Shown here: one piece after another, positions 1 through 64,000 of the stretch
How the letters are laid out: each line of letters starts with the position of its first letter
How positions within the stretch are numbered: position 1 is the first letter of the stretch
From: Candidatus Aenigmatarchaeota archaeon
GTDB lineage: Archaea; Aenigmatarchaeota; Aenigmatarchaeia; PWEA01; JACQIF01
Length of the DNA stretch: 64,000 nt
Direction of reading: 5' to 3'
NCBI GenBank assembly: GCA_016432325.1
Contig: CP066684.1
Span: 384,001 to 448,000 of the forward strand
The notes under the pieces: model-generated
Told to the model about the DNA's origin: nothing
Databases searched by the model: none
The model's input: the letters and a program-made list of their open reading frames with translations, nothing else
Program-made: the position numbers and the translations under genes

Positions 1-231
1 CAAAGCTATGACGATTCCTGCGGCGCGTATCGTTCCTGCCGACCCCTGTATGCCTTGCAGTATCGGAACAACTTCTGGCGCGAACTCGGTCGCTCGCGGT
101 ATTGCGACAGGAGCCTGCGTCTCGACGGCGCCTGCGACGCTGAAAAGTCCGACTCCGATGACAATCAGGAGAATCCCTATCAGAACAAGCGCCACATATC
201 GAAGCAGTTCCGCGTCGAACTTGAGGGGCAT
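1..231 (-). CDS. Hypothetical membrane protein, runs off the window edge
   Basis: Manual translation MPLKFDAELLRYVALVLIGILLIVIGVGLFSVAG...; hydrophobic helices; divergent from rpl7ae. Confidence 0.65.
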   Translation of the reverse strand, partial: MPLKFDAELLRYVALVLIGILLIVIGVGLFSVAGAVETQAPVAIPRATEFAPEVVPILQGIQGSAGTIRAAGIVIAL

Positions 232-337
232 GGATATACGTGCCCGTTGTTGCCTTTAAAGCTTCTGCTTTAGGCTTCCCTCCGCGGTCGCAAAGCCTTT
301 AAATACCTTACCTTCGTTCCTAGACTACCAATGAACA

Positions 338-361
338 ATGATGTGCGTCTTAACGCGCTGA
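338..361 (+). promoter_or_regulatory. K-turn-like motif in the rpl7ae leader (candidate L7Ae autoregulation site)
   Basis: ATGATG (box C-like), stem GTGCGT/ACGCGC, CTGA (box D); downstream of TATA TTTAAATA 298-305. Confidence 0.55.
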
Positions 362-425
362 AGGAGGCGTTTGAAACTGCGGTTTCGCGCCTCCCGGTTC
401 GTATTAACGCACTGAAGGAGGTGTT
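346..425 (+). repeat. 26-bp direct duplication (346-371, 400-425) flanking a GAAAC-TGCG-GTTTC hairpin
   Basis: CGTCTTAACGCGCTGAAGGAGGCGTT vs CGTATTAACGCACTGAAGGAGGTGTT, period 54. Confidence 0.85.
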
Positions 426-428
426 CGT

Positions 429-842
429 ATGGCTGAAGATTTGAGTAAGATTTCCGAACAGAATGTTCGGAATACTTCGAAAGAGGACCTTTCGAAGAAA
501 GCGCTTGAAGCGGTCGAACTTGCAAGGAGCACCGGTTCCCTCAGAAGGGGAACGAATGAAGTTACAAAGGCGGTAGAACGCGGACAAGCAGAACTGGTCG
601 TTATAGCAAAAGACACGGATCCGCCTGAAGTGGTCATGCACTTGCCGCCGCTCTGCGAGGAGAAGAACATTCCGTACGTTCACGTGCCTAACAAGGAAGA
701 GCTCGGACGCGCTTCTGGGATAGAAGTCAAGTGCGCCGCTATCGCAATAGCCAAGGCAGGCGAAGCGAAGAAACTGATAGACGAAATAAGAAAGGCGAAT
801 GGCATGGAGAGCAAATCGCCTAAGGAAAAAAAGAAAGAGTAA
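429..842 (+). CDS. rpl7ae: 50S ribosomal protein L7Ae with a 16-aa N-terminal insertion
   Basis: [38 protein letters not shown]; SD GGAGGTG. Confidence 0.97.
447..498 (+). repeat. Double-hairpin element, in frame within rpl7ae
   Basis: AAGATTTCCGAACA-GAA-TGTTCGGAATACTTCGAA-AGAGGACCT-TTCGAAGA; homologous to 9924-9978 and 10853-10918. Confidence 0.85.
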
Positions 843-852
843 GGTGATTTGA

Positions 853-1056
853 ATCCCAGTCGATGCCGTTCCGGCCGAAGTCGTTCAGTTGCTCGGACGC
901 AGCGGCGTCAAGGGAGTCTTCAAGGTTCGGGCGAAGGTATTGGAAGGACCGGACAAGGGAAAGATTCTCCTGCGCAACGTCATGGGCCCCATACGCAAGG
1001 GCGACATACTGATGCTTCGCGAGACTGAGATGGAGAGCGCCGGCGGGTTCGGTTAA
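853..1056 (+). CDS. rps28e: 30S ribosomal protein S28e (absent from the ORF track; apparent ATC start)
   Basis: [21 protein letters not shown]...[30 protein letters not shown]; conserved position between rpl7ae and rpl24e. Confidence 0.93.
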
Positions 1057-1065
1057 GGCGATTTT

Positions 1066-1248
1066 ATGGACTGCACATTCTGCGGCGAAACAATGCAACG
1101 GGGAAAGGGAAAGATTGTCGTCAAGAAGACCGGCGAAACGTCCGCATACTGCTCTTCAAAATGCGAGCACAACGCGCTTCTGGGCCGCAGCGCAAGAAAG
1201 ATTCAGTGGACGCGCGTGTCGCGCGTCGCCAGAGGCAAGGAGAAGTAA
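1066..1248 (+). CDS. rpl24e: 50S ribosomal protein L24e
   Basis: CTFCG...GKG...YCSSKCEHN...R...WT zinc-finger motif. Confidence 0.95.
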   Translation: MDCTFCGETMQRGKGKIVVKKTGETSAYCSSKCEHNALLGRSARKIQWTRVSRVARGKEK

Positions 1249-2751
1249 TCAAGACACTCTTCTGACCAACGGCGTTGGAATGCGCTGCGGGACTTCGAGC
1301 GTTAGCGCACCAGACGCATCCGTCTTCTCGATGAATTTGTGTGTTCGCCTGCCCATGTCATCGATTCCTGTCAGCATCCATTCATTTTCCGGTTCAACTA
1401 TGGGATCCATCGGTTGGTCCGAGTGTCTGTGGAGCAGCGAGTACTCGTCCATCGTCAGCATGCGAACGCGGTCGTCTTCGATGCTCATTCTCCACGCCAC
1501 GTTTCTCCATCCCGGCGCGACCTTGCCGATGGTCACTATCGCCTCGGCCCCGCTGCCGTAGAATCCCAGTCCCACGTATTTGCCTTCTAGGCGCTCTCCG
1601 TGAATCGCGGCTTGCTTGAACATGGAAGCGAGGGCGATGGGCTGAGACGCCGTATAAGCGTTTCCTGTGGACCGCGACCATACGACCGAGTCCTCAAAAA
1701 CGCTGTCCATGTAGTTCCTGAACGGCTTGACCTGCCTGAGCTTCTTCATATGATCGCTCATCGCCTTGTCAAAAGCCTTCACAGAAGAGAACGACTCCAA
1801 AAGCGGTTCCTTCCCTATTTCCGCTTCTATCTCTTCGCCTTCGGCCGTGCCGCGGATGTCGTGGAGGAACCATCTCGCCATTCCCTTGCGTCCCATGTCA
1901 GGGAACGGTATGTGCAGAGCCGCCTTTCTCATTACGTCTTTCATCGGTTGGTTTTTGCCGACAATTCCCTTCCTTCTCGCAATTGTGCGCGCGGCGTCAG
2001 CGGCGTCGCGCATTGTATCCTGATAAACGTCTATTGACAACTGGCTGTCGACGAGAGGCATCTCCGCGTGGGATTCGAAACTCGTCGCGCCTCCCGGACT
2101 CCTGACGGCCATCTTGGTGGGCTTCCAGAAATCGTATGCGTCCCTCGAACTGTAGCCGCGCACTTCCGGGTCGAGCACGAGCAGTCTCGGATCTTGCTTT
2201 ATCCGTATGGCGACTCCGCCGAACCCGCCTGTTATCTCTCCTGCGCTGCCGAGAGGATATTTGCCATGGTCGACGGCCACTACGATGGCCTCTCTCCCGC
2301 TGACTCCCGGAGACGGATCCGCGAGTATCCAGTCCGCGCAGTCCAGAATGGCCGCGCCTGCGGCGTTGCACGCGAACTTGTACTCCATGGTATGCCAATG
2401 GTTCGTCCTGCTGGAACCAAGGTTCTGTCCAAGCATTCCCTTTACGTCTGTGGTGAACGGTTTGGCGTTATCGTAAGAACTCTCGGTGGCGCCGTACAGC
2501 CTGCCGATTTGCTCGGGCTGTATGTCGTTCTGAGCCATCAGCCGATAGACCGCTGTCGCGCCCACCGTCGCGATCGTTTGGCCTCCATCGGGAACTGCCG
2601 CATGCTGCACTCCGAGATGACGCAATTTCCCTTCGAACTCTTCGGCAGAAAGCTTTCCGCGTCTCGCCTCGATAAACTCCTCGCCCAAAAGGTCCAAACG
2701 CGTGGCTGGTACGTAGACGTAGATATCGTCGATACCGACAGACCTTGACAA
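1249..2751 (-). CDS. mvaS: Hydroxymethylglutaryl-CoA synthase (long bacterial/haloarchaeal type)
   Basis: VGIDDIYVYVP, ATESSYDNAKP, EYKFAC (catalytic Cys), HIPF, GNAYTAS, YGSG; TTG start at 2751 with SD GAGGGAG. Confidence 0.88.
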   Translation of the reverse strand: MSRSVGIDDIYVYVPATRLDLLGEEFIEARRGKLSAEEFEGKLRHLGVQHAAVPDGGQTIATVGATAVYRLMAQNDIQPEQIGRLYGATESSYDNAKPFTTDVKGMLGQNLGSSRTNHWHTMEYKFACNAAGAAILDCADWILADPSPGVSGREAIVVAVDHGKYPLGSAGEITGGFGGVAIRIKQDPRLLVLDPEVRGYSSRDAYDFWKPTKMAVRSPGGATSFESHAEMPLVDSQLSIDVYQDTMRDAADAARTIARRKGIVGKNQPMKDVMRKAALHIPFPDMGRKGMARWFLHDIRGTAEGEEIEAEIGKEPLLESFSSVKAFDKAMSDHMKKLRQVKPFRNYMDSVFEDSVVWSRSTGNAYTASQPIALASMFKQAAIHGERLEGKYVGLGFYGSGAEAIVTIGKVAPGWRNVAWRMSIEDDRVRMLTMDEYSLLHRHSDQPMDPIVEPENEWMLTGIDDMGRRTHKFIEKTDASGALTLEVPQRIPTPLVRRVS

Positions 2752-2946
2752 GCAGCTCCCTCGAAAGGACTCCCGATTAGGCGTGAACGCGATATATACG
2801 CGGCTTCGGCCATTGACGAACGCGACGTCGCTTGGTGCTAGAGGGCCGTATAGCCGTCCGTTGGGCACGAAAACGGGCCCATAGGACCTTTCTTGAACAC
2901 GATGCGTTTTTAAGCATGCGCTCCCACCAAGAAATCGGGTATCCTT

Positions 2947-4671
2947 ATGCCAATCCGCCAACCCATCGTATCAGTACTTGGCCACGTCGACCATGGAAAG
3001 ACAAGCCTGCTGGACCGCATTCGCACATCGTCCGTTGCAGCGAAGGAAGCCGGCGGCATCACGCAGCACATCGGCGCCACTGAGGTGCCGCTCTCCACGA
3101 TAAAAGAGATTTGCGCGTCGCTGCTCAGGGAACAGCAGATTAAGATTCCGGGCCTCTTGTTCATCGACACGCCGGGACACGAAGCGTTCACGACGCTGCG
3201 TCGCCGGGGCGGTTCCATCGCCGATCTGGCCGTTCTGGTCGTCGACGTAACAGAAGGCTTCCAGCCGCAGACCATCGAATCGCTGACGTTCCTGCGCGAG
3301 TTCCGCGTGCCGTTCATCGTAGCCGCAAACAAGATAGACAAAGTCCGGGGTTGGGTTCGCCACGCAGGCACGTTCGCGGATTCATACAAGAAACAGAACA
3401 AGGAGACGCGCGAACTGCTCGACAACAAGATATACGAGCTGATGGGGCAGCTGAGCGAGCACGGCTTCGTGGCCGACCGCTACGACCGCATCTCGGACTT
3501 CAGGTCAACCGTCATTATCGTGCCTGTATGCGCGGCGAATGGCGAAGGCGTCCCGGAATTGATGGCGATGCTTATCGGTCTCGCGCAGCAATTTTTGACG
3601 CAAAAGCTCGAAATAAAGGGCGACATAGGCGCCGGTTCTGTCTTGGAGATAAAGGAGGTCAAAGGCCTCGGAACGACGATAGATGTGATACTTTATGACG
3701 GCGTCGCGCGCAAGGGCGACTTCCTGGTCATTGGAGGAGAGACGCCGATAGTGACGACGGTCAAAGGCATATTCAAACCGCGGCCGCTCGCCGAGATGCG
3801 CGTTGAGAGGCAGTTTGCTCCAGTCGATGAAATCATCGCGGCGGCCGGCAGCAAAATGGTCGCGCCGAATCTTGAGGGAGTCATACCGGGCTCGCCCATA
3901 CGCGTCGTTCCGCACAAGAGCGACGTGGATGCGGCTGTGCGCGAACTCAAGCGTGAGGTCGAAACGGTGACGTTCGAGAGCAGCAACGACGGCGTGCTCG
4001 TCAAGGCGGACACTCTCGGCGCTCTTGAAGCGATGATAAAGATTATCACATCCAAGGGAATTGCGATAAGGAAGGCCCGTATAGGCCCCGTATCGCGCAC
4101 GGATGTGATGGAGCAGCGCGGCGTGGCCGAACCGTACAACGTGGTAATCTTCGCGTTCAACGTTCCTGTCGCGCCGGAAGCCGAGGCGCTCAGGGAGAGC
4201 GTCCATATCTTCGCCGGCAACGTGATTTACAGGCTCATCGAGGACTACGTCGCGTGGACGCACACCAGAAAGGAGGAGCTCAAGCTTGCGCGCCTTGAAG
4301 GAGTGGTGCGCCCAGGGAAGATAAGGCTCCTGCCCGGGATGGTCTTCCACGCGGCCAAACCCGCCATAGTCGGCGTTGAAGTTCTCGGGGGTCTGATAAA
4401 ACCGGGATACTCATTAGTGAAGGAAGGACGCATCGTGGGCCGTTTGTTGCAGGTGCAACACGAAGGCGCGAACGTTCAGGAGGCAAAGACCGGCGACCGT
4501 GTCGCCGTATCGATAGAGGGAGCCACCGTAGGCCGCGGTTTGGAAGAACGCGACGTTCTATACACTCTGCAGAGCAAGGAGAACGTCAAGAAGCTCGAAG
4601 AGCTTAAAGACCTGCTCACGCGCGACGAGATTGACGTGCTGGAAGAGATAAAGGGGCTCATGGGCGGCTAG
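2947..4671 (+). CDS. infB: Translation initiation factor IF-2 (aIF5B)
   Basis: IRQPIVSVLGHVDHGKT, GGITQHIGA, DTPGHEAF, NKID. Confidence 0.98.
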   Translation: MPIRQPIVSVLGHVDHGKTSLLDRIRTSSVAAKEAGGITQHIGATEVPLSTIKEICASLLREQQIKIPGLLFIDTPGHEAFTTLRRRGGSIADLAVLVVDVTEGFQPQTIESLTFLREFRVPFIVAANKIDKVRGWVRHAGTFADSYKKQNKETRELLDNKIYELMGQLSEHGFVADRYDRISDFRSTVIIVPVCAANGEGVPELMAMLIGLAQQFLTQKLEIKGDIGAGSVLEIKEVKGLGTTIDVILYDGVARKGDFLVIGGETPIVTTVKGIFKPRPLAEMRVERQFAPVDEIIAAAGSKMVAPNLEGVIPGSPIRVVPHKSDVDAAVRELKREVETVTFESSNDGVLVKADTLGALEAMIKIITSKGIAIRKARIGPVSRTDVMEQRGVAEPYNVVIFAFNVPVAPEAEALRESVHIFAGNVIYRLIEDYVAWTHTRKEELKLARLEGVVRPGKIRLLPGMVFHAAKPAIVGVEVLGGLIKPGYSLVKEGRIVGRLLQVQHEGANVQEAKTGDRVAVSIEGATVGRGLEERDVLYTLQSKENVKKLEELKDLLTRDEIDVLEEIKGLMGG

Positions 4672-4726
4672 GCTGTCCGGGACTCGGCCGCGAAGCCTAT
4701 AAATCATTTCGTTCTCCATTCAGTGC

Positions 4727-4789
4727 ATGGACGCCGGGAAACCATTGGTTTCAATCGTCCATTGAGTAGACGGTGAAGTTCAATGGACG
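4727..4789 (+). repeat. Start-duplication hairpin cassette
   Basis: ATGGACG...GAAACCATTGGTTTCAAT-CGTCCATTGA...GGTGA...ATGGACG, period 56. Confidence 0.85.
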
Positions 4790-5391
4790 TACTTGACGCT
4801 ATCCAGAAAAGGCGCTCTGTCACGGAGTTCCAGGAAAAGAAGGTGGAAATGGAGAAGGTAGGAGTCCTTCTGGAAGCGATACGATGGGCTCCTTCTGCCG
4901 GCAACAGGCAGCCATGGGAAGTCGTCGTTATCGATGACCGGAAAACCATAGAGGATCTCGCGGATATCGCCCACAACCAACATTGGTTAAAGAAGGCGCC
5001 TCTGGTCATGGTGGTCTGCATCAACCACAAGCTGGCCGAAGGGACCTTCGGTGTCCGCGGAAAGAACCTTTACGCCATCCAGGCCACGGCCACGGCCGCC
5101 GAGAATGCGATGCTCACGGCGACCGAACTGGGACTGGGAACGTGCTGGATTGACGTCTACGATGAAGAGAAGGCGTCACGGCTTCTGGCCTGTCCCAAGC
5201 ACACTGTGCCTGTGATTGCGTTGGCCGTCGGATATCCGCTGGCTGTCCCAAAGCCTCCTCCCCGCTATGAGATAGCGTCCTTCTCCTACTACAACGGCCA
5301 CGGCAAGCTGCTCGAGTTCGAGTGGAAGGGCATTGCAGAGCACCTGAAAGAGTTCAAGGAGAGATTGCTGAAGAGCCTTGAGAAGTACTGA
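4783..5391 (+). CDS. Nitroreductase family protein
   Basis: AIQKRRSV, APSAGNRQPW, LGLGTCWI. Confidence 0.93.
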   Translation: MDVLDAIQKRRSVTEFQEKKVEMEKVGVLLEAIRWAPSAGNRQPWEVVVIDDRKTIEDLADIAHNQHWLKKAPLVMVVCINHKLAEGTFGVRGKNLYAIQATATAAENAMLTATELGLGTCWIDVYDEEKASRLLACPKHTVPVIALAVGYPLAVPKPPPRYEIASFSYYNGHGKLLEFEWKGIAEHLKEFKERLLKSLEKY

Positions 5392-5415
5392 AGACGGAAC
5401 CGACGTCTGCTAAAA

Positions 5416-5505
5416 TCAGATGAAGACTGCTATAAGCATAACCATTATCCCGGCCAAGACCAAGAGCCTCTGGTTCTGCCTGGCGTACCAACCCATACTG
5501 TTCAT
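5416..5505 (-). CDS. Putative 29-aa single-TM small protein
   Basis: MNSMGWYARQNQRLLVLAGIMVMLIAVFI; TATA-like CTTAAATA upstream. Confidence 0.4.
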   Translation of the reverse strand: MNSMGWYARQNQRLLVLAGIMVMLIAVFI

Positions 5506-5612
5506 AGGTCTCGCACTAGTTTAGTAAATGATAGTTATTTAAGCGCGTTGTGTCTGCTCCACAACGAATTGATAAGCCATTCTCTCGTGAACGCAGAATA
5601 GTAGGAAGGGCG

Positions 5613-5751
5613 TTCCATACTTACCTGCCTTGGGGTAGGTTGGGTAAATGATGGAAGGGGTTCTTCCATACTTACCTGCCTCGAATTAGGTTGGGTAAGT
5701 GATGGAAGGGCGGGGTGTGGGGTGGTAGAATAGGATCGATCCGCCCTTCCA
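5613..5751. repeat. Two 51-bp tandem units, each an imperfect hairpin, plus a third hairpin
   Basis: TTCCATACTTACC...GGTAA(A/G)TGATGGAA at 5613 and 5664; TGGAAGGGCGG/CCGCCCTTCCA 5703-5751. Confidence 0.85.
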
Positions 5752-5894
5752 GTGTGGGGGTGTGTCATTGAATGACAATGATGATGCGGTTTGTTCATTT
5801 TTCCGCATACACTGGACACACTTGATTCATCCCGTGCAAAATAACGGGATAGGAGCGTACAACATTCTGTACGCCCCTCGTTGAAACAATGGGT

Positions 5895-7028
5895 TTACCT
5901 TATCATGGGTATTCCGAGGCTGTCGGAGTACGACACCGAGGAGCTCTCCCTGGTTTCCGCGCGGCCCAGCACGTACGGGCTCTTCACGCCGGTCACAATC
6001 GTTATGACCTGCACGCGGCCGTTGAACTCAGGCAGTACGCGCGCTCCCCAGATGACCTGCGCTTCAGGGTTGAGGTGCTTTATCACGTACTCTCCAATGG
6101 TGTTGATCTCTTCCAGCTTCAGGTCTTCTCCGCCGATGACCTGCACAATCGCCCCGTTGCCTCCTGCAATGTCCGCTTCGAGCAAGGGGTGCTTCAGGGC
6201 TTTTGCCACGGCCTGCGAGGCGCGTGCGCCAGAGTCGTCGTCTCCTATGCCTATCAGAGCTACGCCACCCGAGTGCATTATCGCCTTCACGTCAGCGTAG
6301 TCCAGGTTCACGAGCGACGGCTGCGTTATGGTCTCTGTAAGACCCTTTATCATCGTCGATACGAGCTCGTCTGCGACAGCGAACGCCTGCTTTACGGGCA
6401 GGTCGCCTGCGTACTGCAGCAGCTTCTGGTTCTCTATCACGATTACCGTGTCTGCAGCCGCGCGGAGCCTTGAAAGGCCGTCTTCTGCCTTGTTTATGCG
6501 GGTTCCTTCCATCTTGAACGGCATCGTCACCGTCGCTATTACGATGGCGCCCATCTGTTTCGCGATTTCGGCCACAACAGGCGCGCAACCCGTTCCTGTT
6601 CCGCCACCGAGCCCTGTCGTTATGAAGAGCATGTCGCAGCCGTCGAGGGCTTCCTTTATCTCGCGCCTGCTCTCCTCCGCGGCCTTGCGGCCTACCTCAG
6701 GATATCCTCCTGCTCCGAGACCCTTGGTAAGTTCCTTTCCTATCAGAATCTTCTTGTGGGCCTTTATCGAAGACAAGTGTCTGGCGTCTGTGTTCAGCGC
6801 TATCGTGGACGCTCCTGATATTCCCATTTCGGTAAGCGTGTTTATCGTGTTTGAACCGCCGCCTCCGCAACCCGCAACAAGTATGCGTGCCTGGTGCATC
6901 TCGAGTCCGAACTCCTCGCTTATCTTCTGGGCGTCAGAGCCTGTCGGTCCGCCTGCCAGAGAAGCCTGCTTCTGTGTTCCAGCGGCGCCGAATGTTTTTT
7001 CGAATGCGTTCTGTATTATTGAATCCAT
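5895..7028 (-). CDS. ftsZ: Cell division protein FtsZ (FtsZ2-like)
   Basis: GGGGSN, GLGAGG, GGGTGTG, NLDYADV, GGVA, C-terminal LGIPMIR tail. Confidence 0.97.
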   Translation of the reverse strand: MDSIIQNAFEKTFGAAGTQKQASLAGGPTGSDAQKISEEFGLEMHQARILVAGCGGGGSNTINTLTEMGISGASTIALNTDARHLSSIKAHKKILIGKELTKGLGAGGYPEVGRKAAEESRREIKEALDGCDMLFITTGLGGGTGTGCAPVVAEIAKQMGAIVIATVTMPFKMEGTRINKAEDGLSRLRAAADTVIVIENQKLLQYAGDLPVKQAFAVADELVSTMIKGLTETITQPSLVNLDYADVKAIMHSGGVALIGIGDDDSGARASQAVAKALKHPLLEADIAGGNGAIVQVIGGEDLKLEEINTIGEYVIKHLNPEAQVIWGARVLPEFNGRVQVITIVTGVKSPYVLGRAETRESSSVSYSDSLGIPMIR

Positions 7029-7163
7029 TTCAAATCCTCCCTCCTTTGTTTTTGATGACTTTTGGTGATCGTGAAGTTCTCACGGTCCCCCGATTTGTAG
7101 ACTGTAAAATATACTTTCGAGCGTAGATACGCTTTTTAAGTACCTTTTACAGACTATCCTCTA

Positions 7164-7320
7164 GAAGTTGTTTGCCCAAACTCTTCCGGACACTTGCCCA
7201 AGTGTTCTTCGTTACCAAATTCGGTGCGTGAAGGTTTCACGTGAACCCGTTGCCCAACGGGTGCAGTCCAATCGTTTGCCCGAACGAAGCGGATTGCGAG
7301 TGTGAAACACGGTTTCTGCA
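7164..7320. other. Cluster of four hairpins sharing a GCCC loop (candidate ncRNA or operator array)
   Basis: GCCC loops at 7174, 7196, 7252 and 7278, each with a different stem. Confidence 0.6.
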
Positions 7321-7493
7321 CGGTTTTAGTGTTTTTACTACCCGTGAGGACGCCTTATAAACATTTGTATAATGGAGAATATACATCCGACTAGACGAAT
7401 TGCAAATCGACAACTTACGAAGTTCTTGGAAAGCGAGGAAGTTCGAAACGCGTGCACATTCCGACAAAACGTGAAGGTTGCCGTCGCGCGGTC

Positions 7494-8054
7494 TTACTGT
7501 TTCTTCGGCCTTTCGAGCGCGTTGATTCTCTTGAGTTCACGCTCTATCTTGTCTATCGCGCGCTCGACGTCCGCGACGTTGCGCCCGCCTGTGCAAACTA
7601 TCTTCCCAGAGCCGAAAAGAAGGAACGCAACGTTGGGTTCGTCCATCCTGTAGACGAGGCCCGGGAACTGTTCGGGTTCGTATTCTGCATTCGGCAGGGA
7701 AAACGCTATCTCGTTAAGCTTGAGCGTGCCTTCGATGCGGGCCGAAGCCACTATATTCTCTATCCGTATCTTGGGCTTGTCGTTGATTTCGACCCCGATG
7801 CTCTTTATCGCTTCGATAACCTTGCCCATCGCTTTCCGCGCGAGCGCAGGCGAGCGGGCGCCTGTGCAGACGACCTTGCCGGAAGTGAATATCAGGGAAG
7901 CGGCCTTGGGCTCCTTCATGCGATAGACGAGGCCGGGGAACTGTTCGGGTTCGTATTCTGTGCCGGGAACCCTGGCGACAAGCTTGTTGAGCGGGACCTT
8001 GACGTTCAGAGTAGCTGACGCAACCACGTTTTCTATCCGAATATCCTTTGCCGT
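7494..8054 (-). CDS. tbp: TATA-box binding protein (start uncertain: ACG 8054 or TTG 8069)
   Basis: Two repeats of IENV/IVAS...EYEPEQFPGLVYRM...F.SGK.VCTG. Confidence 0.97.
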   Translation of the reverse strand, partial: TAKDIRIENVVASATLNVKVPLNKLVARVPGTEYEPEQFPGLVYRMKEPKAASLIFTSGKVVCTGARSPALARKAMGKVIEAIKSIGVEINDKPKIRIENIVASARIEGTLKLNEIAFSLPNAEYEPEQFPGLVYRMDEPNVAFLLFGSGKIVCTGGRNVADVERAIDKIERELKRINALERPKKQ

Positions 8055-8171
8055 ACGGATGCACCCCAAAGAACTGAGGGTATATAAAGGGTAGGGTATT
8101 TAAAGGCCGCGGACGGGCATGATTTGACCACTTACAAATGACTATTTAAGCGTTTGGTTGTTCTTTAAGCT

Positions 8172-8558
8172 GTGGCAAAACCGCGATCGAACAGACACCT
8201 GAAAATGAACGAACTCTTGCGTCAAGAAGGACCTATGTTCCACGACGACCTGTCAAAAGCACTCGGTATTAACACGGTCTCCCGCCTGTCTCAGGTGTTC
8301 ATGGATGGCAGGCTGGAAGGCCTGCATGTGGACCGCTTCCTCTACACAATAGGCAAGCAGTTTGGGATTTACTGGTCTACCGGCAACGGCTCTTACAATG
8401 AACGGATGGATAACGTTAACCGTGCCGATGCCGCGGATATGGTGGAACGCAGGATAGGCGCGCCGATAAAGGGCTACCGCGAAAGCCACTTTGCATATCT
8501 AATCCGCGGTCTCAAACGCACCGAAAGCGGCGTGTGGGTCGTGGATGAAGAAGCCTAA
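8172..8558 (+). CDS. Hypothetical protein, possible N-terminal HTH
   Basis: 128-aa ORF with own TATA; LLRQEGPMFHDDLSKALGI pattern. Confidence 0.55.
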   Translation: MAKPRSNRHLKMNELLRQEGPMFHDDLSKALGINTVSRLSQVFMDGRLEGLHVDRFLYTIGKQFGIYWSTGNGSYNERMDNVNRADAADMVERRIGAPIKGYRESHFAYLIRGLKRTESGVWVVDEEA

Positions 8559-8941
8559 GTCTCGTCAGCAAAGTCCTTGAGCGTCCGCTCACCAAGAAAC
8601 TTCTTCCTCGCGCCTTCCATCGTTCCGGATACGCCCAGAGAGTGGGGTATCACGCGGACGCCGCCTATGCTCGTTATCAGGGCCAGCGCGACGCGCACGT
8701 TCTCTACCTGCACATGGCCACAACGCACGAGGCCGCGCTGCCGCTTCTCGTCCCAGGCGTCCTTGACGAACCATACGTTCGTGCGCGCTGTCCCGAGCTC
8801 GCCCAGAAGAGTCAAAAGCGCATTCCAGAAGGCGTCCACTATCGCATCAAACCTGAGAGGCTTCTCGCTTATGATTTCAAAAGCCAGGTAGCGCTTCTTC
8901 TCGCGCAGGGTAGGAGGAAGCGTTTTCGGTTTGTCCGCCAT
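8555..8941 (-). CDS. rnp2: RNase P protein component 2 (Pop5/Rpp14)
   Basis: LPPTLREKKRYLAFEI, GELG, GVSGT. Confidence 0.95.
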   Translation of the reverse strand: MADKPKTLPPTLREKKRYLAFEIISEKPLRFDAIVDAFWNALLTLLGELGTARTNVWFVKDAWDEKRQRGLVRCGHVQVENVRVALALITSIGGVRVIPHSLGVSGTMEGARKKFLGERTLKDFADET

Positions 8942-8995
8942 TTACTGGTCACCTCTAATTCTTCCGAGCTGTAAAATTGAAACCGAAGGTTTCAT
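8942..8995 (-). other. Linker mini-ORF cassette MKPSVSILQLGRIRGDQ between rnp3 and rnp2
   Basis: TAA-t-ATGAAACCTTCGGTTTCAA...GAGGTGACCAGTAA-ATG. Confidence 0.7.
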
Positions 8996-8996
8996 A

Positions 8997-9704
8997 TTAC
9001 TCCTCGACCTCCACGCCCTTGTACAGTATCTTGCCTGCCAGCTTCTTCTTGTTCGCCTGCACGCGCGCCTCGCAGGTGTCGCTCACGGCGCGCATGGACT
9101 CCTCCAGGGTCAGCCCGAGAATCTGCGCCAGGGCCGCGAGTTCACGGGGATCGCGCAACCCCCACGCGTCCTTTGCGCCTGAAGTGACCACGATGGGCGT
9201 GCCGAACTCCTTGCAGAGCATCACGTTGCGTTCCATGTGGTTCAGGACGTGCGTGCGGACGCGCTTGTATGTCGTCAGAAGCTCCCCCATATTCAATTCG
9301 AGCGCAACGCCGTTCTGGGCCGCGCTCTGCGTGACCACGTGGTCTATGCCAGAGTCTACGCGCTTGAACTCGGGATGCGCTATGACGTCGACGCGGCCGT
9401 CTTCGGCCGCGGCCCTGTTTATCGCGTAGTCCCCGCCTGAAACAAGCACGAGCTCTGCGATTTCCCTGTACTTCGCAAGGGCGCGCTTCAGGGTCTTTAT
9501 CGAATCGGCCTGTATTTCCACGGCACCGACAAGCTCGAGGCCGCTTTTCTGCGAGGCGTCGCGCAGACGTTTCCTGAGCTCCCTGAAAGCGTCGAATTTC
9601 TGGTGGTATTCGACGACAGCGAGTCCTGAGAATCCGAGTGTCGCGGCTACCTCGACCGTCTTTTCCAGATCCTGCGCGTGAACGTGCAAGTCATAGAATT
9701 TCAT
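8997..9704 (-). CDS. rnp3: RNase P protein component 3 (Rpp30)
   Basis: MKFYDLHVH, GGDYAINRAA, DSGIDHV, SGAKDAWGLRDPREL; adjacent to Pop5. Confidence 0.93.
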   Translation of the reverse strand: MKFYDLHVHAQDLEKTVEVAATLGFSGLAVVEYHQKFDAFRELRKRLRDASQKSGLELVGAVEIQADSIKTLKRALAKYREIAELVLVSGGDYAINRAAAEDGRVDVIAHPEFKRVDSGIDHVVTQSAAQNGVALELNMGELLTTYKRVRTHVLNHMERNVMLCKEFGTPIVVTSGAKDAWGLRDPRELAALAQILGLTLEESMRAVSDTCEARVQANKKKLAGKILYKGVEVEE

Positions 9705-9923
9705 TCTATGTTTCCCTCACAGAGTTCGTGAACTCATAAATTTGCATACGTGCGGCTACCCCACAGATTGTTAATGTGAAGAGCCTCTTAAATAACCAAA
9801 AATCTGCCGGGAAACCTGTCCGATATCTTTTTATACTCGGATTGCAACGCATATAATTCTCAAACGCTTCGCGCAAGCGAGGAGAAAAAAAGGAAATGTC
9901 AGAAGAAGGCAATTCCACAGCGG

Positions 9924-9978
9924 AAGATTTTCGAACATCCTCGAGTGTTCGAAATACTTCGAACCGCCGGTTCGAAGA
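9924..9978 (+). repeat. Double-hairpin element, intergenic copy
   Basis: AAGATTTTCGAACA-TCCTCGAG-TGTTCGAAATACTTCGAA-CCGCCGG-TTCGAAGA. Confidence 0.85.
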
Positions 9979-10027
9979 GCACTGTAGTTTCATTCTAGAG
10001 CTCGGCATTTATTAAAGGTGAATTCTC

Positions 10028-10621
10028 ATGGTCAAACATCTCAAACTTGCTTCTCGACTCCAAGGTGCGTGGGAAACCGGACTGACCGGAGAAAAAATAT
10101 CCATAGGCTGCCGCGTTCCCAAGGAATTCTTCGTCACGAGCGGCGCGGGAGAGAGCGACATAACGATACACGCGGGCTCTTTCGACGAGGCGATGCGCGA
10201 CGCGGGAATAGAGAACTACAACCTGATGCACTACTCCTCCATAATGCCCGCGGGCGCGGTCGAAGTCGAGCGCCCGGAAGGCGCTGTGCACGGCTCCGTT
10301 CTGGAGACGATAATGGCCGTCTCCAACAGCGAGACAGGCGTGCGCGCCACGGCCGGCGTCGTGATGGGTTGGGTCTACGACAAGCGCACAGGCAAGAAGA
10401 TCGGAGGGCTCGTCGCGGAACACAACAGCCACGAAGACGAGGAGCACGCCGTGCGGATGCTGCGCGCGAGCGTAGAGAACATGTTCAAGAACAGATACGG
10501 CAACGAAGCGGAATTGCGAGACGTGCGCATCGTGACAAAGAGCATTGTGCCTGAAAAGCGCTATGGCACGGCCATGGTAGTCGTCGGTTTCACCAGTTAT
10601 GAAGTGCCTGTCCTGAATTAG
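10028..10621 (+). CDS. pdaD: Pyruvoyl-dependent arginine decarboxylase
   Basis: FVTSGAGES, SFDEAMRDAGIENYNLMHYSSIMP (Ser-Ser autocleavage site). Confidence 0.92.
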   Translation: MVKHLKLASRLQGAWETGLTGEKISIGCRVPKEFFVTSGAGESDITIHAGSFDEAMRDAGIENYNLMHYSSIMPAGAVEVERPEGAVHGSVLETIMAVSNSETGVRATAGVVMGWVYDKRTGKKIGGLVAEHNSHEDEEHAVRMLRASVENMFKNRYGNEAELRDVRIVTKSIVPEKRYGTAMVVVGFTSYEVPVLN

Positions 10622-10899
10622 TACCAGTCGACTTCGGGGCCTTTAACGTGTCTCTCCTGTTCGTGGGGCTGACAAGCCTTCTGGAGCTGGACCAGACTGA
10701 CGTGATGCATGGCCATAGCATAGGAGAACGCATCTATCTGTTTTAGCATCTCGGCAACCCGATATCCCAGATCTTCCATTTCCCCACTGGACACCGATGC
10801 GCGAGGACCATAGATAAACATGACTACGTCGCTAGCCGTAGTGCCTGTTTTGAGATTTTCGAAACCACAGTTTCGAATACTCAGAATCGGCGCATTCAT
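10618..10899 (-). CDS. Hypothetical 93-aa ORF whose N-terminus is element-derived
   Basis: ATGA overlap with the rpl15e stop; no recognisable motif. Confidence 0.4.
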
Positions 10900-10919
10900 C
10901 CATAGTGCCGATTCTGAGA
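10832..10919 (-). repeat. Synonymously recoded duplication of the rpl15e 3' end around a double hairpin
   Basis: TCT CAG AAT CGG CAC TAT GGA TGA vs TCT CAA AAC AGG CAC TAC GGC TAG. Confidence 0.9.
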
Positions 10920-11465
10920 CGGGCGCACTTTCTCCGCGCCTTTGCCGACGCTTCTCATGCCGCGCGACTTCCTTCCCGCAGACGTCAAGCCACGGAATAC
11001 GCGCCCCCTATTGGCTCCGTCAACGACCCACGAGACGTCACGGTCGCTGCGCACCGCCGGATGCGAATAGTCGACGAGAACAATCTCATACCACTCGCTC
11101 TTGCCGTCGCGGCCGACCCAGTATGAATTCAGGACTTCCAGATTGACAAACTTCTTCGCGGCGCGCTCTTCGGCAATCCACTGGTGCGACTTCTTCGGAG
11201 TTGCCCAGCGGCCCATGCTCCTCGGTTTGCGACCGCCCGACCAAGAGGGCTTCTTGCGGCCGCCGACATCGACGCGCACGCGCGCCATGACAAAGCCGGA
11301 CTTCGCCTTGTAGCCCAGCGCACGCGCGCGGTCTATCCGGGTGGGACGTTCGATGCGCGTAACTGTGTTTTCGGAACGCCATTTGATAAGTCTCTGTTTC
11401 CAAAGCTCTCCGAGCGCTTCTTGCGGCTTGTTCCATTTCTCTGCCACATACTTGTAGAATCCCAT
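10896..11465 (-). CDS. rpl15e: 50S ribosomal protein L15e
   Basis: [41 protein letters not shown]; ATG 11465 after SD GAGGTG. Confidence 0.98.
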
Positions 11466-11477
11466 CGTATACACCTC

Positions 11478-11525
11478 TTTTGGTTTGCGACCAATCCTTC
11501 AGGCGTGCACGCCCACATCGGAGGT
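11478..11525 (-). promoter_or_regulatory. Structured 5' leader of rpl15e (candidate r-protein leader)
   Basis: TCCGATGT-GGGCGTGCACGCC-TGAAGGA K-turn-like hairpin plus TTGGT-CGCAA-ACCAA hairpin next to the SD. Confidence 0.5.
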
Positions 11526-11578
11526 TTAGTGTAGTGAAAACCCAAGCTTTATATAGACGGCGGGACGTAGCAAAAACC

Positions 11579-11645
11579 ATGGGAGCCGCATGAAACTGAA
11601 GTTTCAAAGCTCCCATGAAGAATTGGTGATGTCATGGGAGCCGCG
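11579..11645 (+). repeat. Start-duplication hairpin cassette
   Basis: ATGGGAGCCGCA-TGAAACTGAAGTTTCAAA-GCTCCCATGA...GGTGA...ATGGGAGCCGCG, period 55. Confidence 0.88.
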
Positions 11646-11849
11646 CTGAAGTTCGTGTTCGGGCTTGTCTTGCTTCTTGTGGGACTCTACCTGATCGCGC
11701 CGATCGAGATACTCTCCAAACCTGCGCTGTTCGACTGGTACGGACCGTTCGTGGCTTTGGCCAAGGGCGCGATACCTCCTTTCCTCATACTGCTCGGCAC
11801 GCTCATCGTGTGGATTGAAGGCGAAGAGCTGAAGAGCGGGAAGAAGTAA
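11634..11849 (+). CDS. Small 2-TM membrane protein
   Basis: Two hydrophobic helices; WIEGEELK tail. Confidence 0.8.
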   Translation: MGAALKFVFGLVLLLVGLYLIAPIEILSKPALFDWYGPFVALAKGAIPPFLILLGTLIVWIEGEELKSGKK

Positions 11850-11888
11850 GAGGTATAAATCCTTTATTGTCGTATTCTCCGTGTAACC

Positions 11889-13007
11889 ATGATATATGCA
11901 GATTCTGGAGTTGACATCGAACTCGGGGACGACGTGTCGAAGGTTCTTTACGAGGCGGCAAAGCATACATGGAACAACCGCAAGGGCCGTCTTGGAGAAG
12001 TCGTGGAACTTTTCGAAGATTTCTCGGGCCTAAGAGCCGTCAACGTAGGCGGTCTTCCAGCAGACGCGTACATGAGCCTGGGATTCGATGGTGTCGGAAC
12101 CAAGATGGAAATCGGCGAGAGGATATCAAAGCACGATACGGTCGCCTATGACCTGTTCGCGATGGTGTGCGACGACGCCGTCGTGCGCGGTGCCGAGCCA
12201 GTTCTTATCGGCTCCATTCTCGATGTCCGCAGCCTCGGGGAAGAAGACAATTCTTACATGAAGTTTGTCAAGCAGCTCGCCACTGGATACATAGGCGCCG
12301 CCAAGGAGGCCAACGTCGCCGTAGTCAATGGAGAAGTCGCCGAGCTCGGCGCGCGCGTCAGCGGTTACGGGTCTTTCAACTACAACTGGGGAGCCGGCGT
12401 CGCCTGGTTCGCCAGAAGGAACCGAATGTTCACGGGCCGTGAAATAGTGGAAGGCGACTATCTCGTCGGCCTCCGTGAAGAAGGATTCAGGTCCAACGGA
12501 CTGTCGCTCGTAAGGAGGATTATGAAAAAGGCGCACGGCGATGACTGGCACGAGGAGAAGCACAACGGCAAGAATTTGGCCGAACTCGCCCTTCATCCCT
12601 CCCGCATTTACACTGGCGCGGCCGTCGAAATGTTTGGAGGATTTGACTGGAAACCTCGAGCGTCCGTCCACGGAATCGCGCATATAACAGGTGGCGGTGT
12701 CCCTGGCAAACTCGGAAGGGTTCTAAAGCCCAGAGGCTTGGGCGCGAACATAACAGACCCGTTTGAGCCGGCGGACCTAATGCTCCACTGCCAGGAGATT
12801 GGAGATGTAACGGACGCAGAAGCCTACAGAACCTGGAATATGGGACAGGGCATGATAGTCATAACAGACGAACCAGAAGACGTCGAACGTGTTGCCAAGA
12901 AGCGCCGGATAAACGCTAGGCGCATAGGCAGAGTATCCGCACGACCGGGCATACAGATAGCGAGCAAGGGACTAAACGCGAAAAAAGACGGCGTACTCTC
13001 GTTCTGA
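11889..13007 (+). CDS. purM: AIR synthase (PurM) family protein
   Basis: YADSGVDI, DGVGTK, GEVAEL, GFRSNGLSLVR, HITGGG, TWNMGQG. Confidence 0.88.
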   Translation: MIYADSGVDIELGDDVSKVLYEAAKHTWNNRKGRLGEVVELFEDFSGLRAVNVGGLPADAYMSLGFDGVGTKMEIGERISKHDTVAYDLFAMVCDDAVVRGAEPVLIGSILDVRSLGEEDNSYMKFVKQLATGYIGAAKEANVAVVNGEVAELGARVSGYGSFNYNWGAGVAWFARRNRMFTGREIVEGDYLVGLREEGFRSNGLSLVRRIMKKAHGDDWHEEKHNGKNLAELALHPSRIYTGAAVEMFGGFDWKPRASVHGIAHITGGGVPGKLGRVLKPRGLGANITDPFEPADLMLHCQEIGDVTDAEAYRTWNMGQGMIVITDEPEDVERVAKKRRINARRIGRVSARPGIQIASKGLNAKKDGVLSF

Positions 13008-13063
13008 CGGAATAGCGGCACGCCACACGTTCGGCTTATTATCTTTCTCTGCATAATGTTTCT

Positions 13064-14353
13064 ATGAAAGTCATTCCCGCGTCCCTGTGCGTCCGCTGCA
13101 AAGGCGGCAAGAATCTATGCGGTCTCGGTTACTGCCCCCTTCTCTCGCGCGTCCGGCTGAAGCCCACGTTCGACGCAACGCTCAAGGAGGAGTTCTTCGG
13201 TCCCAGCACGAACGTCTTTGTCGGGAGGTACGGCTACCCGCGCGTCAACGTCGGGCCTCTCAGCGTCATACAGATGGGCGATACCGACATGGACGTGATA
13301 GATGACCCTTCCAAATGGTTCGGGATGCCTTATCAGAAAATAATAGAGATGCGCTCCCTGATGATGCGTTCTGAGAAAAGAAACGAAGTCCGCGCGCGTA
13401 CGCGCTACGTGGAGGAAAACCAGTTGCTCGCTCTCGCGCAGAAGCCCGTGGACGTCGAACTCCATTTCAAGAAGAAACCCGTCTACAAGATGGACTTCTC
13501 CGACGTACACCAGCCGATGGGCCCGAGCGCGCGGCTGCAGGAGATGAAGATTGCCGGAAACGTAAGCGTGTCTCGCGCCGTCGAAGGCGTAACGAACGAC
13601 GAGTTGAAGGCGCGCGAAGCGATGGTAACGCTTTACCAGAAGGACGAGAGCGTCTACAAGATAATGGCCGTGCTTTCCTCAGGCGCGCTGGGCGTGCGCG
13701 ACAAGAAGCTCGTGCCGACGAGGTGGTCCATAACGGCGGTCGACGACACGCTGTCGAAGCACCTGCTCCAAAGCGTGCGGACGTACGCGCCGATAAACGA
13801 GTATCGCGTTTACGAGTCAGAATTCCTTTACAACCGTTTGTGCGTGCTCCTCGCGCCGGGCTCGTGGGAGTACGAAGCGTTCGAATCGTGGGCGCCTGGC
13901 TCGATGTGGGCGCGTTTCGCCAAGGAGTACTACATCATAGAGGAGTACGAATCGCATGAGGGTCGCAGCGACTACGCGGACGAGATGGGAGGATGCTACT
14001 ATTCGACTCGGCTGGCCGTGGCCGAAGCGCTCGCCGCGGAACGCCGACAGGCCCGTTGCATAGCCTTCCGCGAGGTGGACGACGGTTACATAATTCCGGT
14101 TGGGGTGTGGCAGGTCCGCGAGAACGTAAGAAACGCGATGCGCTCGGCGCCGCGGCGCTTCGCCACTCTCGAAGAAGCGTTAACGTACATACAAACCAGG
14201 ATGAAGATTCCTATGGACGCGTACAAGAAGCGGTCGCGCATTCTTGTGCAAAAGAGGCTGTCGGACTTCACGAGCAAAAGAGTGAAGCCCGAAACGGCAA
14301 CTTGGGAGGATTCCGTATCAATTGCACGAAGCGAACCGAGAAGCCTTAAATAA
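13064..14353 (+). CDS. nreA: Nre family DNA repair protein
   Basis: N-terminal CVRCKGGKNLCGLGYCP, LVPTRWSITAVD, PVGVWQVRENVR, PIP-box QKRLSDF. Confidence 0.93.
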   Translation: MKVIPASLCVRCKGGKNLCGLGYCPLLSRVRLKPTFDATLKEEFFGPSTNVFVGRYGYPRVNVGPLSVIQMGDTDMDVIDDPSKWFGMPYQKIIEMRSLMMRSEKRNEVRARTRYVEENQLLALAQKPVDVELHFKKKPVYKMDFSDVHQPMGPSARLQEMKIAGNVSVSRAVEGVTNDELKAREAMVTLYQKDESVYKIMAVLSSGALGVRDKKLVPTRWSITAVDDTLSKHLLQSVRTYAPINEYRVYESEFLYNRLCVLLAPGSWEYEAFESWAPGSMWARFAKEYYIIEEYESHEGRSDYADEMGGCYYSTRLAVAEALAAERRQARCIAFREVDDGYIIPVGVWQVRENVRNAMRSAPRRFATLEEALTYIQTRMKIPMDAYKKRSRILVQKRLSDFTSKRVKPETATWEDSVSIARSEPRSLK

Positions 14354-14373
14354 GTTCCCTCGCATTCACACTC

Positions 14374-15324
14374 ATGGAGTTCTTCGCCGACAAGTCATAC
14401 GTGAGCCGTCTCCTGACAAACGCCGACAGGCCCGCATACGCCGTTGACGTGAACGGCCTGCTGGCGCCCCAGGGAAAAATGGCCGAACGCACGACTCTGT
14501 TGGCGTATTATAAAAAGATCGGCAGGAGCACGCTGGACGACGCCGTGATGAAGTTCCCGAGGAGTATGCTCATACGGGCTGGTCTTGTCAAGCCTTCGAG
14601 GGAAGAGCTGGAGATACTCGACCTCTACTACAAGAAGAGCGGCGTCTCCAAGAAGCGGGCCGTGTATGGCGACGCGCTCGACCCTACTCTCCAGTTGATG
14701 GGAGACGCGGCGCTGTTTCTCAGAGGCGAGCCCGCCGAACTGCTCGAAAGGGACATCAACGTGGGTTTCGTGATGAGCGCCATGTACGAAGAATCCAAGC
14801 CGTTCATAGAGGAGATAAGAAGCATCCCGCGAACGCGAGCCATGTTCGTCTCAGGAGGCACCCCCGGCCAGATAGTCCGGAGGATGGCAGAGGCGTGGCG
14901 TTACGACGACTATATCGCACCCGCACTGGAGATTAAGAACGGCAGGTTCACAGGACGATTCGAAGGCAGCTACCAGGATGCAATAAACCTGAGACTCTCA
15001 CGCGCCCTCTGGGAAGACGAGCAGCTGAGAGGAAAGGTCGAAGAAGTCCATCCTGACATGCTCGTCCTGTGGGGCCACGACGAGGAGGATGTGGAGAAAA
15101 GAGCCTTCCTTGACAAGCTGAACGAACCGAACAACTACGTTCTTTTCGGCGTCAGGCCCTATGCCAAAGGCGTTCCGAGAAAGATTCTCAAGAAAGAGGA
15201 AGAGGCATTTGACAGGATTGCCGGCGGATTCGACGTGGTTTTCGACGACCTTCCCGAAGCGACGAGCTTTCTGCACGAAATACGCATGGAGATACACAAG
15301 AAGGACGCGGCCGTAAAGCACTGA
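14374..15324 (+). CDS. Divergent HAD-superfamily (SerB-like) protein
   Basis: AVDVNGLL (degenerate motif I), VSGG, LEIKNGRFTG. Confidence 0.55.
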   Translation: MEFFADKSYVSRLLTNADRPAYAVDVNGLLAPQGKMAERTTLLAYYKKIGRSTLDDAVMKFPRSMLIRAGLVKPSREELEILDLYYKKSGVSKKRAVYGDALDPTLQLMGDAALFLRGEPAELLERDINVGFVMSAMYEESKPFIEEIRSIPRTRAMFVSGGTPGQIVRRMAEAWRYDDYIAPALEIKNGRFTGRFEGSYQDAINLRLSRALWEDEQLRGKVEEVHPDMLVLWGHDEEDVEKRAFLDKLNEPNNYVLFGVRPYAKGVPRKILKKEEEAFDRIAGGFDVVFDDLPEATSFLHEIRMEIHKKDAAVKH

Positions 15325-16512
15325 TCACTTCGCCGCCGAAATTATCTCCACCACGTCCCCGTGCTTCAGCGCGTGCTCGCGACCGATGCGCTGGCGCGTG
15401 CGCACGTCCATCGCGTACAGGAAGTTCTTGGCGAAGTCCGTGTGTATGCGCGCGGCGAAATCATAAGCCGTCGTGCCGGGCGGCATCAGGAAACAGTCCG
15501 GCATCACTCGTCCTTCCGAATCCTCCAGCTTCCCGATGCCCCCGGGGAATATCGCGATATACTTCAGGAAATCGAAGACCGCGCGGTCGAGAACGTCCTG
15601 AACGCCTGTGGAACCGAAGCGGGCGAGCAGACTTTGTATCTTGTCAAGAGCCTCTTTCTGTTTCGTGTTGAGCTGCTTCTTTGTTTCGAACTTCCCCTCT
15701 CCCGGGTGGTATTCGACCAGCTCTCTCTTCGCCGCCTCGCGCAGCGCGAGTTCGGCGTCCGCGGCGCACGCTATTATCGTGTACGACGGGAACGCGTCGC
15801 GAAGGCGTTCAAGATTCTTCTCCGAGTCCGGCATGTCCATCTTGTTCGCGGCAATGAGAATCGGCTTCGTCTTCTTGCGCAGCTCTGTGGCGACGGTCTT
15901 CAGCTCCTCTTCTGTCCACTTGTCTATAGTCTTCTCGTGCAGGCGTGTTTTGTGCATGACGTCCTTGACGTGCTCGTCTGTGACGCGGAACGCGCCCATC
16001 TGTTTGACGAGCGTAGCCTCTGTCTTCTCTTTCGTCTGCACCGCGGTGCGCGCGAGCTTGTCCCAGCCTTTCTTCAGGATGCCGAGATACCAGAGGTCTA
16101 TTTCCTCTTCGAGGAAGCGCACGTCGTTGACAGGATCGTATCCCGTCGTCGCCTCGCCACGTTCATTCGTCATGCCGGAGGCATCGACGATATGCACCAG
16201 AACGTCGGCCTGGTTCAAATCGTTCAAAAACTGGTTCCCCAGTCCTTTCCCTTCGTGCGCGCCTGGCACGAGCCCTGCGACGTCTAGTAGTTCCACAGGC
16301 ACGTACCGCGTGCCGTCCTTGCAGTAACCGAAACGCGGGTTGCACTGCACTCCGAGGTCGCGGTCCGAGCACTTGACGCGCACGTAGCCGACGCCGCGGT
16401 TGGGTTTTATCGTGGTGAACGAGTAAGATGCGATCGCCACGTCTGCAAGCGTGACGGCCTTGAAGAACGTGCTCTTGCCGCACGAAGGCTTTCCTACGAT
16501 ACCGATGAGCAT
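15325..16512 (-). CDS. ychF: Redox-regulated ATPase YchF (archaeal, OBG family)
   Basis: GKPSCGKST, FTTIKPN, DVAGLVPGAHEGKGLGNQFL, ANKMD, TGS domain. Confidence 0.95.
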   Translation of the reverse strand: MLIGIVGKPSCGKSTFFKAVTLADVAIASYSFTTIKPNRGVGYVRVKCSDRDLGVQCNPRFGYCKDGTRYVPVELLDVAGLVPGAHEGKGLGNQFLNDLNQADVLVHIVDASGMTNERGEATTGYDPVNDVRFLEEEIDLWYLGILKKGWDKLARTAVQTKEKTEATLVKQMGAFRVTDEHVKDVMHKTRLHEKTIDKWTEEELKTVATELRKKTKPILIAANKMDMPDSEKNLERLRDAFPSYTIIACAADAELALREAAKRELVEYHPGEGKFETKKQLNTKQKEALDKIQSLLARFGSTGVQDVLDRAVFDFLKYIAIFPGGIGKLEDSEGRVMPDCFLMPPGTTAYDFAARIHTDFAKNFLYAMDVRTRQRIGREHALKHGDVVEIISAAK

Positions 16513-16563
16513 ACACGACGTTCTGACGTCGATTATTTAAGCGATTGTTGAACAAGCATACGC

Positions 16564-17139
16564 ATGTGGCTAGTCGACGTCTTCCACAAGATGCGGCGCG
16601 GACCTCAGATTCTGACGCAGAAGGACATAGGACTCATACTCGGGATGACAGGCGTGTCGAGCCCGTGGCGCGTGGTCGAGGCCGGCTCAGGCTCAGGCGC
16701 GCTCACGATGTTTCTGGCGAATGCAGTGCAGCCCAAAGGTCGCGTCTACTCATACGACTGGCGCAGCGAACACCAGGAGATCGCCAAGGAGAACGTCAAA
16801 CGCGCCGGGCTCACGAAATACGTGGAGTTCATTCACGGCGACATCGCCGCAGGAATCGAACAAAAGGACGTTGACATGGTTGTTCTGGATTTGGCAGAAC
16901 CTTGGCTGGTAGTGCCGCATGCCGAACGCGCACTGAAGGAAGGGAGCTTCTTCGTGTCTTACGTGCCGACGTTCGAGCAGATGAAGGAAACAGTGACGAC
17001 GCTCAGAGGCCACAGGTTCACGCGAGCGAAGGCGTACGACTATTCGATGCGCGAGTATCAAGTGGAAGAGAACGCCACGCGGCCCGAGAACATGGGCCTC
17101 GTGCACACAGGATTCCTTATATTCGCACGAAGAATCTAG
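16564..17139 (+). CDS. trmI: tRNA (adenine-N1)-methyltransferase, catalytic domain only
   Basis: RGPQILTQKD, EAGSGSG, LDLAEPW, TRP...HTGFL. Confidence 0.88.
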   Translation: MWLVDVFHKMRRGPQILTQKDIGLILGMTGVSSPWRVVEAGSGSGALTMFLANAVQPKGRVYSYDWRSEHQEIAKENVKRAGLTKYVEFIHGDIAAGIEQKDVDMVVLDLAEPWLVVPHAERALKEGSFFVSYVPTFEQMKETVTTLRGHRFTRAKAYDYSMREYQVEENATRPENMGLVHTGFLIFARRI

Positions 17140-17807
17140 CCGGCCGCGTCGCCGCTTTTCATCCGCTTTCCGAGGATTTTCTTTATGTGGGGCAGCGTAT
17201 CGTCGTACACGTGCGCGCTGGTGGAGAACGTTGAAATGGCGCCGAGACGCGCTCCGAGCTTGCCCGCGACGTACTTCTGCAGGACGTACGTCTGATAGAT
17301 ATTCGCGGGCCAGCCGAAGAACATGTCGTTGCTTCTTATGAACGCAGTCGCGTTCAGGGCTCCTTCGCGCAGCTTGAAGTCGAAGGCTACTATGCCCGGC
17401 ATCTCCCGCCCGCTTGCCTGCGAATCATGCCGCGTGTCCCACGTCAGCAGAACGGCTCGTCCCGTCTCCGGACGATTCTTGAGCAACGGTATCAGAAAGT
17501 CGTCCACCTGGTTTTTGCTGTCAACGTTGAAGAGTCTGGGGCCGTATGTGTAAATGTAGTTCCTAGTTTTGCCCGTGGGCATGACGCACTCCTCTATCTC
17601 CTCCAGCGAAGGATACACCCACCTTCCCAGCGAGTTTAGGGCGGTTATCGGTTCCTCTATCCTCTTTGCAACCTGAAGGACTGTCACGAGCAGATTGAGG
17701 CAGTCTATCGAATCCCTTTGCCTGTGGTGCACCGGTTTGCCGTGCTGCATCACGTACGCGAGCACGCTCTTCCACGCCTTCAATGCGTCTTGTGATATGA
17801 TCTCCAA
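17136..17807 (-). CDS. Thymidylate synthase-like protein lacking the catalytic Cys
   Basis: YTYGPRL, RSNDMFFGWPAN, SAHVY; MPG in place of PC; likely TTG start 17807. Confidence 0.8.
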   Translation of the reverse strand: MEIISQDALKAWKSVLAYVMQHGKPVHHRQRDSIDCLNLLVTVLQVAKRIEEPITALNSLGRWVYPSLEEIEECVMPTGKTRNYIYTYGPRLFNVDSKNQVDDFLIPLLKNRPETGRAVLLTWDTRHDSQASGREMPGIVAFDFKLREGALNATAFIRSNDMFFGWPANIYQTYVLQKYVAGKLGARLGAISTFSTSAHVYDDTLPHIKKILGKRMKSGDAAG

Positions 17808-17817
17808 TGGAAACGCC

Positions 17818-19419
17818 TCACGCAAACGTCTGCAGATTCTTCAGTTCGCCTTTGGGCGCGTCGGCCTCGTATGCGAAGAAAGGCAGCCTGTAAGTACTCA
17901 GCAGTATGTTCACTTCTCTAAGCGCCTCCTCTGGATTTGACTCGCCTTTCTTATGCAGAGTCATCTGGAAGCCGCCGCCTAACATGTCCGACAGCAGTTC
18001 TTTCGAGCGCACGTTCTCCCGGAAGCCGTCGGAATGGAAGTCTCTGAGAGACGAAATCTCGAGACGGTCGCGGTTCAACGGAGTTGAGAAGAGACCTGCC
18101 GGCGTCGACGGGTTAACCATCGAGAAAACGGCCTGGAAGCGTGTTGGCATGCCGCACGACACGTAAATGTCCTCTTGGCTCGTGCAGAACGCGCGCGTAC
18201 GCTTGCGCATTATCCTGAAGACGCCCTCCATCACGCCCGAGTCGTACGCAGTCCGCAAGAAATCGTAGTTCCAGAAGCGTATGTAGTCCCTTGCTATCAT
18301 AAGAGCGTCCCTGCCGCCTGAGAGGTTGAGCAGGTGCTTGAAGCACGCGTCTGTCCTGCGCGCCTGCATCGAACTGGCGGAGAAGAGCGTTTTGAGAGTT
18401 CTGTGCATCAGGTCTTCAAACGCGTTGAATGAAAACTCCGCAGACTCGCAGAACTTCTTTATGTCCACCATGAGAGTCGTCTGGGCCGCGACCAGCGCCT
18501 TCGGCTGTTTGTCCAATGCCAGCCATTCCGCGTCGTCGAACGTGTAAGGCCCCGCCTTGCCCATCAAATATGGGGATTTCACAATATCCTTGTTCTTGAA
18601 GAAGACCTTCCTGGCCTTGTAGACGTTGAAGACCTCCTCGAAAAATTCGTAGTTGCCCTGAAGTTCTTTCGTGCTGGTTTCAAAGATGAACTTCACCGTG
18701 TGTTCAGCCGGAGCGTTCATCTTGAGCATCTGCAAAAGCCTCTGCCTGCCCTGCGGGCTGAGCTGCGACGGATCGACGATTACACTGAACCGGCGGTCGA
18801 AGTCCTTGCAGTCCACAAGCATCCGCTTGCAGAACTCGACCAGCTTTTCCGCCGAGTTCGCGTTGACGTGATTGGTGAAGTTGTTGACCGCGATGACGTC
18901 GTTTATCTCCGAGTAGAGGGGAGCCGCGGCCCTGTAGAGGGAAGAGAGGTCCTCCATGTCAAGCACGACGGCGTTTGCGCTGTCAAGCCAAGCCTCGCCC
19001 CCGAAACGGACGGCTATCTTCTTTTCCTCAAACGCCCCCGTGGGAAGGTTTGCGACGCGCGGCTTAGACAAAACGAGACGCCTCTTCCTATAGTCTCCGA
19101 AGACTATCTCCTCGTCCCCGTCGATGTCAAGCGCGTAGTATTTCTCGCCGCTCGTGTCCGTCCGCGTAACGCGCACCAGCTCTTTCTCGATAAGCCTGTT
19201 CAGATGGTAGAGGACGCGCCTGTGAAGCTGGGCCTTCATGCCCTTGGCCCTCCTGACTTCCTGAGGTGGCACGTATTGGCTTGTCAGGACCTTGTCTATC
19301 CTGGAGAATTCGTCTGCGTAAACGACGGAAGCAACATCCGACGTGGACATCCCTTCCTGCCTTCCCCTGAAAGCCAGCAGGACGTCTTGAGAACGCTTTT
19401 CCTTCACGATCCCCACCAA
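17818..19419 (-). CDS. Large protein with N-terminal winged HTH and unknown C-terminal domains
   Basis: STSDVA...LHRRVLYHLNRLIEKELVRV...GEKYYAL. Confidence 0.75.
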   Translation of the reverse strand: MVGIVKEKRSQDVLLAFRGRQEGMSTSDVASVVYADEFSRIDKVLTSQYVPPQEVRRAKGMKAQLHRRVLYHLNRLIEKELVRVTRTDTSGEKYYALDIDGDEEIVFGDYRKRRLVLSKPRVANLPTGAFEEKKIAVRFGGEAWLDSANAVVLDMEDLSSLYRAAAPLYSEINDVIAVNNFTNHVNANSAEKLVEFCKRMLVDCKDFDRRFSVIVDPSQLSPQGRQRLLQMLKMNAPAEHTVKFIFETSTKELQGNYEFFEEVFNVYKARKVFFKNKDIVKSPYLMGKAGPYTFDDAEWLALDKQPKALVAAQTTLMVDIKKFCESAEFSFNAFEDLMHRTLKTLFSASSMQARRTDACFKHLLNLSGGRDALMIARDYIRFWNYDFLRTAYDSGVMEGVFRIMRKRTRAFCTSQEDIYVSCGMPTRFQAVFSMVNPSTPAGLFSTPLNRDRLEISSLRDFHSDGFRENVRSKELLSDMLGGGFQMTLHKKGESNPEEALREVNILLSTYRLPFFAYEADAPKGELKNLQTFA

Positions 19420-19434
19420 CGTTGCTTTCTGTAT

Positions 19435-19549
19435 AACCCTGAAGCTATTTAATCCCCGTTTCAGGATAATCCTGACACAGTTGTACTTTATTCTGACACG
19501 CTGAAAACAGAAGCGCTCCGTTCAGGGTTTCGTAGTATCGTGTCAGGAT
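19435..19549. promoter_or_regulatory. Divergent promoter region with repeated and inverted ATYCTGACAC motifs
   Basis: ATCCTGACAC 19469, ATTCTGACACG 19490, CGTGTCAGGAT 19539, TCAGGAT 19461. Confidence 0.55.
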
Positions 19550-19595
19550 AGCTCTTGCGGCGGGCATTAAGTGCGTCCCTGATGCAGAAGGAGGC

Positions 19596-20210
19596 GTGCC
19601 AGCCGTATCAGAATCGTTTGATGCAATCGGCCTCTCCGAATACGAAGGGCGGGCATATGCTGCTCTTTTGAGGGTTCCCGAAGCCACGGGCCCGTGGGTG
19701 GCTCGCTCCTCGGGAGTGCCCCTTTCCAAAATCTACGAAGTCATGGCCCGCCTTGCAGAGAAAGGATTTGCCCTCTGCGGGCCTGACGCCAAGCCGAGAA
19801 AATACAAGGCAGTAGATCCTTCGATATCAATTGAGGCATTTGTAGAGGCCAGGAAATCGCGTCTCGAGAATGCGAAGACCCTTCTTCTCGCAAGGCTCTC
19901 CACGAAGATGTCCAGCGAGCAGGACAGGAGCATCTGGATTGTGAAGGGCCAGTACGCTGTTGAAACTCTCATGACATCGCTCATAAGGAAAGCCTCGAAT
20001 AGCGTCGTCTACAGGCATTCCTCGGACAGGAACAAATTCGTTCGCGCCAGACTCGAGGAGGTCGCTGCAAAAGGCATTGCCGTGGATTCCAAGCCGAGCG
20101 AGACGACGGCTAACCTTCTGAACGTGGACGGCCGCGAGTTGCTCGTGTACGCAAGCAAAGGCGAAGTGCTCTGGATACGCGATCCGCGCTACCTCAGGCG
20201 AGGCGAATAG
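19596..20210 (+). CDS. TrmB family transcriptional regulator
   Basis: GLSEYEGRAYAALL, SGVPLSKIYEVMARLAEKG, PRKYKAVDP. Confidence 0.9.
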   Translation: MPAVSESFDAIGLSEYEGRAYAALLRVPEATGPWVARSSGVPLSKIYEVMARLAEKGFALCGPDAKPRKYKAVDPSISIEAFVEARKSRLENAKTLLLARLSTKMSSEQDRSIWIVKGQYAVETLMTSLIRKASNSVVYRHSSDRNKFVRARLEEVAAKGIAVDSKPSETTANLLNVDGRELLVYASKGEVLWIRDPRYLRRGE

Positions 20211-20241
20211 GTTTTTATACTGCGGCAACCAAACCGCTCTC

Positions 20242-20913
20242 ATGGTCTTTGGAACGCTCAAGAAACTGGTCGGGGGCAAGAAGGAACCGCAGGGCCCGCC
20301 TGTCAGGCCTATCCTCGAATCCAGACCGAGACATCTTCCCCCCGAAGCCGCGCGCATACCCACGCTCGAAGACATTCCCGGCATGCAAGGCCCTCCTGAA
20401 ATTCCTGAGCCTCCTCTGACGCCTTCCATGCAAGGACGGTTTGGAACAACAGTTCCAGAGCCTCCCATGGCTCCTACAATGCAGGGATTGCGTGGAACGC
20501 TTGGCTCGGAATCCCAAATGGCGCCGCAGTCCTCTCCTTTCGAAACGTCTTCTGCAGAACCTCCTTTGCCACCGCAGATGGAGGAACGCAGGAAGCAGAG
20601 AATCGAAACGTTCAGGCGTTCGCGCGAACCGCTTCAATGGCCGCCTCCCCCGGAAGGGAGGTTCGGAACAGCTGTTCCGATGGTCGCGTCAGCGCCTTCA
20701 TCGGAATGGGCTCCGACTCCTTCTCCTGTCACACCACCACAGCAGTGGCCTGCCCCGCAGCAACAGGCTCCGCCCGAACGTCTGCAAAGACGACCGCAAA
20801 CGGTCGAAGGAGGCCTCGCAACAGTCATAGACCATCTCGATCGCATCGAGCAGAGGATAATCGATCTGGACAGGCGGCTCGCGATGTTGGAGAGCGCGGC
20901 AAGGATACGCTAG
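20242..20913 (+). CDS. Proline-rich disordered protein with C-terminal coiled coil
   Basis: P-rich core; IDHLDRIEQRIIDLDRRLAMLE. Confidence 0.75.
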   Translation: MVFGTLKKLVGGKKEPQGPPVRPILESRPRHLPPEAARIPTLEDIPGMQGPPEIPEPPLTPSMQGRFGTTVPEPPMAPTMQGLRGTLGSESQMAPQSSPFETSSAEPPLPPQMEERRKQRIETFRRSREPLQWPPPPEGRFGTAVPMVASAPSSEWAPTPSPVTPPQQWPAPQQQAPPERLQRRPQTVEGGLATVIDHLDRIEQRIIDLDRRLAMLESAARIR

Positions 20914-21116
20914 CGTCTGGCCGTCCTGCGGACGATGATTGAAAACACCGCGCCCAGAGGAGGCACGAGAATGGCCTGCATCCCGACCCACGCCAGATAT
21001 TGGTCCCACGTTGTCTTTACTACGAACAACATGTAAGGTGGCAGCATGACTGTCCAGTAGACGAAGGACATGAGCGCGTCCTTGGCAAACTGCTTCGCGA
21101 ATTCCTTCCGAATCAT
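20910..21116 (-). CDS. Small membrane protein
   Basis: Two TM segments; ATGA-coupled to the upstream gene. Confidence 0.7.
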   Translation of the reverse strand: MIRKEFAKQFAKDALMSFVYWTVMLPPYMLFVVKTTWDQYLAWVGMQAILVPPLGAVFSIIVRRTARR

Positions 21117-21613
21117 TCGAAGACGACCTCCGCCTTCTTTCCCGTGACCGCGCGGACTATCGCTTCCACTTCTTCCTTGCGCAATTGCGGAGGGGCGCTC
21201 CTGCGCTTCACGCGGAGTTTGTAACGTTCACCGTCTGCGCCAAATACCTTGTTTATTCCAACCAACGTGGTTTTTCCCAGAAGTTCCTTCGCAACGTCCT
21301 CCACGGTTCCTTCTTCCACTATCTTGATGCGCTTGCCGAGCCTTTCCTGCAGCGTCGTTATAATCGTGCCTCCCTTGCCTATCATCTTTCCCGCGACTCC
21401 CTTCGGCACAATGAGCAGGATTATGTTATCCACTTCGCGCGCAGACTTGAACCCTCCGGCTTCTATGGACTTGAACTTGTCTTTTAGCGAGTACAGGATA
21501 CGCGATATCTCAATCTCCGTGTGCGTTATCTCGCCAGTATCAAGCTTGCGCTGGCAACCCGCGCAGAGTATGTCCTCGTTTTTCAAACAGACTTCGCAGA
21601 GGGGTGATTTCAT
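21113..21613 (-). CDS. NusA-like KH-domain protein with N-terminal Zn finger
   Basis: CEVC...LCAGC, GKMIGKGG, LGKRIKIVE. Confidence 0.85.
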   Translation of the reverse strand: MKSPLCEVCLKNEDILCAGCQRKLDTGEITHTEIEISRILYSLKDKFKSIEAGGFKSAREVDNIILLIVPKGVAGKMIGKGGTIITTLQERLGKRIKIVEEGTVEDVAKELLGKTTLVGINKVFGADGERYKLRVKRRSAPPQLRKEEVEAIVRAVTGKKAEVVFE

Positions 21614-21663
21614 GCCTGATGTGAGCGAACAACGTTTATATGCGTTTGCGCGAGCGTCTTCTC

Positions 21664-21912
21664 ATGCCCTCCACAGAAGAACAACTTAAAACGGAAATCA
21701 AGAAATGGACTGCGCGTCTCGACGACTCCCTGATGAACACGCGCGGGACGACTCAAAAAGGAGTTGAATTTCTCACGAACGTCAAGGCGTACCAAGAAGA
21801 CTCCCTTCATTTCATGGAACGCGGCGACCTCGTCCGCGCGTTCGAGGCGCTGCTGTGGGCATGGGCCTATCTGTCCATAGCGAAGGAACTAGAGATGGTG
21901 ATGGAGAAGTAG
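21664..21912 (+). CDS. DUF357 family protein
   Basis: AYQEDSLHFMERGDLVRAFEALLWAWAYL. Confidence 0.85.
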   Translation: MPSTEEQLKTEIKKWTARLDDSLMNTRGTTQKGVEFLTNVKAYQEDSLHFMERGDLVRAFEALLWAWAYLSIAKELEMVMEK

Positions 21913-21957
21913 TTGTGAAGCAGGGCTTCGCGCCCTGCTCCGTTTCTTATGCGGCGT

Positions 21958-22386
21958 TTAAACGTCCAGAACCACGAAAGCCTGCCAGCCTTCGCGCGTT
22001 CGTTCGACACGGAACATGTGGTATGTGATTGCCTTCACGTCCACAGAAAGGTCGTGTCTCTTCGAATCCAGCTTTTCTCCGTAGAGCGTGGCTTTGCATG
22101 CGATTTCGCTTATCTCGTCTATCTTAATCTTGCCGAACAGTAGGCGCTCCGCGTCTTTGAGGAACACGAACTCCTGCAGGAAGTTGAACATCAGGTTCTC
22201 GACGTCAGAACCCTCGACGTCTACGGTCTTCGTGACCTTCGTGTGCACGCTCGCGAGGTTGCGGACCATCGTATTCGTCACGGCCAAACCCGCGGATTCA
22301 AAAAGTTCCTTCAGGTCTTTTCCCGAAGCTTCGAATGCAACGTCGGCGAGCGAGACGTCTTCTACGAAATGATATGACATGGTCAT
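21958..22386 (-). CDS. Archease
   Basis: ADVAFEASG, DVKAITYH, VLDV C-terminus; next to rtcB. Confidence 0.95.
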   Translation of the reverse strand: MTMSYHFVEDVSLADVAFEASGKDLKELFESAGLAVTNTMVRNLASVHTKVTKTVDVEGSDVENLMFNFLQEFVFLKDAERLLFGKIKIDEISEIACKATLYGEKLDSKRHDLSVDVKAITYHMFRVERTREGWQAFVVLDV

Positions 22387-23936
22387 CCCTTCACGTTGCC
22401 CACAGGGATGAGACGCACCACAGGCTTCGAAATGTCTGCCTTTGCCGTGGCGTCGATGACCTCATCGATGTCCTTGTAAGCGAATCCGGCCTCCTCGGCG
22501 AGGCCCGAGTATGACACGGACTTCACGTAGATTCCTTTCTTTATCATCGGATTTATGACCAGTTCTTCCACTTTTCTTCTCTCTATTGCTCGGGCCTTGT
22601 CTCTCGGCATGTCTCTGGTGTTTCCCACAATCTCGCGTATGGCGCGCGTGCGGGACATCGTGCGCCCCGCGCCGTGGGCCGTCGAACCAAACGTCTGTTC
22701 TTCGGCGCCCTTGGTTCCGACAAGCAGGTACGAACCGGTTTCCATGGACCCGCCGATTATAACGGGCTGGCCTATGTCGCGGTACGCTTTCGGAATATTA
22801 GGGTTTCCCGGGCCGAGAGAACGCGTCGCGCCCTTTCGGTGTATCAGAAGCTTCTTTTTCTTGCCGTCGACCTCGTACTCCTCCAGCTTCGCCGTGTTGT
22901 GAGCCACGTCGTATATCTGTCTCATGCCAAGCGCCTCGGCGTCCTTTCCGAAGATTTGAGCGAAGGCCTCGCGAATCCTGTGCGCTATCATCTGGCGGTT
23001 CGCAAAGCTGAAGTTGATGCCGCACTTCATGGCGGCGAAGTAGTCCTGTCCCTCTTTCGACGTGAAAGGCGCGCAAGCCAGTTCGCGGTCAAGAATCTTG
23101 ATGCCGTACTTGCTCTCCATCACGCTCAGGAAGAGCTGCAGGTAGTCCGTAGCCACCTGATGGCCGAAACCGCGCGAACCGCAGTGGAACATCACGACCA
23201 CTTGTCCGGGGAATATTCCGAGTTTCTTCGCGTACTCCTCGTCGAAGATGTTCTCCTTCTTCACGACCTGTATCTCAAGATAGTGGTTGCCGGAGCCGAG
23301 CGTTCCGACCTGACCGAGCCCGCGCTTAACGGCTTTGTCGCTGACACGCGACTCGTCGGCTCCCTCGGCATTGCCTTCCTCCTCTGTGACGGCTAGGTCT
23401 TCCTTCCAGCCGTATCCCTTCTCGACGCACCATTCCGCGCCGCTGCTTATCATCTCCCTGAACTGACCGTGGCTCAGCTTGGCAAACCCCGCCGCGTCGT
23501 CAAAGGCCGCGGAGCCGACTCCCGCAGGCACGCGGTCATAGAGGAGATTCACGAGCTGCTTCAGCTTGGGCTCGACGTCTTTCCATGTCAAGTCCGTCCT
23601 GAGAAGACGCATGCCGCAGTTGATGTCGAATCCTATTCCTCCGGGAGAGATGACGCCGCCGTTTTCAATATCCATCGCGGCGACGCCTCCTATAGGGAAG
23701 CCGTACCCGGAGTGGCCGTCGGGCATGCACATAGCGGCGCGCACAATTCCGGGAAGAGTGGCGACGTTCGTTATCTGATCAAAGACATGGGCGTCCATCT
23801 CACCGAGAAGTTTTTTTGTGGTAAACACCTGCGCAGGCACGCGCATGCCCTGCTTGAAGGACGTGGGCACCTCCCAAATCACATCGCTTATGCGATTGAA
23901 ATCCGGCTTCTTGAACTCCCTGTCGTGGAAAGACAT
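22383..23936 (-). CDS. rtcB: RNA ligase RtcB (start 23936 or 23963)
   Basis: MPDGHSGYGFPIGGV, GFDINCG, GSGNHYLE, HCGSRG, HRKGATR, HGAGR, YKDID. Confidence 0.97.
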   Translation of the reverse strand: MSFHDREFKKPDFNRISDVIWEVPTSFKQGMRVPAQVFTTKKLLGEMDAHVFDQITNVATLPGIVRAAMCMPDGHSGYGFPIGGVAAMDIENGGVISPGGIGFDINCGMRLLRTDLTWKDVEPKLKQLVNLLYDRVPAGVGSAAFDDAAGFAKLSHGQFREMISSGAEWCVEKGYGWKEDLAVTEEEGNAEGADESRVSDKAVKRGLGQVGTLGSGNHYLEIQVVKKENIFDEEYAKKLGIFPGQVVVMFHCGSRGFGHQVATDYLQLFLSVMESKYGIKILDRELACAPFTSKEGQDYFAAMKCGINFSFANRQMIAHRIREAFAQIFGKDAEALGMRQIYDVAHNTAKLEEYEVDGKKKKLLIHRKGATRSLGPGNPNIPKAYRDIGQPVIIGGSMETGSYLLVGTKGAEEQTFGSTAHGAGRTMSRTRAIREIVGNTRDMPRDKARAIERRKVEELVINPMIKKGIYVKSVSYSGLAEEAGFAYKDIDEVIDATAKADISKPVVRLIPVGNVKG

Positions 23937-23995
23937 TTTATCCCTTTCGATATTCGATGACATGCTTAAATACGCGGGTGGAGTCTCCGTTTCAC

Positions 23996-24643
23996 ATGGG
24001 CTCCAAAGCAGACGCCATTGTAGTTCTTGGCGGCGGTTTGACATCCGACGGCGGCCTCCCCAAGTGGACAGTTGCCCGTCTGGAAGAGGCGCTGAAGCTC
24101 TACACCGGACAATACGTCGTCGTTCTGGGAGGCATGAGCGTACATGTCCCGGCCGTATTGGACGCCGACAAATTTCCCGTATTCGAAGCATTCGTCGAGG
24201 CCGATTATCTCACGCGTCGAGGTGTGGATCCGCTGCGCGTGTTAAAACAGTGGGCTTCCTTCGATACCATAGGAGAGGCATTCTTCACCCGCGTAATGCA
24301 CACAGACCCTCTTAACATCAGGAGGCTTATTGTGATAACATCCGAATTCCACATGCCGCGCACGCGAGAGCTTTTCACATGGATTTTCGGACTCGACGGC
24401 CCCAGGCCTCCTTACGAACTGGAGTTCGTCGCAACACCCAACGAGGGAATGGACGCCGATATCTTGGCTATCCGGCTCGCGAAAGAAGACAAGGCGCTGG
24501 AAGAGATGCGGCCTATCATGAAAAGCGTCCGGAGCATGGAAGAGTTTCACCGCTATCTGTTCTCGCGGCATGGTGCTTATGCCGTGGCGAAGAAAGTCAG
24601 CCGCGAGAGCGGGGATATTCTTAAAACATATAGGAGCGGCTGA
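23996..24643 (+). CDS. YdcF/DUF218 family protein
   Basis: AIVVLGGG, SFDTIGEA, ITSEFHMPR. Confidence 0.88.
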   Translation: MGSKADAIVVLGGGLTSDGGLPKWTVARLEEALKLYTGQYVVVLGGMSVHVPAVLDADKFPVFEAFVEADYLTRRGVDPLRVLKQWASFDTIGEAFFTRVMHTDPLNIRRLIVITSEFHMPRTRELFTWIFGLDGPRPPYELEFVATPNEGMDADILAIRLAKEDKALEEMRPIMKSVRSMEEFHRYLFSRHGAYAVAKKVSRESGDILKTYRSG

Positions 24644-24679
24644 AGGGGTTTAATAGCAACGACGCCCATACAACCTAAT

Positions 24680-25618
24680 ATGAAGTTCCGCGCTCTGGGC
24701 TCTACGGGTTTGAGCGTCAGCGAGATAGGAATGGGCTGCTGGGCCATAGGAGGCGACCAGTTCGGCAACTCGTACGGGCCCACGGACGACGACGTTTCGC
24801 TGGCCGCGATAAGGAAGGCCGTGGACATGGGAGTCGCGTTTTTCGACACAGCGGACGTGTACGGCCACGGACACAGCGAGGAGCTTCTCGGAAAGGCTCT
24901 CGCGAACGTGCGCGACCGCGTGTTCATAGCGACGAAGGTCGGCTACGATTTCTACCAGAAACGCGGCAAGGTTTTCGATGAAGAATACGTCCGCTTTGCT
25001 CTCGAACAGTCCCTCAAAAGGCTCGGCACGAACTACATCGACCTCTACCAGATGCACAACCCTTCGCTCGCAGAGGCGCAAAGCGAAAACGTCTGTGCGG
25101 TCTTCAGGGAGCTCAAGAAAGAAGGGCTGATACGCCACTGGGGCATTTCGATACACGACCCGAAAGAGGGCGTGATTGCAATCAAGACGACCAAGCCCGA
25201 AACGATTCAGGTCGCCTATAATATATTCAACCAGTCCGCGGCACAAGAGCTTTTCGCGGTTGCGAAAGAGAACGGGGTGGGAATCATAGCACGCGAGCCG
25301 CTGGCCAACGGCTTCCTGTCAGGCAAGTACGACGAGACGTCGACGTTCCAGCCCGGGGACGTGAGGAACGACGCGATTGCCAAAGACACGATCGTCACGT
25401 ACGTGCGCATGGCCCGCCGCGTCCATGAACTGCTCAACGAACGCAAAGAAACTCTTGCGCAGCTCGCGCTGAAGTTCGTACTGCAACACGACGCAGTTTC
25501 CGTGGCGATTCCTGGAGCGAAGACGCCAGAACAGGCCGAGGAAAATGCGATGGCCAGCGACGTAATGCCGCTGCAAACCGGCGAGCTGGCGCGGTTGCGT
25601 GGTCTCTATGCGGCGTAG
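24680..25618 (+). CDS. Aldo/keto reductase
   Basis: LGSTGLSVSEIGMG, FDTADVYG, ATK, IDLYQMH, PLANGFL, IPGAK. Confidence 0.95.
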   Translation: MKFRALGSTGLSVSEIGMGCWAIGGDQFGNSYGPTDDDVSLAAIRKAVDMGVAFFDTADVYGHGHSEELLGKALANVRDRVFIATKVGYDFYQKRGKVFDEEYVRFALEQSLKRLGTNYIDLYQMHNPSLAEAQSENVCAVFRELKKEGLIRHWGISIHDPKEGVIAIKTTKPETIQVAYNIFNQSAAQELFAVAKENGVGIIAREPLANGFLSGKYDETSTFQPGDVRNDAIAKDTIVTYVRMARRVHELLNERKETLAQLALKFVLQHDAVSVAIPGAKTPEQAEENAMASDVMPLQTGELARLRGLYAA

Positions 25619-26114
25619 TTACGCGGGTTCATACAGGGACAAAATTGCCGTGTTAGAGAAACTGCTGGACGGCTTTGAAGGCAAGCGCGTGTTGGAGATA
25701 GGTTGCGGAGGAGGCGAAGTCGTGCGCGCTCTGGAAGATACGGGCGCGATAGCAAGCTGCGCGGACGTTGAAAACAGACACGCAAGCGCTTCTCATGTCA
25801 ACTGTTCCGCGACAGAGATATCGCAGATGTTCGAAGGCGAGAGTTTCGACTGCGTTCTCGCGCTTGCCCTGTTCGGTTCGCCGCTCGCGCAGTGGTGCAT
25901 GGAGAACGGCACGAACCTGCGGGAAACTGAAATGACGATACTCGGGCAGGCTCGCGCTGTTCTGAAACCCGGAGGCCTCTTCATCGTCTACAACGCCGAC
26001 TCCTGGCTTCCGCACCTCACAGAGCTGAAAACGAGAGACTTCGAGGCTACGGGCTTCTCGTTGGAAGCCGCGACAGGGAACGACACGCTGATTCTCAGGG
26101 CGGAAAAGCCATAA
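25608..26114 (+). CDS. Class I SAM-dependent methyltransferase
   Basis: VLEIGCGGG, SFDCV, VLKPGG. Confidence 0.85.
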   Translation: MRRSYAGSYRDKIAVLEKLLDGFEGKRVLEIGCGGGEVVRALEDTGAIASCADVENRHASASHVNCSATEISQMFEGESFDCVLALALFGSPLAQWCMENGTNLRETEMTILGQARAVLKPGGLFIVYNADSWLPHLTELKTRDFEATGFSLEAATGNDTLILRAEKP

Positions 26115-26221
26115 GCGTTGCCCGTGGTCGCGCGTCGGGCATCCCTATATAAACCCCGCGCGCCATCTTTTCGCAGGCATTTTTATGCCTTTCCGAGCGA
26201 GATTGCAGAGGTGTTCGTAAG

Positions 26222-26500
26222 ATGCCCGAATTCAAGTCCCCATACACGCGCGGTTACCACCACACGAAGAGCCGCGGGGCCGAGTCCAACGTGATATGCA
26301 GCTTCTGCGGCCGCACAGTGCCGCGCTACAAGACGATAACGCAGTCGCGGGGCTTCCGCCTCAACGACCCCGCCATAATGCAGGCGATGGACGACCGCCG
26401 CTTCATCCACACATTCGCGCGCAAGGAGTACGCCTGCCCGTCCTGCGCGCGCGGCATGAAAATCGTGAAGAAGAGGGACTACGGGAATCAGAGACGATAA
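26222..26500 (+). CDS. rps26e: 30S ribosomal protein S26e
   Basis: RG...VICSFCGRTVPRYK...YACPSCA...IVK. Confidence 0.85.
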   Translation: MPEFKSPYTRGYHHTKSRGAESNVICSFCGRTVPRYKTITQSRGFRLNDPAIMQAMDDRRFIHTFARKEYACPSCARGMKIVKKRDYGNQRR

Positions 26501-26532
26501 CCCTTTTTATAGATATGCCGTGTTTATGGTAC

Positions 26533-27132
26533 ATGGTATTTACCGTAAGCGTCCGGGATACGAGAATTCTTGACGAATCTCTCAGGGCGCGTCGGCCAGT
26601 CACTCTGCCCGACGAATGCACGCACAACAGCCATGTTGTAAGACACCTGCTTTCTTTCGCACCGCGAGTACTGCCTGCGTTCGGAAACCTTGACGAAGAG
26701 GACGTGAAGCGCGTCGCGGACTCTGTCGCCTACCTAATGAGACCCGACTTGATAATTCACGGCATGATTGGTATGGGCCCGCGGCCTGTGGTAACCAAGA
26801 CGCTTCCTGTCATTCATGGGGAAGACGGGGTGCACGTCCACCTGAGAAACGACCCGAAGGTTCTGTCTCCTGACTGGAAGCTGGGGAAGAAAAACGAGTA
26901 TCTGTGGAATACGGGCGCCGAACTTTTCAGATGTTATTCGGGGACTCTGAGCGAGATGCCGTACGCCCTTAAGGAACTGGGAGTCGGCACAGACTACATG
27001 AAACCGGCGTTCGGGCTGGCAGACCTGACCGCGTTCCTTCTGGACCCTAGGGACTTGACGGATTACGACTATACGCCTGAGGAGATAGGCCGCTTCACCC
27101 GCACGCTGGTCAAAGAGATGCGTGAGGTATAA
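26533..27132 (+). CDS. Hypothetical protein flanked by 14-bp direct repeats
   Basis: ATG about 23 nt after TTTTTATA; no recognisable motif. Confidence 0.65.
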   Translation: MVFTVSVRDTRILDESLRARRPVTLPDECTHNSHVVRHLLSFAPRVLPAFGNLDEEDVKRVADSVAYLMRPDLIIHGMIGMGPRPVVTKTLPVIHGEDGVHVHLRNDPKVLSPDWKLGKKNEYLWNTGAELFRCYSGTLSEMPYALKELGVGTDYMKPAFGLADLTAFLLDPRDLTDYDYTPEEIGRFTRTLVKEMREV

Positions 27133-27164
27133 CCCTTTTTATTCCATCGGAACGTAACTTATAC

Positions 27165-29036
27165 ATGGCTCTGGACATTCTCGGAAAGATACGCAACCTC
27201 AGAGGCGCGCTCAGGCCAATCGCGCCGAAGAAGGCGCCCACATACCAGTTCGTCCTCAGCGAGGCAGGCGGCCTTGTCATCCTTCCTGAAGAAAAAGACA
27301 CCAAGAAAATCAGCTTCACGTACGATCTCATACCTCCTTATTCGCGCGCCCAAATCCGGTGGAGCGACAGCGACCGTTCGCTCGTATATCGCCTCAGCGA
27401 GCCTACGCTGGACGACGCCGAACAGAAGGCCTATAACCTGATAACAACCTCTCTCGTAGAGCTTGTGGACGTCCAGCTGTCGACGATAAAGAACCAGAAG
27501 GAAGCGATGAACTATCTCGAGCAGAAGGTCCGCCAAATCGTTGAAGAACTTGAAATCGTGCTTGACAAGGCTTCCTACAACAAAGTGATGTATTACATCT
27601 ACAGGAACTTCGTCGGTCTCAACAAGATAGAGGCTCTGATGCACGACCCTTACATAGAGGACGTCGGCTGCGTCGGCTACCACACGCCGATATACGTCGT
27701 CCACAAGCGTTACGGCTCCATGCCTACGAACGTAATATACGACAACGAGGACGAGCTCAAGGAGTTCGTCATCAAGCTCGCGGAGAGGTGCGGCCGCTAC
27801 GTCTCGTACGCGGAGCCCCTTCTGGACGGGTCGCTGCCGGACGGCTCGCGCGTCCAGGCGTCCTTGGCAGAGGACGTCACGACCAAAGGTCCCACGTTCT
27901 CTCTGAGAAAGTTCACGAAAGAGCCTATATCGCCCATCGAAATAATAGACCTCAAGACTGCTTCGCCGGAAGTGATGGGCTATCTATGGCTGATAATCGA
28001 GCAGGGCGTTTCGATGCTGATATGCGGCGGAACGGCCACAGGAAAGACGACTCTGCTCAACGCCATAAGCATGTTCATCCCGTCCGAGGAAAAGGTCGTG
28101 TCCATAGAGGATACGCGCGAGTTGCAACTGCCGCACAAGAACTGGATACCGGCAGTCGCGCGCACGGGCTTCGGCGTTCCGGAAGCCGGGGGCGAGCGTT
28201 ACGGGGAGATAGACATGTTCGACCTTCTGAAGGAGTCGTTCAGGCAGAACCCGGACTACGTCATAGTCGGCGAGATACGAGGCAAGGAAGCGTACGTCAT
28301 GTTCCAGGGCATGGCGTCCGGCCACCCGTCAATAGGAACGATGCACGCGGCAGGCGTGGAGACCGTGGTAAAGAGGCTCATGTCTCCGCCCATCGAACTG
28401 TCGCCGAGCCTCGTCGAGATTCTTGACGTCGTCATCACGCTCGTGTTCGCGCAAGAGAAAGGCAAGTCCTCTAGGCGCGTAAAGAACGTCACGGAGATAC
28501 AATCCGTGGAACAGACAGGCAACGCGCGCACAGGAACGGCCTACAGGTGGATACCGGCGAACGACACGTTCGAACCCGGAGAAGGAACGTACGTGCTGAG
28601 CAAGCTCGCGACGATAAAGGGGATACAGCTCGCCGATATGAAGCGCGAAGTCGCGGCGCGCGCAGCCGTGCTCGAGTGGATGTACGAGAACCGTGTGTTG
28701 GGCTGGAGAGATGTCGTCGCGATAATAGACCGCTACCACCAAGACCCGAACGGCGTTCTGGCCGAGCTCGGCTTGGCCCAGAAGGGCCTGCGTTCGACCA
28801 TAGGCAGGCGCGCCGCTGCGAAGTCCATGGCCATACCAGAAGAGCCGCAGAAACCAGCGGAGGTCGAAGAAGAGCCTGCGCCGCCCAAGCCCGAAGCCTT
28901 TGAGATACCGGCTGTGATAAGACCGACGTTCGAGGAGACGCCGGTCGCCGAAACAATCGCAAAACCTTTGAAGAAGGAGGGCGCCAAGAAGCCGCCGGCG
29001 TCCAGAGCCAAGAAGAGGCCCAAGAAGAACTCCTGA
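27165..29036 (+). CDS. Type II/IV secretion (pilus assembly) ATPase
   Basis: GGTATGKTT, SIEDTREL, RQNPDYVIVGEIRG, TMHA. Confidence 0.95.
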   Translation: MALDILGKIRNLRGALRPIAPKKAPTYQFVLSEAGGLVILPEEKDTKKISFTYDLIPPYSRAQIRWSDSDRSLVYRLSEPTLDDAEQKAYNLITTSLVELVDVQLSTIKNQKEAMNYLEQKVRQIVEELEIVLDKASYNKVMYYIYRNFVGLNKIEALMHDPYIEDVGCVGYHTPIYVVHKRYGSMPTNVIYDNEDELKEFVIKLAERCGRYVSYAEPLLDGSLPDGSRVQASLAEDVTTKGPTFSLRKFTKEPISPIEIIDLKTASPEVMGYLWLIIEQGVSMLICGGTATGKTTLLNAISMFIPSEEKVVSIEDTRELQLPHKNWIPAVARTGFGVPEAGGERYGEIDMFDLLKESFRQNPDYVIVGEIRGKEAYVMFQGMASGHPSIGTMHAAGVETVVKRLMSPPIELSPSLVEILDVVITLVFAQEKGKSSRRVKNVTEIQSVEQTGNARTGTAYRWIPANDTFEPGEGTYVLSKLATIKGIQLADMKREVAARAAVLEWMYENRVLGWRDVVAIIDRYHQDPNGVLAELGLAQKGLRSTIGRRAAAKSMAIPEEPQKPAEVEEEPAPPKPEAFEIPAVIRPTFEETPVAETIAKPLKKEGAKKPPASRAKKRPKKNS

Positions 29037-29089
29037 CCTCCTTTCGTCTATTTTATAAACGGACTTGACATAATAGATTTGGTGTTTGG

Positions 29090-29168
29090 TTGGCAGACAG
29101 AGTAAAAACAGCGGTTTTTAAAGTCCGCCATGCAGAGGTTGGTGAATCATGGCAGACCGAGTAAAAAG
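29090..29168 (+). repeat. Start-duplication hairpin cassette
   Basis: TTGGCAGACAGAGTAAAAA-CAGCG-GTTTTTAAA-GTCCGCCATG...GGTGA..ATGGCAGACCGAGTAAAAA, period 59. Confidence 0.88.
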
Positions 29169-29853
29169 CGGCATCCCGGGCCTCGACGACGTCATAGGCG
29201 GCGGCTTCGTCCGCGGCTCGCTGATTCTCCTCACGGGCACGACAGGAACGGGCAAGACCGTGATGGCGTCGCAGTACATATACAACGCGCTGGCCCGCTA
29301 CAAGGAGAACTGCGTCTACATCTCGTTCGAGGAGCGCGCCGAGGACATTAAGAGGAACATGGCCAACTTCGGCTGGAACTTCGAAGAGTACGAGCGCAAC
29401 GGGAACCTGATATTCGTCAAGTACGACCCGTTCCACATGGAGGACATCTACGGGCTCATCGAAAACCACATAAGGGACGTCGGCGCCACGCGAGTCGTCC
29501 TGGACTCGATAACGGGTCTTGGCCTGAACGTGCGCGACCCGTCCGACCTGAGAACGGCCATATTCAACATCGGCCGCATATTGAAGAAACTCGGCTGCAC
29601 GTCCCTGCTGACGTCAGAAACGCCGTCGGACAATCATCTGGTGCTGAGCCGCTACGGCGTCGAGGAGTATGTGGCCGACGATGTCATCGTGCTCTATTAC
29701 ATTCCCGTAGATACGGAGTTCAGGCGCGCCATGACCGTATGGAAGATGCGCGGTTCCGAGCATTCGAAAAAGATACATCCTTTCCGCATCACGGAGAAGG
29801 GAATCACGATATACCCGCACGAGGAGACCGCCCTCAAACTCGAGAGGGGCTGA
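29149..29853 (+). CDS. KaiC/FlaH-like RecA-family ATPase (single domain)
   Basis: SGIPGLD, GTTGTGKT, SFEE, VLDS, KMRGSEHS. Confidence 0.92.
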   Translation: MADRVKSGIPGLDDVIGGGFVRGSLILLTGTTGTGKTVMASQYIYNALARYKENCVYISFEERAEDIKRNMANFGWNFEEYERNGNLIFVKYDPFHMEDIYGLIENHIRDVGATRVVLDSITGLGLNVRDPSDLRTAIFNIGRILKKLGCTSLLTSETPSDNHLVLSRYGVEEYVADDVIVLYYIPVDTEFRRAMTVWKMRGSEHSKKIHPFRITEKGITIYPHEETALKLERG

Positions 29854-29857
29854 GACA

Positions 29858-30736
29858 GTGCTGGAAGAGTTCAAAATATTGGCGGTGCGGCTGTTCGGCA
29901 GGTGGGCCGACCGCTACGCCGCGAGCTTCGAGGGCATCAGAAAGCCCCTGTCAGAGAGCGGCCTCAAAATACTCTTCCGCACCTACGTGTGCATGGTATT
30001 TTTGTCCGCGTTTCTGGCGTTCGCCGTTTCGCTGCCCGTCTCCCTTGCACTGTCGGCGTTCGCCGTAAAGGACGGGGTGCTGACGCCTGTCGTTGCCGTC
30101 GTGTTCTCAGTCTTTGCCGGCTCGCTTGGGTTCATCATAGCATACTACTATCCATCGTCGCGCGCAAGCGACCGCAAGAGGAACATCGCCGCGAACCTGC
30201 CCTTCGCCGTGAACCACATGGCCGCAATAGCCGCGTCAGGCGTACCGCCTAACGTCATATTCAAGCTTTTGGCCGAGTTCGGGGAGTACGAGGAGATAAG
30301 CAGGGAGTGCGCGAAGGTCGTGCGCGGCGTGGAGTCTTTCGGCCAAGACATCACCACGTCCATATCGCAGGTCGCGGCTGACGTGCCGTCGAACGAATTC
30401 CGAGAACTGCTCTACGGAATGCTGTCGATAATCAAGACCGGCGGCAACCTCAAGCTCTACCTGCAGAACCAAGCCAAGGAGGCGCTCTTCTACTACCGCA
30501 TCCGCAGGCAGGAGTATCTCGAGGCCCTATCGACATATGCGGACTTCTACACCGCCGTTCTCATCGCGGCTCCGCTGTTCCTCGTCTCGATACTCGCGGT
30601 GATAAACATAATCGGCGGCAAGCTCGGCGGCCAGAGCATAGACACGATAATGACGCTGGGCATCTTCATCGGCATCCCGGCGATAAACACCATATTCCTC
30701 GGCTTCATCCACGCGACACAACCGGAGCAGGCGTAA
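29858..30736 (+). CDS. Type IV pilus platform protein (TadC/GspF-like)
   Basis: LPFAVNHMAAIAASG, GEISRE-like motif, TGGNL; TM helices. Confidence 0.9.
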   Translation: MLEEFKILAVRLFGRWADRYAASFEGIRKPLSESGLKILFRTYVCMVFLSAFLAFAVSLPVSLALSAFAVKDGVLTPVVAVVFSVFAGSLGFIIAYYYPSSRASDRKRNIAANLPFAVNHMAAIAASGVPPNVIFKLLAEFGEYEEISRECAKVVRGVESFGQDITTSISQVAADVPSNEFRELLYGMLSIIKTGGNLKLYLQNQAKEALFYYRIRRQEYLEALSTYADFYTAVLIAAPLFLVSILAVINIIGGKLGGQSIDTIMTLGIFIGIPAINTIFLGFIHATQPEQA

Positions 30737-30738
30737 GC

Positions 30739-31665
30739 ATGTTGATAGAACTGGTTCAGAAACTGAAGGACGTGCTCGGCATCAGGCAAACGAAGGGCAA
30801 GAACCGCGGCTACAGCACGCGCTTCGAGAAATGGGCGGGCAAGAGTTCCCAGAGGCAGATACTGGTTTACGGCTCTCTGTTCGCAGGCGCGGCTCTCGTC
30901 ACGATAAGCTTCTTTTTCTTCCAAGGCTCGAGGCAGGCCTTTGCGATACTCAACCTTCTCGGCGCGTCGATAGCGATTGGCCCTTCGATGATCATAAGGT
31001 ACAACGAGTACCGCACGCTCAAGAGGATAGAGTCCACGTTCCCGCAGTTCCTCAACGACATCGTCGAGTCCACGAACGCCGGCCAGACGCTTCCGCAGGC
31101 TATAAAGTCGGCGTCACGCAACGAGTACGGACCGCTGTCCCCGTATGTCAAAAAGATAGCGGCGCAGATAGACTGGGGCATACCCTTCGACAAGATACTC
31201 GAAAACATGGCGTCGAGCCTGAACAGCAAACTGCTGCGCCGAACGGTTTCAACGATAATAGAGACCCACCGTTCCGGCGGCAACATCTCGGACGTTCTTC
31301 GTGCGGTGAGCGAGTCCGTAACGGAGATAGACCGCATACGCGAAGAGCGCAAGGCGCACGTCTACTCGCAGATGATTACGGGATACACGATATTCTTCGT
31401 CTTTTTGGGCGTCATCGTGGGCATGCAGAAGTTTTTGATACCGACTCTCCTGATAACAGGCGAGGGCGCCGCAGGCATCGGCCTTTCAGGCACCGCAGGC
31501 CTCGTGACGCGCTACCAGTTCCTCTTCCAGGCGCTGATTGTGATACAGGCCATATTCTCCGGGTTTGCGATAGGCAAAATGTCAGAGGGATCGATGGTCG
31601 CCGGCGTCAAGCACGTTATCGTGCTCTTCTCGGTCGGAATGATGGCGATAGTGCTGATATTATAA
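30739..31665 (+). CDS. Type IV pilus platform protein (TadC/GspF-like)
   Basis: FPQFLNDI, YGPLS, WGIPF, SGGNISDVL, GKMSEG. Confidence 0.9.
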   Translation: MLIELVQKLKDVLGIRQTKGKNRGYSTRFEKWAGKSSQRQILVYGSLFAGAALVTISFFFFQGSRQAFAILNLLGASIAIGPSMIIRYNEYRTLKRIESTFPQFLNDIVESTNAGQTLPQAIKSASRNEYGPLSPYVKKIAAQIDWGIPFDKILENMASSLNSKLLRRTVSTIIETHRSGGNISDVLRAVSESVTEIDRIREERKAHVYSQMITGYTIFFVFLGVIVGMQKFLIPTLLITGEGAAGIGLSGTAGLVTRYQFLFQALIVIQAIFSGFAIGKMSEGSMVAGVKHVIVLFSVGMMAIVLIL

Positions 31666-31667
31666 CG

Positions 31668-31898
31668 TCAACCGCTGCCGGTTTCTATAGAGTCAAGTAT
31701 TCTCTCGGCCTCCACAAACTCGATTGCCGCAGCCCCTCCAGAGGCTATACCAACCGCGTACGTTGGCACGTAGATGAGTGCCGAAGCCGGGCCCGTTGTG
31801 CTCAGTGTCAGTCCTATGCCAACCAACCCGAGGCATATACTAACGAAGACGGAGAAGAATGTCAGTTTTCTTGTATGGAGGGCATCGAGGTATGGCAT
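31668..31898 (-). CDS. Small membrane protein
   Basis: MPYLDALHTRKLTFFSVFVSICLG; two TM segments. Confidence 0.55.
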   Translation of the reverse strand: MPYLDALHTRKLTFFSVFVSICLGLVGIGLTLSTTGPASALIYVPTYAVGIASGGAAAIEFVEAERILDSIETGSG

Positions 31899-31903
31899 GT
31901 CGT

Positions 31904-32104
31904 TCACCTCCAAGCTCTCCGCATTCCAGAGAGACCCAACGCTATAAGAGCCACGCCAGCTATCAGTCCGACAGCGGACGTGACGGTGTTCACGGGTGCC
32001 GTACCTATCGCGGCTTGGAAAAAGAAAGACATTGACACTATTAGAAGCAGGACTCCTGCGAGCAGTATGAAGAGGGATATCGTTCCGTCGTCCCATTTTA
32101 CCAT
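31904..32104 (-). CDS. Small membrane protein
   Basis: MVKWDDGTISLFILLAGVLL; SD GGAG; two TM segments. Confidence 0.6.
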   Translation of the reverse strand: MVKWDDGTISLFILLAGVLLLIVSMSFFFQAAIGTAPVNTVTSAVGLIAGVALIALGLSGMRRAWR

Positions 32105-32238
32105 GGTTCTCCTTCGGAACGCCCGTATTAAAACATATCTGTCATCACCACCGCCGGTGGTGATATTTTGGAAAGAAGCCCGTCGAGGAGCTTTAACGCC
32201 CATTTAACGTTTTTATTCGGGGTTTCGTTACGTACTTC

Positions 32239-35200
32239 GTGGGTTTGATGGGTATTGGCACACGCGTTGCGACAGCTCTGATACTCGTTCTCGTAATAAC
32301 GCCGTCGCTCGTGCTGGCCGCCGACACGAACAGCGGGCCTTTCAGGGGGGACGCGTTCCTGAAGATATCGGAGGACCTGACGCCGACGGACGCGGTCTTC
32401 TACAAACTGACCACCGACCTTACAGAAGGTGCCGCCGCCGACCCCGAAAACAACGACTGGGACTTCAACGCCGCCGTGAACGTAACGGTTCACTTCCTCA
32501 ACGCAACCTCTGGCACGCCTCCTCCTATACCCAACGGCGGCGCCACCGACATTTTCAGGATAGAACTCTACTACGACAACACGACAACGGCCGATCCAGT
32601 TGCTTTCCTGTACAACGCACTGGTTCCGCCAGTCAACGACACGAACTTCACGTTCATGGTGTACGCCCGCGGAGCCAACATCTCAGGCACCACGGCCAAC
32701 ACTCCATTCGCCCTCGTGGCGCCCAATGATACCACTCTGTACGCCAGCTTTCAAAAAAATGGCCCTTCGGTCGCCAAGAGCACGGACAGCGGGACGACGT
32801 GGACTGTAGATCAGGTCAACAAAAGAGGCAACACTGGCATAACACAGATCCGGTTGGATGCCGTCAACACGACTCTCGTCTACATCGCTTACGACGATAA
32901 TCCCAACAAGTCTGTCGAGGTGGCGAAGACGACGGACGGCGGGACGACGTGGGCCATAACTAACAACAGCAACCCCGTTGCGACGAGCGGCACCACGACA
33001 ACAAGGCTGTCCATGGACGCCTTCAACGACACCGTGGTCTATCTGTCGTACAAAGACGGAACGGACAACGATCTGAGAGTGATGAAGACGACGGACGGCG
33101 GGACGACGTGGGCCACGACCAACGGTAGTAGCCCAGTAGATTCTGCAGGGGATGTCGGTTCGGACAGTTCCATCATCGCAATCGATGCAAACACAGTATA
33201 CGTGGCGTATCGATATACGACAGAGGCAGATCTAAAAGTGGCGAAGACGACGGACGGCGGGACGACGTGGACGATAGCGAACAACAGCTTCCCTGTCGAT
33301 CAGATCGGCGGCCAAGAGACTTCAATCTCCGCGCTGGATGCCAACACGGTATTTGTAGCTTATCAGAGAGGGAATCCGCGCGGCTTCGGAGTGGCTAAGA
33401 CGACGGACGGCGGGACGAATTGGACCATCCTGAACGGCACAAATTCAATAGACCCCCTCGTTACCGTGCGCTGGACATCCATCCAAGCGATAAGCAACGA
33501 CACGCTCTACGTAGCGTACCAGGACAACACGCATGAAATCGTCAAGGTGGCGAAGACGACGGACGGCGGGACGAATTGGACACTGACGACCGTAGACTCT
33601 TCGTCTGCCATGGGGAGAGGCGTAGGCCTCGTCGCGAAAGACGCTAACAACCTCTATCTGGGCTACCGCGACTTCAACAACAGCCTGGCCAGATTCTCCA
33701 AGACCACGGACGGCGGCGAAGGATGGAGCGGGTACGGGTCCGGTGTCTTCCGTCTCAAGATGCGCGTCCGTTCGGTGACTGGCGCGACCACGGACTACGA
33801 CGCCGACACAGAAGCGGGGATAACCGATGCGACACAGCAGGTAACATACGACTCCACGCGTGCACAGGGCTTTGTTCGCGTAAACACGGGAGTCACGAAG
33901 TTCACCTCATACAAAGATATCAACTACACGCAGAACGAAACGCGCTTCATGCGCGGCGAAACCGTATACATGAAGGTCAATACTAACGCGGCCGCGTGGA
34001 ACGAGACCGGTGCCGAAAGCATGCGGCTTACGCTGACAGGTCCCACAACGACCCTTGTGAGTTTCCCTTTCAACCTCACGCGAAACGACAACGCCTATAG
34101 ATTTAATTGGACAATGCAGTCAGGCGTTGACCTTAATGACTACGATGTCGTGCTGAACGTTACGGGCAACACGAGCGCATTCACATCTGGCGACCTATGG
34201 ACGCAATTCAACTCCTCAAGCGTCGGCTTCGTCAACGCAAACAAAACGAACTTCTCCACGACGCTCATGACAGATCCAGACGGCGTGCTCAGCGATACGA
34301 ACGCCTCCTTCTGGGTGGAGGATGGGCTGCGCGTCGCTCAAGACTATGGCCCGCGCCTGAACGGCTCGAACTCGTCTACGATAAACGCGTACGTCCAGCG
34401 CGGTGAGGTAGTCAACGTCTCGTTCATTGTTCTCGACGAGTGGAACCGCACGTTCGCAAACCGCGAGATATTCTGGAACGCGAACACGAGCGGATATGAA
34501 CCCGCGATTGCCCGCGTGAACACGAGCCGCGCCGCGTACGTGGCGTGCGACGGCTACGATACGTCCTTGTCTGTCGTAAACACCACGACCGTTTACGTGG
34601 CCCACAGGAACAGGTGCTCGCTGGGCGTCAAGTTCACCAAGACGACAAACGGCGGCCAGTCGTGGAGCGGCGTGAACGTCTCCACTCTCGGAATTGCGCC
34701 GTCGCTGGAGGCGTTTAACTCCACGCTGATATACGTGAGCTACACAGACGACGAGGATGCCGACAAGTACAAATTCAACGTCTCCAAGAGCACGGACGGC
34801 GGGACGACGTGGACCGTGACGAACAACAGCAACCCCGTAGCCGGACCGGCGAGGCTCGTTGGCCGCTATGGAGACATGGATGTGGTGGATGCGGATACTG
34901 TGTACGTCGTCTACGCCGACAGCGCACAGAACCTCACTGTCGCAAAGACTACCAACGGCGGAACGTCTTGGACGATAACGAACAACAGCAACCCTGTAGC
35001 CGGGGATGCCCGCTCACCAACATTAAGAAATTCTATTGCGGCAGTCAACTCCACGCTGGTTTATGTGGCATACTACGCCAGTGGCAACGATCTCGCCATT
35101 GCGAAGACAGCCAACGGAGGCACATCATGGAACGTGACGACCGTGGACTCGGCAGGCGATGTCGGAGACAATCCGTCCATCGATGTTGTGGACGCCAACA

Positions 35201-36414
35201 CGCTATACGTCAGCTACTACGACAATACCAACGATGACCTGAAGTTCGCGAAGACCACGAACGGAGGGATTACGTGGTCTGTGCAGACATTGGACTCCGC
35301 GGGTAGTGTCGGCCAGTACTCGTCTCTCGACGCGCTGGACGCGAACACGATATACATAGCGTATTACGACGGCGACAACGCGGACCTGAAGGTGATAAGG
35401 AGCGTCGACGCGGGCCAGACGTGGAACATATTCCCAGACGGGACAACCGTGGACGCCGAGGCAGGCAACATACAGGTCGGTCCTGAACCATCCATCATTC
35501 TCGCCTCTGACAGGGCCGCGTGGATAAGCTATAACCGCTTCGATCCCGCGGGCTCTGCCGGGGAATATCTAAAGGTCGCGCGTCTCAACCTCACGCGGTT
35601 GCGCGTCACTGACGCCAACGGTCGCGTAACCGACAACATCACTGTCGAATCCAACTGGACAGACACGTATGCGTCGACGACGCCCGGACAGACGGAAACG
35701 CGAGACTACGCGGTCCACGCTCACTTCCCCTACAACATCACGTCCGCCGCGCAGGGCGCGTACGGCGAGAACGCGTCGCAGGCGTACGCGTTCGACGTCG
35801 ATTCGCAGTACTACGTCGACACCCACGTGCAGAACACGACGACGCTGAGCAAGGACAATCTCAACGACGACAACGAGCAAACGAGCTATGCGGTAGGCAC
35901 CGATACCGTATACGTCTGGGTCCACGCGCGCAACGTGCGCAGCGAGGAGGCGAGCGGGAAAAGCGCGACGACGTACGTATACGCATCCGGCGGCAGCCGC
36001 GGCGGCGCAGACGCCACGTATACCGGAACGACAGGCTCGGACGGCTGGACAGCCCAATTGGGCAGTTTCGCGGCCGTGTCTCCCTCAGGCACGTGGTACT
36101 TCGATTCGGACGTAACGGGCGACAACAACACGGGAACAGACGCTGAAGCGGTGACGTTCACGATAGGCGCTTTCAGCGTGTCGGGCAAGGTCTTCCACTG
36201 GGCGAACGGCACTGCTGTGAACAGCGTCACTGTTACGGCAGTGCTCATAGATGCAGGCGTTTCCATAGAGACCAAGACCGACACGACAGACACGAACGGC
36301 GCTTTCGACGTCGCCTTCGGCACCACGCCGACAGCTGATAAAGAGTACACAATAAACATCACAGTCGCCAAAGGCTCTCTCGTGTCGTATCTAATCCAGA
36401 GGGTGAGAGCGTGA
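32239..36414 (+). CDS. Giant secreted surface protein A: Ig-like scaffold with two BNR/Asp-box beta-propellers
   Basis: Signal peptide; 13 (S/T)x(D/N)xGxxW Asp boxes; many N-x-S/T sequons. Confidence 0.9.
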   Translation: MGLMGIGTRVATALILVLVITPSLVLAADTNSGPFRGDAFLKISEDLTPTDAVFYKLTTDLTEGAAADPENNDWDFNAAVNVTVHFLNATSGTPPPIPNGGATDIFRIELYYDNTTTADPVAFLYNALVPPVNDTNFTFMVYARGANISGTTANTPFALVAPNDTTLYASFQKNGPSVAKSTDSGTTWTVDQVNKRGNTGITQIRLDAVNTTLVYIAYDDNPNKSVEVAKTTDGGTTWAITNNSNPVATSGTTTTRLSMDAFNDTVVYLSYKDGTDNDLRVMKTTDGGTTWATTNGSSPVDSAGDVGSDSSIIAIDANTVYVAYRYTTEADLKVAKTTDGGTTWTIANNSFPVDQIGGQETSISALDANTVFVAYQRGNPRGFGVAKTTDGGTNWTILNGTNSIDPLVTVRWTSIQAISNDTLYVAYQDNTHEIVKVAKTTDGGTNWTLTTVDSSSAMGRGVGLVAKDANNLYLGYRDFNNSLARFSKTTDGGEGWSGYGSGVFRLKMRVRSVTGATTDYDADTEAGITDATQQVTYDSTRAQGFVRVNTGVTKFTSYKDINYTQNETRFMRGETVYMKVNTNAAAWNETGAESMRLTLTGPTTTLVSFPFNLTRNDNAYRFNWTMQSGVDLNDYDVVLNVTGNTSAFTSGDLWTQFNSSSVGFVNANKTNFSTTLMTDPDGVLSDTNASFWVEDGLRVAQDYGPRLNGSNSSTINAYVQRGEVVNVSFIVLDEWNRTFANREIFWNANTSGYEPAIARVNTSRAAYVACDGYDTSLSVVNTTTVYVAHRNRCSLGVKFTKTTNGGQSWSGVNVSTLGIAPSLEAFNSTLIYVSYTDDEDADKYKFNVSKSTDGGTTWTVTNNSNPVAGPARLVGRYGDMDVVDADTVYVVYADSAQNLTVAKTTNGGTSWTITNNSNPVAGDARSPTLRNSIAAVNSTLVYVAYYASGNDLAIAKTANGGTSWNVTTVDSAGDVGDNPSIDVVDANTLYVSYYDNTNDDLKFAKTTNGGITWSVQTLDSAGSVGQYSSLDALDANTIYIAYYDGDNADLKVIRSVDAGQTWNIFPDGTTVDAEAGNIQVGPEPSIILASDRAAWISYNRFDPAGSAGEYLKVARLNLTRLRVTDANGRVTDNITVESNWTDTYASTTPGQTETRDYAVHAHFPYNITSAAQGAYGENASQAYAFDVDSQYYVDTHVQNTTTLSKDNLNDDNEQTSYAVGTDTVYVWVHARNVRSEEASGKSATTYVYASGGSRGGADATYTGTTGSDGWTAQLGSFAAVSPSGTWYFDSDVTGDNNTGTDAEAVTFTIGAFSVSGKVFHWANGTAVNSVTVTAVLIDAGVSIETKTDTTDTNGAFDVAFGTTPTADKEYTINITVAKGSLVSYLIQRVRA

Positions 36415-37037
36415 GGGCGGCAGCCGGACTTTTCATAGACGTTTTTGCGCGGAAGAGCGCAAAAAGGTCTGAGCACGTGAACTCCAAAGGGTTGTCGATG
36501 ATAATATCGCATGTGCTGGGACTGGCCCTCATGATAGCCGCCTTTGCCGTCGTGTCCGTCGGAATGCTGGGGTATTTCACCACCGTCTCCCATGAAACGC
36601 AGGAAGCTCAGGCGTCGCTAGTGGCTCGCGCCGTCGCAGAAGAGATAGTCAAGATGGAGACGCTCTACAGAGATTCCGACACTCGACCCACTCAGAACAA
36701 TACGAACGTGACTCTCGCGGACGTTTACATGGACGTCCCTCTGAGAATAAGTGGTCACGCGTACTCGATAGAGTTCTTTCCAAGATCAGACCTATGGGTG
36801 GTGAGCAACGCAACAATAAACGGATTGGTGGAGACGCCGCTGAGCGAGGACAGGCCGTACAGCAAGATGCGCATACAAACCGAAGGGTCGGCGGCGATAA
36901 CCCTCGACTACGACATCTACAACATTTTCGCCAAGACCGAAGGTTCTGCAGGGCATACGGACCGCATAAGGCTGCGTTACACGCGCTCGCTCCTGCAAGG
37001 CGCGCTGACGGACAGCATAATATTATCGGGTGCATGA
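36411..37037 (+). CDS. Class III signal peptide pilin-like protein
   Basis: SKG|LSMII followed by a hydrophobic helix. Confidence 0.8.
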   Translation: MRAAAGLFIDVFARKSAKRSEHVNSKGLSMIISHVLGLALMIAAFAVVSVGMLGYFTTVSHETQEAQASLVARAVAEEIVKMETLYRDSDTRPTQNNTNVTLADVYMDVPLRISGHAYSIEFFPRSDLWVVSNATINGLVETPLSEDRPYSKMRIQTEGSAAITLDYDIYNIFAKTEGSAGHTDRIRLRYTRSLLQGALTDSIILSGA

Positions 37038-37038
37038 C

Positions 37039-37863
37039 ATGCTAAGTAAGAAAGGGTTCAACCAGGTTGATTTGGCAGTAGGCCTGTCTCTGATGCTGGC
37101 CGTGATGACCTTCGCGATAATCTACACGAATACTGCTATCGCGCCTCAGGTTAGCAGCGTGCAGTCCTTCGAGCTGCGGGCCACGGCAAAGGCCCTCGGG
37201 GACATGATATTCGAAGACCGAGGCGTCCCGACAGACTGGCCCTATCAGGAGCCCGTTCGGCCGTCGCTCATGGAGTACATCTACGCTGTCCCGCTCTCCG
37301 TGCGCGAAACGAACGGCACCGGATTGTCCAACGGAGTAATCAGCGTAAACCTGACGACGGGCGAACGCGCGTACAACGGCAGCATAAAGGTCTACGACGG
37401 GAACACGAGCCTCGCCACGAACGTTGTGGCCAGCGGCGATACGGACAGCGACGGCCTGCTCGAATGGGCCAACATTTCGTTCAGGTTCAGCATAGGCCCG
37501 CGGGAGAAGAAGCTGCTCAACGTTTATTACTCCGCGGACAACACGACCGCGGCAGCGTACACGTCACTCACGCAGACCGCGAACACGACGTTCAACGTCA
37601 CGATATTCGGCGAGCAGAGCCTCAAGGGGCTGACGCCGCTGAAGCTCGGACGGATAAACAACAAAACGTCAGCCTACCTGCGCCCCCTCTTCGGCATCAA
37701 GCGCGACTTCAGGATAGAGATCGCAAACGTCACAGGCACCGCGTACGCCGCCGGCGACGACCTTCCGAAGACCACCAACGTCGTTGTCAACGAACGTCTC
37801 ATTCCTTCCCAGAACAGGACTGCTCACATAAATCTGGTAAAAGCAACTCTGTGGATATGGTGA
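37039..37863 (+). CDS. Class III signal peptide pilin-like protein
   Basis: KKG|FNQVD; GVPTDW motif. Confidence 0.85.
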   Translation: MLSKKGFNQVDLAVGLSLMLAVMTFAIIYTNTAIAPQVSSVQSFELRATAKALGDMIFEDRGVPTDWPYQEPVRPSLMEYIYAVPLSVRETNGTGLSNGVISVNLTTGERAYNGSIKVYDGNTSLATNVVASGDTDSDGLLEWANISFRFSIGPREKKLLNVYYSADNTTAAAYTSLTQTANTTFNVTIFGEQSLKGLTPLKLGRINNKTSAYLRPLFGIKRDFRIEIANVTGTAYAAGDDLPKTTNVVVNERLIPSQNRTAHINLVKATLWIW

Positions 37864-37867
37864 TTCA

Positions 37868-37957
37868 ATGAATTTACCGCTCAGAAGGCCAAGAGGCGCA
37901 CGAAAAGATTCGCTTTTCGGCGCACCGAAAACCGACGTTTTCGGAGGTGACCAGTAA
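37868..37957 (+). other. Linker mini-ORF cassette (29 codons) with two hairpins
   Basis: CGAAAAG-ATTCG-CTTTTCG, CCGAAAAC-CGAC-GTTTTCGG; ends GAGGTGACCAGTAA-ATG, identical to 8942. Confidence 0.7.
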
Positions 37958-38353
37958 ATGTACGGGAAAGGACTGACTTACACGCTCGAAGCAGTCATAG
38001 CGCTCTCGCTCGTCGCGGTTTCCATGATAGCGGTCTTCAACGGACTGACCGTTCCGCAGGGAGCCCAGTTGCGTTTCGGTGAAGAGAACGCCTTCTCGTG
38101 CCTTAAGAGCCTGGACAGCGACGGCAAGCTGCGGGCCGACGCGGTGGCGCGCAACGCAGGGGCGATATCCAACAACCTGATAGGGTGCATTCGCGGCTCG
38201 TTCAATCATACTGTGCAGGTCTGCCAGGGCACGTGCACAAGCGTGACTCTTGACAGGGACGAGGACGTCGCATCAGTGGAGTATTACATCGCCGGGCACA
38301 ACACGACAAACCCGACGCTTGTGGTGGTATACGCATGGTCTTCCCTAACGTGA
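37958..38353 (+). CDS. Class III signal peptide pilin-like protein
   Basis: GKG|LTYTLEAVIA. Confidence 0.85.
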   Translation: MYGKGLTYTLEAVIALSLVAVSMIAVFNGLTVPQGAQLRFGEENAFSCLKSLDSDGKLRADAVARNAGAISNNLIGCIRGSFNHTVQVCQGTCTSVTLDRDEDVASVEYYIAGHNTTNPTLVVVYAWSSLT

Positions 38354-39078
38354 AAGGACAGATGATGCTGATGATGGCAATCATCATAGTGCTCGTCGTC
38401 ATAGCCATACGCATCGAGGCGGACAGCGTCTCAACCATCGAGAGCTTCGACTTCCAGAGGGGAGGCGAACACGAAGCCTTCGACAACGTGCTGCGCGAGT
38501 TGGCGACCAGCGGCCGTCTCGCGTTCACTGAGAATCCGGACGGCGCCTACGTGGACGCGCGCCTGTCGAACTTCACGGCCTTCGTCAGAAAGAAGAAAGA
38601 CGTTTCCGTAATCTACGCCGTCGTCTCCTACAAGCCATCGAACAGGTTCAACGTCACCGTGCGCAACTACCTCGGCGACGAGATGGTCGGCGTGCTAGTT
38701 GAGCACAACGTCTCCGGTTCCGCGACGTCAGCGTCCCTCGGAAGCCTCGCAATCGGCGCTTTCAACAACACGACCGCGACCAGCGCCGTCGCGTCAGAAA
38801 GACCTGTGGAAGTGAACGTCTCTTACACGACGCGCGGCAGCGGGGAGAATTTCAAGCACACGTTCACGGCCATAGTGGGCCCAGCCTACAACTACACGAC
38901 TGTCTACGCCCAGATGACGCTCAAGAGCGGCGATTCATCCCTATCTGACGCGTTCGCATACACGCTCGTCGCGAACTCGAGCTCGGCTGCCGCTTACGCG
39001 ACGCCCTACGGAACGCCTTACGCGTATCCCTATCCGGACCCGATTCCGTACTTGACGCCTTACGGGTCGCCTGCATAG
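38335..39078 (+). CDS. Class III signal peptide pilin-like protein with Tyr/Pro-rich tail
   Basis: KG|QMMLMMAIII. Confidence 0.8.
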   Translation: MVFPNVKGQMMLMMAIIIVLVVIAIRIEADSVSTIESFDFQRGGEHEAFDNVLRELATSGRLAFTENPDGAYVDARLSNFTAFVRKKKDVSVIYAVVSYKPSNRFNVTVRNYLGDEMVGVLVEHNVSGSATSASLGSLAIGAFNNTTATSAVASERPVEVNVSYTTRGSGENFKHTFTAIVGPAYNYTTVYAQMTLKSGDSSLSDAFAYTLVANSSSAAAYATPYGTPYAYPYPDPIPYLTPYGSPA

Positions 39079-39125
39079 TCCCTGATAGCGTCACTAGTGC
39101 CCGCGGGCTGCCTACTCGGATAGAA

Positions 39126-39590
39126 TCAGCAGACGTAGCCGCCGCCGGAAAGCGCGCAGGTGTAGATGGCTTCGCGTGGGCACGTCTTGCTCTGTATCTG
39201 CACGCGGGAAGGCTGTGTCGTTATGCCTGTGACCGCAAAGGTCTGCAGGTCTCCTGAACCCATGGCGACATTCGAGTTTGGAGGAGTGCTTTCCAAAAAG
39301 TCGACCTCGCTCGTGAATGTGACTATCCTGAAGTTGGTCAGGTTCTGCGTGCCCCTGTTGCGCGCCAGAACTGAAATCTTGCCTGCCGACGCGTCGTAGG
39401 TGGCTGCCGTGATCTCCAGTATCGCGCGCTGGCAGCCGCTGCTGAACTCTTCCGCCGCCTGTCCGGATTCGGTTATCTGTTCGCTCGTGAACGTGCGCGC
39501 GAAGACTGCGATGAAGGTCGCGACAGTTATCGTGAAGGCGATGAGCAAGACGGTTGCGATAAGAGGGCTGAGACCCTTCACGTTCCTCAT
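39126..39590 (-). CDS. Archaellin/type IV pilin N-terminal domain protein
   Basis: KG|LSPLIATVLLIAFTI. Confidence 0.92.
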   Translation of the reverse strand: MRNVKGLSPLIATVLLIAFTITVATFIAVFARTFTSEQITESGQAAEEFSSGCQRAILEITAATYDASAGKISVLARNRGTQNLTNFRIVTFTSEVDFLESTPPNSNVAMGSGDLQTFAVTGITTQPSRVQIQSKTCPREAIYTCALSGGGYVC

Positions 39591-39640
39591 GCGGTTAATG
39601 CATTTCCTTGATTTATAAATGCCGTGCGCGTACTAGGCCC

Positions 39641-40114
39641 ATGCGGCCCCAGAAGGGAATATCCCCGATTATAGCCGTGGTTCTGCTCATCGGCCTCACT
39701 GTGGCCTCCGCGGCCGTGCTGGTCAATTTCTACGCGCCCTTCCAGCAGGCCCGGCAGTCGGAGATAGAGCAGAAGGGTTCAACAGAAGCGGAATGCGCGT
39801 TCGCCTCCATAGAGTTCACGGACGACGACGTCGCGTCCAACCTCACGGCAAGCACGGACACCGTAAACGTCACCGTCGACAACACTGGAAGCGTGGACCT
39901 ATACGACTTCCAGATAACGGTAACGATAAGCAATATAGCCTACAGTTACGAACCCGACAACGTGACCAAGAGGACGGCCGCTGTGCCCATGAAACCGGGG
40001 GACAAGGTTGTGTTCGTGACTAACGTAACGGACAACCTGTCCGGAACGATAACGTCCGTGGAGGTCGTTGGCCGCAACTGCCCCAGAGCGGCGAGAAAGA
40101 AGGTTGACTTATGA
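39641..40114 (+). CDS. Archaellin/type IV pilin N-terminal domain protein
   Basis: KG|ISPIIAVVLLI. Confidence 0.92.
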   Translation: MRPQKGISPIIAVVLLIGLTVASAAVLVNFYAPFQQARQSEIEQKGSTEAECAFASIEFTDDDVASNLTASTDTVNVTVDNTGSVDLYDFQITVTISNIAYSYEPDNVTKRTAAVPMKPGDKVVFVTNVTDNLSGTITSVEVVGRNCPRAARKKVDL

Positions 40115-40668
40115 GCATGTACGAAATATGCGATTTCGACATTTTCAAATGTCGTTTGAAAAGTTCGTACGGCGGGCGTACGAACATACCGAAAGGCCGC
40201 GGCCTTTCGTGCAAAGGAGTGAGCCCGCTGATCGCGACCGTACTGCTGATAGCGTTCGCCATAGCCGCGGCCGGCATACTCGCCAACTTCGTCCTGCCGT
40301 TCACGCAGTCCACTGTGTCAGAAAGCACTTCGCGGGGCAGCAGCGACATCAGCTGTTCGTACGCCAACATCATCATAGACGAGGCCTCATGGAACTCCAC
40401 TTCGAACACGCTCTCTCTTACAATCGAAAACAACGGCCGTGAAACCCTGAAGAACTTCAAAGCCTCCATCGTCAGAACGAACAACACCGTATCGACCCTG
40501 ATACTCGCGCCGACAGGCGCGGAGATGCAGCCCGGAGACATAGAGACGTTCACAAACGCGACAAACGTGGCGCCCTGCAGCGACATCAGCTCGGTCACGG
40601 TGCGTTCGGACACGTGCCCGACAGACGCCCGCCACGAAATACAGAAGGCATCCATAACAAGCTGTTAG
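40111..40668 (+). CDS. Type IV pilin with palindrome-expanded leader
   Basis: KG|VSPLIATVLLIAFAI after a 36-aa leader. Confidence 0.9.
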   Translation: MSMYEICDFDIFKCRLKSSYGGRTNIPKGRGLSCKGVSPLIATVLLIAFAIAAAGILANFVLPFTQSTVSESTSRGSSDISCSYANIIIDEASWNSTSNTLSLTIENNGRETLKNFKASIVRTNNTVSTLILAPTGAEMQPGDIETFTNATNVAPCSDISSVTVRSDTCPTDARHEIQKASITSC

Positions 40669-40675
40669 TGATAAG

Positions 40676-41407
40676 ATGAAAGGACTCTCCCCTGTCATAG
40701 CCGCGGTCTTCGTACTGGCCATTTCGCTCGCCGCGATAGTCATAGTCCTCAAGGTCGGCATCCCCTCCTTCACCGAGGCCCGCGAGTTTGCGACCCTTAC
40801 GGAAGCTAAAGGGGTCCTGCTTGCCATAGACAGCGCGATACGGGAGGTCGCTTCAGAAGGGGAGGGCAGCACGCGGCGCCTGCAGCTGCGCATCACCGAC
40901 GGGACGTACGTGATAGACAACAAGAGCCAAGAGGTGCGTTTCGAGCTGCAAACGGAGTCTGAAATCGTCGCGCCCTGCGTCGGCGTCCGCGAGGGCCCGA
41001 TACTGATTAATTCCGGCGGCGACGTCACCGGCGCCGAACGGGACGAGAACAACGACGGCATCACCGATCTCATTCTGGAGAACTCCAAGATGATGCTGGT
41101 GATAAACAAGACAGGCACGTCCGCCAGCCTCGCCGCGGTCGACACAGGCAAATTGATTTTGAAGATGTGGATAAAGGGCCCCAACGTCAACGTCACGCCG
41201 AGCGACTCCACGATACGGCTCGATAACGTAGCCAACTCCAACCGCGGTTCGGGATACACGGAACTTCTCGACTCCGGAACGAAGATGGGACGCGGCCGCA
41301 TACGCGCGCATCTCGAGAACGCGGGCGGCATAGACTACGACGTAATCTACAACCTGTTTTGCGGCGACTACGTGCGCATAGACGTGCAGAACGCGGTCTA
41401 CAGGTGA
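40676..41407 (+). CDS. Class III signal peptide pilin-like protein
   Basis: MKG|LSPVIAAV; IREVASEGEGSTR. Confidence 0.87.
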   Translation: MKGLSPVIAAVFVLAISLAAIVIVLKVGIPSFTEAREFATLTEAKGVLLAIDSAIREVASEGEGSTRRLQLRITDGTYVIDNKSQEVRFELQTESEIVAPCVGVREGPILINSGGDVTGAERDENNDGITDLILENSKMMLVINKTGTSASLAAVDTGKLILKMWIKGPNVNVTPSDSTIRLDNVANSNRGSGYTELLDSGTKMGRGRIRAHLENAGGIDYDVIYNLFCGDYVRIDVQNAVYR

Positions 41408-41411
41408 TTGC

Positions 41412-42002
41412 GTGCGCGCCCTCTTCTTCGCCGCGCTTGTCCTGTGTCTAATTGCCCTGCTTCCGGCGCAAGCCTTGGCAGGAGGGGTATTCCAGACAAA
41501 GCTCGTCCTGAACTACAGTATAAGCGTGAACGACACCGTATACATCGGAGAGAACCGAAGCCCGGCCACGAACGTCTGGTATCCGAACAACCTGACCAAA
41601 CGGTTCGCGTGCACGCAGAACGCCACCATAGCATCGAGCCCGGTTGCAGTCGTGCTCGCTTCAGGAGGTGGCTTCCGCAACCTCAACTACACGAACAGCA
41701 CGCACAACCGCACCGTCGAAATAACCCAAGACTACGGCTCGCCGTTCTACATCTTCGCGGCTGACACGAACTGCACGCGCATCATCAAGAACTACCCGGC
41801 GATAGAGGATGGCCGCGTGGCTGTCATGGGCAGCGTGCCTGACGTGTCAACCACGGGCATCGTTGCGTGGATTCCGTACGCGCGCATCAACATCACCCTG
41901 CCGCTCAGCATGCCAAAAGGCACGTGGGACCTCATTGTGCAGAACAACGGAACGGCGCGCAACATCAGCAGCGTATGGTTCAGGCTGCTGGGACATGAGT
42001 AG
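41412..42002 (+). CDS. Secreted protein homologous to the C-terminal domain of surface protein B
   Basis: Signal peptide; RFACTQ...ITQ...NCT pattern shared with the 42008 C-terminus. Confidence 0.75.
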   Translation: MRALFFAALVLCLIALLPAQALAGGVFQTKLVLNYSISVNDTVYIGENRSPATNVWYPNNLTKRFACTQNATIASSPVAVVLASGGGFRNLNYTNSTHNRTVEITQDYGSPFYIFAADTNCTRIIKNYPAIEDGRVAVMGSVPDVSTTGIVAWIPYARINITLPLSMPKGTWDLIVQNNGTARNISSVWFRLLGHE

Positions 42003-42007
42003 GAGGC

Positions 42008-45000
42008 GTGAAGATGCGGTTTAAGCTGATCGCCATGTTTCTCGTTCTCCTGATAGCGCCGTCGCTCGTGCTGGCGGCCAACACGGCATCCGGCCCGTAC
42101 AAGGGGGACGTCTATCTGAAGATATCGAAGGACGTGGGCGGTGATTCCCTGACGTACAAGCTCACGACCTCGTCCACGGAAGGCGCGGCCGCGAGCCCGC
42201 AGAACAACCCGTGGGAACTGGAAGCCGGCGGGAACATCACGTTCAGGCTGCTCACGGCCACGGCAGGAACCGTCCCTACGTGCAACAACGTCGGCCCGGA
42301 CAACCCTTGCGTATACTCGATAGTCATGTACTATGACAACGCCACGAGCGACAACAACATCATACGTGTCATCAGCAACAGCACGTCGGCGTTCGCCAAC
42401 AACACTCTGATTAACGTCTACGCCACGAGCGACGGCACGTCAACCGGCGCGCCCCGTGCCGGAGTGTTTCGCCTGCGCATGCGCGCCAAGTCCGTTGCGG
42501 ACACTGAAGTTACGGACTACGACGCGTCGTCGGACGTGGGAATAACAGACACGACGCAACAGCTCACCTACGATGCGGCGTTCGCGAAGGGCTTCGCCCG
42601 CGCGCGTTTCAACGTGACGAACTTCACCGCTTACAAGGACTCGGCGTACGCAACAAACGACACGCGCTTCATGCGCGGGGAAACGGTCTATTTGGAATTC
42701 AAGACGGATGCGTCAGCATGGAACACCACAGGCGTGGAGACCGTAGTTCTGACCATCGAGGGAACCGGTTCTACGCTGGCGTCGTTCGCGTCGAACGCAA
42801 CGTACGCGAACAACACGTACCGCGCGACATGGGCGATGCCTGTGGACGCCGACCTGAACCAGTACAGGACGACGCTGAGTATAACAGGGACATCCAAAGC
42901 ATTCGTGGGCACGTACACGGACCAGTTCTCCGGGCAGACCGAGGATCTGGTGCTGAACAACGGCTCTACGGTGACGCTTAGCGGAACTCTAACGTACAGA
43001 GAGATAGTGATAAGCAACGGCAAGATAGCGGTTGACGGTTCCCTGACGCTCCGCGCGGACAAAGGAATCATCGTTCAGGCAGGCACATTCATCAACGCCA
43101 CAGGACGCGGGGATTCTGGCGGAGTGGGCGGGGTTGGCAGCGAGGACTGCGCTCTCGGAAACCACGCAGATGACGGCGTAGGAGACGGTAAGGGAACGGC
43201 AGGCGTTTCGACTCCTAGCGCGCAGGGCGGAGCTGCGGGAGGTGCAGGAGGTCACGGAGGAGCTGGGTCAGGCGGCATATCGGTTCCCGCCACGGCAGGA
43301 ACCGGCGGCGGAACGCATGGCAGCCAAACAGACAGAACCAGCAAGAAGGGGTCAGGAGGAGGAGGAGGAGATTATGGATGCAGCGTGGAGTCGCCGGGCG
43401 TGGGTACGTCTGTCGTCAGTGGGGGAAATGGGGGGGGAGGTGGAGGCATAGTCGTTCTTGAAGCCGACGACAACATTACAATATCAGGAACCGTGGAAGC
43501 TAACGGCGGCGCAGGCCAAGCAGGTAATGTAAGACTCGTCAGTCCTACCCCTGCAGCAGGAGGCGGAGGAGGTGGTGGAGCCGGAGGCACGATAATACTC
43601 AATTCTTCCAAGATAATAATCAACAGCGGGGGAATTGTCACAGCCACGGGAGGCGATGGAGGCCAAGGCAAGAGATTCCAGAATTCACCAGGAAACCCCG
43701 ACATCATAACAGATTGCTCTGGCAGCGGTGGAGGCGGAGGCGGAGGAAGGATAAAGATATTCGCCGTTGAACTGACCAACGGAGGAAGCGTACTCGTTAC
43801 ACAGGGATTTATGTTAAATACAGAATGCGGCTTCAATAGCGCCGACGGCGTGACGGGCACAAAATACACCGAAGCCGGCGAGCAGTGGACCAACTTCAGC
43901 GCCAAGAGCTTCGGACGTTCGACAGACACTCTTTCAGATTTCTCCGTCAACAACATGACAGATCCTGACGCGTTCGCGACGACGGCGAACGCATCCTTCT
44001 GGGTTGAAGAAGAACTCCGCGTAACGCACGACTACGGGCCGCGCCTGAACTTCTCGAACAGCTCTGCGATAAACGCGTACGTCCAGCGCGGCGAGAACCT
44101 CAACTATTCGTTTGTCGTTCTCGACGAATGGAACCGGACGTTCGCGTCGCGCGAAATCAACGTCAGCGTCAACGCCACGGCCTTCGAGAGGAACTTCTCC
44201 ACGGCGACCACGAGCGCCGCCGCACGCGTGACGAGCAACATCACTGTCGGCACGGACTGGCTCGATTCGTACACGAACACGACGCCCGGCGCGCTCGAGA
44301 ACAGGAACTACACGTTCCGCGTGCGCTACCCGTCGAACGTCACGTCGGACGCTCAAGGTTCCGTTGGTTTCAATACGTCGCAGGACTACATGTTCGATGT
44401 GGATGACGAGCTGTACGTCGACACCCACGTGCAGAACACGACGACGCTGAGCAAGGATCCTCTGGACGACGGCACGGAACAGAGTTCATATGGCGTCGCG
44501 AAAGAAACCGCCTACGTATGGGTTCACGTCTGGAACGTGCGCAGCGAGGAGCAAAATGACAAGAACGTCACGACATGGGTATACCACAACAGCAAGAGTC
44601 GCAGCGACCCAACGTCCACGTTCACAGGCACGACAGGTTCGGATGGCTGGACCGCACAGCTAGGAAGCGTTGCGGCGCAGGTGCCGACAGGCGTCTGGTA
44701 CTTCGACTCTGATGTAGGCGCGGACGCATACAACAATTCCGGCACGGACAATGAAGGCGTCTCGTTCTTCTCGGTGCCGCCGGTGAACGTGACGTTCCGC
44801 CTCAATTTCAGCGTGGGCGCGATAAACAACGGGAACCTTGCGAACCGGTGGTCGTGCGTGCAGGACACGGGCAACAGAACGTTCGTGGCGTTCGTCTTTG
44901 CCGGCGGCGAACCCCTCGCGACCGGACAGTACAACACCACCCCGACGGGCTGGAACGTAAACATCACGCAGAAAGTGGCCGAATCCACGTATCTCGCGTA

Positions 45001-45247
45001 CGCCAACGGCACGTGCACGAACGTGCAAAACAACGAGGAGGATATTAGCAAAGGTCTGTTCAAGAACAGGAACTTCCCCGCGTTCGCGACAGGCGACATC
45101 GCGCGCTACACGGTAAAGCTCGCGCTCGAATACGCCAACGTCCGTTTCAACAACAATTTGACGTGGGCGGAGGGTTCGCACAGGATTATACTCACCAACA
45201 ACAAGACCACGTCCACTACCGTCAACATCACGTCTAGCCGCCAGTGA
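42008..45247 (+). CDS. Giant secreted surface protein B: same scaffold as A with a glycine-rich insert
   Basis: Shared TRFMRGETVY, ASFWVE, VLDEWNRTFA, YVDTHVQNTTTLSKD, GTTGSDGWTAQLGS. Confidence 0.9.
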   Translation: MKMRFKLIAMFLVLLIAPSLVLAANTASGPYKGDVYLKISKDVGGDSLTYKLTTSSTEGAAASPQNNPWELEAGGNITFRLLTATAGTVPTCNNVGPDNPCVYSIVMYYDNATSDNNIIRVISNSTSAFANNTLINVYATSDGTSTGAPRAGVFRLRMRAKSVADTEVTDYDASSDVGITDTTQQLTYDAAFAKGFARARFNVTNFTAYKDSAYATNDTRFMRGETVYLEFKTDASAWNTTGVETVVLTIEGTGSTLASFASNATYANNTYRATWAMPVDADLNQYRTTLSITGTSKAFVGTYTDQFSGQTEDLVLNNGSTVTLSGTLTYREIVISNGKIAVDGSLTLRADKGIIVQAGTFINATGRGDSGGVGGVGSEDCALGNHADDGVGDGKGTAGVSTPSAQGGAAGGAGGHGGAGSGGISVPATAGTGGGTHGSQTDRTSKKGSGGGGGDYGCSVESPGVGTSVVSGGNGGGGGGIVVLEADDNITISGTVEANGGAGQAGNVRLVSPTPAAGGGGGGGAGGTIILNSSKIIINSGGIVTATGGDGGQGKRFQNSPGNPDIITDCSGSGGGGGGGRIKIFAVELTNGGSVLVTQGFMLNTECGFNSADGVTGTKYTEAGEQWTNFSAKSFGRSTDTLSDFSVNNMTDPDAFATTANASFWVEEELRVTHDYGPRLNFSNSSAINAYVQRGENLNYSFVVLDEWNRTFASREINVSVNATAFERNFSTATTSAAARVTSNITVGTDWLDSYTNTTPGALENRNYTFRVRYPSNVTSDAQGSVGFNTSQDYMFDVDDELYVDTHVQNTTTLSKDPLDDGTEQSSYGVAKETAYVWVHVWNVRSEEQNDKNVTTWVYHNSKSRSDPTSTFTGTTGSDGWTAQLGSVAAQVPTGVWYFDSDVGADAYNNSGTDNEGVSFFSVPPVNVTFRLNFSVGAINNGNLANRWSCVQDTGNRTFVAFVFAGGEPLATGQYNTTPTGWNVNITQKVAESTYLAYANGTCTNVQNNEEDISKGLFKNRNFPAFATGDIARYTVKLALEYANVRFNNNLTWAEGSHRIILTNNKTTSTTVNITSSRQ

Positions 45248-45302
45248 GAGCCTAAAAGGAGCCTCGTCAAGGTTTATCAAGCCGTTCCTGTTAAAGGTCA
45301 CT

Positions 45303-46655
45303 ATGTACTCGCAGCGTCTGCTCAAGATTTTCGGGGGCGCGGGCATAAAGATAGGCGACCGCATACGCGTTACGCGGGGGGGTCGTATATACGAAGGTCT
45401 GCTGATGCCCAGACCGGGCGCCGGCTCTCCGGATTGCATTATTCTGAAACTCGACAGCGGCTACAACGTCGGTCTGGCCTACGAAACCGGCGCAAATCTA
45501 ACGAAGTCGGCAACGGCGGAGCCAAAAGCCGTGGAACGTGAAGCGAAATACGAACTTGGAAAGGGGAGTCATAGGGACGCATTCAATTTTGACTCTTCCA
45601 AACCCCCCGTGTCTTTCATAACCACAGGAGGCACGATATCTTCAAAGGTTGACTACCGCACAGGCGGCGTCACAGCGCTGGTCGAACCGAAAGAACTGCT
45701 CCATCTCGCGCCCGAAATGTCCAAGTTCGTCAACGTACGCACTTTCGCGAGCCCGTTCACGCGCATGAGCGAGAACATGGGCTTCGACGATTACGCGGCT
45801 CTCGCTTCCGCTGTGTTCAAGGCGATGAAAAAGGACGAAGGCGTCATAGTAACGCATGGAACCGATACTCTGCACTACACTGCCGCGGCCCTCTCGTTCG
45901 CGATTCGGGACCCCGCCAAACCCGTGGTGCTCACGGGCTCGCAACGTTCGTCAGACCGCGGCTCCACAGACGCTTCGATGAACCTTTTATGCTCGGCCAT
46001 CGCAGCGGCATCGGATATGGCAGAAGTGGGCGTCTGCATGCACGGCACGAGCGACGACGCGTACGCGCTGTTCAACCGCGGCACGAAGGTGCGCAAGCTC
46101 CACGCGTCAAGGCGCGACGCGTTTCGTCCTGTGAACGCGCTGCCTCTGGCGCGCGTCTATCCGGACGGTAAAATCGAGCGTCTTTCCCCGTACAGAAAAC
46201 GCGGGGAGGGTGTCACGCGTTTGGATGCGGAATTTTACCCAAAGGTCGCGCTGCTCAAGGCGTATCCGGGCTGCAAGCCGGACATCGTAGACTACTACGT
46301 TTCCAAGGGCTACAAGGGAATCGTTGTCGAGGCTCTGGGTCTCGGCCAGGTTCCGACAGAAACAGGCCGCTCGTGGCTCAACGCGATTCGCAAAGCGATA
46401 GACGGCGGCGTCACGGTCGTCTTCGCGCCGCAGACTATATACGGCCGCCTGAATCCGTACGTTTATGCGGAGGCGCGTCTCGCACACGACGCAGGCGTCG
46501 TATACGCTGAAGACATGCTGCCGGAGGTTGCGTACGTGAAGCTCGCATGGGTTCTGGGCCACACAAAAATAGCAGAACGCGTGCGCGAGATGTTCCTGAC
46601 GAATATCGCGGGAGAGATGTCGTCGCGCACGACGCCTGAGACGTTCCTCTATTAG
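45303..46655 (+). CDS. gatD: Glu-tRNA(Gln) amidotransferase subunit D
   Basis: KLDSGYNVG, TGGTISSKVDYRTGGV, HGTDT, GSQRSSDRGS. Confidence 0.97.
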   Translation: MYSQRLLKIFGGAGIKIGDRIRVTRGGRIYEGLLMPRPGAGSPDCIILKLDSGYNVGLAYETGANLTKSATAEPKAVEREAKYELGKGSHRDAFNFDSSKPPVSFITTGGTISSKVDYRTGGVTALVEPKELLHLAPEMSKFVNVRTFASPFTRMSENMGFDDYAALASAVFKAMKKDEGVIVTHGTDTLHYTAAALSFAIRDPAKPVVLTGSQRSSDRGSTDASMNLLCSAIAAASDMAEVGVCMHGTSDDAYALFNRGTKVRKLHASRRDAFRPVNALPLARVYPDGKIERLSPYRKRGEGVTRLDAEFYPKVALLKAYPGCKPDIVDYYVSKGYKGIVVEALGLGQVPTETGRSWLNAIRKAIDGGVTVVFAPQTIYGRLNPYVYAEARLAHDAGVVYAEDMLPEVAYVKLAWVLGHTKIAERVREMFLTNIAGEMSSRTTPETFLY

Positions 46656-46664
46656 GTGCATTTG

Positions 46665-48506
46665 ATGGACGCATACGATTACGAGAAACTCGGCCTCAAG
46701 GTCGGCATAGAGATACACCAGCGCCTGCGGACGCGCAAGCTGTTCTGCGATTGCACACCAACAAATGGCGAACCGTTGGCGAATATACACAGAAAACTGC
46801 GCGCCTCGGCCGGCGAGTTGGGAATGATAGACCCGGCGGCGCTATATGAACAGATGCGCGGACGCGAGTTTAACTATTCTACGTACAAGGACGCGTCGTG
46901 TCTGGTCGAGATGGACGAGGAGCCGCCGCATGCCGTGAACGCGGACGCGCTGCGCGCGGCCCTGCAGGTCGCGAAGATGCTCGCGTGCGAAATCCCGGAC
47001 GAACTGCACGTCATGCGCAAGACCGTGGTGGACGGTTCAAACACATCCGGCTTCCAGAGGACGATGGTCGTCGGCCTCGGCGGTTCCTTAAAGACGTCGT
47101 TTGGAGACGTGCGCATAGAAGGCCTTTCGCTGGAAGAAGAGTCGTCCCAGATACTGGAACGCACAGAACGCGGAGTAAAATACGGGCTGGACAGGCTCGG
47201 CATCCCGCTCGTAGAGATAGGCACCGCGCCTGACGCGCACACGCCCGCGCAGGCAAAGGAGGTTGCGGAAGCGCTGGGCATGCTTTTGAGAAGCACGGGA
47301 CTCGTGCAGAGGGGTATCGGAACGATACGGCAAGACGTGAACGTATCAATACGCGGAGGGGCGCGCGTGGAGATAAAGGGCTTCCAGGATTTGTCTATGC
47401 TTGACGCGCTCGTACGAAACGAGGCTGAGCGCCAGTACTCGCTTCTTGGCATGGCCGAAGACCTGCGCAACAGAGCCGCCAGCGCTTCGTCAGCCAAGGA
47501 CGTCACGCGCGTCTTCTCGGCCACTCAGAACAGGATAATATCGCAAGCCGTTGCGAACAACAAGCGCGTCTATGCGTTTGTGCTCAAAGGATTCGGCGGC
47601 CTTCTGAAGCGCAAGATATCGTGGGACCGAACATTCGGACGGGAGCTGGCGTCGTATGCCATGGTGCAAGGCGTCAAAGGAATGATACACACGGACGAGG
47701 ACATGGAAGGCTACGGCCTTACGCGGGAGTTCGGCGCGCTGCGCAACGAGCTGGGCGCGTCAGAGAAAGACGCCATATGCATAATCGCAGAAGACGATGA
47801 AACCGCAAAGCGCGCGTGCGCAGCTGTCATAGAAAGGGCGCTGTTCGCGCTGAGCGGCGTGCCGGAGGAGACCCGCGCGCCCAACGCGGACGCCACGTCG
47901 TCCTACGCGCGACCGCTTCCCGGAGGCGCGCGGCTGTATCCCGAAACCGACGTGCCGCCGATAGTCGTGGACAGGAAGGCTCTGAAAGCGATGGAGATGC
48001 CCGAAAGCCTAGACGCCAAACAGAAGCGGCTCGTGAAGATGGGCGTCCCCGAACAGGCGGCCCGGGAACTCGTGCGGTCGGAAATGATATCCATATTCGA
48101 GGAGGCCGGCAAGATAAACGCCAAGAGGGCAGCCGAACTCCTAACGTCCACAATCACGTCCCTGAGGAGGGAAGGAGTCAGAGTAGACCGCATAGCGAGC
48201 GCGGATATGGTGAAGCTTCTGCGTGAGCTGGAAGGAATCCCAAAGGAGGCCGTTCTGGACGGTTTGAAGGCTCTGGCAGAAGGCAAGCCATACGCGACGG
48301 CCATGAAAACGGCCCGAATGAGCGCCCAGGAGCTGGCCGACGCCGTAGACGAGGTAATACGTACGGACATCGAACTTGTCAACAGGGAAGGAGAGGCCGC
48401 ATTCAAGAAGCTTATGGGCCCCCTGATGGATCGCGTGCGCGGACGCGTTCCAGGCGAGGCCGCGGCCGAAGCTCTGAAGAGGCGGCTGAAGAGTTTTCTG
48501 AAGTGA
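46665..48506 (+). CDS. gatE: Glu-tRNA(Gln) amidotransferase subunit E
   Basis: GLKVGIEIHQ, MRKTVVDGSNTSGFQRT, RGIGTIRQDVNVSI, RLYPETD. Confidence 0.97.
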   Translation: MDAYDYEKLGLKVGIEIHQRLRTRKLFCDCTPTNGEPLANIHRKLRASAGELGMIDPAALYEQMRGREFNYSTYKDASCLVEMDEEPPHAVNADALRAALQVAKMLACEIPDELHVMRKTVVDGSNTSGFQRTMVVGLGGSLKTSFGDVRIEGLSLEEESSQILERTERGVKYGLDRLGIPLVEIGTAPDAHTPAQAKEVAEALGMLLRSTGLVQRGIGTIRQDVNVSIRGGARVEIKGFQDLSMLDALVRNEAERQYSLLGMAEDLRNRAASASSAKDVTRVFSATQNRIISQAVANNKRVYAFVLKGFGGLLKRKISWDRTFGRELASYAMVQGVKGMIHTDEDMEGYGLTREFGALRNELGASEKDAICIIAEDDETAKRACAAVIERALFALSGVPEETRAPNADATSSYARPLPGGARLYPETDVPPIVVDRKALKAMEMPESLDAKQKRLVKMGVPEQAARELVRSEMISIFEEAGKINAKRAAELLTSTITSLRREGVRVDRIASADMVKLLRELEGIPKEAVLDGLKALAEGKPYATAMKTARMSAQELADAVDEVIRTDIELVNREGEAAFKKLMGPLMDRVRGRVPGEAAAEALKRRLKSFLK

Positions 48507-48605
48507 GACACGCAGTGCGACAAACGCACGACCCCTTATTAGAGACTCTGTTTTAAATACAGACTTTGCCAACTTTGAGTGAGACATAGTGCGACAAGAG
48601 TGACA
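48503..48605 (+). promoter_or_regulatory. Direct-repeat array GTG(A/C)GACA around a TATA box
   Basis: Copies at 48503, 48515, 48579, 48589 plus GAGTGACA 48598; TATA 48551-48559. Confidence 0.6.
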
Positions 48606-48607
48606 TT

Positions 48608-49711
48608 ATGAGCGAGGCCTGGTTTTCGCAGTTCGGATGGAACGAGAATCCATTTAAAATACAGCCCGATCCTGAGCATGTCGTTGGTTTCGTCGACCTG
48701 CGCGCGCGAATAATGGCTTACGTCGAGTCTCATGACCCGTTCCTCATAGTAGGCCCCACAGGCGCCGGCAAAACGACGCTCCTGTTATGGACGGCCACGC
48801 AGACAAACGCGCGATACGTATACCACAACTTCCTCGACGAGCGCAGCGACGCGTCCTTGAGACGCAAGGTACGCGGCGGGTTGCTGGGATTCTTCGACCG
48901 ACGCCCTATCATAGCACTTCTGGACGAAGTACAGGAGATGGCGCCCGAAACAGCACGCTACCTTAGAGGTATCTTCGACCAACACGGCATACAGTCAGTG
49001 GTAATGGCCGCGATGACAGACAAGCTCCCCAACCTTGAAGAACCTTTACTCTCGCGCATAGGCGAGAGGAAAATATACGTGCGCAACGTGGATGAGCGCG
49101 AGTCCATGCAGATTATCAGGCAACGCGTCTTCGCGAAGGGCAAGGACAATCCGTTTGACGAGGATGCGCTGCGCATCGCGTTCGCATACGCGGAGTATTC
49201 TCCCAGAAAGATACTGGAGACCTGCGAAAAGCTATGCATCGACGGCGCGTCGAAGGGAAAGACCCGCATAGACGCGGACTTCGCGTCGCTCGTCCTGAAA
49301 CCGAAGGAGCCGACGCTCGCCGCGGTCAAGAACGCCATCGTGACTCCTCCCTCCGGCGAGATAAAGCGTCTCGTGCGCGAGAAGCTCAGGAAGATAATGG
49401 AGTCCGATGCCGGAACGGAGATAAGGAAGACACCTCCCGCAACGCCGATAGTCCAGACCGTCAAGCCTGCGACCGTCGTGGACGCCCTTTCGCCGACACA
49501 AAGAAAAATATACGAGGCGTTGCGCGCCAAGGACATGACGACCGATGAACTGGCCCGCGCCGTAGGCATCACGCGCGCCTCGGCTGCCAAGCAGTTGTCG
49601 CGTCTCGCCCTGAACACGGATGCAGAGCTTCTGACGTCCAGGGGAATAACAAAACCTCTGGTGGTCCAGAAAGGCAGCGGCCGCCCTGTCGTTTACGGAG
49701 TGAACAGCTAA
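48608..49711 (+). CDS. ExeA-like AAA+ ATPase with C-terminal HTH
   Basis: FGWNENPF, GPTGAGKTT, LLDEVQ, LSPTQRKIYEAL...ELARAVG. Confidence 0.85.
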   Translation: MSEAWFSQFGWNENPFKIQPDPEHVVGFVDLRARIMAYVESHDPFLIVGPTGAGKTTLLLWTATQTNARYVYHNFLDERSDASLRRKVRGGLLGFFDRRPIIALLDEVQEMAPETARYLRGIFDQHGIQSVVMAAMTDKLPNLEEPLLSRIGERKIYVRNVDERESMQIIRQRVFAKGKDNPFDEDALRIAFAYAEYSPRKILETCEKLCIDGASKGKTRIDADFASLVLKPKEPTLAAVKNAIVTPPSGEIKRLVREKLRKIMESDAGTEIRKTPPATPIVQTVKPATVVDALSPTQRKIYEALRAKDMTTDELARAVGITRASAAKQLSRLALNTDAELLTSRGITKPLVVQKGSGRPVVYGVNS

Positions 49712-50232
49712 ACAAGCGACTTGAGTATGACCTTCAGGATGGCCGAGTCGCTGATGACCCCAAGAACACGTCCCGCCTCGTCTATGACAGCAACTATCTC
49801 CACGTTGTTCTCATCCATGACCGTCATCGTGTCGAACAGGCTCGTGTGGGGGAACGCCGCCGCTTTCTTGCGCATTATCTCCGCGATTCTCTTGTTTCCC
49901 AGAGAGAGGAACTCTTTCTCGTAACTGACGGCGCCATGACGGTGCTGGCTCAATTCGAGAGATTTTTCCTCGAACGCCTTAAGCATGTCGTGGTGGGTGA
50001 CGACTCCTTTGAGAATTCCCTCCTGCGCCACAGGAGCCCCTTCTATCCCCTTTTCCACGAAAATGTTGGCGGCTTCGCGGATCGTCGCCTGCGGGCTAAG
50101 CACAACAAAACGCTTCTCCATGATGTCGCGCGCTGTCAGGGTTTCGAGCGCGTGAAGGGCCTCCGGCCTGGGTCCGGCTCCCATGGCGCCGAAGATGCTT
50201 TCCATGACTTCCTTTGACGAACGGACTGACAT
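49708..50232 (-). CDS. CBS domain protein
   Basis: TARDIM, GAPV...GVVT, VAVIDEAGRVLGVIS. Confidence 0.9.
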   Translation of the reverse strand: MSVRSSKEVMESIFGAMGAGPRPEALHALETLTARDIMEKRFVVLSPQATIREAANIFVEKGIEGAPVAQEGILKGVVTHHDMLKAFEEKSLELSQHRHGAVSYEKEFLSLGNKRIAEIMRKKAAAFPHTSLFDTMTVMDENNVEIVAVIDEAGRVLGVISDSAILKVILKSLV

Positions 50233-50274
50233 CGTTAATCCACAGAGAGCTTAGTCGGGCCTCTTATAAAAGGC

Positions 50275-53200
50275 TTACCCATCGGCGAGGGGGATGTCGC
50301 CTGTACGGGCCCGGCGGCCGGAGCCTATGCGCAGCGTGTGCGGCACCGAACCGCCGGCTTCCACGCCCACATTGCGGAAGCTGAACACCTCGAAAACGGC
50401 CTGAGCCGTGTCTGTCAGGGCATCCGTCGAGTTCACGAAGACGTCCATTATCCAGTCGCCTTCGTCAGGACCTTCGGGTATCGTGTAGTTGTATTCGTAC
50501 AGATAGCCATCTTCTCCTGACACGCTCACCTGCGAAATGTTCGTCATCTGGGATATGTTAACGAACTTCGTGCCGTTCACGGACGTTATGTTCAGGAACG
50601 CGCGGTCGATGAGGTTGCGCGTCGACGAATGCGTTATCTGGCTGCGTATCGTCACGACCTCCTGCTCTTCGAAGCTGACCTGGCCGACGAGCTGGTCGTT
50701 GTAGGTGTTCAGCGACTGGATGGTCAGCGTTACAGAGACGGCGCCCACAGTGAATGTTACTGTCGCGTTGCCTGAATTGCCGTCAAACGTAACCGTTGCG
50801 TTGGTTCTCCACGTTCCCGTGTCCGTCGTATCTGTGAAACGGAAGTCCGTCTCGTTGAAATAGCCTGTTGAGTTAGTGGTCGTGAAGACATGGTCGTGTT
50901 TGACGTACGAAGGCGTGGCGTTCTGCAGGCTCAACGTGATGTTGCGCGTTGAATTCTCCGCCTGCTCTGCGCCCAGAGCGAACGTCGGATCAGGGAACGT
51001 GTACGAACGCACGACGTAATCGTCGACCCATCCGTTGTAGAAGTTCGTGCCTGCGGCGCTGCCTATCGTGCGGTACTCTATCTTGTTCCAGGCATTCTCT
51101 ATGTCGCTGGCTGTCGCGCCCACAGAGGCGTTCTTCGTCGCCAGAAGGTCTCCCGTGTCGTTGTAGACGTAGAGCATTACATGCGTGGCGTTGAGCGAGG
51201 CTTCCAGATAGCCCTGGAAAGGCGAGTCGCGCGTGTCCGTCCCTGACACGGCTGACGCGCCCACGACGTCGTCATCATCCACCCTGCCTTCTACGTCGAC
51301 ATCAAGCGCGGCCTGCCTGCCCGTCGCGTGCGCGCGCAGCTTGTCCGGTACCGCATCCACGGACTCGACGAGACCGAAGAACGCTTCAATGTCCGCTGGA
51401 GTGAGGCCGCCGTTCGTTATGGTGCCGTTGAAGTGGAATCTTGTCGAGTTGCCGCTTACCGACGAGGACAGCGTCTGCTCGCGCACGAGCGGGGTCGCGA
51501 CAGGACATTCGTTTCCGGTCTGATTGAACTCTATCCGTTTGTCTGTGGAATTCCACCTTATGTACGAGTTGGTCGGGCTGCACGTGGCGGCCGGCGTCGC
51601 CAGCGAAGGGTCTGCGTCGTACGCGTCGTAGAACGCGAAGACGTTCGTGCCGTTGCTCTTCGATTCGGCGGCCGGATAACCGTAGTACATCGTCATCACG
51701 CGCGTAGAGGACGCGGGTATCGTAGGCATCTTGACCCAGATTTTCGTCGTCGTGCGGTTGGTCGTCGTTTCTATCCAGTACGACAGCTCTGCGCCGTCGG
51801 CATCCACGAACCTGACGTCAGAAGCGTTCGCGTTGAGCTTTCCGGCGCTCGTCAAACTCTGTGTGTTTATCGTCAGCTGTACGGGATGGTTCGTGCGCGC
51901 GACGGTGCTCCGGGCGTTCGATACGGTGATGTTTTGCCTGTACTCGAAACTGTGGTTCCACCAGAATGGGAACGTGAGGCTCGAAGCCGACGTGCCGTTG
52001 GCGAAGCGGACGCGAACGTCCATGCTTGTATTGGAAGGTACGCTGTATGGATCCACGTTGTTTGATATCGTTATCGTCAGTTCGTCCGTATACTTGAACG
52101 CGTTAGACGTCGTTTCGTCGAACGTGTTGCCTCCTGACCCCGTGGAGTTGATGGCCACGGTGCTCCAGTTGCCAAGCTGGTCGTCTGCGGCGAGAGTGTA
52201 CGACGTATGGTTCAGCCATCCGTTGTTGAACCCGACGAGCAGGTCGCTCTTCACTGTCGCCGAGGGGTCGCGTATGCGCACGCGGCCCGTTCCGGCGTTC
52301 ACGTACTGTCCCCGGCCGCCTGTCAGGCGGTAGTCTATCTGCGGACTGGGGCCGCCGCGATTGAAGACGTCCACGGGTATCGTGGTCGCGTTGACATAGT
52401 ACTGGCTGTCGATGTCCAGCACGTTCGTGGCGTTCGCGTCGTTGCCGTTCACGGCGCTGCTCGTGGTGCCTCCGTCATAGAAACGCGCGTCATACTGCCA
52501 GCTCTCGTTCAGGCCTGGCGTGTTGTTCGTGTATGTGTCGTTCGGGGCGCTTCCTGTGTTCACGTTCATAACGGCGCTGAAGCGGCCTGTCGTGGCGCTG
52601 ACAGAAGAAGTGTTCTCGAAGGCGCCGTTGCCGTAAGTGAAATTGAACAGCTGCACCGTCAGCGTTCTGGACGCATCGCCCGTCGGACTCTTGATTCTGT
52701 AGGTCCCGCCGTCCGAATGGAAGAGGATTGCCGTGATGTTTATGGTCTCGTTCTTGTTGTATATTTTCAGCGGCGTCCCGGTGGTCTCGCCGTAGATGTT
52801 GTTCTCCACGTTGGACGTGGCATTAAGGATTATCGTGTTGTTGACGACGAAGGTGGAGCCCGTCGCCTCTGCCATTGTATTGTTGAAATTGAAGGTCAGG
52901 TTTGCCGCTACCACGATGTGCTTGGCGGTCCATGTGCCCACGGCGTCTCCGTTGGGCGTTGTCCTGTCCCAGTTGATTGTCACGCCCGTATCGTTTCCCG
53001 TCGTCAGGTTCGTATTGTATTGCTCGGCGTTTGAAGGGTCATAGAGACGGACTGTCACGGAGGCGTTGATGCGCGGGGCATCATTGCGCGCGCCGACTAT
53101 CGTGGCGTTGATGCGATTGATGTCGCCCCTCATCACATCGCCAAAGAGCCTCGCGTCCGTGGAGTAGTACAGGGTGCTGTCGACGTCTACGTACGTGAAT

Positions 53201-54702
53201 GATGTCTGGTTTTCAATGTAGGCCCCCAACGCAGGATCCGTGGTGGTGTTCGGATAGTGTATGTGGAAAGCGTACTCTTTGCTCTCGTCCGTTCCGGGCG
53301 ATGCGCTTGCGTACGAATCCCCGCAGTCGTTTGCGATGCGGTCCGACCTGACGCCTGTGCCGCCGCTCGAGTTCAGGGCGACCGACGCGTTCAGCGTGCA
53401 GTGGCTCGTTGTAGTGTTCATCTCAACGCGCACGCTCCGCGCGCCAAGGCCCCTTCCCCAGGCGTCGCCGAGAATGAAGCTGTATTCCAGCGGCTCTCCC
53501 CTGTTGAGGGTCTTGTTGAGAACCGTAACCACATTTCTTGCCCTCGGCATTCCGGCGTCCATCACGAGCGTCAGGGTCTTCTCTACCCAGAAAGCGGCGG
53601 CCCTGACAGGCGAGCCGCCGGGCGCCAGGTCGGTCTGTATCGGCACCTCGCTCGCCGTCTGATTGACGAATCCCACGCCTGTGGAGGAGAAGTTCGTCCA
53701 CGACTCCCCGAGAAGCCTCGAGTTCGTCGAAAGATTCAGCGTCACGTTGTAGTCCTGCAGCGCCGCCGATTCAGGCATCGCCCAGAACACGCGGAACGAC
53801 TTGTTCGTGGAGTTTACGGCCAACGGCGACCTGAAGACCTCATGACTCGTCCTGTTGTAAACCAGAAGCGTCATGTTGGCCGGCGCGGCGGACCAGTTGG
53901 CGTTGCCTGTCGGAATGCTCGCGTTGGCGCTCAGGTTGAACTCCATATACACCCTGTCGCCGAGGACGAACTTCTTTTCCGCGGCCAGAAACGTGCTGTT
54001 GGCTGTCAGCAATGACGTCACATTGGCCCTTGCCTTTATCCAACCGACCGTCTGTTTGGACTTCTCAAACTGGCAGTCCGCACCCGGCACCAGACCGAAC
54101 GACGTGTCTGTCTGGTCCGAATCGCCGTGCCAGTCTTCGGCTTCTATGGCGCCGCTGGTGGAGACGACCATCACTGCCATGCGGAACGTGCCCGTATGGT
54201 TCAGGCCCGTTATCCACGCGCTTGTGGAACCCGTCCTGTTCCATGCGTTTATTTTGCCGAGGTCCGCCGTCCCGCTCACAAAATCCGTTCCCGTCCCGAC
54301 AGTAATCTGGGTCCTGTTGTACGCGTAGAAGGTGCCTGTCTTGGGGACTCGCCACCACGTACCGACCGTATCCTTCCACTGACTGCTCATGTTTACGTCG
54401 TCCCACAGGAGGGCAGACGTCACGTAAAGGTTTCTCGTCGTCGCGGACTGTTCAATGTTGTAGGACAGGTTGAAATCCGGATTGTCGTTAGCGTTCCAGT
54501 CGCTCTGTCCGTCGTCCTGTATGAACCTTACCTGAGCCTCGAAACCGCAGGCTGCCAGTATGTTCGAGACGTTCGCTGTCGCGTTCGCGGGCACCGCCGT
54601 GACTCCGTTATACGTAGCGGCCGACACGTCATGCGCAAGCATGATAAAAACGAAAGAAACGACGACGACCGCCAAGATAGAACGTCCGGAACCCATTTCC
54701 AC
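50275..54702 (-). CDS. Giant secreted surface protein C: related scaffold with a DUF2341-like insert
   Basis: GTFRM, FVLGDRVY, WTNFS, AFWVE, DSY...PG; WWNHSFEYRQNITV...DVRF...LSYWIE...IWVK...MYYG. Confidence 0.88.
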   Translation of the reverse strand: MEMGSGRSILAVVVVSFVFIMLAHDVSAATYNGVTAVPANATANVSNILAACGFEAQVRFIQDDGQSDWNANDNPDFNLSYNIEQSATTRNLYVTSALLWDDVNMSSQWKDTVGTWWRVPKTGTFYAYNRTQITVGTGTDFVSGTADLGKINAWNRTGSTSAWITGLNHTGTFRMAVMVVSTSGAIEAEDWHGDSDQTDTSFGLVPGADCQFEKSKQTVGWIKARANVTSLLTANSTFLAAEKKFVLGDRVYMEFNLSANASIPTGNANWSAAPANMTLLVYNRTSHEVFRSPLAVNSTNKSFRVFWAMPESAALQDYNVTLNLSTNSRLLGESWTNFSSTGVGFVNQTASEVPIQTDLAPGGSPVRAAAFWVEKTLTLVMDAGMPRARNVVTVLNKTLNRGEPLEYSFILGDAWGRGLGARSVRVEMNTTTSHCTLNASVALNSSGGTGVRSDRIANDCGDSYASASPGTDESKEYAFHIHYPNTTTDPALGAYIENQTSFTYVDVDSTLYYSTDARLFGDVMRGDINRINATIVGARNDAPRINASVTVRLYDPSNAEQYNTNLTTGNDTGVTINWDRTTPNGDAVGTWTAKHIVVAANLTFNFNNTMAEATGSTFVVNNTIILNATSNVENNIYGETTGTPLKIYNKNETINITAILFHSDGGTYRIKSPTGDASRTLTVQLFNFTYGNGAFENTSSVSATTGRFSAVMNVNTGSAPNDTYTNNTPGLNESWQYDARFYDGGTTSSAVNGNDANATNVLDIDSQYYVNATTIPVDVFNRGGPSPQIDYRLTGGRGQYVNAGTGRVRIRDPSATVKSDLLVGFNNGWLNHTSYTLAADDQLGNWSTVAINSTGSGGNTFDETTSNAFKYTDELTITISNNVDPYSVPSNTSMDVRVRFANGTSASSLTFPFWWNHSFEYRQNITVSNARSTVARTNHPVQLTINTQSLTSAGKLNANASDVRFVDADGAELSYWIETTTNRTTTKIWVKMPTIPASSTRVMTMYYGYPAAESKSNGTNVFAFYDAYDADPSLATPAATCSPTNSYIRWNSTDKRIEFNQTGNECPVATPLVREQTLSSSVSGNSTRFHFNGTITNGGLTPADIEAFFGLVESVDAVPDKLRAHATGRQAALDVDVEGRVDDDDVVGASAVSGTDTRDSPFQGYLEASLNATHVMLYVYNDTGDLLATKNASVGATASDIENAWNKIEYRTIGSAAGTNFYNGWVDDYVVRSYTFPDPTFALGAEQAENSTRNITLSLQNATPSYVKHDHVFTTTNSTGYFNETDFRFTDTTDTGTWRTNATVTFDGNSGNATVTFTVGAVSVTLTIQSLNTYNDQLVGQVSFEEQEVVTIRSQITHSSTRNLIDRAFLNITSVNGTKFVNISQMTNISQVSVSGEDGYLYEYNYTIPEGPDEGDWIMDVFVNSTDALTDTAQAVFEVFSFRNVGVEAGGSVPHTLRIGSGRRARTGDIPLADG

Positions 54703-54787
54703 ACCGCTAGAAAACGGATAGGGAGAGACCCATTATTAAACGCGTCAAACAGCGAAATGTTTTATACTGAAACCAAGCACTTCTCGT

Positions 54788-55273
54788 ATGCTCGGCTTCG
54801 TGGAACGATATCTTGGATTCAGGGTAAACTGGACGAGGGTGGCGTTCCTCGCGGCGGCCGTTGTCGCGATAGCCGTCGCCGTTCTCGGCCTGCTTCCCGC
54901 GTCTCCTGCAGGCATTCCATTTGCGCCAAGCCAGACGGAATTCCAACGCCAGGAACAGCAGTTTCTGGAAAAGGTGGAGAGCGGCGAAGTGGAACCTGTT
55001 CTCACGCAGGAGGTCCGCGTGACGAGCGCCGGCTTTGACCCGCAGTTCGCACTGATAGAGTTCGTGCAGGCAACGCAACCCGGAGAGCGCGGGGTCGCGC
55101 GGGTGCTGATAAGGAACGCGGACTCGCGCGTACGGACTATCGTATTGGGACAGAACGACGTTCGCACGCTCACGCCTGGATATCAATTCACGTTAACGTT
55201 CAACGCACCGACAGAAATCGAGATATGGGACAAGGACGCGCCTTCTGTAAGAGGAAAGATTTTCGTCAGATAG
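54788..55273 (+). CDS. Membrane-anchored cupredoxin-like protein lacking copper ligands
   Basis: TM anchor; GFDP, NAD..VRT, LTPG..F..TF..P, GKIFV. Confidence 0.65.
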   Translation: MLGFVERYLGFRVNWTRVAFLAAAVVAIAVAVLGLLPASPAGIPFAPSQTEFQRQEQQFLEKVESGEVEPVLTQEVRVTSAGFDPQFALIEFVQATQPGERGVARVLIRNADSRVRTIVLGQNDVRTLTPGYQFTLTFNAPTEIEIWDKDAPSVRGKIFVR

Positions 55274-55317
55274 GCCGACGAAAACCCGAGAGGCATCTCA
55301 AGATCTTTGTAAGGCGA
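55256..55317 (+). repeat. Synonymously recoded duplication of gene end KIFVR around two hairpins
   Basis: AAG ATT TTC GTC AGA TAG vs AAG ATC TTT GTA AGG CGA, period 44. Confidence 0.85.
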
Positions 55318-55323
55318 GCGGGC

Positions 55324-56133
55324 TCAGCTCTTGGGAATATCCTTGGTCTTCGCCATGACGGTCGTGTTCACCCAGATTTTCTCCACGGGGTCCACGCGCA
55401 GCGACGAATTGAAGCCGAAGACGCGGCCAACCGTTATGTTCACCGTGTTAGCCGAGCCTGTGAAGTTTATCATGTAGACGCTCGTTCCGGTGCGGGAAAC
55501 GGAGCTTGTGAATGTGCGGTTCAGGACCGATATGTGCAGGGTCATGTTTCCGGACGTTTCGGATATCGTGGATATGTTGGCCGCGGAAACGCCTGACGTG
55601 AGCGGCACCACAAAGACCTCATAACGGGTGATGAAGTTCGCGCTCGTATCCTTCTGGAGAACGCTTATGTTGTTCTTCGCAAAGTCCGAATAGTTGTAGG
55701 CGGCGTTCATGCCTGTTATCGTGAAAAACGACTGGTTGGCCGGAACGCTCGCATTGAAATCCAGCGCGTATGAAAGGTTCATCTGGTCGGCCAGGAAATC
55801 GCGGTAGGCCTTGAACGACACGTTATAAGGCTGGACGCGCGGCGCCTTGTCGGTGAAGTTCACGAACGTATGGGTTCGATTGGCCGTGACGCGAACGCCG
55901 ACATCCGCGAGCTTTTGCACGTGCGAGCCCGCGTAGAGGAACGCCTGCGGGATGCCGATGTCCTCGCTTGTGGCGAGTTCGAGGTCGCTGGCAAAGACCC
56001 TGTAGTTGGTCAGAAGCGAAACAAGCGAGACGGCTATGAGGACGGACATCAATGTGAAAACGATTCCCTTTGCGACGTTTTCAGTCTTCCCTCTTCTTCG
56101 GGAAGGCGTAAAGACTATTCCGCGCCGGCTCAC
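55324..56133 (-). CDS. Pilin-like protein with duplicated cleavage motif
   Basis: RG|IVFT...KG|IVFTL. Confidence 0.82.
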   Translation of the reverse strand: MSRRGIVFTPSRRRGKTENVAKGIVFTLMSVLIAVSLVSLLTNYRVFASDLELATSEDIGIPQAFLYAGSHVQKLADVGVRVTANRTHTFVNFTDKAPRVQPYNVSFKAYRDFLADQMNLSYALDFNASVPANQSFFTITGMNAAYNYSDFAKNNISVLQKDTSANFITRYEVFVVPLTSGVSAANISTISETSGNMTLHISVLNRTFTSSVSRTGTSVYMINFTGSANTVNITVGRVFGFNSSLRVDPVEKIWVNTTVMAKTKDIPKS

Positions 56134-56621
56134 AAGGACACCCCGAGACGGACCTTGGCTATGGCCGTCATGTTCTTCACCTGCGACGACGCGGATTCGT
56201 TGACCATTATGGGAACGGGCCTGGACGCGTATACCGCGTCCCTTTCCTCCGGTATCATATTGACCGTCAACGTGCGGTCGAACGTGAGCCCGCCGGTGGG
56301 CGTTACGTTGAAATAGTCCACGATGAACGCATAGCGGACAAACGACGGCAGCGTCTGGTTCACAGTGGCGTTTATCGCGTCCGCGTTCCTCGAGTCGAAC
56401 GCGCCTCTCTCCTCCATCACGGCCAGCGTGTCGATGGACATGCGTTCGAGGACGGCCTCGCTTCTCGACGGCTGTTCGACGGTGAAGGAGAACGACAGGA
56501 TTGCAAAGGCTATTATGGCCGCGCCGATGAGCGAATCGACTGTGAAGACAAAGCCCTTTGTGCTGTTTTCAAGCTTCCCGCGCTGCGCTTGTGAAGCAGT
56601 AAAAACAAAGTTTTTGTCCAT
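56130..56621 (-). CDS. Pilin-like protein with duplicated leader motif
   Basis: KNFVFT...KG|FVFTVD. Confidence 0.85.
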   Translation of the reverse strand: MDKNFVFTASQAQRGKLENSTKGFVFTVDSLIGAAIIAFAILSFSFTVEQPSRSEAVLERMSIDTLAVMEERGAFDSRNADAINATVNQTLPSFVRYAFIVDYFNVTPTGGLTFDRTLTVNMIPEERDAVYASRPVPIMVNESASSQVKNMTAIAKVRLGVSL

Positions 56622-56622
56622 G

Positions 56623-57249
56623 TCATGGCCTCCACAGCGTCACGCGCAGAGTGCAGTTGCGCGAATTCTCCGTCATCACGTAGCGGTCTATTGAAATCTG
56701 TTCCTTGGCGCCCGCCGGCTGGGCGCCTACTGTCAGGTTCGTGGACTGGACCGTGCAGTTGGAGCCGCCGCTTGTCAGCAGCTGCACGTAAAGGCTGTTT
56801 GGTCCTGTCGAGAGGTTGCCGCGCAGGTCTTTGGCCGTCATCCGCGTCAGCGCGATGAGCTTGTCATCCGCAAGGCGATGGTCTCCGTATGCCAATCCCA
56901 CGCTCTTGATATTCGTCGAGTTGTACCAGCCGTCGGGCTCTCCTGACGTAAGAACGAGCTGGTCGCTAAGCCCGATGAGCCTGTCCTGCGTTCTCCTGAA
57001 CTCCTCGGAGTCTGCCACGGAATGGGATATGGAAGACTCCGCGTGCAGGACGCCCGCTATCGATATCGTGAATATGACAAGCGCCAACACGACGTCCAGA
57101 GAGACGGCCTGTCCCTTTCCCGACAGAAGGAGGGAAAACTGAAACCGCGTTTCAGATTTTCCTGCCCCAAGGGCGGGAAAATCGTTCGCACGCGGCGAGG
57201 CCGCGGCCCCGCCGTCTTCAGCACGTCTGCACATTCGTACCGTCCGCAT
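56623..57249 (-). CDS. Pilin-like protein with palindrome-expanded leader
   Basis: KG|QAVSLD; TSGEPDGW. Confidence 0.82.
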   Translation of the reverse strand: MRTVRMCRRAEDGGAAASPRANDFPALGAGKSETRFQFSLLLSGKGQAVSLDVVLALVIFTISIAGVLHAESSISHSVADSEEFRRTQDRLIGLSDQLVLTSGEPDGWYNSTNIKSVGLAYGDHRLADDKLIALTRMTAKDLRGNLSTGPNSLYVQLLTSGGSNCTVQSTNLTVGAQPAGAKEQISIDRYVMTENSRNCTLRVTLWRP

Positions 57250-57796
57250 TCCAGCACTTCACCTCTATATTGTCACCCGTGTTGTTGACGTTCACGAGCG
57301 CCGTTCTCAGATCCGCGTCCTTTACCTTCGCCGTTATCAGTCTCGCCGATATTATAAGGGTCTCGTTCCTCGGCCCCGGCCACGTCATCTCCACCTTGCG
57401 ATATTTGCCGAGAACCTTGAACGTGGTCGCGTTCTGCACTCCCGCCCGGGCGGCTACCGTGATGTTCGTCTGGAAGCCCTTGCCGCCTATGGCCGCGGCG
57501 TCGATGGCGCCGGACACCTTCTCCACCTCGCGCTGCGCCGCAAACTGCTGGCGCGCCTTTTCGACGTTCAGGTTGCGTTCGTTGAGGGAAAATAATATGA
57601 TTGAAGCGAGAACAAGGACGATGCCTGCCACGACCATGAACTCGATCCCTGTTTGCGCCTTTCCCGTGCACGAGAAGCTTCGCTTCTCGGCATGTTCGGC
57701 CTTCGGGCCGAACTTTTCGGACCGAGTCCGAAAATGTCGGGACCTGTGGGTCCCGTACACCCGCAGGAGGGAAACCGTTTTCACATTCAATACCAT
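57218..57796 (-). CDS. Pilin-like protein with palindrome-expanded leader
   Basis: KA|QTGIEF. Confidence 0.82.
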   Translation of the reverse strand: MVLNVKTVSLLRVYGTHRSRHFRTRSEKFGPKAEHAEKRSFSCTGKAQTGIEFMVVAGIVLVLASIILFSLNERNLNVEKARQQFAAQREVEKVSGAIDAAAIGGKGFQTNITVAARAGVQNATTFKVLGKYRKVEMTWPGPRNETLIISARLITAKVKDADLRTALVNVNNTGDNIEVKCWNADGTNVQTC

Positions 57797-57800
57797 TAAA

Positions 57801-58262
57801 TTACCCCGCAGACGGCCTGAGGCTCTGCACCTCAAGCGTATAGTTCATGGCAACAGAGCCTCCCGAACCGCCCTGGCTGACTCCCCTGAAAACGTACGTG
57901 CCTGCCGCGCCGGGCAGCGTCCCCGTAACGTTGCAGGCAGTCGTCGCCGTCACCGCGCTTTCCGCGTCCTTCGACGTCAGTATCAGCTTTATCGTCCTGT
58001 TGCCTATAGAGCTGGCCATCAGGTTAACCTCCCGCGGAATGTAGACGTCCCTGCGCGACGTCGTGTTTTTCGGCGCCGTGCACAGGAAATTCGCCATGTC
58101 CGCAAGCTCGTTCGCGGCCACGCGCGCCTCTGCGACGCGCAGCGAGGCTGTCTGGTTCGCGAATAGGTTCAGGGAAGTCGCGAGCACCACGACCAGCGCC
58201 GCCGTCAGGAAGACCGCTAGCATCATATACTCTACGGACGTCTGGCCGGCGCGCGACTCCAT
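57801..58262 (-). CDS. Class III signal peptide pilin (QxSxE type)
   Basis: RAG|QTSVEY. Confidence 0.85.
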   Translation of the reverse strand: MESRAGQTSVEYMMLAVFLTAALVVVLATSLNLFANQTASLRVAEARVAANELADMANFLCTAPKNTTSRRDVYIPREVNLMASSIGNRTIKLILTSKDAESAVTATTACNVTGTLPGAAGTYVFRGVSQGGSGGSVAMNYTLEVQSLRPSAG

Positions 58263-58300
58263 GTGCTAGATTGGAGGGCCTCATATAAAACCGCCCGGCC

Positions 58301-58711
58301 TCATTTGGCCGTTATGTTCACGGCCGTCGCTTCACGTTCGACCTCGAACGCGTAAGTACCGCCTACCGACGGCAGGCTGCCGTTGAGTTCGCATCTCGAC
58401 GTGGCCGACACGAACTCGAGCCTGTCCTTGTAGCGCAGGGCGAACGCGACTGTCCTGTTGGCGACGGAACTGTTCATTGGGTCAATGTGAAGCGGTACGG
58501 GAAGCAGTACCTCTGTCTTCGAACCTTGCGGCTGAAGGCATATCTCGTTGGCCGCGTCAGTGAGCGACGTAACGGTAAGCCGGGCCTGGCTCAGCGAGCC
58601 CTCAAAGGAGCGGCCGCCCATGAAGTCTGCGGATATGAAGAACAGCACCGTGAAGAGCAGCGCGCCGATGAGGGAGATGGAAATATATTCTATCGCGGCT
58701 TGCGCTTTCAT
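58301..58711 (-). CDS. Class III signal peptide pilin
   Basis: MKA|QAAIEY; paralog of 57801. Confidence 0.85.
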   Translation of the reverse strand: MKAQAAIEYISISLIGALLFTVLFFISADFMGGRSFEGSLSQARLTVTSLTDAANEICLQPQGSKTEVLLPVPLHIDPMNSSVANRTVAFALRYKDRLEFVSATSRCELNGSLPSVGGTYAFEVEREATAVNITAK

Positions 58712-58750
58712 GACCAATCTAAGGCCGTCCCCGTATAAAACGGCCCGTCA

Positions 58751-59371
58751 TCAGTCCGTCTGGGCTCTGGCCTTGAGTGTCGTCGACGGCGCATAGATGA
58801 CGTTCGTCTCGGTATCGGTGTAGTTGAATGTCAGCTTTACGGAGTAGATGCCTCCTATGCTCTTGGTTATGCCGTGAAGCGTCGTGTTTATGGGCAGGAC
58901 CCGCGTCGCCGTCTCTCCGGGGAACAGTGTTGCAGGCGTAACGTTCGTCACCAGTTGCGTCAGCGTGGACTTGTCTATTTCTGTTACGTTAATCGAATTG
59001 AGCGTTATCTTGTTGGCGCCGTTGTTTTGGACCACCACGGTGAACGTATCGTTGACGTTGTCCCCGCCCGTAACGCCCCATTTGTGGCCGATGACTGCCA
59101 GCTGTTCGAACTGTTGCGAAAGCGACGAACCCGAGCTTGACAAGGAGAATCCTATATCGCCTATGTTGAGGCTGAAGATGGCCACGCCCACGATAACCAC
59201 TATGGCGATGGCCCACGCGTAGTTCATGAGATACTCGATGGCGGCCTGTCCGCGCCTGTTCCCCGACGGTATCTCAACACCACGCCTGCTGGCGCGGTTC
59301 ATTAGATACTCGATGGCGGCCTGTCCGCGCCTTTGCATTTGCCGTATTGGTTTTCCTGCCGTCCTTTTCAT
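58751..59371 (-). CDS. Pilin with tandemly duplicated signal-peptide motif (start 59371 or 59386)
   Basis: RRG|QAAIEYLMN present twice, then YAWAIAIV. Confidence 0.87.
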   Translation of the reverse strand: MKRTAGKPIRQMQRRGQAAIEYLMNRASRRGVEIPSGNRRGQAAIEYLMNYAWAIAIVVIVGVAIFSLNIGDIGFSLSSSGSSLSQQFEQLAVIGHKWGVTGGDNVNDTFTVVVQNNGANKITLNSINVTEIDKSTLTQLVTNVTPATLFPGETATRVLPINTTLHGITKSIGGIYSVKLTFNYTDTETNVIYAPSTTLKARAQTD

Positions 59372-59412
59372 AGTAGCCGTCAACATTTCAGAAGAACAGA
59401 ATAAAAAGACGC

Positions 59413-59943
59413 TCAGCCTGCCTGCACCGTGCCCGTGAAGTTCCTCGAAGGTTTGAATGTCAGGCCGCTCACGTCGTCTATGTACGATACGGTTACTTGT
59501 ATCTCGTACGACTGGCCTACGTTTCCGCATCTGATGCCCCTGCCGCCTGTGGACGTGTTCCTGCATATCTGAGTCTGCCCTGGGAATATGTCAGGCGTAC
59601 CTGTGCAGTCCGTGAGGACCGTCGAGCTCTCGTTGCTGGCGTTAAGGTAGATGTCCTTTATCTGCCCGGCGCCGTTGTTCTGCACGGAAACGGAGAAACG
59701 ACCTTCGCTGTCGCACAGGTAGCCCACGACCGCGAGCTGTTCGCCTGCCTGCGTTATCTGGGAAGACTGCGACGTCAGGGAGTTGCGGATGCCTCCTATA
59801 TTGAGCTGGAAGATGGCGATGCCGACGATGATTATGAGAGCTATGGCCCACGCGTAGTTCATTAGGTATTCGATGGCAGACTGTCCCTTCGGGGAGGGAC
59901 GCCTGTTGTCGTGGGGTTTGTTGGCAGAACGCATACTCTTCAT
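59413..59943 (-). CDS. Class III signal peptide pilin
   Basis: KG|QSAIEYLMNYAWAI. Confidence 0.88.
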   Translation of the reverse strand: MKSMRSANKPHDNRRPSPKGQSAIEYLMNYAWAIALIIIVGIAIFQLNIGGIRNSLTSQSSQITQAGEQLAVVGYLCDSEGRFSVSVQNNGAGQIKDIYLNASNESSTVLTDCTGTPDIFPGQTQICRNTSTGGRGIRCGNVGQSYEIQVTVSYIDDVSGLTFKPSRNFTGTVQAG

Positions 59944-59970
59944 GCCTTAAAGTAAGGGCTCTGTATATAA

Positions 59971-60336
59971 ATGTGGATGAGTCCTAGGGAACTTATGCCC
60001 CCGTACGTGACTGCCGCATTCGCCATCCTTCTGGGCTTCGAGATTCTGGCCGCGTACGCAACTGCCGCTACCGCGCTGCGTGCTGGAGGCGTCTACGGCA
60101 GGAGTCTCCAGTCTATTCTGGCCGCCGTTCTGTTCCTCGCCTGCGCGACTGCCGTGCGTCTGGGCTTTTACACCGGAATCCTGCCCCGCGCAGACGCGCT
60201 GGCCGTGGAGTCCTGCTTCTACACCTTCGCGTTCCTGAACTTCCTGCCCGCGACGCTGATGTGGAGAGGACTTGGAAGGGAGCGCGTCTCGTCCATCTCG
60301 GCCAACATAAAGGAGTTCTACGGTGAGATTACATGA
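59971..60336 (+). CDS. Small multi-TM membrane protein
   Basis: Three hydrophobic helices. Confidence 0.65.
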   Translation: MWMSPRELMPPYVTAAFAILLGFEILAAYATAATALRAGGVYGRSLQSILAAVLFLACATAVRLGFYTGILPRADALAVESCFYTFAFLNFLPATLMWRGLGRERVSSISANIKEFYGEIT

Positions 60337-61007
60337 CGTTCACTGAAATCCTGTATACGGGAAAGGCCGTCCCCATGTTCGCCTATGTGACGCTGACGCT
60401 CCTCGCGTTTTTCGTCCTTATGCGCAATCCGCGGGCGCCTCTCAACCGCATCTTCTTCTTTCTGGCGATGGTCTCCTCGTTCTGGAACGTGGCGATGTTT
60501 CTAGTTCTCGGCTCGCAGACGCCTGAAGAGGCCGCGACGAACTGGAAGCTGTACGAACTGGCCGTCCTGCTGCTCGTTCCAACGTGGGTCAGTTTCGCCC
60601 TGCGTTTTGCCGGCAAGAGCGTCGCGCCGTCTCTCGTGTACGCGCCCAGCATGGCATTCGTTCCGCTGCTTTTTTTCACGGACCTGCTCTTCAAGGGAGT
60701 GACGCACGACGGCGCGTTCTACTATGAAGTGAACGGAGGAACGATGTTCGCCGTGTACAGCCTGTATATCCTCTCGTACATCCTTTACGGCCTCTACAAG
60801 TTGGTCGGCGCATACTTCTATTCCGCGGCAGAGGACAGGATGCGCATAAAGTGGGTGACCGGAGGGATAGGTGTCGTCGTTCTGACAGGCTCCATCGATA
60901 CGCTGCTCTCGTTGAGCGGCGCGACCGTACTGCCCATCGCCCCTGCAACCTCATTGATCGCCGTGGCGGCGATTGCCTATTCGTTCACTGTGGGTGAAAG
61001 CGCATGA
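60333..61007 (+). CDS. Stand-alone histidine-kinase N-terminal 7TM-like domain
   Basis: RNPRAPLNRIFF...W...PTWVSFALRF; no kinase domain follows. Confidence 0.7.
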   Translation: MTFTEILYTGKAVPMFAYVTLTLLAFFVLMRNPRAPLNRIFFFLAMVSSFWNVAMFLVLGSQTPEEAATNWKLYELAVLLLVPTWVSFALRFAGKSVAPSLVYAPSMAFVPLLFFTDLLFKGVTHDGAFYYEVNGGTMFAVYSLYILSYILYGLYKLVGAYFYSAAEDRMRIKWVTGGIGVVVLTGSIDTLLSLSGATVLPIAPATSLIAVAAIAYSFTVGESA

Positions 61008-61282
61008 GCGACATCGGCCTGCTTCTGGGTCTTTTCGGGATTGCCGTGGGCCTCGGAGCCATAGCGGTGCTTTTCTTCAACGCCGACCGTGCCCTGCCCG
61101 CGTACAGGAGGATTAACGAACTGTTTTCCATCGTACTTCTGTCGATGCTTGTTGGCGCGTCTAGCCTTCTCCTTGGATTCCTGCTCTCTATTGAAACCTA
61201 CCCGGATGCGATAGCCGTCGTCTCGCAGATGGCCGGCGCTGCCGTCATCATATACGCCGTCAGGAACGCGGAGGCGCGCTAA
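61004..61282 (+). CDS. Small 3-TM membrane protein
   Basis: Hydrophobic; ATGA-coupled. Confidence 0.65.
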   Translation: MSDIGLLLGLFGIAVGLGAIAVLFFNADRALPAYRRINELFSIVLLSMLVGASSLLLGFLLSIETYPDAIAVVSQMAGAAVIIYAVRNAEAR

Positions 61283-62223
61283 GCGCTGAGTCCAACCAGC
61301 CCGGCGATGAGGCCTTTCGCCACGAAAAAGACCGCGAAAGACGTGGCCAGGAAAAAGGGCACGAACTTCAGCCCGACGCGCATGCTGCCGTCCTTGACTA
61401 TCCCTATTCCGAGAGACGTGAAGAAGCTCGTTATCGCTATGGCGGCGAGGAAGAAGTTTCTGAGCATATCTGCCGGAGGAACCGATGTGGAAAAAGACAG
61501 CAGGCCGAGAGGCGAGCCCCCTGTTCCCTGCGCAGAGGCGACGGCGAATATCTCGCCGCTTGCCTCGACAAGATAAGACGAAAGAGCGAACAGCAGAGGA
61601 GACGCCACGAGAGCCGCGAAGCCCAGGAAAAGCGTGTATGTTGTTGTCGATGCGCGTATGTCGCGCGTTATGTTCCGCATGTCGTTGATGTTGCGCGCCA
61701 TTGCCGTGCATACTGTGTCGACGTTGACCCCGCTTTCGACGCTGCGGCACAGCGTTTCGATCGTCTTCGCATAGAGCTGCGATTCCACACGCGCGCGCGT
61801 GGCGCGCAACGCGTCCACCATCGAGACGCCGGTGTTCATCTCTATGACGGCCGTCGACATCTCGACACCGAGCTGCCCGAACTCGTCTGTCATCAGGAGC
61901 TGCATGGAGTCTTTTATCGGCAGTCCGGCCTTCACGTTGGACGCCAGCAGTTCGAGCGCGTCTGTCAGCGAATCCTCTACCTCCCGCGCCTTTGCGTAAG
62001 CCATGTAATCGAGAGCGAACACCGTGCCAACGAATATTATCACAAACGCCAAAACGGCGCCCGCGGCTGTCACCAGCACGCTCTGCGTTATGAAGAACAG
62101 CGACAGCGCCGCGGCGGCGCTCAGGGGCAGGGCCATCTTGACCTGCAGTTTCATCCACTCCGCGGGCTTAATGCGGAGAGACGTCTTCTCCAGCCTGCTC
62201 CTGACATAACTCTCGTAACTCAA
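61279..62223 (-). CDS. Type IV pilus platform protein (TadB/TadC-like)
   Basis: LTDALELLASNVKAG, EFGQLG, GIGIVKDG. Confidence 0.9.
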   Translation of the reverse strand: MSYESYVRSRLEKTSLRIKPAEWMKLQVKMALPLSAAAALSLFFITQSVLVTAAGAVLAFVIIFVGTVFALDYMAYAKAREVEDSLTDALELLASNVKAGLPIKDSMQLLMTDEFGQLGVEMSTAVIEMNTGVSMVDALRATRARVESQLYAKTIETLCRSVESGVNVDTVCTAMARNINDMRNITRDIRASTTTYTLFLGFAALVASPLLFALSSYLVEASGEIFAVASAQGTGGSPLGLLSFSTSVPPADMLRNFFLAAIAITSFFTSLGIGIVKDGSMRVGLKFVPFFLATSFAVFFVAKGLIAGLVGLSA

Positions 62224-62226
62224 GCG

Positions 62227-63099
62227 CTACACCTCCACAAGCGGCCTCCTGCTCCTCAGGAAGCCGATGGCCGACGCGTGGAACATCAGAAGGAAGAACG
62301 TCAGCATGTAGACGAGCGACTCCGTTATCGCCAGCCCTGTGAAAGTGGACAGCATGACCATGAGCGTCAGCCCCATCGAAGGAAGAACGATTCCCACCAT
62401 CAGGTAGAGCGTGGCCCAGAGATTTATCTCCTGGCCGTACGCCTTTACCTGGGCCTTCGTCTCTTCTGTCAGGTTCTCTATGACGACGGAGAGAAGCGTC
62501 GGTATGTCAGCGCCGCTCCTTATTCCGTTGAAGATTCTCAGCATCGCCGACTTGTATAGCTTGCTCGTGTTCTTGCGCATGCTGCGTTCCATGGCGTCCT
62601 CCAGCGGCGTGCCGATTCTTATGTCCTTGACGATTTCATTCATCTCTTCAGAAAGGTGGCCGTAGCCTTCCGTGAGGAGATCGAGGGAGTCGACGAACGA
62701 CATTCCCGCGTCGAGTTCGACCGATATGTCGCGAAGCGCGAAGAGCAGTTCGCGGTCGATGAGTTGCGCGCGCTTGTGCGCCTGTACCTTCGGGAAGCTC
62801 ATCCAGTACAGCAGCGTCACCGCGCCCATCGACAGGCCTGCGATGAGGGAGAACCCGAAAAACTGCAGGGCCTGGCCGGCAAAAATGGCCAGGGAAAATA
62901 CGGTCAGGAACGCCAGGGAGCCCATAAGGACCGCGTTGGCCAGTCCCAGCGTCGCATACTCATCGGCCGTTTCTTCGGCGTGTATCGCGTCGAGATAATA
63001 TTTCAGGGAGGGGCTGAGCTGAACCATCGCCGCCGCAGGTCCCCTGAAAAACCGCCGTGTGAACGGCAGCGTCTTGCGTATCGGAAACGGAGGGATCAT
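62227..63099 (-). CDS. Type IV pilus platform protein (TadC-like)
   Basis: IDRELLFALRD, GYGHLSEE, GTPLEDAM, SGAD. Confidence 0.9.
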   Translation of the reverse strand: MIPPFPIRKTLPFTRRFFRGPAAAMVQLSPSLKYYLDAIHAEETADEYATLGLANAVLMGSLAFLTVFSLAIFAGQALQFFGFSLIAGLSMGAVTLLYWMSFPKVQAHKRAQLIDRELLFALRDISVELDAGMSFVDSLDLLTEGYGHLSEEMNEIVKDIRIGTPLEDAMERSMRKNTSKLYKSAMLRIFNGIRSGADIPTLLSVVIENLTEETKAQVKAYGQEINLWATLYLMVGIVLPSMGLTLMVMLSTFTGLAITESLVYMLTFFLLMFHASAIGFLRSRRPLVEV

Positions 63100-63144
63100 T
63101 TACCAACCTCGTTCAAAACAAGTAAAATTGCCGCGCGTTTTCAT
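63100..63144 (-). other. Linker mini-ORF cassette MKTRGNFTCFERGW
   Basis: TGA-c-ATGAAAAC...CAATTTTAC...GAGGTTGGTAA-ATG; shares motifs with 8942-8995. Confidence 0.6.
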
Positions 63145-63145
63145 G

Positions 63146-64000
63146 TCAGACACCTTCAGCGCCGCGGTCTCCTTCAGGAGGCTTGCCCCTGCTCATCGCC
63201 CCGAGCAGGTCCTCCTTGTCCGTGTAGTACGCGTTTATGACCTTCGACACCTCTTCGATGCTCCTGACATTCTCCGCGAGCATCCAGTTGAGTATGCGCG
63301 TCTTCTCTTCAAGGTCCTGATCCATCTCCTGCCTGGTCATGCCGCTGAAGAAGAGCAGCTCTTCGACGAGGCGGGCGCTCTCTCCCACCCGTTCAAGAGC
63401 GTCCTTGCGCGCGTTCCACCTGAAGAGGGTGTTTGCCTTGACGTCGACGCGTTCAAACGAGTCGCCGGTGGATGTGATCTCGGCCACCTCAAGGGTGCGC
63501 CTGAAGCCCAGCCGCTTCTGCCTGTACTGGACGAGCGCCAGATGCATGGAAGCCATCATCGTCTTCGGCACGTTGATTGGCGGGTTCAGGAGACGGCGGA
63601 AGATGCCGTCGATGCGCGTGGCGTGGAGCGTTGAGTACGTCGAATGTCCTGTGTCCGAAGCCTCGAACAGGGTCTGCGCCTCCTGCGAGGTGCGGACTTC
63701 TCCCAGAACGATGCGATCCGGGCGCATGCGCATGGCGCTCAGCATCAGGTCGAGCACGGTTATCTGGTCCGCCTTTTCCCCGACCGACGCGCGCGTCGTA
63801 AGCGGTATCCAGTGCAGCGTCTCCGGAAGGTTCAATTCGCGCGCGTCCTCTATGGATATTATCCGCTGCTCCGGAGGGACGAACAGGAGAACGGCGTTGA
63901 GAAGCGACGTCTTCCCCGAGGCCGTGCCGCCTGCTATGAGCATGTTGAGCTCGTACTGCACAGACGTCCACAGAAGCGCGGCCACCTCGGGCGAGAGCGT
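63146..64000 (-). CDS. CpaF/VirB11-family pilus assembly ATPase (5' part outside the window)
   Basis: GGTASGKTS, SIEDAREL, RMRPDRIVLGEVR, TGH, TLHA. Confidence 0.93.
   Translation of the reverse strand, partial: TLSPEVAALLWTSVQYELNMLIAGGTASGKTSLLNAVLLFVPPEQRIISIEDARELNLPETLHWIPLTTRASVGEKADQITVLDLMLSAMRMRPDRIVLGEVRTSQEAQTLFEASDTGHSTYSTLHATRIDGIFRRLLNPPINVPKTMMASMHLALVQYRQKRLGFRRTLEVAEITSTGDSFERVDVKANTLFRWNARKDALERVGESARLVEELLFFSGMTRQEMDQDLEEKTRILNWMLAENVRSIEEVSKVINAYYTDKEDLLGAMSRGKPPEGDRGAEGV

Follow-up and report, generated by a model that had tools for sequence, protein, structure and literature searches.

We examined the 3' end of the ribosomal protein gene rpl15e in a Candidatus Aenigmatarchaeota genome (G000; 875 kb, a single contig), within a window of 64,000 nt (bases 384001-448000), where the end of the gene is written twice (Table 1). 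On the minus strand, the rpl15e TGA is followed by a 4-nt spacer, a 12-nt antisense arm, 2 nt, a hairpin termed hairpin B, a further 2 nt and then a second copy of the C-terminus. The offset from copy 1 to copy 2 is 64 nt, that is, frame +1, and 40 nt separate the copies. They are identical at 17 of 24 nt, all seven differences are synonymous, and the stop codons are TGA and TAG, respectively. The junction of the unit lies at the foot of stem A, between T and C of the Ser codon (T|C), and the arm pairs with copy 2 at only 9 of 12 positions. All coordinates of the anatomy described in a first-pass annotation of this DNA, namely two SQNRHYG-stop ends 64 nt apart and out of frame, a 12-bp stem and a hairpin, were confirmed. 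The relative L034 has a 3' flank after its last copy similar to that of G000 with its hairpin at 10823-10842, and the last copies of these two genomes look as if they had been long in place.

Table 1. Features of the rpl15e gene end and of two start-type units, in window positions
Feature	Position	Strand	Matches
rpl15e, ribosomal protein eL15, 189 aa, host gene	10896-11465	-	PF00827 homologs, closest named Ca. Aenigmarchaeota
Copy 1, working C-terminus, SQNRHYG-TGA	10896-10919	-	
Copy 2, rear, re-spelled C-terminus, SQNRHYG-TAG	10832-10855	-	
One 64-nt unit: front gene end, spacer, antisense arm, hairpin B	10855-10918	-	Seven homologous 62-65 nt units in five genomes
Antisense arm, 12 nt, pairing with copy 1 at 12/12 positions (stem A) and co-varying with its own front copy	10880-10891	-	
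Hairpin B, 8-bp stem, 4-nt loop; GAAAC-N4-GTTTC palindrome family	10858-10877	not assigned	
6-bp hairpin (ACTACG/CGTAGT) across the 3' half of copy 2	10823-10842	-	
93-aa ORFan frame, start inside copy 1	10618-10899	-	
Start-type unit, 71-aa membrane-protein gene: spare start, hairpin B, antisense arm, live start; GCA vs GCG	11578-11644	+	
Start-type unit between Rpp30 and Pop5: hairpin B, short antisense arm, RBS, start	8938-9003	-	

We attach next to no probability to chance or an assembly artefact as the source of the re-spelled echo. In neutral simulations of seven changes, the peptide was retained in 0 of 100,000 cases, and of the 72 possible single changes of the gene end 15 are silent. 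A downstream echo of at least 8 codons within 200 nt was found for 3 of the 1,048 called genes of G000, and across 5,240 shuffled gene/downstream pairings the maximum echo was 4 codons; neither control reproduces the echo (a simple hexamer model supplied the gene calls for this survey, the survey of three-copy arrays at gene starts and the codon scores). The 88-nt stretch over both copies has a folding z of -4.96, and Rfam covariance models gave no match across 10832-10919 at E up to 5. Misassembly, which the first-pass annotation had named as the finding that would undo its reading, is excluded, since contigs span the site and the layout recurs in four independent assemblies. Single contigs from three groundwater runs cover 9000-12500 with zero differences, and a contig from a fourth covers 10060-11372. 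These four runs may themselves be the source of the G000 genome, which would weaken them against an artefact, but four independently assembled relatives have an identical layout in other letters, and it is their compensatory changes, together with the failed chance controls, that rule out both explanations. The re-spelled, stacked gene ends are thus confirmed as real.

Among relatives the unit is patchily present, in zero to two copies at a fixed junction, with an arm that co-varies with the front copy. Six related rpl15e alleles end in SQNRHYG-stop, at 70-81% protein identity. They carry no added unit in L171/L172, one in G000, in G001 (the only same-genus genome for G000) and in L033, and two in L032 and L034, so that the gene end is single in one allele, double in three and triple in two. 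The L171/L172 allele has one end, with neither arm nor hairpin, and continues directly into Rpp30. The seven rpl15e units are 62-65 nt long, share the T|C start and a terminal AT, and each consists of a spare end, an antisense arm pairing with that end and a GAAAC-N4-GTTTC-type hairpin. All 77 cells of stem A are paired, 10 of them with a change on either side of the pair, a result reached by 0 of 500 shuffles (seven related sequences). With its own front copy the arm forms Watson-Crick pairs in 76 of 77 cases; against the next copy there are 10 true mismatches, all 10 on synonymous positions. Aligning related rpl15e 3' ends, as the first-pass annotation had suggested, thus returned a series of zero, one and two units and 13 end copies, each of them spelled differently.

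Similarity between units does not appear to follow the host tree, which is a weak tree of six alleles. G000 and L032 are sisters in it (support 91/92), but the L032 units are close to those of G001 (1 difference in hairpin B) and of L033 (3 differences) and not to those of G000 (7 and 9). The 28 other order- or class-level relatives with an rpl15e match all end differently, and an echo was found in 0 of the 26 whose gene end was locatable. A 50%-cluster search gave no relative closer than those already compared. Scans for the motif across JGI metagenomes, GTDB genomes and IMG/VR returned only G001 and chance matches outside rpl15e; no viral contig carried the unit, or the motif in an rpl15e context.

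Between rear and front copies, synonymous codons account for 36 differing nt and a single changed codon for 2; that codon is the last Gly of the L033 rear copy, which has become Glu (GAA). All seven rear copies, from five genomes, keep frame, length and stop, with all three stop codons in use, and 1 of their 56 codons is changed. Since pairing alone gives neither silent-only mismatches nor intact stops, the rear copies bear a protein-level signature. The alignments argue that protein-level selection did shape the rear copies, which would either have been in the working position recently or still be translated. The first-pass claim that such selection cannot maintain copy 2 is therefore contradicted as history. 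Between these hosts the gene bodies are near synonymous saturation, with 46-77% of same-residue codons differing.

At a gene for a 97-aa protein of unassigned function, the order of two alleles is swapped between relatives. G001 (L129) has FGGVSSIFG-stop in front and FEGVGGIFG-stop behind, and L181 (3285-3422) has the reverse order, with FEGVGSIFE-stop in front and FGGVSSIFD-stop in the rear, 107 nt later; L180 and L182 are empty, with a single FEG-type end. Over the first 24 nt, the G001 front and the L181 rear show 3 differences, the G001 rear and L180 show 2, and front and rear inside one genome show 8. The arm matches the front allele in both G001 and L181. As allele order is swapped between relatives, the comparison indicates that gene-end copies exchange working and spare positions at the DNA level. 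The unit of L181 also includes a chain of three hairpins. The earlier interpretation is partly supported by these data. Its proposal that one copy was rewritten or imported fits both the swap and the zero, one or two units at the rpl15e junction; its argument against selection does not stand, nor does its ORFan start as a function.

The layout is present at unrelated gene ends, gene starts and tRNA ends, and a near-identical unit occurs at two non-homologous genes. In G000, GAAAC-N4-GTTTC occurs in 32 copies at this spacing vs 1-13 at other spacings, mostly in intergenic DNA, and the strict hairpin-B pattern was seen in just 1 of 60 other genomes of the class. The TFB C-terminus EKKIKEDED-stop (G000 452778-452869, L031, outside the window) has an echo 62 nt on, with 7 silent differences; two other close relatives were readable here, both without this unit, which is missing from L170 and L173-L175. 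A 13-mer identical to the TFB arm of G000 does occur in L173, where it forms the end of convergent trm1, possibly by chance. The histone C-terminus IKLVAKR-stop (G000 653243-653320, minus strand) has an echo 51 nt on with 2 silent differences, missing in G001. The layout also lies behind tRNA CCA 3' ends (G000 ~246600-246830 and 292720-292790, minus strand), in one case as a three-copy CCA-end array.

Over a dozen gene starts have units in reverse orientation; the layout is antisense to the mRNA there, and the few coding differences are again silent. Most of the G000 start units are missing at the orthologous G001 gene; of those in Table 1, the unit at the membrane-protein gene is present in L033 too and missing in G001 and L032, and that between Rpp30 and Pop5 is missing in four relatives. 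Three-copy arrays occur at two gene starts of G001. The starts of proteasome alpha (G000 119131-119196) and prefoldin beta (124374-124439) carry a unit identical at 64 of 66 nt; the two proteins have no BLASTP match to each other and both begin MPEI. A strand-bias count in stem A of start-type units gave 10 G.T vs 6 A.C. More hairpin-B palindromes or full units lie in the window at 373, 4738, 5700, 7304, 29090-29160, 57116-57181 and 59227, at sites that include the positions before L7Ae, near tbp and at the start of a KaiC-like gene. Upstream of rpl15e in L032 (9785-10020) are a TTCGAA-type hairpin chain and a start-type echo (MGFY, two silent differences), so that rpl15e has units at both its ends there. 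In L003 (2150-2320; G007, another family of the order), the start region of Rpp30 is repeated in tandem in exact copies of 68 nt. In L087 (140-330; G001), an identical, not re-spelled, 21-nt C-terminus echo lies 119 nt downstream, adjoining TTCG-type hairpins, and may be a young unit.

We interpret the unit as one of a family of enzyme-less double-hairpin DNA insertion elements in this archaeal lineage, with copies that are recycled through the working position, a reading to which we give a probability of about 0.6. A unit combines three parts, namely a spare copy of the interrupted end, an arm antisense to this copy, and a generic palindrome. It would insert at the foot of its own stem via 1-3 nt of microhomology, placing a working end in front and displacing the previous end rearward, and because the working end is supplied in front, the gene would survive the insertion. 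A unit may be born by fold-back at hairpin B, if the polymerase there copies ~12 nt of its own strand before rejoining the template just past the stop; such a fold-back would write x, reverse x and x again around a palindrome, and its product would be a miniature direct-inverted-direct triplication, comparable to the ODIRA model (PMC10766183). One excised, circularised unit would form a hairpin-capped dumbbell of stem A and hairpin B. Loss would proceed by slippage across the folded unit, and transfer between alleles or strains by recombination; skipping the unit restores an intact protein at every junction from -1 onward in six of the seven rpl15e pairs, TFB and histone. As every copy would spend time in the working position, amino-acid changes would be removed and only re-spellings left, and a unit spelled unlike the resident end should better resist deletion.

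The weak point of recycling is its turnover rate: host genes are near silent saturation yet the rear copies have changed a single codon, so recycling must far outpace point mutation. No 64-nt skip or variant was present in the contigs of the four runs at a depth of 12-120, contigs being prone to drop rare variants. A search of G000 (90% complete) gave no match to a Y1 HUH transposase/RAYT (PF01797) or to a reverse transcriptase (PF00078), and neither of its two tyrosine integrases adjoins any examined unit. In favour of recycling, decayed rear or middle copies do occur, namely the L033 rear copy ending in GAA and a frameshifted middle copy in L170 (5622-5777), where a three-copy array follows a 203-aa gene and the last copy is intact. 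An intact last copy behind a decayed middle copy is unpredicted by plain front insertion and counts against recycling, as does the 3' flank common to the last copies of G000 and L034.

It is possible, though doubtful, that the rear copy is instead still used, through protein-catalysed excision and ligation in some transcripts or a hop by some ribosomes, which would take off from the Ser codon at the stem A foot and land on the one after hairpin B. Both ends would then be under constant protein-level selection, and differing alleles would give two C-termini per cell. This would explain the lack of decay without fast turnover, including the L170 array, and agrees with the tight unit length, the protein-preserving junctions noted above and the EndA and RtcB encoded in G000. 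The take-off codon lies at the stem foot and the landing codon matches it (TCT/TCT in five of seven units, TCT/TCG in two), a match that any repeat would give. Archaeal bulge-helix-bulge (BHB) mRNA introns (cbf5, PMC2738675; HVO_1309 5' UTR, PMC7714728) resemble the unit as small structured mRNA inserts in hosts with EndA and RtcB, but here a BHB forms at no equivalent, protein-preserving junction across cases, and the re-spelled flanking duplication is absent from those introns. Canonical BHB splicing was rejected, because at offsets from -4 to +21 the central and flanking helices never form across the cases. The bypass cassettes of T4 gene 60 and its homologs (bioRxiv 10.1101/2022.08.31.505936) and the yeast mitochondrial byps are likewise mobile inserts of ~50-60 nt, with a take-off codon at the stem foot and a matching landing codon. 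Unlike in T4 gene 60, no stop follows take-off at the unit, where CAG or CAA comes next (79% and 21% of Gln codons, respectively), neither a stop nor a hungry codon; the protein is complete without bypass, and a whole spare C-terminus is carried. Skipping would give an identical protein and hence no reason for a perfectly paired arm, the recurrence of the layout at gene starts, where it is antisense to the mRNA, and behind tRNA CCA ends speaks against continued use, and the order swaps require DNA-level movement regardless. We consider it unlikely that the rear copy is expressed by removing or hopping a 62-65-nt double hairpin without a BHB, in which case one mRNA would have two alternative last exons, the same in L15e and differing in the 97-aa gene, and the excised dumbbell would be the mobile form of the element. 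A frameshift or mini-ORF route into copy 2 was rejected, the open +1 frame of G000 being closed by TGA or shifted in relatives. A diversity-generating retroelement was also discarded: the differences are of all kinds, synonymous and not adenine-specific, and PF00078 gave no match.

A host RNA switch seems to us quite improbable. A terminating ribosome would open stem A, the arm would re-pair with copy 2 and a downstream start would be freed, serving translational coupling or mRNA stability, and copy 2 would be kept by base pairing alone. The arm is predicted to refold onto copy 2 in all five genomes when copy 1 is held unpaired, and copy 2 stops 2-10 nt upstream of a possible start in G000, G001 and L032. 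Pairing, however, explains neither the placement of all 10 mismatches on synonymous positions nor the conservation of His-Tyr-Gly-stop beyond the paired part; the downstream ORFs of relatives are unrelated, and an empty allele exists. RNA switching may be a secondary use of the unit. Highly improbable, in our estimate, is the scar of a larger integrated virus or plasmid that brought a replacement rpl15e end in its attP and later lost its body; prophage e14 brings such a replacement end to E. coli icd and leaves icdC, with 12 nt exchanges in 165 bp (PMC11148124). Elements of this type do leave re-spelled replacement ends, and like the unit they have the replacement end in front, mostly silent differences, the displaced end behind and the gene intact; the integrases of G000 and the layout at tRNA 3' ends would suit such an origin. 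Against it, all seven units are 62-65 nt long with intact, co-varying stems and no body, the many unrelated genes would each need their own element, and the IMG/VR scan gave no viral contig with the motif in an rpl15e context. The unit further departs from the e14/icd type in lacking a linked integrase, in its antisense arm to its own end, tandem stacking and allele order swaps, and in recurring at unrelated genes, gene starts and tRNA ends. An e14-like element is the closest precedent for the re-spelled end.

As regards other known systems, REP/REPIN/BIME palindromes are, like the unit, short and intergenic, present in tens of copies, often beside stops, and able to form tandem hairpin chains (PMC2817692, PMC3116915, PMC3733652). 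Unlike REP/RAYT, the unit comes with no Y1/RAYT transposase that we could find, hairpin B has no visible GTAG/CGTC tag, and codons of the target gene itself make up half of every unit. The yeast ODIRA inverted triplication shares the direct-inverted-direct arrangement, as from template switching at a short inverted repeat (PMC10766183, PMC4689423), and a hairpin-capped intermediate of that kind can be drawn for one unit. The unit differs from it in its 12-nt scale vs kilobases, in having no origin inside, in being archaeal, in its dedicated palindrome at one junction and in copies diverged to synonymous saturation. It fails a defining test of each known family considered. The unit works like an attP-borne replacement end and resembles REP-type palindromes, and it seems to be a previously undescribed type of miniature mobile DNA, able to stack and exchange gene ends while leaving the gene intact. 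A literature search, mainly of work outside subscription journals, found no description of such an element.

The series of zero, one and two units at one junction, the rule that the arm follows its own copy, the silent-only count and the allele swap were each tested directly here. If recycling is true, a gene-less 64-base element maintains itself in a streamlined genome, next to essential genes (at the ends of L15e, TFB and histone), through the spare gene ends that it carries and recycles; it would drive silent-site diversity and preserve C-terminal alleles across lineages. If the rear copy is instead in continued use, the locus would represent a new archaeal route of RNA splicing or ribosome bypass. 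Under recycling, the hairpin common to the unit and to sequences at tRNA genes would also bear on the origin of archaeal introns and small repeats. The rpl15e locus allows a clean test, because the seven silent differences of copy 2 would make a unit-skipping read recognisable.

Downstream of rpl15e, the ORFan ATG (10897-10899) is formed at the GGA|TGA junction in copy 1, from the last Gly base and the first two bases of TGA. Of the six alleles only that of G000 has it, codons 1-26 of the frame score -0.25, far below the 0.12 +/- 0.11 of real small genes, and relatives have unrelated ORFs in this slot. The first-pass suggestion that the insertion creates this start is thus not supported as a function, and the ORFan is not a conserved product of the insertion. 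If real, it more likely has 67 aa, starting from the ATG at 10821; it had no Pfam or Atlas match, which says nothing on novelty or absence. Between rpl15e and Rpp30 (window 10028-10821), G000, L032 and L033 have a small ORF that varies among lineages and a convergent pyruvoyl-dependent arginine decarboxylase; neither occurs in the empty L171 allele. Elsewhere in the window, rtcB (22386-23777, minus strand) has an open frame of 608 codons vs a 426-position model.

Follow-up and report, generated by a model that had tools for sequence, protein, structure and literature searches.

A silently respelled second copy of a gene end behind the stop codon of a cupredoxin-like gene in an Aenigmatarchaeota genome

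The last five codons of a cupredoxin-like gene in the genome of a groundwater archaeon (Candidatus Aenigmatarchaeota) are spelled a second time, in other codons for the same peptide (KIFVR), shortly behind the stop codon. This echo of the gene end is real, it lies beyond chance, and it is one of three or four sites of the same layout in the genome. The window in which it was found is a stretch of 64,000 nucleotides (contig CP066684.1, positions 384,001 to 448,000), to which the coordinates below refer unless the genome is named (Table 1). The best explanation, which we hold with about as much doubt as confidence, is that the second copy is a stranded and now untranslated gene end beside a conserved terminator-like pair of hairpins, and that it would owe its place to recombination or duplication.

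Table 1. Positions of the gene end, its hairpins and second copy, and of the gene ends compared with it
Feature	Position	Strand	Description
Cupredoxin-like gene	54788..55273	+	ORF; 161-aa protein; ends KIFVR + stop
Copy 1	55256..55273	+	last five codons (KIFVR) + stop TAG; direct reading, ORF list
Hairpin 1	55260..55284		stop codon in loop; 5' arm inside copy 1
Hairpin 2	55285..55302	-	terminator-like for convergent gene
Copy 2	55300..55314	+	KIFVR in other codons; frame +2 relative to gene
Convergent pilin-like gene	55324..56133	-	ORF; 269 aa; ortholog in sister species
rpl15e gene	10896..11474	-
rpl15e end	10832..10919	-	7 codons + stop, 40-nt two-hairpin spacer, fully synonymous copy + another stop; period 64
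tfb	about 4.8 kb past window end (L033:1778-1900)
Fourth same-layout gene end	genome 272000-272518 (outside window)	-	period 43

The codons of copy 1 (55256-55270) and the stop TAG (55271-55273) are read directly from the sequence. Copy 2 follows copy 1 with a period of 44 and therefore out of frame; it matches at 11 of 15 bases, and the four differences are all synonymous third-position changes, just as the initial annotation had described. That annotation had also proposed an arm that pairs with copy 1 and a small hairpin before copy 2, and both are present. The first arm of hairpin 1 (55260-55267) lies within copy 1 and has its exact reverse complement at 55277-55284, whereas in copy 2 three of the eight corresponding positions are different. 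The small hairpin (55288-55299) has, on the plus strand, 4-bp arms at 55288-55291 and 55296-55299 around a 4-nt loop. Both hairpins are stronger on the minus-strand RNA, where T-rich sequence follows each of them: hairpin 1, with 8 pairs on the plus strand (-7.3 kcal/mol, z = -2.4 by folding), there extends to a stem of 13 pairs (55257-55287; -15.5 kcal/mol, z = -5.4), and hairpin 2 reaches 7 pairs, including G-U, and runs directly into four T.

Copy 2 is followed by the triplet CGA (55315-55317), which is no stop and lies one transition from TGA, and its frame continues for about 100 codons antisense into the convergent pilin-like gene. The stops of the two genes are 50 nt apart, and both hairpins and copy 2 occupy this gap. 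Between the cupredoxin-like stop and copy 2 there are only 26 nt, and no integrase, recombinase or kilobase cargo lies between the copies. Neither the 15-mer nor the 24-mer of copy 2 occurs a second time in this genome or in that of the sister species, and no covariance model of Rfam 15 matched positions 55000-55600 at E up to 1. Population contigs (Logan; four groundwater runs of one study, possibly the source samples), in which rare variants are hidden, were identical at the site and contained no joint that skips the 44 nt.

The label 'cupredoxin-like' given in the initial annotation holds at the level of the fold. An N-terminal membrane helix precedes a C-terminal cupredoxin-like β-sandwich whose last strand is GKIFVR, and the protein has no Pfam match. 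An AlphaFold model (pLDDT about 90 for residues 50-161) has as its best PDB matches the Cupredoxin_1 structure 4hci, EfeO and plastocyanins (E = 4e-7; TM-score about 0.7 on the target for 4hci), and the comparison of the model with these solved structures places it within the Greek-key β-sandwich of the cupredoxin fold. The protein contains neither cysteine nor histidine; the set of type-1 copper ligands (His, Cys, His, Met) is therefore incomplete and a type-1 copper site absent. All aligned homologues (four rows, three distinct proteins) share an invariant C-terminal RGKIFVR; the third of them (P0003) ends KIFVREV, and the tail of the protein has an internal xVR repeat. Scans of metagenomes and genomes for relatives of the gene returned the sister genome only.

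The neighbourhood has features of its own. On the minus strand at 50275-54702 lies a gene for a 1475-aa secreted protein that is very rich in N-glycosylation sequons and carries DUF2341 and MG2 domains, and it adjoins a row of genes with class III (pilin-like) signal peptides (55324-57835). Also on the minus strand, at 59222-59332, a pilin leader contains a young in-frame duplication of 36 bp with one mismatch and a period of 75. Its 39-nt spacer holds inverted and near-direct copies of the first bases of the repeat, and 8 nt from further along the repeat recur there in inverted form as well; the duplication looks like a product of local template switching.

The genome is a single contig of 874,869 bp (GC 0.56), in which 943 non-overlapping ORFs of at least 80 aa were called. 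An echo of the last five residues, in any frame and within 120 nt after the stop, was found for three of the 943 genes, namely rpl15e, tfb and the cupredoxin-like gene. How often a five-codon match would arise behind a stop by chance, the quantity on which the initial annotation had made its case depend, can be put in numbers: when downstream regions were permuted among genes, 0.10 echoes were expected within 120 nt, with a maximum of one in 200 permutations (Poisson p = 1.5e-4 for the three observed), and random pairing of tails with downstream regions gave 0.046 echo genes within 60 nt. In 300,000 shuffles of the 60 nt downstream of the cupredoxin-like stop, KIFVR did not appear once. A perfect stem of at least 8 bp with the stop in its loop is present at nine of the 943 genes, and all three echo genes are among these nine (hypergeometric p = 6e-7), which argues that echo and arm form one composite feature, at the present site as well. 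Such stop-enclosing stems are not in themselves enriched at gene ends (9 of 943, against 5 to 11 at shifted control positions). The joint chance of an echo and a stop-enclosing hairpin at this site is about 1e-3.

Set side by side, the ends of rpl15e, tfb and the cupredoxin-like gene have the same layout: an in-gene copy with its stop, a complementary arm, a separate small hairpin, and an out-of-frame synonymous copy. In each of them the arm can pair without a mismatch with 8-12 nt of the in-gene copy, though not with the downstream copy; the second hairpin is unrelated to the first, and copy 2 begins at the 3' foot of that second hairpin. The proposal of the initial annotation that the rpl15e architecture is repeated in an unrelated gene is thus borne out, with the caveats that the KIFVR echo, at five codons, is the shortest of the three, that it lacks a stop, and that it is not intact in the sister species. 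The repeats are 15 to 33 nt long. In sequence the spacers resemble neither one another nor anything else in the genome (unique at up to 3-5 mismatches), and so do not represent a multicopy element. The downstream copy keeps a stop of its own at rpl15e (in both species), at tfb and at the fourth site, but not at the cupredoxin-like gene. Between the copies of tfb and of rpl15e there are 6-7 differences, essentially all of them silent. Codon usage does not tell the native copy from the other.

At the fourth site, an 8-nt arm that encloses the stop and a small hairpin are followed by an echo of six of seven residues (M to Q) with its own, different stop. A scan at the nucleotide level returned more gene-end duplicates downstream of stops (genome 721572-722036, 802143-802646, 165620-168286 and 125542-126138; periods 29-109), which show non-synonymous changes or a frameshift and look as if they might be decayed forms of the same kind of event. 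The gene-end duplicates of this genome therefore span the range from intact to frameshifted.

Several further observations attach to these loci. The three peptide-perfect echoes (rpl15e, cupredoxin-like and tfb) all lie within 58 kb (genome 394.9-452.8 kb) of the 875-kb genome, a clustering whose chance we roughly estimate at about 0.013. The acidic tail of TFB (EVEKK.KE.. and then the stop) is conserved across the order (L127-L146), and its echo, present in this genome only, stands directly after a run of seven T that doubles as an arm. Downstream of rpl15e, a 93-aa ORF (10618-10899, minus strand), whose ATG overlaps the rpl15e stop, crosses the two-hairpin cassette and the silent copy in a frame other than that of the echo and then extends, without a change of frame, into the following RNase P subunit-like gene, an arrangement that is absent in the sister species.

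This sister species (G001), an Aenigmatarchaeota MAG from groundwater, is the only congener compared. Its proteins have a median amino-acid identity of 62.6% with those of the present genome (282 reciprocal best hits), and ordinary 3' flanks of orthologues cannot be aligned. The comparison with the ortholog, a check proposed in the initial annotation, upheld the hairpin and not the echo. The cupredoxin-like orthologue also ends in KIFVR, and its stop lies within a 9-bp hairpin at the same place, both arms of which have changed together so that pairing is retained. An intact KIFVR echo is, however, absent from its convergent gap, which is 31 nt long as against 50 nt here and contains fragments only, although the protein end is invariant. 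In the MAFFT alignment most of copy 2 falls in a 17-nt segment specific to the present genome. The Ile and Phe codons of copy 1 are spelled alike in both species, so that at least two of the four silent differences arose on the lineage of copy 2, or else copy 2 came from another allele.

At rpl15e, by comparison, the entire cassette is common to both species. Stem 1 carries three compensatory double changes and stem 2 carries one. The periods are unequal (64 and 62), and a comparison of one species' silent copy with the other's gives 8 differences in 24 bases, none of which alters the peptide; each copy keeps a stop. Frameshifting or readthrough into the downstream copy was rejected, given the unequal periods and a stop within the arm in the copy-2 frame of the sister species, and a small ORF ending in the rpl15e copy 2 was rejected since its start codon exists in the present genome (G000) only; none of these routes can thus reach the silent copy in both species. 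Outside the genus no rpl15e echo was found among 28 rpl15e loci examined, and a search with the back-translated pattern of the rpl15e end returned the sister genome and chance matches only. The tfb echo has no counterpart among 18 order-level relatives. A five-residue echo (RAGLL) in the sister species lacks the arm and is probably due to chance.

The hairpins may also serve the genes between which they lie. In the sister species a different hairpin occupies the position of hairpin 2 and is followed by four T on the minus strand, so that the minus-strand order (stop, hairpin, four T, hairpin 1) is the same in both genomes. The minus-strand hairpins with their four T, and the order shared with the sister species, fit a 3'-end or terminator structure for the pilin-like gene, and we infer from the sequence that the hairpin pair would be such a structure and would overlap the cupredoxin-like end. 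Inferred likewise, the hairpins probably cap the cupredoxin mRNA just past its stop. Termination in archaea does not require a hairpin, and a scan with a terminator consensus gave no more sites than shuffled sequence (3 against 2.1). The spacing of the genes bears on copy 2 itself. Convergent genes in this genome are separated by a median of 5 nt; 54% of the gaps are 10 nt or less, and 80 of the 213 convergent pairs overlap (gap below zero). If copy 2 and the next triplet are taken as the end of the gene, the gap to the convergent stop is 6 nt, which is typical for the genome. This spacing, together with a CGA one transition away from TGA, is why copy 2 can be read as a stranded gene end.

According to this explanation, copy 2 would not be translated today, being out of frame, without a stop and antisense into the neighbour. 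It would represent either the end that this lineage formerly used or that of a diverged allele, brought in through recombination or duplication at the hairpins, since rare stable hairpins are likely break or switch points. An origin from two alleles would explain the silent-only differences without any unknown kind of decoding and would fit the link to rare stable hairpins. Stranded ends of this kind may arise and then decay, which would account for the range from intact to frameshifted duplicates. A donor allele, or a lineage that uses the copy-2 spelling as its real end, was not found in the one congener and the wider scans. In addition, the 8 of 24 peptide-preserving differences at rpl15e would not be expected if a stranded end simply decayed, unless ends are replaced often, and the rpl15e comparison argues that at least some silent copies are under lasting protein-level constraint. 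No known mechanism fully explains a protein spelling that is kept in untranslated copies.

The alternatives differ in which of these observations they leave aside. Fold-back or template switching in place could have copied the gene end forward, as copy 2, and backward, as the arm, with neutral decay ever since and the silent-only differences a matter of luck. The arm does repeat copy 1 in inverted form, hairpin and echo go together throughout, decayed gene-end duplicates exist in the genome, and part of the spacer of the pilin-leader duplication is made up of sections of the repeat itself in inverted and direct orientation. For the present site taken by itself, the probability that all four changes are silent is about 0.004-0.012, so that luck at about the 1% level could account for the pattern. 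For the differences at tfb and rpl15e, however, neutral decay gives a probability of about 1e-5 or less. Moreover, at every site it is copy 1, never copy 2, to which the arm corresponds, and hairpin 2 is not derived from local sequence, so that we regard this account as unlikely, though it comes nearest to the stranded end. Slightly less likely still is that copy 2 is a usable spare end, with the block left out precisely, whether through deletion of the DNA, excision from the RNA or hopping of the ribosome, or with ends swapped among strains, in which case silent copies would be read periodically and held under protein-level selection. The rpl15e locus speaks for it most clearly, with its peptide and stop kept across 8 of 24 differences and unequal periods and with compensatory changes in both hairpins. 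The stops kept at rpl15e, tfb and the fourth site, as well as the abutting hairpins 1 and 2, which would place the beginnings of the two copies next to each other, point the same way. At the cupredoxin-like gene, on the other hand, skipping would lead past the CGA behind copy 2 into about 100 nonsense residues, and the sister species lacks an intact KIFVR copy despite its invariant protein end. By inspection, no bulge-helix-bulge motif can be drawn around the unbroken stem of hairpin 1, and a form shorter by 44 nt is missing from the contigs of the four runs, in which rare variants would be hidden.

The direct repeats that flank a hairpin-rich spacer could also suggest a miniature mobile hairpin element (MITE- or RPE-like) that was inserted at the gene end with a long target-site duplication. 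This is improbable: each spacer is unique, the repeats vary in length between sites, the arm is site-specific as the complement of the local gene, and a fresh target duplication would be identical rather than silently respelled. As for a chance match in a T-rich terminator region, the echo spans only five codons with 11 of 15 bases alike, the protein tail has its internal xVR repeat, and in about 250,000 windows scanned single chance matches are expected somewhere. Against the 0.046-0.10 echoes expected per genome, though, stand three, every one of them with a rare stop-enclosing hairpin, and we consider coincidence very improbable indeed. The stranded gene end therefore remains the explanation that we prefer, at the level of confidence given at the outset.

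If the class is what it seems to be, the ends of genes in very small archaeal genomes hold short blocks of hairpins with which another spelling of the last codons is either brought in or left in place. The silent rpl15e spelling has remained protein-perfect in two species with about 63% amino-acid identity, which ordinary decoding does not account for. The cupredoxin-like site indicates that genes other than highly conserved housekeeping ones can have the layout, and it links the hairpins with the 3' end of the convergent neighbour. For annotation, such echoes could be mistaken for frameshifted or duplicated genes. Should the second copy prove to be a usable spare end, the layout would be a way, not described before, in which essential genes could have mobile or structural DNA at their ends and yet never be broken.

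Partial likenesses to this arrangement are found in several known systems. Integrative elements such as prophage e14 in the icd gene of E. coli and the islands in tRNA genes restore the gene end that they interrupt; elements of the e14 type are kilobases long, with an integrase and att sites, and their two copies differ silently, both having evolved as coding sequence in different lineages. An active gene end followed by a displaced, differently spelled copy is common to these elements and the present site, but here 26 nt of hairpins separate the copies and there is neither an enzyme gene nor a repeated sequence. In fungal mitochondria, mobile endonuclease ORFs bring a replacement C-terminus, as in the hybrid atp6 gene of Allomyces, and the mitochondrial DNA of Allomyces reportedly also contains double-hairpin elements (Paquin, Laforest and Lang 2000, as cited in PMC3787672). 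The likeness extends to a gene end that is replaced with the old end stranded downstream, and to small double-hairpin DNA in compact genomes; unlike in Allomyces, no endonuclease ORF is present here, and whereas the double-hairpin elements there form a sequence family, the spacers here are unique to each site.

In quasipalindrome mutation and correction, template switching copies nearby sequence in inverted orientation without error and maintains the perfect match. Such a process could explain the arm and the apparent compensatory change without selection, but neither the forward copy nor its silent-only respelling. Inspection speaks against an archaeal bulge-helix-bulge intron, whose cut sites would show two 3-nt bulges on opposite strands with a 4-bp helix between them: hairpin 1 is an unbroken stem of 8-12 bp at all sites. 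The bypass cassette of phage T4 gene 60 and the mitochondrial 'byps' (bioRxiv 10.1101/2022.08.31.505936) likewise place a codon and a stop in a hairpin, followed by a short non-coding block with matching coding sequence beyond it. A stop within a hairpin behind a take-off region is present here too, but a resumed frame that would complete the protein is not: the gene 60 protein is incomplete without the hop and its frame continues, whereas the cupredoxin-like protein is complete at copy 1 and nothing after copy 2 is conserved. From bidirectional terminators, in which a hairpin is joined to a T-run, the site differs in that one arm is part of the gene, the loop contains the stop codon, and such stems are no rarer inside genes than at gene ends in this genome. 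It shares with them hairpins readable from both strands, the short distance between convergent genes, a T-rich stretch behind the hairpins on the minus strand, and a position that is kept in the sister species.

Follow-up and report, generated by a model that had tools for sequence, protein, structure and literature searches.

Hairpin-forming DNA cassettes have probably been added to the DNA that encodes the cut sites of prepilins in a small DPANN archaeon, where they would be read as extra leader and cleaved off, which would make pilin N-termini a sanctuary for them. The inserts lie in a cluster of eight genes, A to H, which, on this same explanation, probably make up a type IV filament locus and encode its subunits.

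Pilin genes and their leaders

All eight genes are on the minus strand of the window (the whole stretch of 64,000 nucleotides that was analysed). Genes A (55324-56133, 269 aa, cut site AKG/IVFTLM, with the slash marking the cut), B (56130-56621, 163 aa, TKG/FVFTVD), C (56623-57249, 208 aa, GKG/QAVSLD) and D (57218-57796, 192 aa, GKA/QTGIEF) are pilin-like. Pilin gene E (57801-58262) has the short leader MESRAG/QTSVEY and is an insert-free internal control, and pilin gene F (58301-58717) also has a short leader here (MVMKA/Q). In pilin gene G (58751-59566), whose true start is uncertain, two copies of the RRGQAAIEYLMN motif lie 75 nt from each other (the repeat is family D2, 41 nt, 93%), and pilin gene H (59413-59943) has the cut site PKG/QSAIEYLMNYAW. 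The pilin genes adjoin two T2SSF (TadB/TadC-type) platform genes (61279-63099, minus strand) and a T2SSE-type secretion ATPase gene (63146-64000, minus strand), of which only the C-terminal part lies within the window. With the Peptidase_A24 (prepilin peptidase) match at genome positions 151095-151436, the peptidase, ATPase and platform of a type IV pilin system are present. Homologues share the motifs KG/IVFTLMSVLIAV, KG/FVFTVDSLIGAAII, KG/QAVSLDVVLALVIF and KA/QTGIEFMVVAGIVLVL, in keeping with class III signal peptides, where a charged leader with a Gly or Ala end precedes about 20 hydrophobic residues; KG/IVFTLMSV, for example, is conserved in the gene A homologues P0002-P0005. Genes A-D matched Pfam pilin-like DUFs below threshold only (weak matches of gene B to DUF7262 and of gene C to DUF7287), and an Rfam search of 55800-59700 returned no match. 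Pseudogenes are ruled out, since the genes are full-length ORFs 51-69% identical to their orthologues.

Leader length was counted from the start codon whose ribosome-binding site is kept in the sister species. The original observation of 20-50-aa leaders in four consecutive pilins was borne out, with 23 aa in A (MSRRGIVFTPSRRRGKTENVAKG/IVFTLM), 23 aa in B (MDKNFVFTASQAQRGKLENSTKG/FVFTVD), 46 aa in C (terminating ...SGKG/QAVSLD) and 47 aa in D (terminating ...TGKA/QTGIEF). Gene A starts at a GTG that overlaps the stop codon of gene B (GTGA), and its start context, GGGGTG..GTG, is also kept in the sister; gene C starts at ATG 57249, preceded by GAGGTGA, within the 3' end of gene D. The start of gene D had been placed at TTG 57835, which falls within gene E; its start is ATG 57796, and database gene calls likewise begin at MVLNVK (P0011).

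Leaders are 4-8 aa in the gene A family, 3-12 aa in the gene C family and 4-20 aa in the gene D family. In the gene B family, most of the 39 listed homologues have 3-6 aa (42 were found at E up to 0.001, and the match begins at residue 2-4 in most of those listed). Relatives have leaders of 3-12 aa (20 aa in one D relative) compared to 23-47 aa here, with three metagenome-assembly (Logan) relatives compared as proteins only. Since the relatives have short leaders, inheritance of long ones is ruled out; the exception is the sister's copy of the A insert.

The inserts differ in presence between the two species, as read by hand at the B, C and D junctions. In the sister (G001), gene B is MDRG/FVFT, and the gene B studied here carries 57 nt extra. 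The sister's gene C (MDRISCSAKG/Q) and gene D (M(TV)MQKG/Q, with ATG CAA AAA GGA/CAG at the position of the insert) have no insert, and the C insert is also without a counterpart in P0007, P0009 and P0010. The insert in gene A is common to the sister, where it has a further 24-30 nt TTCGAAC hairpin block (a 24-nt gap by alignment), and the sister has an insert of its own in gene F, where a 20-aa leader contains a TTTCCCG..CGGGAAA hairpin.

N-terminal extras of at least 12 aa compared to the sister were found in 5 of 25 pilin-like genes and 6 of 472 others (Fisher p = 8e-5), an enrichment in keeping with what had been proposed, where the pilin set and gene calls come from our own heuristics and some counted events may be gene conversion between paralogues. 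Doubled N-terminal motifs are likewise enriched in pilin-like genes: repeats of at least 5 aa were found in seven called genes, three of them pilin-like, and also in gene G. A cruder test, in which perfect hairpins were counted at -30 to +150 of the longest-ORF start with a lenient pilin regular expression, gave 7/67 versus 74/895 (p = 0.5); it was dropped because the expression let in many non-pilins and because A and B are without a perfect 7-bp hairpin. Pilin-like genes are probably among the few coding places where such hairpin DNA can persist, since their leaders are probably cut off anyway.

Architecture and reading of the inserts

The cleavage motifs of A and B had been described as duplicated with silent changes at periods of 54 and 57, and both duplications are seen. 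In gene A, copy 1 (GGA ATA GTC TTT ACG, G IVFT, 56107-56121, minus strand) lies 54 nt from copy 2 (GGA ATC GTT TTC ACA, 56053-56067, minus strand), which adjoins the hydrophobic helix and is presumed to be the working cut site. In gene B, copy 1 (AAC TTT GTT TTT ACT, 56598-56612, minus strand) lies 57 nt from copy 2 (GGC TTT GTC TTC ACA, 56541-56555, minus strand). All differences between the copies are third-position and synonymous, 4/4 in A and 3/3 within FVFT of B; if differences were random, the combinatorial odds would be 5/1365 for A and 4/220 for B, which, as A and B are paralogues, are not fully independent. The leader regions of A and B align in the same orientation (score 33 compared to 14.1±2.3 in the null).

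Each duplication holds a cassette of the family that we call R1, in sense orientation on the minus strand, at 56069-56110 in A (read as PSRRRGKTEN) and at 56557-56601 in B. The A cassette consists of a hairpin, CTTCCC-GAAGAAGA-GGGAAG, and a tail, TGAAAACG; reverse-complementing this tail gives CGTTTTCA, a string that is part of copy 2. A pilin-like gene elsewhere in the genome, 711816, has the same layout with an R1 match, and its site in the sister is empty; its perfect 20-nt flanking repeat makes the insertion look recent. The three tails, TGAAAACG, TGAAAACA and TGAAAAACT, are reverse complements of their respective targets. Duplication lengths are about 3-4 nt in C and D, 15 nt in A and B, 20-22 nt in gene 711816 and 36 nt in G. 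The idea that pilin leaders act as landing pads holds in that the inserts are at pilin N-termini, but the cassettes of A, B and 711816 sit 3-4 codons past the cut site, so that they landed beyond the leader and not in it. Judging from the sequence, the 15-20 nt target duplication is what remade the site in these three genes, turning the old N-terminus and the cassette into leader.

The inserts in C and D are larger. The insert in C covers 34 codons (E11-G44; 57118-57219, minus strand), with a GC-rich stem followed by an inverted R1 doublet, in which unit C1 (57140-57185, sense to gene C) and unit C2 (57111-57154, antisense) are joined by CTGAAAC-GCG-GTTTCAG. The insert in D covers 39 codons (T7-G45; 57662-57778, minus strand); its outer hairpin, TTTCCCTCCT...GGGAAAGG, is antisense to the gene and resembles unit C2, with which it shares TTTCCCTCCT. 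In this antisense type (C2, the D outer hairpin and the sister's F), the hairpin immediately precedes the K(-2) codon, and the GGGAAAGG arm spells G-K-G. Nested in the D insert is a GTGCAC...GTACAC doublet (57665-57761, plus strand) with four perfect 7-9 bp hairpins at 57671-57755.

The leaders had been described as built from palindromes. This is true of D (fold z = -5.24, with none of 200 shuffles reaching its stability) and C (z = -2.65) but not of B (-1.3) and A (+0.35), whose leader regions are no more structured than shuffled sequence. Stable folding of this kind raises the question of whether the hairpins are useful, in that translation rate, mRNA stability or cleavage kinetics, and through them the ratio of minor to major pilins, would depend on strong RNA structure just past the start codon or on the long leader. 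The folding of D and C agrees with this, as does the placing of inserts in A-D, which are larger and probably minor subunits, in contrast to the short leaders of E, F and H; copies 1 and 2 of A are also nucleotide-conserved between species, with ATA GTC TTT ACG of copy 1 identical in the sister. However, genes B, C and D are insert-free in the sister, whose own insert is in F, a pattern that looks like turnover and not like a conserved device; the peptide of the A insert varies freely between species, and the same cassettes are found in intergenic DNA and in one ribosomal protein gene. We regard a useful role as rather improbable. The inserts had been proposed to be either neutral or tuning, and the sequence supports only that they are tolerated, without distinguishing these two. 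That the amino acids of A copy 1 are kept despite four synonymous differences from copy 2, with nucleotides identical in the sister, is not predicted by a purely neutral leader.

A downstream start next to the cut site would have removed the long leaders from the protein, but there is no ATG, GTG or TTG between the inserts and the cut sites, and upstream of each insert the two species have both kept the ribosome-binding site and the start codon. The length of each of the four A-D inserts is divisible by three, and none contains an in-frame stop; among intergenic segments centred on hairpins, the fraction in which a given frame stays open is 0.63 at 57 nt, 0.35 at 108 nt and 0.25 at 141 nt, which gives a joint chance of about 4e-4. 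In frame, stop-free and behind conserved ribosome-binding sites, the A-D inserts are most likely translated and then cleaved off as leader.

It is very improbable that the inserts are instead absent from the protein through an unusual downstream start codon, ribosomes that leave copy 1 and land on copy 2 (T4 gene 60 and the yeast mitochondrial 'byp' elements being examples) or RNA splicing. The matching strings of codons, spaced 54-60 nt and separated by a hairpin, do recall take-off and landing sites (PMC5009743), and the database call for gene A (P0001) begins at a Met past the cut site. However, KG/IVFTL upstream of that Met is conserved in all homologues, the open frame of every insert would be needless if it were skipped, no stop follows the take-off codon, canonical starts are absent around the cut sites, and the predicted fold of D is without a bulge-helix-bulge shape.

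Taken together, these results suggest a route by which the leaders would have grown. Cassettes of 30-45 nt, single, as inverted doublets or nested, would be added to the DNA encoding the cut site. In the sense type, a direct target duplication of 15-20 nt would restore an intact K-G/xVFT beside the membrane helix, and the cassette tail would repeat, in inverted form, the GTTTTC codons of the target itself. With the start codon remaining upstream, only inserts that are multiples of three without stops would survive and be translated as added leader. Prepilin peptidase would then cut at the downstream site and remove everything upstream, leaving the mature pilin unchanged, and pilin N-termini would in this way tolerate and accumulate cassettes.

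The R1 family and the origin of the cassettes

The R1 family emerged through a pattern search and a covariance model, which consists of a CTTCCC-loop-GGGAAG hairpin and a TGAAAAC tail. The family is small. The A cassette, itself a seed of the model, matches it with 35.5 bits (E=4.9e-6), and R1 matches at intergenic sites comprise five model seeds and one new site (genome position 398261); few members were found beyond the model's own seeds. The TTCCC..GGGAA hairpin occurs 25 times compared to about 5 in shuffles. The claim that one element is present in both orientations is upheld by R1 units in sense and antisense and by the inverted match between A and C (56077-56106, plus strand, and 57114-57145, minus strand), which scores 38 compared to 15.3±2.2, with a maximum of 25 in 500 dinucleotide shuffles; chance as its source is excluded by these shuffles. 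The alignment pairs TTCCCGA-AGAA-GAGGGAAGACTGAAAACG with TTCCCGACAGAAGGAGGGAAAACTGAAACCG, and the same-orientation comparison scores 14. The inverted match between A and D (score 28, p = 0.006 uncorrected for 12 comparisons) is taken as weak, because the MVLNVK start of D is shared with P0012.

Among the A-D inserts, only the element nested in D has near-identical dispersed copies, at genome positions 664151-664200 (94% over 50 nt) and 24718-24745 (100% over 28 nt). By our own count, there are 25 RTGYAC-hairpin-GRCAT modules at 18 places. When the A, B and C inserts were compared with the genome by blastn-short, no significant match was seen elsewhere. Profiles of Y1 (PF01797) and OrfB-type (PF07282) transposases also gave no match in the genome, which leaves no known agent for mobility.

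These features could also come from local fold-back or template-switch errors of replication (duplication, inverted copy, duplication), followed by gene conversion between paralogous pilin leaders, with no mobile element involved. The tails of A, B and 711816 as exact inverted copies of their own target codons, the direct duplications of variable length, the lack of BLAST copies of the A, B and C inserts, the resemblance of A to B and of C to D and the lack of a transposase match all agree with such errors. Purely local synthesis does not, however, explain why the CTTCCC..GGGAAG hairpin recurs with its loop and flank at unrelated intergenic sites, or why pieces of the D nested element are 94-100% identical at 200-400 kb distance. 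We consider this origin unlikely, though it deserves more weight than a useful role of the hairpins; it bears on origin alone, and the consequence for the pilins would be the same. For some events, the source may be transfer of sequence from one paralogous leader to another (A to B, C to D) and not a fresh landing. It is also possible, and we put this forward tentatively, that the cassettes are an undescribed transposase-free archaeal micro-element, in which an inverted target copy and a duplication of 15-36 nt regenerate the interrupted gene end or cut site, and that prepilin cut sites (the K-G codons AAAGG together with GTTTTC) are preferred via microhomology, beyond being tolerated.

Known systems and significance

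Rickettsia palindromic elements (RPE) are bacterial, about 150 bp long and form sequence-conserved families with a conserved encoded peptide that is retained in the mature protein (PMC10969869). Like RPE, the inserts are short palindromic repeats in frame in coding genes, translated as far as can be predicted, tolerated and without a transposase of their own. Unlike RPE, the units measure 30-45 nt, their stems vary, their target duplications are long and one arm derives from the target; the host is an archaeon, and the product is presumably cut off. The inserts may work like RPE; size and host differ, and we do not claim membership of that family. REP/REPIN doublets lie outside genes and require a RAYT gene of the Y1 type (PMC3116915). 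The small hairpins resemble them in being single, inverted doublets (gene C and the D nested element) or arrays, with a conserved scaffold and compensated stems, but the copies studied lie within ORFs, and the genome has no PF01797 (Y1_Tnp) match. Of the features of MITEs, terminal inverted repeats are present in the D nested element (GTGCAC...GTACAC), and the R1 units are hairpins; a target duplication of fixed length and a parent transposase are not seen, since the lengths vary and the two families searched gave no match. Bypass inserts interrupt the reading frame, and the ribosome passes over them (PMC5009743). They share with the inserts here short hairpin-prone blocks in coding sequence between matching codons, but the A-D inserts are open and in frame, and ordinary translation suffices for them. 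For type IVb and Flp pilins, leader lengths of 6-26 aa are given, with about 15-30 aa for type IVb (PMC4471445). The leaders here are likewise long and hydrophilic with a Gly or Ala end and a dedicated prepilin peptidase, but at 23-47 aa they are lineage-specific additions to a family norm of 3-12 aa, and two exceed the range of that review. Predicted prepilin leaders would reach up to 47 residues, compared to 6-26 in characterised systems.

Automatic gene calls can mis-start such genes, as the database entry for gene A illustrates. The filled and empty sites, including the one with the perfect 20-nt repeat, are datable and would allow cassette formation to be studied in a genome without a Y1 or OrfB transposase match. 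More generally, our results suggest that selfish or error-born DNA can persist in essential coding sequence where the product is discarded, and the cleaved prepilin leader would be a clear example of such a discard site.

The filament locus and its long leaders

The contig is a single sequence of 874,869 bases with 55.9% G+C (the window being its bases 384001-448000), and the database proteins nearest to its own belong to a metagenome-assembled genome listed by NCBI as Candidatus Aenigmarchaeota. The minus strand carries a head-to-tail row of eight pilin-like genes, A to H, at 55324-59943, in which A is furthest downstream. Beyond gene H, after three small plus-strand genes, are two T2SSF platform genes with a T2SSE ATPase gene, and directly after the row at its opposite end is the gene for a 1475-aa DUF2341/MG2 surface protein (50275-54702, minus strand). 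N-x-S/T sequons are very numerous in this protein; it is probably glycosylated, and a surface or tip component of the filament. Elsewhere in the genome is a gene for a Peptidase_A24 prepilin peptidase. The A-H region is a type IV filament locus. Since the Pfam pilin-like DUF families match A-E below threshold only, the genes are assigned as pilins by their N-terminal motif, the conservation of that motif and the genes around them.

Genes A-D (55324-57796) have class III-type cut sites (a slash marks the cut): AKG/IVFTLM in A and TKG/FVFTVD in B, both after leaders of 23 aa, GKG/QAVSLD in C after 46 aa, and GKA/QTGIEF in D after 47 aa. The original prediction of four consecutive pilins with palindrome-built leaders of 20-50 aa thus stood for length in all four and for palindromes in D and C. 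Gene D carries four consecutive perfect hairpins at 57671-57755 and folds at -67.3 kcal/mol (z = -5.24), and C has z = -2.65; the folds of B (z = -1.3) and A (z = +0.35) are not unusual. The proposed inverted match between A and C was borne out, with a score of 38 compared to 15.3 ± 2.2 in dinucleotide shuffles and 14 in the same-orientation comparison. The cut-site codons are indeed doubled with silent changes, at periods of 54 nt in A and 57 nt in B, and the copies differ at synonymous third positions only. In A, four synonymous changes leave the amino acids of the first copy intact, and its nucleotides are the same in a same-genus sister genome (G001).

Relatives and probable translation of the inserts

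Leaders in relatives are short, apart from the sister's copy of the A insert. They measure 4-8 aa in the A family (three metagenome-assembly relatives), 3-12 aa in the C family, and 4, 7 and 20 aa in the D family. For B, 42 homologues were found among 1.8 billion representatives searched, and in most of the 39 listed the leader is 3-6 aa (e.g. MAKG/F). The gene order is kept in the sister, where D begins ATG CAA AAA GGA/CAG, C MDRISCSAKG/Q and B MDRG/FVFT. The sister's A contains the window's insert and a further block of 24-30 nt with a TTCGAAC hairpin (a 24-nt gap in the alignment). Its F (L002:535-1002) has a 20-aa leader, MPTLLMHAGNRFPALTTGKG/Q, compared to MVMKA/Q in the window. The hairpins GGAAAC-AG-GTTTCC and TTTCCCG-N9-CGGGAAA lie in this leader; here it is the sister's lineage that gained the insertion. 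In the mature parts of the pilins, the indels are of 1-4 residues only. By these sequence comparisons, the long leaders of A-D are not inherited. As the short leaders in relatives, the shared A insert and the sister's own F insert show, inserts come and go in the eight genes in both lineages.

For each of A-D, a ribosome-binding site and start codon lie upstream of the insert and are the same in both species (A, GGGGTG..GTG; B, GGAGG..ATG; C, GAGGTGA..ATG; D, GGGGT or GGGTGA..ATG). A downstream start, which would have undone the long leaders, was not found: there is no ATG, GTG or TTG between insert and cut site except a GTG in D, which lies at the far end of its nested element, so that all four hairpins are still included from there. 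All four inserts are multiples of three and stop-free. Between genes, hairpin-centred segments as long as the inserts are open in a given frame with probabilities of 0.63, 0.35 and 0.25, and the joint chance is about 4e-4 with the 1-in-3 length requirement included. Open in-frame inserts are the product expected of a survival filter on translated sequence. Short coding-sequence inserts skipped by ribosomes are known in T4 and yeast mitochondria (PMC5009743). Neither splicing nor ribosome hopping needs an open frame, yet these inserts are open, which argues against both. From knowledge of class III signal peptides (PMC4471445), we infer cleavage at the downstream site. The public call for gene A (P0001, 241 aa) starts at a Met after the cut site and loses the conserved KG/IVFTL, which is likely a mis-annotation caused by the insert.

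Cassette families and the architecture of insertion

Genome-wide, there are 607 perfect hairpins with stems of at least 7 bp compared to about 300 in shuffles, and 105 with stems of at least 9 bp compared to about 19 implied by shuffle counts. They are most frequent in intergenic DNA (2.1 per kb); within genes their density equals the background (0.22 per kb). The A-D inserts comprise two kinds of unit. The first, R1, consists of a CTTCCC-loop-GGGAAG hairpin with (C/T)TGAAA(A)C after it; the bare motif TTCCC-N4-14-GGGAA occurs 25 times compared to 4-6 times in shuffles. A covariance model built from nine aligned copies recovers the sense units of A and B and two units in C, one sense and one antisense (C2), which form an inverted doublet around CTGAAAC-GCG-GTTTCAG. 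It also matches a fifth pilin-like gene (genome 711816-712277, hereafter gene 711816) and, between genes, five seed sites and one new site (genome 398261). The family is small, because most strong matches are seeds. One R1 cassette (genome 71548-71640) sits after the stop codon of one gene and before the start of the next. It has a 10-nt direct repeat, AGTTCAAAAG, on its two sides and contains GGTGAGGAT-ATG, a ribosome-binding site and start codon. The second kind is the nested element of D, a GTGCAC...GTACAC doublet enclosed by an outer hairpin, TTTCCCTCCT...GGGAAAGG, similar to that of C. Pieces of it recur elsewhere at 94-100% identity, and its RTGYAC-hairpin-GRCAT module occurs 25 times, mostly in inverted pairs, with stems that vary freely yet stay complementary.

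The layout is clearest in gene 711816, where a 40-nt R1-type cassette lies between perfect 20-nt direct repeats, AAATCCGGCCAGTTTTTCAT, that spell KSGQFF twice (N-terminus MLKSKNTNKSG/QFF[MTYRPRRGKFEKLHKSGQFF]IIST). The site is empty in the sister's orthologue, and of the insertions described here this one seems the most recent. Genes A and B are laid out alike, but their repeats are older and have diverged. The cassette tails of A, B and gene 711816 (TGAAAAACT, TGAAAACG and TGAAAACA) are the exact reverse complement of each gene's own post-cut-site codons (AGTTTTTCA, CGTTTTCA and the ancestral TGTTTTCA), so the tail is target-derived rather than an invariant portion of the element. In these three genes the cassettes landed not in the leader, as originally predicted, but within the mature protein, 3-4 codons from its start. 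Duplication of the target would have rebuilt an intact cut site adjoining the hydrophobic helix, which would have turned the old N-terminus and the cassette into leader. The units in antisense orientation, namely C2, the outer hairpin of D and that of the sister's F, lie directly before the K(-2) codon and all read xCG GGA AAR GGN CAR, so that the hairpin arm itself spells G-K-G.

Enrichment in pilin genes and origin of the inserts

The sister's full set of 90 contigs yielded 497 paired genes (median identity 62%), in which we counted N-terminal additions of 12 aa or more that no downstream start could avoid. Pilin genes are enriched: of about 25 pilin-like pairs, 5 have such additions (B, C, D, the gene at window 40111-40668 and a small one at genome 111381), compared to 6 of 472 other pairs (Fisher's exact test, p = 8e-5), numbers that are approximate since the pilin set and gene calls are our own heuristics. 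Only one of the six, an L7Ae gene, is hairpin-rich. An earlier, cruder enrichment test gave no signal. In an independent count, three of the seven called genes with N-terminal repeats of at least 5 aa at 13-20 residue spacing are pilin-like, and G adds a fourth.

The pilin gene at window 40111-40668 (plus strand; KG/VSPLIATVLL) has a hairpin array (40137-40209) within a leader that is 21 aa or longer; its sister orthologue has a leader of 3-6 aa (VKG by the nearest start, MKSVKG from ATG). Two pilin genes outside the window (genome 546652-547830 and 703230-703925) carry clustered hairpins in the 5′ portion, and one of them has KGISP written twice; an in-frame Met or Val near the cut site makes translation of the insert optional in both. 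The L7Ae-like gene (window 429-842, plus strand; N-terminus MAEDLSK...KALEAV) has two copies of EDLSK at a spacing of 48 nt, with two perfect hairpins (452-497) between them, one arm of which is the gene's own codons; the sister's start differs, and this insert would stay in the protein. Five-residue repeats in two non-pilin genes, FVKSR at 17 aa spacing (genome 22913-24406, minus strand) and FEVVT at 20 aa (856485-857159, plus strand), may be further cassette insertions.

Palindromic in-frame inserts are known in Rickettsia (PMC10969869), and REPINs are known hairpin doublets (PMC3116915); our literature search found no paper on hairpin inserts in prepilin leaders or in Aenigmarchaeota. An origin by template switching suits the layout of duplication, inverted copy and duplication, the differing lengths of the duplications and the absence of any match to a Y1 or OrfB-type transposase, whereas the near-identical dispersed pieces suit mobility instead. 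The resemblances of A to B and of C to D may reflect gene conversion between paralogues, so these events are perhaps not independent. In the interpretation that we favour, pilin cut sites are a sanctuary for cassettes, which would reach them as they reach other gene ends and whose derived leader, once the cut site is rebuilt, the peptidase would discard.
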